The notes under the pieces: generated by a model
Told to the model about the DNA's origin: nothing
Databases searched by the model: none
Seen by the model: only the letters and a program-made list of their open reading frames with translations
Translations under genes and position numbers: made by a program
In this document: piece by piece, positions 1 to 27,460 of the stretch
Numbering within the stretch: position 1 is the stretch's first letter
Layout of the letters: every line of letters starts with the position of its first letter
DNA from: a virus
Taxonomy: Duplodnaviria; Caudoviricetes
Length of the DNA stretch: 27,460 nucleotides
Reading direction: 5' to 3' (one strand)
Virus record (IMG/VR): IMGVR_UViG_3300031460_000008
Span: 1 to 27,460 of that record

Positions 1-1
1 G

Positions 2-607
2 CGCCCGTGTCATGCTGGCGGTAGCCTTGGCGTTCTGATCTACAGCAATGAACGCAGCCCGGCGCTTCGATACGCCCGCGATGGCCTGGATCTCTTTCGT
101 GAGCCCGCCGATGTCGCGGCCAGTCTGGACGGATCGCATGACCGCCCCTTCCACGTCACCGAGGAATTTCTGCGGAATGCTGCGGATCAATCCCACCTGC
201 TGATTGAGCGTCGCCCGGATGACGTCGTTCTGTGCCCGCGTCATCTGGAAATCGACCGAGATCCCGGCGTCCTTGAGGATCTTCTTCAGCACGGCATCGG
301 AGCGCTGTGCCGTGGCCTTGGTGAACCATGCACCGAGCTTCTTCGCGGCTTCGTCGAACCTCTCGGTCCAGCGCCGCGTCAATTTGCGGATCGCGGCCCG
401 CATGGTTTCGGCTGGGCTGGCGTCCTGAGCGAGCTCGGGAGACCTGTTGCGATACGCTGCGCCTACCCAATGGGTGACGCTGGCATACAACTCGTCGATC
501 AGGTCCGTAAGGCGGCGTTTGTACTCGGCAGAGAGACCGGCATTCGCATGAACCGGCCTAAGCACCTTTCCCAAGGGTCGAGAGGATCGGCGAGACGAGG
601 TCTTCAA
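2..607 (-). CDS. Phage head morphogenesis protein (Mu gpF / SPP1 gp7-like), 3'-truncated by the window edge
   Basis: Not in the ORF track. Manual translation from TTG at 607 (GAGAGG upstream) is open to the edge: MKTSSRRSSRPLGKVLRPVHANAGLSAEYKRRLTDLIDEL...AQDASP...LIRSIPQKFLGDVEGAVMRSVQTGRD...RRAAFIAVDQNAKA. This is typical gpF sequence, located downstream of the portal. Start codon is inferred. Confidence 0.85.
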   Translation of the reverse strand, partial: MKTSSRRSSRPLGKVLRPVHANAGLSAEYKRRLTDLIDELYASVTHWVGAAYRNRSPELAQDASPAETMRAAIRKLTRRWTERFDEAAKKLGAWFTKATAQRSDAVLKKILKDAGISVDFQMTRAQNDVIRATLNQQVGLIRSIPQKFLGDVEGAVMRSVQTGRDIGGLTKEIQAIAGVSKRRAAFIAVDQNAKATASMTRA

Positions 608-779
608 GCTGGTTGACCTCTCGCAGGATGGACGCGAGCAGGAGCCGCGCCGTTTTGAAGTCGCAATCCCGGAGCGAAGCCTTCACCTGGTCGAACAGGC
701 ATTGCAGTGCGATCATCCGCGTGTCGGCCGTGTCGACAGGCTCGCCGCCGATAATGTCCGCAAGGGTGAAACCGACCAT
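558..779 (-). CDS. Small hypothetical protein (73 aa)
   Basis: Compact helical-looking ORF 3 bp downstream of the MucR-like gene; overlaps the gpF start. Confidence 0.5.
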   Translation of the reverse strand: MVGFTLADIIGGEPVDTADTRMIALQCLFDQVKASLRDCDFKTARLLLASILREVNQLEDLVSPILSTLGKGA

Positions 780-782
780 CCA

Positions 783-1241
783 TCAGACCTTCGGTATCGT
801 CTTCCCGCCGCCGCGCATATAGACGCCTCGGCGGACGTCGCTGGCTTCGATCCGTACTCCAAGCCTCGGTGATTGCCCCTTTGGCCGTGGGGTCGGTGAC
901 GGTAGGTAAACGCGGCCGATCATGCCTTGGTCACGCTCCAACGATGCGGCGCGGTATCGATCCACCGTCACGGGCGGCAGGAGAGAAGCCGTACGGGGCA
1001 AGCCGAACAGATCCTTGTAGGAGTGTGCATCAAGGCCGTGCATCCTGAGGTGCGTGTTTAGCGCACCGAACCAATCGCCGCACGAATGGCATTGGACGCG
1101 GGCGCCATCCTCGGAAAACGTCATGATGCCCCGAGACGGGAGCGAGAGATCGCGCTGCGGTTCCACCTTCGGGGACGGTCGGTGTTTTAGCTTCCACGAC
1201 CGCAGATAGGCCAGCCGGGTCTCACGGTCTTTGTGGGGCAT
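783..1241 (-). CDS. Ros/MucR-type zinc-finger domain protein lacking the canonical N-terminal oligomerisation domain
   Basis: VQCHSCGDWFGALNTHLRMHGLDAHSYKDLFGLP: C-x2-C-x9-H-x3-H followed by the Y-x3-FGLP element of the ROS_MUCR domain. Confidence 0.75.
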   Translation of the reverse strand: MPHKDRETRLAYLRSWKLKHRPSPKVEPQRDLSLPSRGIMTFSEDGARVQCHSCGDWFGALNTHLRMHGLDAHSYKDLFGLPRTASLLPPVTVDRYRAASLERDQGMIGRVYLPSPTPRPKGQSPRLGVRIEASDVRRGVYMRGGGKTIPKV

Positions 1242-1253
1242 AACGAGGCAACC

Positions 1254-3599
1254 CTATGTAGGATTGCCTTTTGGTTTCAGCGGCGACAATCCATCGTTGG
1301 GCTTATGCCACAAGTCAGCCACTTTGGCATTCTTGATGATCTTTTCGCCCCCGTCTTCGCCTTCATTGCTGCCCGTGCCATGCACAAGGGCAACCCGCGA
1401 TCCGTAATAATACCCGTTCGGCCCGTTTTTCCCGAAAGCGCCCAAGGTGTGCAAGGCTTCCGCCACGTCCGCCATGCTCGTTGAATTGAGTCCGACCGTG
1501 CTTGTCCCGGACAACTTCTTTTTCGTGATCGACCCATTCACCCAGTGGAAGCTGCGAGGGAGTTTGGATCCCATTTTGTAATCCCGATCGTCTTCGGATG
1601 GGATAACCCGAAGCCCCGCGTGCCCGGCTCCTAGCGCGTCCGCTTTCGCAGCAATCTCACGCACGGCTCGAACCTGATCCGGGTGAAGCCAATCGAACTT
1701 GGCCGGGAGTTCTGGGTCGTCGTTCTGCTCGACGGCCTTAGGCTGGGCATTCTCTTCCGGCATCGGGCCGATACTGAGATTGTAATGCCCTAGGTCGTCA
1801 AGGCCCGACTTGACCTTCTTAGCCAGATCCGGCCGCTGCTCGACGATTTCCTTTGCGACCCGCTGTAACTCCGTCTTGCCACCAAGGTCTTCGGCTCCCG
1901 CCAACTTGAAGTAGACATCCCCCGGTGCGAGGCTAGCATGAGCACTGGCAGTCGGATGAACCGAGCCCCCGGCGAACTGGCCGCCCTTATCCCGCGGATG
2001 TTTCGACTCCTCGAATTCGGCATCGGTCGCGAAGAACCGTCGCACATCCTCGGCGCCCGTCTGCCCCTTGGGTTGCAAGCCCTCGGCTTCCTCGGCACTG
2101 AGATCCGGCAGGTCTTCGACATCCAAGCCAGGATAGCGACTGTCCGGATCGGACGCCACGTTGCTGCGGACTTCGCCCTGCCATAGCACACCGGTGTCAA
2201 GGCGAATCTGGTCCGTCTCCGCCTCGAGCTTCTCGACTTCGGCGCGCTCGCGCTCGCTCATGGCCCACAGCGGCTCGAAACCAAAGCGGATGGATGGATC
2301 GATGTCGCCGCACTCGCTTAGCTGGATGATGTCGATCACGGTCTGCAGGGGATCGCGAAGGTGGTCCTCTTGCGCGGCGTGGATGGTGTCGTAGTAAACT
2401 CTAATTTCTCCATCGCTTGATGCATTGAGGCCGGCCGGCTGAAGCCCGGCGTATTTGACGAGCGGCTGAGACGCCACCATCGCCACTTGTTCGAATGCCT
2501 GGGCTTGCAGCTTATCTAGCGTGCCGAGATTGGCCGTGACGTTGACGAAGTCCTCGCTGTCTTTGTCAAGCGCCATGATGCCGCGGTTGTCGCGGGTTTG
2601 GTTGAACATCATCAGGCGGCCATCCAGGCCGTCACCGTTGTTGCCGAGGCCCGTATCGCCGAAGAGCGCGCTGCTACTTCCGCCCTGCAGTTTTACCTTC
2701 ATATCAGTCTTCAGCACCCACACCGTGAATGCGTGGACGATATCGGAAACGCTCTGCCGGGTCCTTATCCAGTTGTCGACATAGGGTTGCGCCATCTGCG
2801 TCAGTGACAGCCCGCCGAAGCTGTAGGCAGACTTCAGGATGTCCGGCACCTCGCGCGCCACGATGGTGAGCAACCGGCTGGCATGGACCGAGCCGCCCAT
2901 CACGTACCACGACTGCGGCTCGTACCAGTCGGGTGCGAGCGGATCGCTGGTGTTGTAGCTCTGCGGATAGACCCAAAGGGGGTCGACAGACCGAATGCCC
3001 TTCAGGGAACCGCGCTTGACCTTCTGCAGTGTAGCTGCGTCGCTGCCGTTACCGATCGGCTTCGCCCTTTCGTCGCCCTGGGCGCCGAGGTCGATGTATA
3101 GATGGCCACGGCCCATTAGTCCGTCATAGCGGACCGCATCACGGAAAGCATCTCGGACCTTGAACTTGACGAGCCCGGCCTCGATGGCCTGAATGCGGTC
3201 GGTCTTGTCGGCGTCCTGATCGATGGATGTGATCTTGATCCACCGCCGCGTCATCTCGGTGGCGGGGACGTCGGCGATCTTGCGGTATTCGGGTCGCTGC
3301 GCATACAGCGCCAGCACCGTCATCGAGATGGCAGCGCCAAAGCCACCGAGCGAAGCCCCATAGGTCTGCCCAGCCCATCCGCCCGCGCCCGAGAGCGCGT
3401 CGTCCATTGCGAGGACGGCGCCTTCCGGTACGACCCCCGGCGGCGGCACGGCGGACTTGAAGATGTCCTCGGCCGGCGGCGTACGGTTCTTGCGAGCCAG
3501 AAGCGCCACAGCTTCGTCCGACATGAACGGACGGAGCGGGGACGGTTGCTGAACGAGTTGCGGCGCGGCGACATGCGCCTTGCGCCGCTTCTTGCTCAA
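1254..3599 (-). CDS. Portal protein (DUF1073-like) with a ~255-aa C-terminal extension
   Basis: Lies directly after TerL (4-bp overlap). Portal-type motifs include QRPEYRKIAD..ATEMTRRWI, VHASRLL, AYSFGGLSL, GLQPAGLNASSDGEIRVYYD and F.FEPLWAMSE. The extension starts near ATDAEFEESKHPRDKGGQF. Confidence 0.85.
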   Translation of the reverse strand: MSKKRRKAHVAAPQLVQQPSPLRPFMSDEAVALLARKNRTPPAEDIFKSAVPPPGVVPEGAVLAMDDALSGAGGWAGQTYGASLGGFGAAISMTVLALYAQRPEYRKIADVPATEMTRRWIKITSIDQDADKTDRIQAIEAGLVKFKVRDAFRDAVRYDGLMGRGHLYIDLGAQGDERAKPIGNGSDAATLQKVKRGSLKGIRSVDPLWVYPQSYNTSDPLAPDWYEPQSWYVMGGSVHASRLLTIVAREVPDILKSAYSFGGLSLTQMAQPYVDNWIRTRQSVSDIVHAFTVWVLKTDMKVKLQGGSSSALFGDTGLGNNGDGLDGRLMMFNQTRDNRGIMALDKDSEDFVNVTANLGTLDKLQAQAFEQVAMVASQPLVKYAGLQPAGLNASSDGEIRVYYDTIHAAQEDHLRDPLQTVIDIIQLSECGDIDPSIRFGFEPLWAMSERERAEVEKLEAETDQIRLDTGVLWQGEVRSNVASDPDSRYPGLDVEDLPDLSAEEAEGLQPKGQTGAEDVRRFFATDAEFEESKHPRDKGGQFAGGSVHPTASAHASLAPGDVYFKLAGAEDLGGKTELQRVAKEIVEQRPDLAKKVKSGLDDLGHYNLSIGPMPEENAQPKAVEQNDDPELPAKFDWLHPDQVRAVREIAAKADALGAGHAGLRVIPSEDDRDYKMGSKLPRSFHWVNGSITKKKLSGTSTVGLNSTSMADVAEALHTLGAFGKNGPNGYYYGSRVALVHGTGSNEGEDGGEKIIKNAKVADLWHKPNDGLSPLKPKGNPT

Positions 3600-5221
3600 T
3601 AGGAGCGCCTCGGTTGGGAGAACCGCGCCAGCATGGCGGGGGTAATGGTAAGGGGCTCATCGCGCGGTGCGAACCGGATCATCACGGCGTCCGCGAGGTT
3701 GGGGGATCTTGTCCCGTCCGGCGTCTTGTCGATCACGATCTTGCCAACGCCGTTGACGCTATAGGTCGGTTGCGACAGCTCGGAACAGAGACGAGATCGA
3801 TGTGACAGCGCGGACGGAATCGAAATGACGTCGTCGTGCGAAACGTCCGCCCCTTCCGTCACGGCCCGGAAGGTGTTCTGAAACCGGGTCCGCAGCGACC
3901 ACCAGCTCTGCGCCTTGAGGTTGGCGAAGAAGTCCTGGTTCTTGCGGCCCTTGACGTCCTCGCGCTCGGGATGAAGCACGCCGGCCGAGCCGCGGAACGC
4001 CTCAACGCCGATCAAAGCCTCACTTCGGGCCTGTCGGGTCTCGTTGATGACCCTCGCATCGCCGCGGACGCCAGCCCCAAGGCCATCGGCATCGTAGCGG
4101 AAGCCGACATAGCTGTTGGCAGCCGCAAGACCAAAGGCCCGTTGCACCGTGCCGAAGATGTCGTCGCCCTTGCCCGACCACTCGTCCAAAGTTTCGATGA
4201 GGATCCCATGGGCACCGCAAAAAGCGTTGGTGTCCTTGCCTTCATCGGCGACATCGAGAGCGCCGACCCGCATGCCGCTAGGTGTGATACCGAGTTTGAC
4301 GTGTGCGTCGATTGATGCCTGGACCCACGCGCTCGGAATAACGACACCCTCGACCGAGGCCGAAAAGTCGATATCGAGTTCCTGAGCGATGGTGACGGGG
4401 TCGAGGATTTCGACCTGCCTGTCATACCAAGCCTGATCCTTGCGGGGGTCGTCCCGCCAATGGAAGCGGAACACCCGATCGGCAGGCCATTCCGTCACTT
4501 TGCGGTGGAAGGGTCCGCCCAATCCATTGGCGGTGCTGACGTCCATCCTGCAGTTGGTGGTCTGCGATAGAGCCTGTTCGATCAATTCGGGGTGGTCGAG
4601 AAAGGCGGCCTCATCGACAAAGAAGACCGATGTCCTGTCACCGCGACCGATGTTGTCGCCGGCCTCCCCGGTCATGATGCTGTCGGTTCGCTTGAACAGG
4701 ATGCGCATGTGAGGCGCATCGTTCTTCGGATCGAAGCCGTTGCGGAACTCGGGCGGCAGAAGCTCTATGAACTTCCTGGCCTTCCAGAACAGCGACTTTG
4801 GCGCCCCGATCTTGTCGACGTATTCCTCTTTTCGCGACCCGAAGCCGATCGCCATACCTTCGTTGAACAGGCACAGCGTGCACGATAGAGCGACCGCTAC
4901 CCACGATACACCGGACTCCCGGCTCTTCGGGGTCACGCCTGGCCGTTGATTCCGCCAACTATCAACAACCCAATCGCACCACTCGAACTGGCGAGGGAAC
5001 AGGATGAAGGGAACGACTGCAGGACGTCCGACCTCGACATTGCGGGGATCGGCTGTGCAGCCCCAGTCCGTGATGAACTGCGCTGGATTGGCGCGATAGA
5101 ACGTCCGTAGTGCCGGCAGTACCGAAGGGTCGCGGCGGATGCGGTTCAGCCGCTCGACACGGCGTTTGAAAACGGCCGAATAATCCGGGTTGCGAAAGTC
5201 GAAGCCGTCCGCGTCACTCAC
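3596..5221 (-). CDS. terL: Terminase large subunit
   Basis: Walker A-like PKSRESGVSW, Walker B FFVDEAAF, motif III VSTANG, and RNase H-like nuclease motifs GALDVADEGKD and SPNLADAV. Confidence 0.92.
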   Translation of the reverse strand: MSDADGFDFRNPDYSAVFKRRVERLNRIRRDPSVLPALRTFYRANPAQFITDWGCTADPRNVEVGRPAVVPFILFPRQFEWCDWVVDSWRNQRPGVTPKSRESGVSWVAVALSCTLCLFNEGMAIGFGSRKEEYVDKIGAPKSLFWKARKFIELLPPEFRNGFDPKNDAPHMRILFKRTDSIMTGEAGDNIGRGDRTSVFFVDEAAFLDHPELIEQALSQTTNCRMDVSTANGLGGPFHRKVTEWPADRVFRFHWRDDPRKDQAWYDRQVEILDPVTIAQELDIDFSASVEGVVIPSAWVQASIDAHVKLGITPSGMRVGALDVADEGKDTNAFCGAHGILIETLDEWSGKGDDIFGTVQRAFGLAAANSYVGFRYDADGLGAGVRGDARVINETRQARSEALIGVEAFRGSAGVLHPEREDVKGRKNQDFFANLKAQSWWSLRTRFQNTFRAVTEGADVSHDDVISIPSALSHRSRLCSELSQPTYSVNGVGKIVIDKTPDGTRSPNLADAVMIRFAPRDEPLTITPAMLARFSQPRRSY

Positions 5222-5543
5222 CGGACATCAGGCGCTGGTACTGTCTTGCGGCTTCAAGGGGATCGTCGGTGATGATGGCTACGGCTTCGATAGGGCCGCC
5301 ATCCCGGCCGGTCACCTCAATACTCGCGAGCTTCGCGGCGAAATAGTTGGCAGCATCGGTGGCCGCCTTCATGCGCTCGGTAAAGGTTGGCCTATAGCCG
5401 TCGAACACCTCGCCGCGAGACACGGCGAGCAGGAAGTCGTGAGGCATCAGACCCGAGGCTTCCGCCTTGGCGACACGCTCTTGGGTCCTGGTGTTGGGGA
5501 CGCCCTTCTTACGACCGGCGCCGGGACGAGCGCCACCGGGCAT
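5214..5543 (-). CDS. Putative terminase small subunit
   Basis: N-terminal GGARPGAGRKKG motif and C-terminal EVTGRDGGPI motif; overlaps the terL start. Confidence 0.7.
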   Translation of the reverse strand: MPGGARPGAGRKKGVPNTRTQERVAKAEASGLMPHDFLLAVSRGEVFDGYRPTFTERMKAATDAANYFAAKLASIEVTGRDGGPIEAVAIITDDPLEAARQYQRLMSGE

Positions 5544-5705
5544 TTGAAATCCTTGAAAGGTGTTGAATGTTTTTCAGGGGTGCCCATCGGGCCGTGCGAT
5601 GCGCCGGGAAGGTTTAACCGTCTGAGCGACGCTTTGGGCACCGCTTCGCGCGGTAGGACGGTGGCAATTCTGCAACACCGCGCTTTTCCGTTCATGCTCC
5701 ATACC

Positions 5706-6434
5706 TTAGTCGCCAGCACAATGCAAGAGGGCACCGCGCTTCCCGAAACGGTCGAGAAACAGCTTGAGCCTACTCCGGGGATCAGCATCGAGAATGATGT
5801 TCATCGCCTCGCCGAACCCTTGCGTCGCAAAGACGCGGCGCTTCGGCCGATCCTTCATGGCCTTCGACCATATGAAATCCACCCACCGCCGCTGATTGGC
5901 GAACATGAGATCTCCCACGAGGGTGTCACGTACCTCCGCTATGCCCCCGGCCATCTTGACGTAGCCGGCCACGCCGTCACAAAGGCGCGGCGTCCGGAAG
6001 TCGATATCACCGCGTGCGTCCGGATCAAGCCCGACGAACACGTAGCGAGGGAAGAGCGGTCGTAGCCGCACGATCTCCTTGCGGTGAGACACGACCCAAT
6101 CCGCGATCTCAGGCGCACACGCCTGAGATCCAGCCTTGGCTATAGCCTTGACCGCGACCGCCTCGGCGGCGGGCTTGGTCTGAAGGATGAACCATCGACG
6201 ACCGAACGTGACCCGCACGACTTCCGCATAAGCCGCCGACCCGATATCGCGGGGTTCGATGAGGCTGTGTTTGCGAAACGCCGCGCTGATGTCCTCGGGC
6301 CGACTGTCCCGGTCGATCGCGGATCGCGCCCCCTCCTGCCTGGCCCTGTCGATACGGGACTGCTGTTCGCCGTCAGGGATATCGTCGTGGGGACGGCGAG
6401 GGGTGCCGTCTTCGTCTACGGTTGAACTCGACAT
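5706..6434 (-). CDS. NusG-family (NGN domain) antiterminator / late gene regulator
   Basis: WFILQTKPAAEAVAVKAI...RPLFPRYVFV is an NGN signature with a degenerate KOW-like tail. It sits in the lambda Q-like position just before the packaging genes. Start uncertain. Confidence 0.75.
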   Translation of the reverse strand: MSSSTVDEDGTPRRPHDDIPDGEQQSRIDRARQEGARSAIDRDSRPEDISAAFRKHSLIEPRDIGSAAYAEVVRVTFGRRWFILQTKPAAEAVAVKAIAKAGSQACAPEIADWVVSHRKEIVRLRPLFPRYVFVGLDPDARGDIDFRTPRLCDGVAGYVKMAGGIAEVRDTLVGDLMFANQRRWVDFIWSKAMKDRPKRRVFATQGFGEAMNIILDADPRSRLKLFLDRFGKRGALLHCAGD

Positions 6435-6530
6435 TCGATTCCTCTATGTCTCGCGCTCGGAATGGCCCGGCTAGAGCTTTCCTTTGCGAGACGCCCGTCC
6501 GGTGAGAGCCGGGCGGGTTTTCTATGTAGT

Positions 6531-6968
6531 TTATCCCGTCATTAGCCGCACGAGTCGCGCTCTGGGCAGACCGGATTTCTGGCCGACGCGTTCCAGGTCG
6601 TAGCCGATGTGCGTCCTGTAATCGTTCTTCGGATCGGCAAGCCGCTTCCGATAGGCATCGTCCCCCTCCACCCACGGTTCCGAGCTCACCAGCGGCATGG
6701 GCGGCGCGTCGCGCACGACCGCCAGCGCAGCGTCATAGATCATCCCAACCGCACTGACTGTAACGTGATCGTGTTTGTCCAAGTAGGCGAGCCTGGTGCG
6801 GACGCTTTCCCAGCCCCGTACAGGCCCATCGCCGTCCCCGGCCGGCACATGGGCCGCCGTATCGGCTGAATTGCCGTCCACGGGCTTCCCAGGCCCGGCA
6901 TTCGGCCTTGTGAGGTCGGCCAGCATGGCACGGCCATAGGCGGCATGGGATTCGGTGAGGTCACGCAT
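6531..6968 (-). CDS. Hypothetical phage protein
   Basis: Likely start MRDLTESH at 6968, overlapping the upstream stop; part of the track ORF 6531..7046. Confidence 0.5.
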   Translation of the reverse strand: MRDLTESHAAYGRAMLADLTRPNAGPGKPVDGNSADTAAHVPAGDGDGPVRGWESVRTRLAYLDKHDHVTVSAVGMIYDAALAVVRDAPPMPLVSSEPWVEGDDAYRKRLADPKNDYRTHIGYDLERVGQKSGLPRARLVRLMTG

Positions 6969-7533
6969 GGGGGTTCCTTTGATCGGGTAAGAGGCCGCTA
7001 TCGCCCTTGGCCGGCTCGTCCAGATAGAAATCCAGAGCTTCGGCACCAGGGAATTGCCGCTTGATCACGTCGATGACTTTGAAACTTTCGAGCCCAGCCA
7101 GGATCGCGGCAACCTCGTCAGGCGTCACGAAACAGACCTTCTGGCCATGAAGCTCGACGACCCGGTCAGCTGCAGCCCTCTGGTTCGCTATGGCAACTCG
7201 AAAGCCGGTTCGGGGGCACCAACCCTCAAGGTAGGCATCGTCTGGCGCACCTGCCGCTTCCATGGCCCGCACCACGGCCGCATAGCCTCGGCACGTCGCA
7301 GCGCCATGCTTTTCGACGTCAGATTCCGAGCCAGACAGCGTCGCCTCGTTGAAATCGTCAAGCTGCAGCCGAAGCCGTCGCGCCAGTCCCGCATCGACGC
7401 GCTTCAGGGCACCCAAGGTCCAACGCCGCTCAAACGCAGTAGCGGCTTTCGCGGTTTCAGCGATCCAGTCCCGGACCGACGCCGCCTCTACCGCCGCGCT
7501 CACGAGCTTGATCCAAGATGCATCTTGACCCAT
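6961..7533 (-). CDS. Hypothetical phage protein (190 aa)
   Basis: Long ORF co-oriented with and overlapping its neighbours in the replication operon. Confidence 0.65.
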   Translation of the reverse strand: MGQDASWIKLVSAAVEAASVRDWIAETAKAATAFERRWTLGALKRVDAGLARRLRLQLDDFNEATLSGSESDVEKHGAATCRGYAAVVRAMEAAGAPDDAYLEGWCPRTGFRVAIANQRAAADRVVELHGQKVCFVTPDEVAAILAGLESFKVIDVIKRQFPGAEALDFYLDEPAKGDSGLLPDQRNPHA

Positions 7534-8393
7534 TTAGCATCGCTTTTAGCTTTTTCCTCCCTGGAGGAGTGCACCAATCCAGAAACAATAGCCAACCCCC
7601 GTCGCAAAGCAGCAACACCTTCAAGTGCCAGGCCATAATCTCGCCCTCTCTTGAGTCTTTTTCCGGTCTGGCTACATTGATCCTGAAGTCTAACCAATGT
7701 AACACGATCTATACACTGCACCTCTTCGGAAGAATGATCTCGAACAAAAATATCTGCAGCCTCCTCGATTTCTAATCGTACATTGTCCAAACGATCATCT
7801 TCAATGATATGCAGCGAAGATTCTCTAATGAGACCGATACCCGAAAGCATGAATGTCTTTACGACTTGCTCCCATGTTGCTCCAACACCATCGTATTTGC
7901 CTACAATGACCAAACGGGTACCACGCTGAGCAATAACCTGACGCAACACTGCTGGATAATCATCTGATATTCTCGGTTTAAGTTCAACGCCGAACTCACA
8001 GCGACCATCATTTCTGTAAATAATCAAGCCTTCGATCATAGATGACGTGAAACTGATTAGTACATCGACCCCCTTTGCCTCAAAACGAACCTGTCTATTA
8101 GTGACCCTGAAGCGCCATTCGCTTTCAATCAGGTCAATGTAGGCACCGATGACCTTGACCAAATAGGCGTCATTCAAAAACTCCACCTGCATCGCATTGT
8201 GCTCAGGCGTTTCGTTCGGCTCCTGAAAATTATTGATCACGATCGTGTGCAGGGTAGAGAACTTTTCCCGGAACCAAGCCTGACCCATGAGCCAGTCCAG
8301 ATAGGCCCGGTCTCCCGCAAGAGCAGCAACCGGTTGACCTCGGTATTTTCCGAACGGGACAATCTCGTTGTCGACGCCGCTATGACGGTCCAT
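7500..8393 (-). CDS. Low-GC protein: N-terminal PFGKY (DUF3820-like) domain plus PD-(D/E)xK-like nuclease domain
   Basis: IVPFGKYRGQPV..L..DRAYLDWL at the N-terminus, then FEAKGVDVLI...GVELKP. Two sampled 60-nt lines are 40-42% GC. Confidence 0.6.
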   Translation of the reverse strand: MDRHSGVDNEIVPFGKYRGQPVAALAGDRAYLDWLMGQAWFREKFSTLHTIVINNFQEPNETPEHNAMQVEFLNDAYLVKVIGAYIDLIESEWRFRVTNRQVRFEAKGVDVLISFTSSMIEGLIIYRNDGRCEFGVELKPRISDDYPAVLRQVIAQRGTRLVIVGKYDGVGATWEQVVKTFMLSGIGLIRESSLHIIEDDRLDNVRLEIEEAADIFVRDHSSEEVQCIDRVTLVRLQDQCSQTGKRLKRGRDYGLALEGVAALRRGLAIVSGLVHSSREEKAKSDAKWVKMHLGSSS

Positions 8394-8474
8394 GTCGTTT
8401 TCCCTTACTTGCTCATAACACGATGACTTTGACCTAAAGCCCCTTGTTTGGTTGATGTTTTCCCATAAGCAGAA

Positions 8475-8639
8475 CTGTCATATCTGTCATATCTGTCATT
8501 CTTCAACAAAAACAACGGCTTGTCGGATGACAGACGAATGACGGATCTCGATTTCATCCGTCATTTTAGAACTGGGTCTCACCGCTTATGACAGTTGCAA
8601 CTGTCATATCGACAGCACTGTCATATGAACTGTCATATG
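8475..8639. repeat. Iteron cluster; putative phage replication origin
   Basis: CTGTCATAT at 8475, 8484, 8601, 8618 and 8630; CTGTCAT at 8493; inverted ATGACAG at 8527 and 8588. Perfect 22-bp palindrome TATGACAGTTGCAACTGTCATA at 8587-8608. 10-bp inverted repeat at 8537-8546/8556-8565. Confidence 0.8.
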
Positions 8640-11307
8640 CGTTCGGGGGCGGATCTGGAGGTTTCTCAACGCGCTTCTCGAATTCGGCGCGCATCCGATT
8701 GACGACGTCTTTTCCATCCCATTTAGGGGGGATCGACCGGTTGACGGCCTCTACCCCAGACGAGATTCTGGAGGCTTTTCCTTGAGCGAGCGTAGAGCTT
8801 TTGACGCCCTGCCAGAAGTCCTGTCCTACCCCATTAAGGTGGATTCCAAGATAATAGCGCGTATCGGTCTCCCTGTGTGACGCGATACGCGCGTCCCCGA
8901 GCGAGGTGATTGCCTTTCCCACCGATTCGTTCGATGGCGCGCCGCGGTTCTCCCCTTTGTTTTCGTGCCACCACATCGTGAAGGCAGCGCAGAAGTCCGA
9001 GGTCGAGATCATCGCGTCTTGACTGAAGGAAACGCATTCGTTGACGAACCCGGCGACCAGATTGCTGTCCGCACGGATCTCCGCTCTGGTCTCCATGATT
9101 TCCGGCGTGAGAGAGAAGAAGCCCCGCATGATGGCGCGATGCAGACCTTCCAATGCCCAGTTCAACAAGCCGGATTTTTCGTCAGTCAGGATCATCTCAC
9201 TGACCTCACCGAAGCCTCTTGATTTCGCTTCCAGGGCCGCTCCGACGGGAAGGGTGTCCTTGAACTCCTGACGGCACTGAACCACGATCATTCGATTGAC
9301 GATTGCTTTGGTGGCTTCTTTGAACTGAGGTGGGTGGTTCGTCCCCCAGAATACGGGACATTGGAACCGCTTCGTGATGAGCGGACCGTTCTTGATGTTG
9401 ATCGGCACCGGGTCTCCGGTCAGGAGTGATTTAACCATCGAGGAGAACAACCAGCGCGATTGATCAAAGGCTTCGTGGAGCACCCAAGGCGCCCGCCTGA
9501 CGAAGTCCATGAGGCCATGCGTTCCGCTCACGCTGTCCAGTGCCGTTGAGATCGGGTTCTCGCTCAGAAGACCGGAGAAGACCTCCAGCACCGTGGTTTT
9601 CCCACTGTCTCCGCCCCCATAGAGGACCATCGCCTTCGATAATGCCTTTGATCGGTTTTCGATCAAAGCAACCCCGATAAGCTCTTGCAGCGTCTCTATG
9701 GTTTGCATCCGAAGCTCAGGTGTTCGGTCTGCGAACAGGTCTTCAAGAGATCTCTTCCACCACTGACAATCTGCTGAAGGGTCAAAAATGCACTCTATAC
9801 GCCATGTTGCATGATGCTCTGGCATAGGTGCCACAATGATCTTAGTCTTAGGGTCAAGCAAACCCGACCGCGTCGGTATCAGACCGTGCCTGTTCCACTC
9901 GATAAGGCCATGGTTTATGTCAGGATTCCGTAGTATCCACTGCCTGGCTTCGCTTACGATCCTGTTTGTGGAGTCTATGTTGAGCGTTCTGCAACCAATC
10001 TCTATCTCGACTTCAAGCCACTGCTTTCCAACATAGGTCGGCGCTGACCATAAGCCTCCGGTATAGTGCCAGACTTCACCCAATGTTACCAGGATGTCGT
10101 CCCCCCGGGCGCGAATCGCCTCAATGACACCTTGTCCGAGAATGACATGTTTCTGAACGTCAGCCTTCGCCTTCTTCGATCCCTTCTCGGCCTTGCGATG
10201 ATCGGACAGGGCGACGACGGAGCCGCTCCCGCCACTCTGCGCCACGGCCACGGTCTCCGCACGTTCTTCTACTTCATGCTGTTGTCTCGGCTGTATCGTC
10301 AATTCAGGATGCTTGCGGAGCCAGCTTTCACATTGTCCATGGATCGTGCGGCGCTCGCGAGCCCAATTCCATCGTGATCCGTAGTCTCCGGCAGCGATGC
10401 GGGTCGCCTCGATCACGATATCGACGATCTCTTCGATCGGCTTGCCTTGACCGAGCAGGGCCGCCGTGACCACGACCTGCGTCTCATGGATCGATGTCTC
10501 GTCGACGCCCTGATAGGTCATGGCGGCGAGCCGCTGTTCGACCTCGATCGACGGCTTGAATCCGAGCTTCGCGGCCACGGCCAGGAAGGGGTTGTCGTGC
10601 CGTGTCGGCGCTTTGCGGCTCAGTGCATCCCGCCGCGCGATCCGGGGCGAGAGCATGTCGAGCATGTCTTCGACATCGTCGACCTCATAACGCCGTTCAT
10701 AGCCACCGTTCGCGACTTCGACAGCCGTCCATTCGCCGCGTTTGGTGTTGTGGCTGCCCGGCAGCCTCATGAGCCGGCAGACGTCGGAGACCGGATCACC
10801 GCCGACGACGTCGGCCAAGAGGGCGTTGATACGTTCCGCCCGCTCGATGCTGAGATCGTCGGCTTGGATCGACTCTTTCAGCAGCCAGTAGCAATGCAGG
10901 CCGTGTCCCGACCGTACCACCACGGACGGCGGGCAAGGCAACTCGCGTAGCACCTTGAACACGTCTTCGAGCGGGATCGCGATCGACTTCTCATCGATGT
11001 CGGCGTGGAATAGCGCGATCTCCGCCACGCTGCGTTTGTGGCGCACAGAGCCCTTGGGCCTCTCCGGCTGGGCATTCTCGACCAGTGTCGCGACACAGAA
11101 GAAGAGCCCGCGGCCTGGTCTGTCCCACCGCGCCACGAAGGACGCGACGTCGGCCGGGTCGCGGGACATGATACGGCGTTCGCCTACCTGATCGGAGGCG
11201 TCGCGCTCGTTAGGAAGCGAGCACAGGAAGATCGGTTGCTCCGTCGAGGGTCCGAAGACCCCCGACAGGAATTCGATCGCTTGCTTGAATTGCTCGCCTT
11301 GCGTCAA
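8566..11307 (-). CDS. Primase-helicase: RepB'/AEP-type primase + D5_N + SF3 helicase (P4 alpha / D5-like)
   Basis: AEP motifs HADID, SGHGLHCYW and RLMRLPGSHNTK; D5_N-like IPTRSGLLD; Walker A GGGDSGKTT; WGTNHPPQF; AIVNRMIVV. Confidence 0.9.
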   Translation of the reverse strand: MTQGEQFKQAIEFLSGVFGPSTEQPIFLCSLPNERDASDQVGERRIMSRDPADVASFVARWDRPGRGLFFCVATLVENAQPERPKGSVRHKRSVAEIALFHADIDEKSIAIPLEDVFKVLRELPCPPSVVVRSGHGLHCYWLLKESIQADDLSIERAERINALLADVVGGDPVSDVCRLMRLPGSHNTKRGEWTAVEVANGGYERRYEVDDVEDMLDMLSPRIARRDALSRKAPTRHDNPFLAVAAKLGFKPSIEVEQRLAAMTYQGVDETSIHETQVVVTAALLGQGKPIEEIVDIVIEATRIAAGDYGSRWNWARERRTIHGQCESWLRKHPELTIQPRQQHEVEERAETVAVAQSGGSGSVVALSDHRKAEKGSKKAKADVQKHVILGQGVIEAIRARGDDILVTLGEVWHYTGGLWSAPTYVGKQWLEVEIEIGCRTLNIDSTNRIVSEARQWILRNPDINHGLIEWNRHGLIPTRSGLLDPKTKIIVAPMPEHHATWRIECIFDPSADCQWWKRSLEDLFADRTPELRMQTIETLQELIGVALIENRSKALSKAMVLYGGGDSGKTTVLEVFSGLLSENPISTALDSVSGTHGLMDFVRRAPWVLHEAFDQSRWLFSSMVKSLLTGDPVPINIKNGPLITKRFQCPVFWGTNHPPQFKEATKAIVNRMIVVQCRQEFKDTLPVGAALEAKSRGFGEVSEMILTDEKSGLLNWALEGLHRAIMRGFFSLTPEIMETRAEIRADSNLVAGFVNECVSFSQDAMISTSDFCAAFTMWWHENKGENRGAPSNESVGKAITSLGDARIASHRETDTRYYLGIHLNGVGQDFWQGVKSSTLAQGKASRISSGVEAVNRSIPPKWDGKDVVNRMRAEFEKRVEKPPDPPPNAYDSSYDSAVDMTVATVISGETQF

Positions 11308-11310
11308 GGT

Positions 11311-12063
11311 TTAGAACCGTGTCTCGGATGTGCCGTTGGCTTTGACACCCTTTCCGTTTTTCGTCGGTGTGGCTGGTGCTTCATCCTGCTCCTTTTCCGC
11401 CTTGCGATCGGCTTCTGCGTCTGCTGCCTCACCCATGATCGCCGCCATAGTGGTCGACTTGCTCACCCAACCGATGATCTGCAGCACCGGCACCTTGATG
11501 CGGCCGTAGCTCTTGACCTTGTGCATGTAGCTGTCGACCGCGAGCTCGACGATCGGGAACTCGTCGGGCTTCTGCCGGCTGTGCTTGCCATACTCGCCGC
11601 AGAGCGCGGCGACGACGTTGCGGCCGCCCGCCGAGGAGGGGGCGTAGGTGTAGAGATCCTGCCCTTCCGCCGCCTTCAGGATGAGGTAGGACGTCATTTG
11701 CCAGGGATCGCGTGGCTTGCCTTGATCGTCGGTGTCCCACGTGCCTTGCTCGACGTCGCCGAGGTCGCGGCGCGCCGGCATGACGAACCCGTCCTTGACC
11801 TTGCCCATGCGCATGTCGACGACCTTGCTATCCTCCCATTTCAGATAGCCGACCATCACTTCCTCGACGGCGGCGACAAGCTTGGTTCCGAGTTTCAGTT
11901 CATCGTTGTCCTGTCCGACGAGCCAATCTCCTTTGTTGAATTTCAACAAAGCTCCGACGATTCGGTTGGAATTAACCGATTCCGAATAGGCCTCGAAAGC
12001 ATTCTTGGCCGGTGGCATGGCGAGAGCGGTGCTGCTGGCGTTGTTGGTCATTAGGTCTTGCAT
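11311..12063 (-). CDS. Putative ssDNA-binding / annealing protein
   Basis: ATG at 12063 with AGGA upstream; beta-rich core (LLKFNKGDW, PRDPWQ, GRIKVPVLQIIGW) and a charged tail ending in F; lies between the Cas4-like exonuclease and the primase. Function is inferred. Confidence 0.55.
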   Translation of the reverse strand: MQDLMTNNASSTALAMPPAKNAFEAYSESVNSNRIVGALLKFNKGDWLVGQDNDELKLGTKLVAAVEEVMVGYLKWEDSKVVDMRMGKVKDGFVMPARRDLGDVEQGTWDTDDQGKPRDPWQMTSYLILKAAEGQDLYTYAPSSAGGRNVVAALCGEYGKHSRQKPDEFPIVELAVDSYMHKVKSYGRIKVPVLQIIGWVSKSTTMAAIMGEAADAEADRKAEKEQDEAPATPTKNGKGVKANGTSETRF

Positions 12064-12113
12064 CTGTTTTGTCCTATGGTGCGGGGTGGTTAGTTTGTGC
12101 TTGCTGTTAGGCT

Positions 12114-13157
12114 TTAGCCCAAGGTCAATCGATCGCTGGGATCGCCGACCGTCCGGTAGGGTTCGAGATCGATCCCAGCCGCGGCTGCGGCTTTTCGGAT
12201 CGCATCGTTGTTCCAACCGGACCTGCCTTTCACGGCAGTCCATTGCGCGACGCCCGGAAGCCCCTTTGATCCGGCCCCCTCTAAAGCGTCGCGAATTCTC
12301 TCCTTGTGCTGGGCGATCTCCGCTTCCAGCATCTCGACGTCGGCCGCTTTGTCTTTGGCCAGCGCGGCTTGCTGTGTCACCAGCGACGCCACGTCTGCCG
12401 GCATGTCGACGACGTCTTTCGGAACCCGAGCGGCGCGAATCGTCCCGCACTGCCGCGTGAAGGGGCACCACCGGCAGTCCGCACCGCCTGCCATGATGCC
12501 TTCAGGTCGCAGATCCTTGCCGTGAGCCGCCGTCATGATCTGCCGTGCCCGATCCTTCGCGGTCTCGTAGACACCAGGGTCGAACCGCACCGCGAATTCC
12601 GTGACGCGGTCTAGGAACGATGCGTCAATGTAGGAGATCACCGCATAGCCGGGCCGAAAGTTCGTGGTTTCCCGGATCAACCCCATCTGAACCTGGACTT
12701 GAAAGACGTTCTCAGGCTTTGGCCCAGTGAGCCGTGTCCGTGGATCGATGCTCTTGCAGTCGAGGTCGATCGCGTCACCTTCGATATCGGCAATGCCGAG
12801 GTGCGCCAGGGCGTTGCGCGGTTGCTCGATCAGCAACCCGTCTGGCGTTGCCGACAGGAAACCGGACGTGAAGGTGCGCTGCTCATCTCCGGTGAATAAT
12901 GCTGCCGCACCGAATCTCGCGCGGACCGCCGGAACGAACAGATGATCTTCGATGAGGTTGCCGCGCCGTGCCGCTCCCCAACTATCTTCGAAATCATCGT
13001 CCTGCTCGACGCGGGAAACGGGATCGTCCACGGTTTTCGAGAACGCGACACGGCGAGCGCAACCGCCTATTTCGCTAGCGCCCACGGTCTGGCTGCGGTC
13101 GGTCTGCCACTGTCGGCGTGAGGACGCCGCATAGGCGTCGAGGGTTGCTTTGATCAT
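12114..13157 (-). CDS. Cas4-like PD-(D/E)xK exonuclease with a predicted Fe-S cluster
   Basis: GASEIGGCARR (first Cys), SATPDGLL, DLDCKS, QVQVQM, and CRWCPFTRQC (three C-terminal Cys). Confidence 0.85.
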   Translation of the reverse strand: MIKATLDAYAASSRRQWQTDRSQTVGASEIGGCARRVAFSKTVDDPVSRVEQDDDFEDSWGAARRGNLIEDHLFVPAVRARFGAAALFTGDEQRTFTSGFLSATPDGLLIEQPRNALAHLGIADIEGDAIDLDCKSIDPRTRLTGPKPENVFQVQVQMGLIRETTNFRPGYAVISYIDASFLDRVTEFAVRFDPGVYETAKDRARQIMTAAHGKDLRPEGIMAGGADCRWCPFTRQCGTIRAARVPKDVVDMPADVASLVTQQAALAKDKAADVEMLEAEIAQHKERIRDALEGAGSKGLPGVAQWTAVKGRSGWNNDAIRKAAAAAGIDLEPYRTVGDPSDRLTLG

Positions 13158-13627
13158 CGGACGCCTACCAAATCTCTGATGACATGGAAGGCCTTGGGGG
13201 GCTCATCCCACAGCGCGTCGTTGAAGCGTTCGAAGCCTTCCTTGACTCTCAGGTCCCCGATGCCTTTGGCGACGATCTCCAAGACCGCGTATCTGACATC
13301 CGTGGGCGCGGTGCGTATCCAAGTCGCGCGTTCGATGAAAGTGATAAGGGCGGGAGCGCTCGACAGCGTCATGGTCCGCATGAAGGTCATCAGTCCTTTG
13401 ATTTCCTTGCCATGAGGTCCGGCCATCAAATCGATCCGCTGCTGTTTTTTCCCGGCCCGCCACATCCGTTCCAGCACTTCGTCTTCGTCGAGTTGCTTTT
13501 CCGCCTTGGTCCTGGCACGGGTTTGTGTGGCCTTGGCCACGGAGTTCTCCCGACTGCGCTGCCATTGCGGTTTGACCGCTTCGGCGAAGGCGTCGAAATG
13601 ATCAAGGGCGTTCACGGCGTCGTTCAT
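13154..13627 (-). CDS. Hypothetical phage protein
   Basis: Start MNDAVNAL at 13627 gives ATGA overlaps at both ends. Confidence 0.65.
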   Translation of the reverse strand: MNDAVNALDHFDAFAEAVKPQWQRSRENSVAKATQTRARTKAEKQLDEDEVLERMWRAGKKQQRIDLMAGPHGKEIKGLMTFMRTMTLSSAPALITFIERATWIRTAPTDVRYAVLEIVAKGIGDLRVKEGFERFNDALWDEPPKAFHVIRDLVGVR

Positions 13628-14016
13628 TGGTTCACCGCCACCAAAGAACATGAGATCTTGGCCACGCCCCAGGCCTTGCACTGAGCGATGGCTTCGGCTT
13701 TCGAGAAGACCACAGCGCAAGGCGTGCCTAATTCTTGAGCCTCTCGTGCGAACTTCTTCTGTTCGATGTCGACGTGGCCATCAGGCGCTTTGACCTCGAT
13801 GTAATACGTCATGCCGCGGGTCGGGCCATGTTGTGCGATGAACATGAGATCCGGCACGCCGGCCTTGACGCCTAATGTCTTGAGCTTTCTGGCTTCTAGT
13901 TTGTGTCGCGAGCCGCCGTTGGCGCAGTGCCAGACGAGCGGTGACACGTTCTCGCGAATCCAGACAAGAACTGAAACCTGAACAGAGTTCTCGGTCTTGC
14001 GAGGCGCTGTGCTCAT
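13624..14016 (-). CDS. VRR-NUC domain nuclease (putative Holliday junction resolvase)
   Basis: WHCANGG, GVKAGVPDL, YIEVKAPDG and EQKKF motifs. Confidence 0.9.
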   Translation of the reverse strand: MSTAPRKTENSVQVSVLVWIRENVSPLVWHCANGGSRHKLEARKLKTLGVKAGVPDLMFIAQHGPTRGMTYYIEVKAPDGHVDIEQKKFAREAQELGTPCAVVFSKAEAIAQCKAWGVAKISCSLVAVNQ

Positions 14017-14318
14017 GTCCGCACCCCATCGAGGAACCGCACCCGTGCCAGCGACACCACCGCGTCGCCGACCCGGCGCTCGACCACTGCGATGCCGAAG
14101 CTCTCCGCAAGCCTATCCGGGCGCTGAAGAATGCTGGGGACCGGGTGATCGTCCTCTCCGTTCAAGGGCCTCGGGTGGATGAGCCCGCGGTGCCTTTCCC
14201 AGATCTTCCAGACCTGAGGCTTCGTGAGTCCATGGCGGGCCGCGAGTGTCGCCGCCGATACGGACCAGCGAGCTGCGCATACGGCCGCAACGAGGGCCGG
14301 CGGGAACATGGCGCTCAT
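14013..14318 (-). CDS. Small HTH-like protein
   Basis: MSAMFPP start with ATGA overlap; SAATLAARHGLTKPQVWKIWER resembles an HTH. Confidence 0.55.
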   Translation of the reverse strand: MSAMFPPALVAAVCAARWSVSAATLAARHGLTKPQVWKIWERHRGLIHPRPLNGEDDHPVPSILQRPDRLAESFGIAVVERRVGDAVVSLARVRFLDGVRT

Positions 14319-14785
14319 GTCCGCGCCTCCTCCGATGCTTTGCGCCGGACATGCTGGCGGATGCCATGGAGCACGGTAGTGTGGTCCTTGCTGCCGAGGC
14401 GTTGACCGATTTTGGGCAAGCTGAGACGACACTCGGTATGAATTCGCCACATGGCTTCCTGGCGGGCACGAACGACCGGGGCTTTTCGCGACGTACCTTT
14501 GAGATCGTCGACCGTAAATTTGTGTTTTTCGGCCACGTCGCGGAGGATCAGGGTTGCGAAATGCGGGCCGACGGCTTTGGCTGTCGCCGCCAGAGTTTCG
14601 TCCAGTCGTTTTCTCCTGACCGTTGCTTCGGTTTCAAGACGTTTCGCTTGGCGATCCGTCTCCCGCTGCGCCGCGATCTTTTCTCGAATCCTGGCGTTGC
14701 CAGCTTCCGTGATCCGGGCTCGATACGGTGTCATGCCGATGGTGGATACGATGCGGTATGAATCGGGAGTGGGAGAGGGCAACAT
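14315..14785 (-). CDS. DnaA C-terminal (domain IV) HTH protein
   Basis: DDLKGTSRKAPVVRARQEAMW...SLPKIGQRLGSKDHTTVLHGIR matches the DnaA domain IV signature. Confidence 0.9.
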   Translation of the reverse strand: MLPSPTPDSYRIVSTIGMTPYRARITEAGNARIREKIAAQRETDRQAKRLETEATVRRKRLDETLAATAKAVGPHFATLILRDVAEKHKFTVDDLKGTSRKAPVVRARQEAMWRIHTECRLSLPKIGQRLGSKDHTTVLHGIRQHVRRKASEEART

Positions 14786-14788
14786 TTT

Positions 14789-15232
14789 CTAGGCCACCGC
14801 AGCCAGCTTGGTGTTGCCCCTGCCGAGCCCGATGGACTTCGCTAGCTCGGTGCGCTTGGCGGAGTAGTTCGCCGCCACCATCGGATATTCTGTCGGAAGG
14901 CCCCACTTGGTCCGATAGTCCGCAGGCGTCATGCCGAGTGTGCCGAGATGCCGCTTCAGCGACTTGAACCGCAGTCCATCGTCGAGGCAGATGAGGTAGT
15001 CCGGCGTGACCGAAGCCTTGATCGATACCGCCGGCTTTAGCGGTTCGGCCAGCGTCTTCGCGGGTTCCGGACGGCCGATGTCCACGATGGCGTGATAGAC
15101 GCTGCGGATGAGCCCCGGAAGAGCCTCGGCCGGCACGCTGTTGTTGCCGATGTAGCCGACCACGACTTCCTTCGTGAAGAACACGGCTTCGTTATGGTGC
15201 AGGGGTTCCATTTGTTTTTCCTCGATGTTCAT
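14789..15232 (-). CDS. mucR: MucR/Ros family nucleoid-associated regulator (phage-borne)
   Basis: YIGNNSVPAEALPGLIRSVY, KPAVSIKASVTPDYLICLDDGLRFKSLKRHL and YRTKWGLPTEYPMVAANYS..R..LAKSIGLGR. Confidence 0.92.
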   Translation of the reverse strand: MNIEEKQMEPLHHNEAVFFTKEVVVGYIGNNSVPAEALPGLIRSVYHAIVDIGRPEPAKTLAEPLKPAVSIKASVTPDYLICLDDGLRFKSLKRHLGTLGMTPADYRTKWGLPTEYPMVAANYSAKRTELAKSIGLGRGNTKLAAVA

Positions 15233-16188
15233 CGGAGATCTGCTTCCCGTCTAATTGGTGTGACTGTCGCCGACTGCGAAGCCGGCTCAGTCACGGACAT
15301 GGTCGGCACGTCGATCGCGAGTGGCATTGGCCATGGCATGGCGCGGATTGCGGGGTCGTCGGAACCGCGGCTCCAAAGGCGCGGCTTCCCGGCGCTCGCG
15401 TGAGGGTGGACCGTCGTGACGATGCGGGACACTACGGCCTCGCGCCGCATGTCGGAATTGAGCTTCGGTCCGATGATGATCTGCCGCTTGAGTCCCTCGC
15501 ACAGCGCCCGGATTAGGGCCGGCGACGCTGTCTCTATCGCTTCAGCCATCGCAGTCAGACTGCGCGGCGGCAATCCATATGGTGCAAGATAGCGAGAGAG
15601 GATGTGCTCACGCTCGCGCTGCCCCGGCAGGTCAATCGTGATGTGGATATCGAAACGTCGCCATATAGCTTGGTCGATTTGGTCGGCAAAGTTTGTCGCC
15701 GCGATCAGAAAACCCTTATACTGCTCAATCCGCTGCAAAAGAGTGTTGATCTCGGCGTTCTTTTCATCGCCTGCCGACGTCTCGCTCTTCCGCCTCTGCG
15801 GCGATAGGGCGTCGAGTTCGTCCAGAAAGAGGACGATGGGGTTGTCTTCGTCGGACGCCAAGTCGAAGAGTGTGCCAAGGTTCCAACCGGTCTCGCCAAT
15901 CCATTTTGAGATGACGCGCTCGGGCCTGACCGCAAGCATGGGCAACCCAAGCCGGGCCGCGAGGTGGTGCGCCAGAGTAGTTTTGCCGACGCCGGGGGGG
16001 CCATCGAAGATGGCACGACGACGCGCTCCGATACCCACGGCCCGCAATTCGTCTTCGCTCCACACCTCGGTTAACCACTCCGTGAGCGCGTCACGGACGG
16101 GCTTTGCGAGGATCGGCTCCAAAGCCTCTGATGGCTCAAAGAGGATGCCGAAGTCGGACGGCGTCTTGCGTTCGGTCGGCGTGCGCAT
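15229..16188 (-). CDS. AAA+ ATPase
   Basis: Walker A GPPGVGKT, Walker B LFLDELD, and SRH AATNFADQIDQAIWRRFD. Start MRTPT is coupled to the upstream stop (TGATG). Confidence 0.88.
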   Translation of the reverse strand: MRTPTERKTPSDFGILFEPSEALEPILAKPVRDALTEWLTEVWSEDELRAVGIGARRRAIFDGPPGVGKTTLAHHLAARLGLPMLAVRPERVISKWIGETGWNLGTLFDLASDEDNPIVLFLDELDALSPQRRKSETSAGDEKNAEINTLLQRIEQYKGFLIAATNFADQIDQAIWRRFDIHITIDLPGQREREHILSRYLAPYGLPPRSLTAMAEAIETASPALIRALCEGLKRQIIIGPKLNSDMRREAVVSRIVTTVHPHASAGKPRLWSRGSDDPAIRAMPWPMPLAIDVPTMSVTEPASQSATVTPIRREADLR

Positions 16189-16850
16189 CACTCGGGACCC
16201 ATGCCGTCGCCGCCGGCCTGCCGACGCCAACCAAGATCCCATGAGGCCCGGCGGTTATCGCCGAACGGGAACGGGTTTCTGATGATCGGCACATCATCCT
16301 TCACGGCCTGCCGTCCAAGCGACTCGGCGCCACTCAGGTCCACGTCCGGCACGGGCGGGCGCTCCTTGATCGCTGGCGGCGGTCCGTCCGGCCTCGACGG
16401 TGCCGCCGGCTTGTTCACCACGTCGGCGGCCTCAACGGTGCCGCTGGCGTTACGCGTCAGCCTGACTGGCACGCCACCCGCTTCCACGATGATCGAACCG
16501 TTCGCGGGCACAAATGCTTTCAGGGCTTGGACAACCTGATCCTTGGCCGTGATATCGACCGCCATCAGGCCGACCGCTCGGAACAGCGGTGGCTCAGGCA
16601 ACATGCCCAGCTCGGACAGGTACATATCGGAGAGTGCTACATCCTCCTGATAGTCGGACGGCTTCATCGCGCGGACCTTGACGCAGTACGCGATGATTTT
16701 TGGTATGAAACCGGTCGACTTCGCTTCCGCCATGATGAGCTTTTCGTCGTCGGTTGCTTGCTTCTTGACCTTTCGGATGCGCTCGACCCGCTCGACATAG
16801 GATCGAAGCTGTTCGCCGCTTACGGTGTTCCTGCCGATTGCATCACTCAT
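16188..16850 (-). CDS. GapR (DUF2312)-like domain fused to a C-terminal RMF-like motif
   Basis: EQLRSYVERVERI...AEAKSTGF..KII...VRAM...MYLSELGM (GapR-like); GRQAVKDDVPIIRNPFPFGDNRRASWDLGWRR (Rmf/CrpP-like). Confidence 0.8.
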   Translation of the reverse strand: MSDAIGRNTVSGEQLRSYVERVERIRKVKKQATDDEKLIMAEAKSTGFIPKIIAYCVKVRAMKPSDYQEDVALSDMYLSELGMLPEPPLFRAVGLMAVDITAKDQVVQALKAFVPANGSIIVEAGGVPVRLTRNASGTVEAADVVNKPAAPSRPDGPPPAIKERPPVPDVDLSGAESLGRQAVKDDVPIIRNPFPFGDNRRASWDLGWRRQAGGDGMGPE

Positions 16851-16990
16851 TGTCTCTTCCTTTGGTCGCCAACGGTTTCAGCAAATCCCGGTGAACCCAC
16901 TTGCGGATCTCAGTTCCGTCCCGGCGGATGCCGATGTGGTCGCCGTCCCGTGCGATCACGGTCCAGCGTGGAGGACGGTGTGGCCGGCGC

Positions 16991-17371
16991 TCATTTCAGC
17001 TCCGTCCGAAGCGCATCAACGCCCGCCAGAGCCGCTTGCACTTGACTGTCAGAAGTATCGCGACCGAGCCGTTCAAGGATTTCCAGTTCGTGTTCATGTG
17101 CCGCCATTTCGCGCTTCAGTTCAGCTTTCACGGCCTCGTGAAGAGCCAAAAAGATCCAGTGCCGAACGCCTTTGATCCGCTCGCGGCTTAAGTTTTCGAA
17201 CGTACCCGGCAAGATACCCAACCGGCTTGCAACACGCTTACGCGCAACGCCAAGAGACAACCCGCTACGCTGGGCCTCTTTGGTCTCCAATCGACGCGCC
17301 CAATCGCGCGCCAGACTGTCGGAAGTCACGGCCGACATCGGCGATTTATCCTTAGTTGATGGATGCAACAT
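16991..17371 (-). CDS. Putative CII-like DNA-binding protein
   Basis: HTH-like ARKRVASRLGILPGTFENLSRERIK plus a coiled-coil tail; CII-equivalent position. Confidence 0.55.
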   Translation of the reverse strand: MLHPSTKDKSPMSAVTSDSLARDWARRLETKEAQRSGLSLGVARKRVASRLGILPGTFENLSRERIKGVRHWIFLALHEAVKAELKREMAAHEHELEILERLGRDTSDSQVQAALAGVDALRTELK

Positions 17372-17621
17372 CTGTTTACCCCGTGCTCATCTGACTGAGC
17401 GAAACGGAGGGGCAATATGACGGAGGAAACCCAACTCGATCTATGGGAACTGTTGGGAACAACTCGCGTCGTAACGGACGCGCTAGGACATCGGCTGGTG
17501 CCCGCCAAGGCATCAAGCCGCGAAGAGAAGGACCGGAGCGCGGCTGCGCTCGACGGCCAAGTTTCCGGCCTGGAGGTAGTGGCCGGATCGGGGAAGCCGC
17601 AGGGCGCGGCAAAGGCGATGT

Positions 17622-17765
17622 TCACAGGTCCGCCCCCGGCTGGCGGCGGTAAAGCACGGCCGCCAGCATGGTCCCGACGACGATGACGAAACCCACGGTG
17701 CCGGCCTTGACGATGCCGGGCTCGAACCAGATCAAGAGTGCGTAGAGTGCAAGGGCGTCGATCAT
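17622..17765 (-). CDS. 47-aa membrane microprotein
   Basis: Manual translation MIDALALYALLIWFEPGIVKAGTVGFVIVVGTMLAAVLYRRQPGADL; ATGA-coupled. Confidence 0.55.
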   Translation of the reverse strand: MIDALALYALLIWFEPGIVKAGTVGFVIVVGTMLAAVLYRRQPGADL

Positions 17766-17911
17766 CGCCAATGCCTTTCCAAACACCGGTCCAGGAATAG
17801 GCCGAAGTTAATGACGGCGTAGACGGTAAAGAAGCTGTCCCAACCGCTTCCAGGGTCCAACACAAGAACTCCTGCACCAAGTGCCGAAAAGACGAGATAA
17901 ACCCACATCAT
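17762..17911 (-). CDS. 49-aa membrane microprotein
   Basis: MMWVYLVFSALGAGVLVLDPGSGWDSFFTVYAVINFGLFLDRCLERHWR; two hydrophobic segments; ATGA-coupled. Confidence 0.55.
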   Translation of the reverse strand: MMWVYLVFSALGAGVLVLDPGSGWDSFFTVYAVINFGLFLDRCLERHWR

Positions 17912-18075
17912 TGTTGCCTGAGCCTCGTGACGGCTTCGTCGTTGCCGAAGCGCTCGGTGAGGATGGCCCAATAGAGATCCGACAGGCGGCGATATTGCTT
18001 GTTAGCCTCGTGCCAGCCGAGCAGTGCGATCGCGGCGATGAGGGAGACGCCGATATCAAAGACGAGGCGGATCAT
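17908..18075 (-). CDS. 55-aa single-TM microprotein
   Basis: Manual translation MIRLVFDIGVSLIAAIALLGWHEANKQYRRLSDLYWAILTERFGNDEAVTRLRQQ; ATGA-coupled. Confidence 0.55.
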   Translation of the reverse strand: MIRLVFDIGVSLIAAIALLGWHEANKQYRRLSDLYWAILTERFGNDEAVTRLRQQ

Positions 18076-18163
18076 GCTACTCTCGCGTATTCGCCGAACG
18101 CATCAACAGCTCGCGTTCTGCCAACGCGATGCTCGTGCATCCAGCCGGGCCGGGCGGCGGCGC

Positions 18164-18259
18164 TCATCGGTGCCTCGCTATCGCGAGGACCCACAAACAG
18201 AGCAGGATGCCGTCCAGGAGGCACCACGCCAGCATGAAGCGCGCGACGATCACCGTCAT
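18164..18259 (-). CDS. 31-aa hydrophobic microprotein
   Basis: Manual translation MTVIVARFMLAWCLLDGILLCLWVLAIARHR; ATGA overlaps at both ends (the next coupled 31-aa ORF is 18072..18167). Confidence 0.45.
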   Translation of the reverse strand: MTVIVARFMLAWCLLDGILLCLWVLAIARHR

Positions 18260-18456
18260 GGACGCGCGCCCACGCAAACCGCGTCGCCAGCGCCATTAGT
18301 CGGTAGCCAGGTACCGCCGCTGTGGATGCACTGGCCTGCGAGGTCGTGGTAACGCTCGCCGGACTTCTCGCAGCCGTACAGGATGGCGCTCGCGATGATC
18401 GCGATAGCGAGGACCCCGAGAAAGCCCATGGCGACGGCAAGCGCGTTCTTGCTCAT
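18256..18456 (-). CDS. 66-aa protein with an N-terminal TM / signal segment
   Basis: Hydrophobic N-terminus followed by C..SGGTW...C. Confidence 0.65.
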   Translation of the reverse strand: MSKNALAVAMGFLGVLAIAIIASAILYGCEKSGERYHDLAGQCIHSGGTWLPTNGAGDAVCVGARP

Positions 18457-18638
18457 GGCGCGGTGTCCTCCGTGAGAGGGACGGTGGCGGGGTCGATCCG
18501 GTGTCCGTCCTCGATGCCGCAGTCGACGCAGCGGTGGAACGACATGCCGGGGCGGTCGTGGTTCGCCGGCACGACATGCAGAACCATCGGGGATTTGCAG
18601 GACGGGCAGGACGGGAGGGTTGTGAAGGCGGGCGTCAC
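18453..18638 (-). CDS. Small zinc-ribbon protein
   Basis: CPSC...CVDC; GTG start overlapping the upstream stop. Confidence 0.55.
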   Translation of the reverse strand: MTPAFTTLPSCPSCKSPMVLHVVPANHDRPGMSFHRCVDCGIEDGHRIDPATVPLTEDTAP

Positions 18639-18913
18639 TGGACTGGCTCCGGGACGGGGACCGCTGGCATCCCCACGGAAACTGAAACGGGCGGATGCAC
18701 GTGCCCTATGACTGCCAAGTAAATGGGAGCCCCGGCATTGAGCAGACGAAGTTCTTCGGGAGTCGGAAGCCACGCCGATATCATGCGAGGCAGGTCGGGC
18801 GCATGCATCTCGTCACGGATCGGCAGGTCGCCGCATGTTCCGTGCTTGTCTCGTTCCCAATCAAGTGGAGCGCCAAGGTTTCGCGTAGCGCCAGCGATGC
18901 GTCCGACGTGCAT
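18635..18913 (-). CDS. Conserved-looking phage hypothetical protein (92 aa)
   Basis: LGAPLDW...CGDLPIRD...SAWLPTPEELRLLNAGAPI...HPPVSV; coupled to its neighbours. Confidence 0.7.
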   Translation of the reverse strand: MHVGRIAGATRNLGAPLDWERDKHGTCGDLPIRDEMHAPDLPRMISAWLPTPEELRLLNAGAPIYLAVIGHVHPPVSVSVGMPAVPVPEPVQ

Positions 18914-19158
18914 CAGAACATCTCCGATGTCAGAGCTTCGGGATCGTCGAGCGACAGATCGGGCCGCGTCCGAAACCTGTCCTCGCTATCTGTCGGCATC
19001 ACCTGGACACCGGAACCGATGCTGTGAGCAGACGGCCGATCGTCCGCGAATGCGTCAGGCAGCCAGCCAGCGCCCTTGCAAGCGGAGCACGGCCTTAATC
19101 TCCGCGAGCCATAGGCTTGGAGCTTGCCGGAACCGCCGCAGGATCGGCAGGGGGTCAT
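18913..19158 (-). CDS. Small protein with DnaJ-like CxxCxGxG zinc-finger repeats
   Basis: CRSCGGSG and CSACKGAG; ATG overlaps the cro stop. Confidence 0.6.
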   Translation of the reverse strand: MTPCRSCGGSGKLQAYGSRRLRPCSACKGAGWLPDAFADDRPSAHSIGSGVQVMPTDSEDRFRTRPDLSLDDPEALTSEMF

Positions 19159-19400
19159 GCCGGCGCTCCCGCGGGCTCGGGGGCGGGCTGGGCGGGGTTG
19201 GGCCCGTGCAGTTTGGTCAGACGATCTGCGTCGAGATCCACGCCGTTCTGTTGCGCGGCGAGCATCAGCTTCGACCAGTACCGCACAGGGATGGACTTTC
19301 GCCGCTTCATTGCCGCGGCGTGCTCGGTCGATTTCCCGATGATGCGACCGACCTCGGACGGGCCGCCGAGCTGAGCGAAAAGGGATTCGATGCTGTCCAT
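19155..19400 (-). CDS. cro: Cro-like repressor
   Basis: LFAQLGGPSEVGRIIG...MKRRKSIPVRYW; divergent from cI. Confidence 0.8.
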   Translation of the reverse strand: MDSIESLFAQLGGPSEVGRIIGKSTEHAAAMKRRKSIPVRYWSKLMLAAQQNGVDLDADRLTKLHGPNPAQPAPEPAGAPA

Positions 19401-19407
19401 GTCCGGC

Positions 19408-19459
19408 GTTGTACGAAACGCACCACGCCGCTGTCAAGGCGAAACGTACAGCACGTTCC
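19408..19459. promoter_or_regulatory. cI/cro switch: leftward promoter plus operators
   Basis: Minus strand TTGACA (19437-19432), 18-nt spacer, TACAAC (19413-19408), 7 nt before the cro ATG. Near-palindromes of TGTACG-N3-CGTACA at 19410-19424, 19436-19450 and 19445-19459. Confidence 0.7.
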
Positions 19460-19473
19460 GACATCATCGGAGG

Positions 19474-20157
19474 ATGGAAGAGCCCTTTGAACGATTAGCC
19501 CGCGCCAGGCGCGATGCAGGATTTGAAGATGCGACCTTCGCTGCCCGGCGTTTCGGCTGGAACGAGAATAGCTATCGCAGCCACGAAAATGGCATGCGCG
19601 GCCTGCGGCGCGACGTAGCCGAGCGGTACGCCAAGGCCTTCCGGGTCAATGCAGGCTGGCTTCTCACCGGCGACATGATGGACCCCTCCCGATCCACCAT
19701 CCCCATCATGGGCCGCATCGGTGCCGGAGCCGAGATCGACGCGGGCGTGGAACAGGTGCCGCCCGAGGGCTATTACAACGCCGAGGCCGTGATCCCGTTG
19801 CCGCCCTACGCCATCGGCTTCGAGGTGGTCGGCGATTCCATGATGCCGCGTTACGGTCCCGGCGACGTGGTGGTCTGCCCTCGGGATGGCACGCCGTTTG
19901 AGCGCATTCCGGACGGCGAGGAGGCGGCGGTGCTCACCGCAGACGGTCGGCGTTTCCTGAAGTTAGCCCTGCGGACCGCCGTGCCGAACATCTACAATCT
20001 GATCAGCGTCAACGCCACGGCGTCGCCGATCCTCGGCGTCGAACTCACGTGGGCCGCAGACGTGCTGACCGTCGTGCGGGCGCGACAGTGGAGCCGTGTG
20101 ACGCATGACGATCGACGGCGGCTCGGCGCCAAGGTAGCGGCGAAGCGGGGCGGGTGA
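19474..20157 (+). CDS. cI: CI-like repressor (XRE HTH + S24 autopeptidase)
   Basis: ERLARARRDAGF...SYRSHENGMR...WLLTG HTH; cleavage-site-like IGAG; catalytic Ser in GDSM; Lys in FLK. ATG at 19474. Confidence 0.92.
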   Translation: MEEPFERLARARRDAGFEDATFAARRFGWNENSYRSHENGMRGLRRDVAERYAKAFRVNAGWLLTGDMMDPSRSTIPIMGRIGAGAEIDAGVEQVPPEGYYNAEAVIPLPPYAIGFEVVGDSMMPRYGPGDVVVCPRDGTPFERIPDGEEAAVLTADGRRFLKLALRTAVPNIYNLISVNATASPILGVELTWAADVLTVVRARQWSRVTHDDRRRLGAKVAAKRGG

Positions 20158-20195
20158 CGGCCGGCAATCGGCAGACTATATAGAGGGGAGCACTC

Positions 20196-20354
20196 GTGAC
20201 ACAGGTCGAGCTATGGTCAGCCGCGAAGGAACCGCCCAAACCACCTCCGAAACCACCGCCGAAGCCGTCGCCGGAAAGGAAATCCGATCCCCGGCCGGGA
20301 CAGGCGAACGATGGTCGGCCGCCGGACCCGAAGCCCCCGAGAGACAAACGATGA
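20196..20354 (+). CDS. 52-aa Pro/Lys-rich peptide (not in the ORF track)
   Basis: GTG preceded by AGAGGGGAG; MTQVELWSAAKEPPKPPPKPPPKPSPERKSDPRPGQANDGRPPDPKPPRDKR; its stop overlaps the next ATG (ATGA, 20351-20354). Confidence 0.6.
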   Translation: MTQVELWSAAKEPPKPPPKPPPKPSPERKSDPRPGQANDGRPPDPKPPRDKR

Positions 20355-20860
20355 CGCCGGAACTGGCGTTGGAAATGAGGCTTCTCCGAAACCTCCGCTA
20401 CCACGAGGATCGGCAAGGGCACTTCGACGCCTGGAACCGATGGATCAACTTCGCAGTGCTGGCGCTTGGCAGCACGGCTGCCGCAACCGCCCTTTCGACA
20501 CATCCGCATGTCGCCGTTTATGGCGGCGCTCTTGCAGCTGCGGCGGGCGCAGCGCAGCTCGTCTTCGACTTCGGCGGCAAGGCCCGGACCCACCTGGAAC
20601 TGCGAAGGTCGTTTGCTCGCCTCTACGCGAAGTCCGTCCAGGCTGGCGCCGACGTCGAGGCACTGCATGCCGAGATGACGGGCCTCTATGCCGACGAACC
20701 GGAGCTGTTTCACGCCGTCAATGCCATGGCTTACAATGCGGCTGAACTCTCCTACGGGCGGTCACGAGATGAACTCTTGAAGGTTGCACCCTGGCGCGCC
20801 GTGCTGCGGCATTACCTCCGGTTCGATCCCGCTAACTTCCCGGACGTGAAGCCGGCGTAG
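20351..20860 (+). CDS. SLATT-like two-TM protein
   Basis: Helix (RNLRYH...F..W), TM1 WINFAVLALGSTAAATAL, TM2 VAVYGGALAAAAGAAQLVFDF, then ARTHLELRRSFARL. True start most likely 20351 rather than 20213. Confidence 0.7.
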   Translation: MTPELALEMRLLRNLRYHEDRQGHFDAWNRWINFAVLALGSTAAATALSTHPHVAVYGGALAAAAGAAQLVFDFGGKARTHLELRRSFARLYAKSVQAGADVEALHAEMTGLYADEPELFHAVNAMAYNAAELSYGRSRDELLKVAPWRAVLRHYLRFDPANFPDVKPA

Positions 20861-20889
20861 CCGCTCACCCTACCCAGCTCGCTTTCCAA

Positions 20890-20915
20890 GCTCGGTTCGA
20901 GCCGGGCATTTTTTT
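20890..20915 (+). terminator. Intrinsic terminator after the SLATT-like gene
   Basis: GCTCGGT-TCGA-GCCGGGC hairpin (with G-U pairs) followed by ATTTTTTT. Confidence 0.7.
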
Positions 20916-20920
20916 GTGTC

Positions 20921-20969
20921 GGCGCTGTACGATTTGTGTTGCGCCCTGTGGCGCTGTGCGATATGTACA
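20921..20969 (+). promoter_or_regulatory. PL-like early promoter with repressor operators
   Basis: TGTACGATTTGTGTT (20926-20940) and TGTGCGATATGTACA (20955-20969) resemble the cI/cro operators; TTGCGC-17-TATGTA promoter-like spacing. Confidence 0.6.
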
Positions 20970-21018
20970 GTCCATCACCCCGGCAGCACCCTTGCTCCGG
21001 CCTGGATGGGAAGCCCCG

Positions 21019-21312
21019 ATGCAAACCCTTACCTGGACCAAGATCGCCGCCGGCCATCACGAGCTGCGCGCAATTGATGGAACCTTGTGGGCCGATGTGG
21101 TGCCACGCGTCGGCGAATTCAGCCGCAAGGGCTCAATGCAGGGAACGGTGCGCCTGCCCGACTTTCACATGCGCGGTGGCGTCGAGTGGTGGGTGGTCGG
21201 CACCAACACGGGGGCTGCCAAGCGGTTCGTCGAAGCTTGGATGCGCCGCAACGCCTGCGCGGCCGAGAACTTTCAGATTGTGGAAGCTTGCGTCACGAGA
21301 GTGGCCGCGTGA
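21019..21312 (+). CDS. Hypothetical early protein (97 aa)
   Basis: ATG at 21019 after GGGAAG; first gene after the PL-like promoter. Confidence 0.6.
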   Translation: MQTLTWTKIAAGHHELRAIDGTLWADVVPRVGEFSRKGSMQGTVRLPDFHMRGGVEWWVVGTNTGAAKRFVEAWMRRNACAAENFQIVEACVTRVAA

Positions 21313-21473
21313 TGCCCGCCCCGATCGTCCGCACCCAGCTCGGCTTCGTCCCGCCCGAGCCCGATCCCGCCTCCCGCATGATCGTCCAGTCCGTCGTGGC
21401 CTTCGCCGATGCGCTTGCTGCGATCGGGGTCGTGGTGGCTGTGCTGGCCATGTGCATCGCAAGGGGAGGCTGA
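21312..21473 (+). CDS. 53-aa protein with a C-terminal TM segment
   Basis: MPAPIVRTQLG...LAAIGVVVAVLAMCIARGG; TGATG-coupled. Confidence 0.55.
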   Translation: MPAPIVRTQLGFVPPEPDPASRMIVQSVVAFADALAAIGVVVAVLAMCIARGG

Positions 21474-21474
21474 G

Positions 21475-21885
21475 ATGGCCGATCACCCTGAACTGGCCCA
21501 TCGGCCCAGCCGATGCACGCCCGCCGATGCCGGGATCGAGATGCTTCCCGGACTGCCGGAGGAGGATGTGGCTGCACTGAACGCCTACTTCTGGCCGTTC
21601 GCCGCGCCCGTCACAGTGCAGATTGACGGTGACCGTCGGATATACTGCCTGAGTTGCGGTCAAGAGATCAACAGCTTCAGGCAAATGTTCAGTATCGGGG
21701 TCGCGATGATGTGGGGACTGACTCACGGCGAGGCAACGTGTACAGGCTGCGGCTGGCCTGCCAGGGGCATGCACTACGTCAAGCGCGAGGACGGCACCGA
21801 GGTCTGCACGATCCGCAACCTCTTCCTGCAGTATCACCCGGACGAGGTGAGTGTCCGGCAGCCATCCACCGGAAAGGCCGCGTGA
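21475..21885 (+). CDS. Zn-finger-like hypothetical protein (136 aa)
   Basis: GGGGAGG ribosome-binding site; CLSC...GEATCTGCGWPAR. Confidence 0.7.
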   Translation: MADHPELAHRPSRCTPADAGIEMLPGLPEEDVAALNAYFWPFAAPVTVQIDGDRRIYCLSCGQEINSFRQMFSIGVAMMWGLTHGEATCTGCGWPARGMHYVKREDGTEVCTIRNLFLQYHPDEVSVRQPSTGKAA

Positions 21886-22574
21886 TGCCCGCCCCCCGCA
21901 CCGCCACCACTGCCGCCGAAGCCTTGGACCGCTACGAGGTCTATCGCGCGGCTGACGCGCTCATTCAGAAGAGCTGGCACGCATGTAGCGAAGATGGCAG
22001 CGCCCTCGCCTGTGCCCTCAGCGTCATTGATCCTGATATGAATTTCGCGAGACAGTGTCCTGCGCAGATCATGCCGCGTTGGCTCGCTCTATTGGTTCCA
22101 TGGCTGTTCGACAATCAGGCTAAGGCCGACGCTCTGGACTGGGGTTCGCGATTCTATCGCGAACTGGCCCGGCTGGACGGGCGCGTCCCCTTCTCGGTGG
22201 TCCATGACTGGCAAGGCAACGTCATTGGATCGCTCGCCGTTGAGATGAGCACGAAACGCGGGAGCAAGGTCGAGGCGCACGAAGCTCTCAGGGCTATGCA
22301 TGCCGAGGCCCTCGCTGGGAAATCGTTCACCGCTGACGAATGGCGCCCGGTCTTGAAGGCGGCCTTTATCGACGCCGACGCCTTTTCCTCCGCCAATGCC
22401 AACGACCTCGCCTTCGCTTCCGCCCTAGCCAGCGCTAACGCCTCCGCCTCCGCCAATGCTTATGCTTATGCTTATGCCTGCACAAATGAGGACGCCGACG
22501 AGGTGGCTATCAAGCGTCTGGCTTACGGTCTTGTGGACTGCTTGGCACGCGTCCCGACCGGAAAGGCCGCGTGA
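21885..22574 (+). CDS. Hypothetical protein with an Ala-rich low-complexity tract
   Basis: LACAL, CPAQIMPRWLA..VPWLFD, and an ANASASANAYAYAYA tract; TGATG-coupled start. Confidence 0.7.
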   Translation: MPAPRTATTAAEALDRYEVYRAADALIQKSWHACSEDGSALACALSVIDPDMNFARQCPAQIMPRWLALLVPWLFDNQAKADALDWGSRFYRELARLDGRVPFSVVHDWQGNVIGSLAVEMSTKRGSKVEAHEALRAMHAEALAGKSFTADEWRPVLKAAFIDADAFSSANANDLAFASALASANASASANAYAYAYACTNEDADEVAIKRLAYGLVDCLARVPTGKAA

Positions 22575-22581
22575 GACCGAG

Positions 22582-22890
22582 ATGCCCAGCTTTGATCTCA
22601 TCCTGGAGCAGGTCCAGCCATTCGACGGTATCGATTTGCCGACCGACGTCCGCATTTCCGGCACCTATCGGGATCGCGACAACTACACGATCGACCATGT
22701 CGAGATGCCGGGGCGGCAAGTCAGCGACGGCTGGCGGATCATCAACCGGACGCACCCGCTCTGGACGCACGCCTTCGGCCGCATCGTCGACAGTCCCGCC
22801 ACGGCCGACCTCATTGATGCGGTGATCCGCGCCGAGATGGAGGCCGACCGCGACGCCAGCCTAGTCGAAGAAGTGGAGGCATGGTTATGA
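22582..22890 (+). CDS. Hypothetical protein (102 aa)
   Basis: MPSFDLILEQVQPF start; ATGA-coupled to the next gene. Confidence 0.6.
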   Translation: MPSFDLILEQVQPFDGIDLPTDVRISGTYRDRDNYTIDHVEMPGRQVSDGWRIINRTHPLWTHAFGRIVDSPATADLIDAVIRAEMEADRDASLVEEVEAWL

Positions 22891-23228
22891 CCGACCACGC
22901 CTCCCACAACCCGCCGCACCTCGCGGTCGTCGCCTCCACCGAGTTCCGCCGCTTCCTCAACGGGTTGTGCATCCTGACGAACCTCGACGCCAGCGAGTTG
23001 ATCGCGGCCGGCGTCATCGATGAGCCCACCGGGTTCCGGCGCTTCGAAGACGACCCCTACCGCTGGTTCATCCGCGCCGATGATGCCCGCGCCGCTGCGC
23101 TCTGGACCTTGATCCAGTTGCGACAGCCCGAGGCGCTGCGGATCGACCCGCCACTTTCCCGCTACGGAGCGAACCATGACCTCCCTCGAACCCGTCAAGG
23201 CCGCCATAGCGGAGACGCGGGACGCTAG
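22887..23228 (+). CDS. Hypothetical protein
   Basis: GGAGG ribosome-binding site; F..DPYRWFIRADD..A.ALW segment. Confidence 0.6.
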   Translation: MTDHASHNPPHLAVVASTEFRRFLNGLCILTNLDASELIAAGVIDEPTGFRRFEDDPYRWFIRADDARAAALWTLIQLRQPEALRIDPPLSRYGANHDLPRTRQGRHSGDAGR

Positions 23229-23565
23229 CACTCTATGGACAGTACGTGAGATCCTAAACGATTGGCACGTTGGTGATATAGATGAAGCTTCGGACCAAGA
23301 TGTTGCTGACGGGCGGGATTATTCTGACCACCTCCTCACCGAAGCCGCCTGGCGCGCCGTCGCGGCGATGCCGATCACGGATGCGATGGTCGAGGTAGGG
23401 GCACGGAGGATATGTCGAGTGCGCCTGGAAGGCCAAAGATCCGGTGGGTATCCACTAGATGAAAACCTCATATTGAAGCTGATCGAGGGCGTTTGGCGCG
23501 ACCATAAAAATGAAGCTCGCGCCTGCCTCGAAGCCGCCAAAGCTGGCGCGACAGGAGGCCAGTAG
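23176..23565 (+). CDS. Hypothetical protein (129 aa)
   Basis: GGAG ribosome-binding site; ITDAMVEVGAR...ARACLEAA segment. Confidence 0.6.
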   Translation: MTSLEPVKAAIAETRDASTLWTVREILNDWHVGDIDEASDQDVADGRDYSDHLLTEAAWRAVAAMPITDAMVEVGARRICRVRLEGQRSGGYPLDENLILKLIEGVWRDHKNEARACLEAAKAGATGGQ

Positions 23566-24249
23566 ATGTCCGGCATGAAGATTATCGAAGGTCTACAAGA
23601 GGCCGTCGCTCATTCTCGTGGTGATCTATCCCTGCGAGGTATCATCGAAGCGATTATCAATGTCGACTCGCAGGAGCCAACCGACTACCGCCGTCTAGCT
23701 GGTCGGATTGCCGCAAGAATGTCTGGCGAGATCGACCGCCTCACCCGAGACCTCGCCGAAACTCGTGCCGAGCGCGACGCGGCGCGGGCGGTGCCAGAGG
23801 AGCTGCGCCAGTTTAGCGAAGTGGCCCACAAAGGGCGTCTGGTCTTTTCGGACATCTACGATCAGAGGTTTGCTCGGGCCGCAGCGACTTGGGTTCGCGC
23901 CCTAATCGCCGCCCTCGGGTCAGCCACGCCGCCCGCCACCCCGACCGCGTCGGTACAGGCCGGGGAGCGTATGCATCATAATCAGTTTGCAACTGACCTG
24001 GTGCGCGCGGAGGCGCTGGAAGAGGCAGCAAATTTCGGCTGGCCCGATGGCCTGTCTGGAAAGCTTGAAGCCATAGCGGAAGAAATAATCTCCCTAGGCG
24101 TGTCTCCGTCGATGCTGGGCACACTTTGCGGTGCTATGGAGGAAGCGATTGCCCTCTATGCCACCGCCGTCCGCGCCCTCGCCACCCGGGGCACCGGCAC
24201 CGTGCCTGCCGAGCCTGCGGCCGACCGGGACGGGGGAGGCGGGGAATGA
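23566..24249 (+). CDS. Mosaic hypothetical protein (227 aa)
   Basis: AGGAGG ribosome-binding site; KIIEGLQEAVAH N-terminus, a coiled coil, and RAEALEEAA...AVRALA. Confidence 0.6.
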   Translation: MSGMKIIEGLQEAVAHSRGDLSLRGIIEAIINVDSQEPTDYRRLAGRIAARMSGEIDRLTRDLAETRAERDAARAVPEELRQFSEVAHKGRLVFSDIYDQRFARAAATWVRALIAALGSATPPATPTASVQAGERMHHNQFATDLVRAEALEEAANFGWPDGLSGKLEAIAEEIISLGVSPSMLGTLCGAMEEAIALYATAVRALATRGTGTVPAEPAADRDGGGGE

Positions 24250-24623
24250 TCCGCAATCGCGCGACCCCGGATGGCCAAGCGCTAGGCCGCGAGCTGGCCC
24301 GGCTTTGCGACGAAGCCGAACCGCGCGCCCGGTTGAAGGTGCCAGAAATCACGCCGCGTTGTGCCTCGTGCGCGTTCCGAGAGGGTCCGCATCTGGCGAG
24401 TGGATCGCCCGAGACGCTGATGGACGCGCTGAAGTGCGTCATGGAAGGCGTCGAGTTCGGCTGTCACGACGTCCACAGGCCGGATCATCTGTGCTCGGGA
24501 TGGCTGATGCTGACGCTCGCCGACCCTGTGAAACTTGGCAGACTGAAGGTCCCGTGGAACTTCACAGACGGGTCCGACACCCACGCGCGGCCCGCGCCGG
24601 CAGAGACGGAGGGGGACCCGTGA
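24246..24623 (+). CDS. Cys/His-rich hypothetical protein
   Basis: CASCAFR...FGCH...LCSGW; ATGA-coupled. Confidence 0.65.
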   Translation: MIRNRATPDGQALGRELARLCDEAEPRARLKVPEITPRCASCAFREGPHLASGSPETLMDALKCVMEGVEFGCHDVHRPDHLCSGWLMLTLADPVKLGRLKVPWNFTDGSDTHARPAPAETEGDP

Positions 24624-24859
24624 GTATTATCGACGCCTACGTCCACATCATGTGCAATCAATGCCAGGACGAAGAAGAGGTTGATCTGCCGTTCGTCTAC
24701 ATGAACCAGTTTGGCGGCGGAGGACACTACGACCATCGGAAGCCGCGACTTCCAAGAGGATGGGTAAAGACTGGCGAAGACGAACACCTCTGCGAGGATT
24801 GCGCCGCCGCCCGTGACGAGAGGCTGATGGCGAAGGGAGGCGGGGATGGCGAAACCTGA
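24620..24859 (+). CDS. Small zinc-ribbon protein
   Basis: CNQC...GW...HLCEDC; GTGA overlap with a GGAGGGGG ribosome-binding site. Confidence 0.6.
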   Translation: MSIIDAYVHIMCNQCQDEEEVDLPFVYMNQFGGGGHYDHRKPRLPRGWVKTGEDEHLCEDCAAARDERLMAKGGGDGET

Positions 24860-25004
24860 AACCGAAAGCGCGGAATCTTGCCTCCAAACTATGTTCCTTC
24901 TAGCGGCGCGCTATGAAGGGAAACGAGCGGAAACGAGCGTGAATAGTACAGAGACTTACCCGCGCTACACGTAGTAATGTGTGCCGTCTAAACAGGAGAT
25001 GGCA

Positions 25005-25430
25005 ATGCCGACTGTCGTTGAGCGCAAGGGAAGATTTACCGCCCAGGTCAGGTTAAGAGGCTTTCAGTCGAGAGCGCGCACGTTTGACACCCATGCCGGG
25101 GCGCTAGATTGGGGAAAGCGGATTGAGGCAATCATGGGGTCAGGCTCTCAAGTGTCAGATCCAGAGCCAAAAGATGTAACAGAGCGAGCCTATGAGAGTT
25201 GTGGAGTTTACTTCCTGTTCAAGGGTTCAGAGTGCGTATATGTCGGCCAATCTCTCAACGTAAATCGCAGAATGCGCGATCACAGAACCAGGATTGATTT
25301 CGACGTTTACACTTGGACACCTGTTGCGCCAGCCCAACTAGCTGTCGTCGAACGAATGTACATCAACGCTCTGCGGCCGGTTCATAATCACATGCACGTC
25401 ATCAAACCGAGGGTCAGGGACCGCCAATGA
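25005..25430 (+). CDS. Integrase arm-binding-like domain fused to a GIY-YIG nuclease
   Basis: MPTVVERKGRFTAQVRLRGFQSRARTFDT..GALDWGKRIE, then GVYFL...VYVGQS.NV.RRMRDH...E..YI....PVHN; AGGAG ribosome-binding site. Confidence 0.75.
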   Translation: MPTVVERKGRFTAQVRLRGFQSRARTFDTHAGALDWGKRIEAIMGSGSQVSDPEPKDVTERAYESCGVYFLFKGSECVYVGQSLNVNRRMRDHRTRIDFDVYTWTPVAPAQLAVVERMYINALRPVHNHMHVIKPRVRDRQ

Positions 25431-25831
25431 TCGACACGGCTGAGATCCGGCCCGATACGCCGATCCGCCTCGCCGAGGCGGCGCTATATGCTTTCCCGAA
25501 CGGCGGCATGACGGCCGCCGGGCTGCGAAAGGAACGTGACCGGGGACACCTGAAAACCTACCGTGTGGCCGGCAAGGAGTTTACGACGCCACTTGATATC
25601 GAAAGGATGCTGGACCTGTGCCGAACCCATCCAAGGGCGCTCGCCTCTATCTCCGCGCGGCCAACGGCCGACGAAACGCCGTCTGGCTCATCCGCGATGG
25701 AGAGCGGGTCGAAAGCACTGGATGCTCTGCTGATGAGCGTGGACAAGCTGAGCAACGGCTCGCGGACTACATCAAGACGAAGCACCGGCCGATCCGACAG
25801 AACCAACGTCATCCCTCTCAAATCGCCATAG
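25427..25831 (+). CDS. xis: Excisionase / recombination directionality factor
   Basis: PIRLAEAA..AFPNGGMTAAGLRKERDRGHL..YRVAGKEFTT..DIERM...CR winged-HTH-like N-terminus, directly upstream of and overlapping int. Confidence 0.75.
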   Translation: MIDTAEIRPDTPIRLAEAALYAFPNGGMTAAGLRKERDRGHLKTYRVAGKEFTTPLDIERMLDLCRTHPRALASISARPTADETPSGSSAMESGSKALDALLMSVDKLSNGSRTTSRRSTGRSDRTNVIPLKSP

Positions 25832-26682
25832 CCGACGTGCTGGCGATCTACCTCGAGGATCGAGCCATGAGTGTGGCCAGGCCGAACGAGCTGGCACAAC
25901 GCGTGAGGGCGCTCGGCCTGTTCTTCGGCGCCCGCCCCCTGTCCGCAATCAACGGAGCCCTATGCCGGGCCTACGTCAGGAAGCGCGAGTCCGTCTCGCT
26001 TGCTCGGCGCGAGTTGGAGGACCTTCGGGCCGCGATCAAATATCACCGCAGCGAGGGGTTGTGCTCCGAGGTCATCGAAGTGGTGCTGCCCGAGAAATCG
26101 GTTCCGCGCGATCGCTGGCTGACGCGGAATGAGGCCGCGCGGCTGCTATGGGCGGCGTGGAAGGGTGGTCAAGGAAAGCGCAAGCATGTCGCTAGGTTCA
26201 TCCTCGTCGGCCTCTACACGGGGACGCGCGCCACCGCGATCTGCCAGGCAGCGATGCGTCCCACCGTCGGCCGGGGCTATGTCGACCTCGATCGCGGCGT
26301 GTTCTACCGCCGACCGCCCGAGACCCGCGAGACAAAGAAGCGCCAGCCCTATGTCCGCTTGAACCGCAAGCTGATCGATCACCTCCGGCGCTGGCACCGG
26401 GCCGGGAAAAGCCGAGAAGCGATCGTCGAGTGGAAGGGAGCGCCGATAACCCGCATGGCGAAGGGTTTCCGCGAGGCGGCGCGTGACGCCGGGCTCGACG
26501 GTGTGACCCCGCATATCCTGCGACACACAGCGATCACATGGGCCATGCAGGGCGGCGCCGACCGATGGGAGGTGGCCGGAATGTTCGGTCTCACCATGGA
26601 GATGATCGAGCGCGTCTACGGGCATCACGATCCCGACCAAGGGGCCAGCGTTCATGCCGCAATCAGCCGAAAACGCAGATAA
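25618..26682 (+). CDS. int: Tyrosine integrase
   Basis: LYTGTR (Arg), ETKKR (Lys), HILRHT (HxxR) and VYGH (Tyr); ends 70 bp from the tRNA 3' end. Confidence 0.95.
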   Translation: MPNPSKGARLYLRAANGRRNAVWLIRDGERVESTGCSADERGQAEQRLADYIKTKHRPIRQNQRHPSQIAIADVLAIYLEDRAMSVARPNELAQRVRALGLFFGARPLSAINGALCRAYVRKRESVSLARRELEDLRAAIKYHRSEGLCSEVIEVVLPEKSVPRDRWLTRNEAARLLWAAWKGGQGKRKHVARFILVGLYTGTRATAICQAAMRPTVGRGYVDLDRGVFYRRPPETRETKKRQPYVRLNRKLIDHLRRWHRAGKSREAIVEWKGAPITRMAKGFREAARDAGLDGVTPHILRHTAITWAMQGGADRWEVAGMFGLTMEMIERVYGHHDPDQGASVHAAISRKRR

Positions 26683-26752
26683 CTTGGGTGCGTTCCTGGG
26701 TGCTACGATAGCGGCCGCGCCGCGCAACTGCCGAAATCATGAGGTAAATCAG

Positions 26753-26829
26753 TGGTCGGAGTGATAGGATTCGAACCTACGACCCCCTCGTCCCGAACGA
26801 GGTGCGCTACCAGACTGCGCTACACTCCG
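26753..26829 (-). tRNA. tRNA-Pro (anticodon CGG); probable prophage attachment site
   Basis: Reverse complement CGGAGTGTAGCGCAGTCTGGTAGCGCACCTCGTTCGGGACGAGGGGGTCGTAGGTTCGAATCCTATCACTCCGACCA: full cloverleaf, anticodon loop TT-CGG-GA, encoded CCA. Confidence 0.97.
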
Positions 26830-26863
26830 ACACTGCCGGGCGACCATGGCGTCCGGTGCGAGG

Positions 26864-26892
26864 CTTATAGCGGGCCTGGGGGGTCGTCGCAA
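26864..26892 (-). promoter_or_regulatory. Sigma70-like promoter of tRNA-Pro
   Basis: Minus strand TTGCGA-17 nt-TATAAG, about 35 nt upstream of the tRNA. Confidence 0.6.
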
Positions 26893-26984
26893 GCTGATCT
26901 TGATCGCGAGGCAGGGCCGTCGCCCGAAGACGTCCGCCCTCGCAGCACGCGGACACGACGTCCCCCGCGCGCAGGCCTTCCCGG

Positions 26985-27460
26985 TCACCGTCCCCGTGTC
27001 GCCACCCAGATCACCTGCCGCGCGCCGCGCTTACCGTTGGCCCGGACGGTCGAGGCCGCGACCGCGAAGCCGGTGCGGCGCAGGCGGAGCGTGAAGGCGT
27101 CGTCGGGCACCGATGACCAGACGGCCAGCGCGCCACCCGGACGGAGCGCCGTCCAGGCGCTGCCGAGGCCGGCCGCGCCATAGAGCGCGTCGTTGCCCCG
27201 GCGGGTCAGGCCGTCCGGGCCGTTGTCGACATCGAGCAGGATGACGTCGTAGCGGGGCTCGGCGTTGCGGATGAGTTGCCCCACGTCGCCCTCGTGGATC
27301 AGCACGCGCGGGTCCTCGAGGCTGCCCGCATGGATCGCGGCCAGCGGCCCGCGCCCCCAGGCCACCACGGCCGGCACCAGTTCGGCCACCGTGACGGCCG
27401 CCTCGGGGCCGAGCAACGCCAACGCGGCCCGCAGCGTAAAACCCATGCCGAGGCCGCCGA
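26985..27460 (-). CDS. Host spermidine-synthase-like SAM-dependent methyltransferase (5'-truncated)
   Basis: GGLGMGFTL SAM-binding motif at the window edge, VAELVP, GDV and ILLDVDNGP; visibly higher GC than the prophage. Confidence 0.85.
   Translation of the reverse strand, partial: GGLGMGFTLRAALALLGPEAAVTVAELVPAVVAWGRGPLAAIHAGSLEDPRVLIHEGDVGQLIRNAEPRYDVILLDVDNGPDGLTRRGNDALYGAAGLGSAWTALRPGGALAVWSSVPDDAFTLRLRRTGFAVAASTVRANGKRGARQVIWVATRGR

Follow-up and report, generated by a model that had tools for sequence, protein, structure and literature searches.

The window, i.e., the whole stretch of 27,460 nucleotides of phage DNA analyzed here, has profile matches in Pfam and PHROGs to a portal protein, a terminase, a primase, an integrase and a cI/cro switch. 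Behind the cI-like repressor lie two overlapping genes, one for a proline-rich peptide and one for a putative two-helix membrane protein (Table 1). Other loci with which the window was compared carry numbers prefixed with L. In L001 and L023 the same cassette follows repressors unrelated to that of the window; in L071, a cI 80% identical to that of the window precedes two other genes, one for a different membrane protein and one metallopeptidase-like.

Table 1. Coordinates of the cassette and flanking features in the window
Feature	Position	Strand	Basis
cI-like repressor (HTH + S24 peptidase), context gene	19465..20157	+	Pfam PF00717, E = 3e-7; phrog_4, E = 5e-18
-10-like CTATAT(A), possible cassette promoter	20176..20182	+	kept in L001 and L023; absent from L071
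Shine-Dalgarno-like AGGGGAG for the peptide GTG	20184..20190	+	sequence; GGGAG kept in L001 and L023
52-aa Pro-rich basic peptide gene, out-of-frame overlap with membrane gene	20196..20354	+	conserved upstream ORF
215-aa SLATT-like two-helix membrane protein, likely main product	20213..20860	+	conserved ATG; phrog_11791; SLATT_4
C-terminal motif PPDPKPP (family pattern [GD]-x-[RK]-[QPN]-P)	20319..20339	+	pattern count, alignment
Possible second coupled start (ATGA, 20351-20354), giving a 169-aa short form	20351..20860	+	sub-clade specific
Predicted membrane segment 1 (residues 76-94 of 215-aa form)	20438..20494	+	Kyte-Doolittle 1.17; in helical hairpin of model
Predicted membrane segment 2 (residues 100-118 of 215-aa form)	20510..20566	+	Kyte-Doolittle 1.65
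Intrinsic-terminator-like hairpin + T-run, end of cI cargo slot	20890..20915	+	sequence scan; near-identical in L023 and L071

The Slot behind cI

Since L071 carries other cargo behind its cI, and L001 and L023 have the same cassette behind unrelated repressors, we regard the position after cI as a swappable cargo site. The initial annotation had assigned the pair to a lysogen-expressed "rexAB position". That description suits the cargo slot of the window, but it is not a trait of the family. A scan of the two closest ORFs on either side at 45 other loci showed a repressor-type gene at 11, in every case downstream and in 10 on the opposite strand, i.e., convergent. A co-directional pair directly behind cI was seen in the window, L001, L023 and phage TC7, and at none of the 45 other loci scanned. 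Six loci of the scan had Mu-like surroundings, and in BcepMu and phiE255 the cassette lies in the repressor operon.

The promoter, judged by its conservation, is weaker than first claimed. GTGACG (20154-20159), a 17-nucleotide spacer and TATATA (20177-20182) are all present, but they were missing from a consensus promoter scan, and L001 and L023 retain not the -35 element but only the -10-like CTATAT, which there sits behind repressors unrelated to the window's cI. A transcript starting about 6-7 nucleotides after this element would begin within the ribosome-binding site. The latter, described earlier as strong, is indeed present, with its core kept in L001 and L023. The hairpin and T-run of the proposed terminator were also found, but because cassette-less L071 (same cI, different cargo) has them too, the terminator belongs to the phage backbone.

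The alternative cargo of L071 occupies positions 3194-4094 of that locus, in the same post-cI slot, and its peptidase-like product has an HExxH motif; an HExxH peptidase gene of the same type follows the cassette in L001 (3521-4024). Elsewhere in the window, the minus strand encodes homologues of the alphaproteobacterial nucleoid or regulatory proteins MucR/Ros (14792-15232, PF05443) and GapR (GapR-like, 16191-16850, PF10073), and, after cro, a small zinc-finger ORF (18916-19158) with a sub-threshold Anti-TRAP match (E = 9e-6).

A Proline-Rich Peptide Is Paired with the Membrane Gene

The hidden peptide gene of the initial annotation proved to be conserved, and always to accompany this membrane protein family. 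The window peptide starts with GTG, contains 17 prolines and no cysteine, and has a net charge of +5; of the window's 195 ORFs with 30-80 codons, it alone has at least 25% proline. This low-complexity sequence has no family match in Pfam, PHROGs, NCBIfam or PADLOC, and no antitoxin-type folded DNA-binding domain was found in it with these collections. None of the peptides had a hydrophobic 12-residue stretch above 1.0, except for a doubtful pick at L060.

From 57 distinct loci we removed four with a low score or short flank, L053 (no candidate) and four near-copies, leaving 48. An ORF with at least 20% proline in its last 25 residues, ending 12-130 nucleotides upstream of the membrane core, was present at 39 of the 48, compared with 93 of 1,451 control positions. 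With L053 included, the Pro-rich small ORFs predicted to lie upstream of homologues were therefore found at 39 of 49 non-redundant loci. No clear peptide was seen at L053, L060 or L061. Among 18 held-out loci, which included BcepMu, phiE255, TC7 and plasmids, 15 scored positive at 16% proline and 14 at 20%; Pro-rich frames were visible by eye in the three misses. Relative to the membrane gene, each of the three possible frames is used, by 39, 7 and 2 of the 48 peptides.

The pairing was also recovered starting from the peptide. A pattern search of viral contigs for two copies of GxRQP yielded 24 matches, nine of which were small motif-repeat ORFs; all nine directly precede this membrane gene, at least two of them at loci already known. 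Of the remaining 15, eight had out-of-frame spacing and the rest resembled chance matches, one of them at a contig end. A query of viral contigs with the peptide itself gave nothing that tblastn confirmed.

Substitutions in the overlap fall mainly on third positions of the peptide frame, while the membrane frame drifts non-synonymously, which argues for selection on the peptide. Between the window and L001, 13 of 18 differences are at peptide third positions (8 of 16 between the window and L023), and the overlap codons of the former pair show 11 synonymous and 5 non-synonymous changes in the peptide frame, versus 2 and 14 in the membrane frame. We rejected the idea that the peptide ORF is a mere shadow of the membrane extension, because the ORF is retained even where the membrane frame is closed, and because of this selection. 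Many temperate phages and bacteria that are unrelated to one another have this pairing, and on comparative sequence grounds the genes for the Pro-rich peptide and the SLATT-like membrane protein form a conserved two-gene cassette among the accessory genes of temperate phages.

Gene callers usually miss the peptide partner. Upstream of BcepMu gp19, and overlapping its start, is an unannotated gene for a 62-codon Pro-containing peptide (L087:1814-2002; BcepMu NC_005882, ~10494-10682), the phiE255 counterpart of which is annotated as gp48. In the database proteins P0069 and P0021 (residues 1-60) the peptide is fused in frame to the membrane domain, although these are single-contig records in which a sequencing frameshift is possible; a search for longer fused forms (430-2000 residues) found none, which is weak evidence.

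Motifs and Bodies of the Peptides

Of the 48 peptides, 31 contain the pattern [GD]-x-[RK]-[QPN]-P, against 2.2 in shuffles, a count made in the very peptides from which the pattern was derived. It is absent from the other 17, and the motif is wholly changed in beta- and gammaproteobacterial clades; clade-specific forms are GxRQP, GPRPP and PPDP[KR]PP. Along the membrane-protein tree, the motif type changed 10 times compared with 30 after shuffling, although this was a quick tree and kinship alone can explain the difference. Ten peptides carry two or three copies, the distance of the motif from the stop varies from 2 to 27 residues, and a script found eight loci with a second, tandem motif-bearing peptide gene upstream. 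The unstructured bodies differ greatly in make-up, being Pro-rich, Glu/Arg-rich with the short C-terminal motif retained (L003-L005) or Lys/Ala-rich (L025-L027, L031). Taken together, the repeated motifs, varied bodies, tandem genes and unfixed relative frames suggest that the product acts in trans on the membrane protein.

In L025, L026, L027 and L031 the Lys/Ala-rich, histone-tail-like peptide is encoded by a second gene directly upstream of the Pro-rich one; this second peptide, too, terminates in GPRP, and its stop codon falls where the following peptide gene begins. Uninterrupted stretches of at least 19-20 prolines occur in the peptide frames of L081 and L083, ahead of the membrane gene. 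At 14 loci (L002, L003, L006, L009, L011, L028, L030, L048, L050, L062, L063, L066, L067 and L069) the DNA 40-75 nucleotides upstream of the peptide start holds a strong G+C hairpin and, after it, a linker rich in A and C; often, CCCCTC is also present and could base-pair with the Shine-Dalgarno sequence. No such hairpin occurs in the window. These hairpins are possible 5' stabilizers or elements of translational control.

The Membrane Gene Probably Starts within the Peptide Gene

In the window, the starts of the peptide and membrane genes are 17 nucleotides apart, and the genes have about 46 codons in common, read in different frames. The 215-residue form thus has a low-complexity N-terminal extension of 46 residues that is encoded by the same DNA as the peptide. 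It had been proposed that the 169-residue product was the protein and that the 215-residue call merely masked the peptide. We rejected the view that the longer call is an artefact, because the start that is conserved is the ATG at 20213, retained in 15 of 16 peptide genes that bear a tryptophan among their first 14 codons. In these 16, the base preceding TGG is A in 15 and T in one (background frequency of A at third positions, 0.235), and the A creates an ATG in the membrane frame, 11-29 nucleotides after the peptide start. Peptides of the separated class are mostly without an early tryptophan, so the most plausible view is that conservation of the ATG brings this residue along as a by-product.

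All 16 Trp-bearing loci had a membrane frame open through the peptide; of the remaining 23 loci in the same frame, only 10 did (Fisher P = 0.0003, with loci that are not fully independent and with L069 perhaps a chance member). We used this empirical contrast because a null model based on synonymous recoding was too low, with nine open frames observed in the class lacking tryptophan against 4.6 expected. At the junction, 13 of 15 nested loci have no ATG, GTG or TTG, leaving the upstream ATG as their only standard start. The conserved ATG, the open frame and the missing junction starts together indicate that the 215-residue ORF is probably real. In addition, at least 40 residues, rich in Ala, Ser, Thr, Gly and Glu, precede the core in 114 of the 169 database proteins that could be anchored (of 191). 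The 215-codon frame is therefore probably the true gene, and both it and the peptide frame are probably translated. The ATGA overlap into the 169-residue ORF is present, as had been claimed, but it is limited to the sub-clade of the window, where it may give a second, short form; an ATG at the junction occurs in only two of the 15 nested loci.

A Distantly SLATT-Like Protein

The membrane protein matches phrog_11791, of unknown function (E = 7e-24). Its proposed likeness to SLATT proteins gains support from matches to SLATT_4 (18.3 bits, E = 0.0016) and SLATT_1 (17 bits) in NCBIfam, but these lie far below the curated cut-offs of 55 and 41 bits. Of 150 family members, 66 match SLATT_4 at E ≤ 0.01, while Pfam gave no SLATT match at E ≤ 0.001 and no match to DUF6338 (0/150). 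The nearest named cluster in the ESM Atlas is a SLATT protein (0.94). A profile search returned 2,260 clusters at 50% identity (E ≤ 0.001), a large family that is carried unnamed in databases; alphaproteobacteria such as Methylobacterium hold close relatives of the window gene.

Both membrane segments are only moderately hydrophobic. AlphaFold2 modelled the 169-residue form as a helical hairpin followed by C-terminal helices (pLDDT 97), with almost no periplasmic loop. The two segments and the modelled hairpin agree with the SLATT-type architecture, i.e., two to three helices with a cytoplasmic helical core. In searches of the PDB, Foldseek gave no match at E ≤ 0.001, the best VIA hits (Z 7.7) were generic helical hairpins, and a sequence search of PDB chains gave no match. 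Of the nearly invariant residues (Y17, H18, R21, G40, H81, E116, A127 and N129), most are polar and lie beyond the hydrophobic segments. The protein looks like a distant SLATT-type effector, one that scores below the family cut-offs and for which no enzyme partner was found. A complex prediction with two membrane protein copies and peptide residues 20-52 scored 0.01, in a run in which the controls did not fold either.

Comparison with Known Systems

Like the SLATT effectors of CBASS and DRT10/UG17, the cassette protein is a two-helix membrane protein of about 170 residues, and a repetitive partner molecule is encoded next door (PMC9226505; PMC12632851; 10.64898/2026.04.29.721553). Our cassette differs in that its partner is a ribosomally synthesized peptide and its genes can be nested, as well as in the low family scores. 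No cyclase, reverse transcriptase or non-coding RNA partner was found. Among 146 neighbors compared with PHROGs, 58 of them also with Pfam, in flanks of 1.5-4 kb, there was no SMODS/CD-NTase, SLOG, Nudix or reverse transcriptase gene. The closest published gene arrangement, as far as the available literature goes, is a Pseudomonas stutzeri DUF6338 operon, in which three Pro-rich small proteins, detected by mass spectrometry and of unknown function, are encoded with a conserved protein (PMC10433244). By comparison, the cassette peptide lies upstream, often in an out-of-frame overlap, and none of 150 family members matches DUF6338.

PANGU likewise has a small basic partner that controls a toxic effector in abortive infection, but that partner is a folded nucleoid-associated protein, the toxin is an enzyme, and SLATT is only an accessory gene (10.64898/2026.04.06.716658). 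In type II toxin-antitoxin systems, too, a small gene lies upstream of another and is tightly coupled to it; unlike them, the cassette encodes a peptide with no match to a folded DNA-binding domain. Nested Rz/Rz1 spanin genes, as annotated in BcepMu, place a Pro-rich ORF out of frame within a membrane-protein gene. However, the peptide here has no signal or lipoprotein segment, the overlap covers a dispensable N-terminal extension, and the window cassette lies outside the lysis cassette. The lambda rexAB genes also form a pair in the lysogen-expressed slot behind cI, with a soluble partner and a membrane protein. RexB has four membrane helices, whereas the cassette protein has two; its partner is a 52-residue unstructured peptide, its position is not fixed, and no match to the RexA or RexB families was obtained with Pfam, PHROGs, NCBIfam or PADLOC. 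By these comparisons of sequence and arrangement, the cassette is not rexAB, a spanin, or a CBASS or DRT module. If the mechanism proposed below holds, it would resemble both ligand-gated two-helix abortive-infection effectors and toxin-antitoxin pairs.

How Might the Peptide Act?

SLATT proteins have been described as predicted pore effectors (PMC9226505). Our preferred reading, to which we give slightly less than an even chance, is that the basic Pro-rich peptide binds the predicted SLATT-like pore and holds it shut, and that its loss on infection would result in abortive infection. The unstructured peptide would turn over rapidly, and its motif would bind the conserved polar cytoplasmic face of the oligomer (N-x-x-Y-H-x-x-R, H81, E116 and N129). 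On infection by another phage the peptide would be lost, the pore would open and the infection would be aborted; nesting would tie the membrane gene to its antidote. The pairing, the selection on the peptide, the SLATT likeness and the prophage cargo positions favor this reading; the low SLATT scores, the moderate hydrophobicity of the helices, the loci in ordinary chromosomal surroundings, the scarcity of defence genes among the neighbors scanned, the peptides that lack the motif and the loci with no clear peptide weigh against it. A broader proposal, which we advance with more reserve, is that such cassettes form a widespread, minimal anti-phage class, in which the SLATT-type pore would have as its ligand not a nucleotide second messenger but an unstructured, ribosomally synthesized peptide with multivalent repeats. 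In the entangled branch of this class, the antidote would come from the same 46 codons as the effector N terminus, so that neither could be expressed or lost alone.

Sequence alone is compatible with either an inhibiting or an activating peptide. In DRT10, neutralization of an oligomeric SLATT protein by a repeat ligand has been proposed as a speculation (PMC12632851), while SLATT-dependent toxicity on accumulation of the ligand points to activation (10.64898/2026.04.29.721553). The peptide might accordingly be an activator or sensor parked on DNA, RNA or ribosomes, whose release or accumulation during infection opens the pore, much as the PANGU nucleoid protein is released to activate its effector (10.64898/2026.04.06.716658). 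The net basic charge of 42 of the 48 peptides would suit such a role, as would the histone-tail-like second peptides with the same motif. We nevertheless consider it unlikely: the peptides of L008, L016, L028, L030 and L055 are net acidic, and the extra motif copies and operon-first tandem peptide genes would better fit an excess of antidote.

Somewhat less probable still, in our estimation, is that the peptide ORF acts only in cis, as a translational coupler or a stalling leader (mok/hok-like or EF-P-dependent) that sets the output of membrane protein. The peptide ORF is always upstream and ends near the membrane core, starts 11-29 nucleotides apart must compete for ribosomes, 5' hairpins occur at many loci, and 41 of the 48 peptides contain PP. 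However, only 22 contain PPP, and a trans-acting product would account for repeats 2-27 residues from the stop, separate tandem genes and the use of all three frames. The EF-P-dependent polyproline gate suggested in the initial annotation is unlikely to be general across the family, given the PPP count and the Glu/Arg-rich bodies on which L003-L005 carry the motif.

SieB/Esc-like systems provide a model for a different kind of pair, conferring non-lethal superinfection exclusion or modifying the envelope. Here the membrane protein would block DNA entry or a host membrane process, tuned by the peptide or by long and short isoforms. The post-cI position in the window, L001, L023 and TC7, the repressor operons of BcepMu and phiE255 and the possible dual start in the window's sub-clade are consistent with this, but the model has almost no periplasmic loop, the conserved residues are cytoplasmic and polar, and 13 of 15 nested loci have no junction ATG; we rate it as improbable.

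Novelty and Distribution

Literature searches yielded no description of the peptide/SLATT-like pair or of its nesting, although supplements of preprints (candidate lists from defence screens) may list members. The peptide-plus-SLATT-like cassette is real, widespread and, in the literature searched, undescribed, and has an unusual, probably dual-coding form. How SLATT effectors are switched is called an open question in the DRT10 papers (PMC12632851; 10.64898/2026.04.29.721553). If the peptide gates the pore, the cassette offers a two-component system of less than 700 bp in which to study that switch and would be a natural case of out-of-frame gene nesting that ties an effector to its regulator. 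It is directly testable, because the cultured phages TC7, BcepMu and phiE255 carry it.

The least probable alternative is that the cassette has no role in defence, being a stress or housekeeping membrane module or a prophage addiction module, as some loci among ordinary genes (chromosomal surroundings at L013, L054, L057, L064 and L065) and the analogous DUF6338 peptides, which have no known role although normally growing cells express them well (PMC10433244), might suggest; against it are the predominance of phage contexts and a patchy distribution (5/146, 10/401, 5/401, 8/300 and 11/401 genomes). A reading of the peptide as a RiPP precursor was rejected, as there was no modifying enzyme among the scanned neighbors. 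The 146 neighbors included no recognizable defence gene besides one host nuclease inhibitor and several endonucleases. On a plasmid of Rhizobium sp. C104 (L091:427-2498), the cassette lies directly downstream of a caspase-family gene, and its membrane gene is unannotated in the collection searched.
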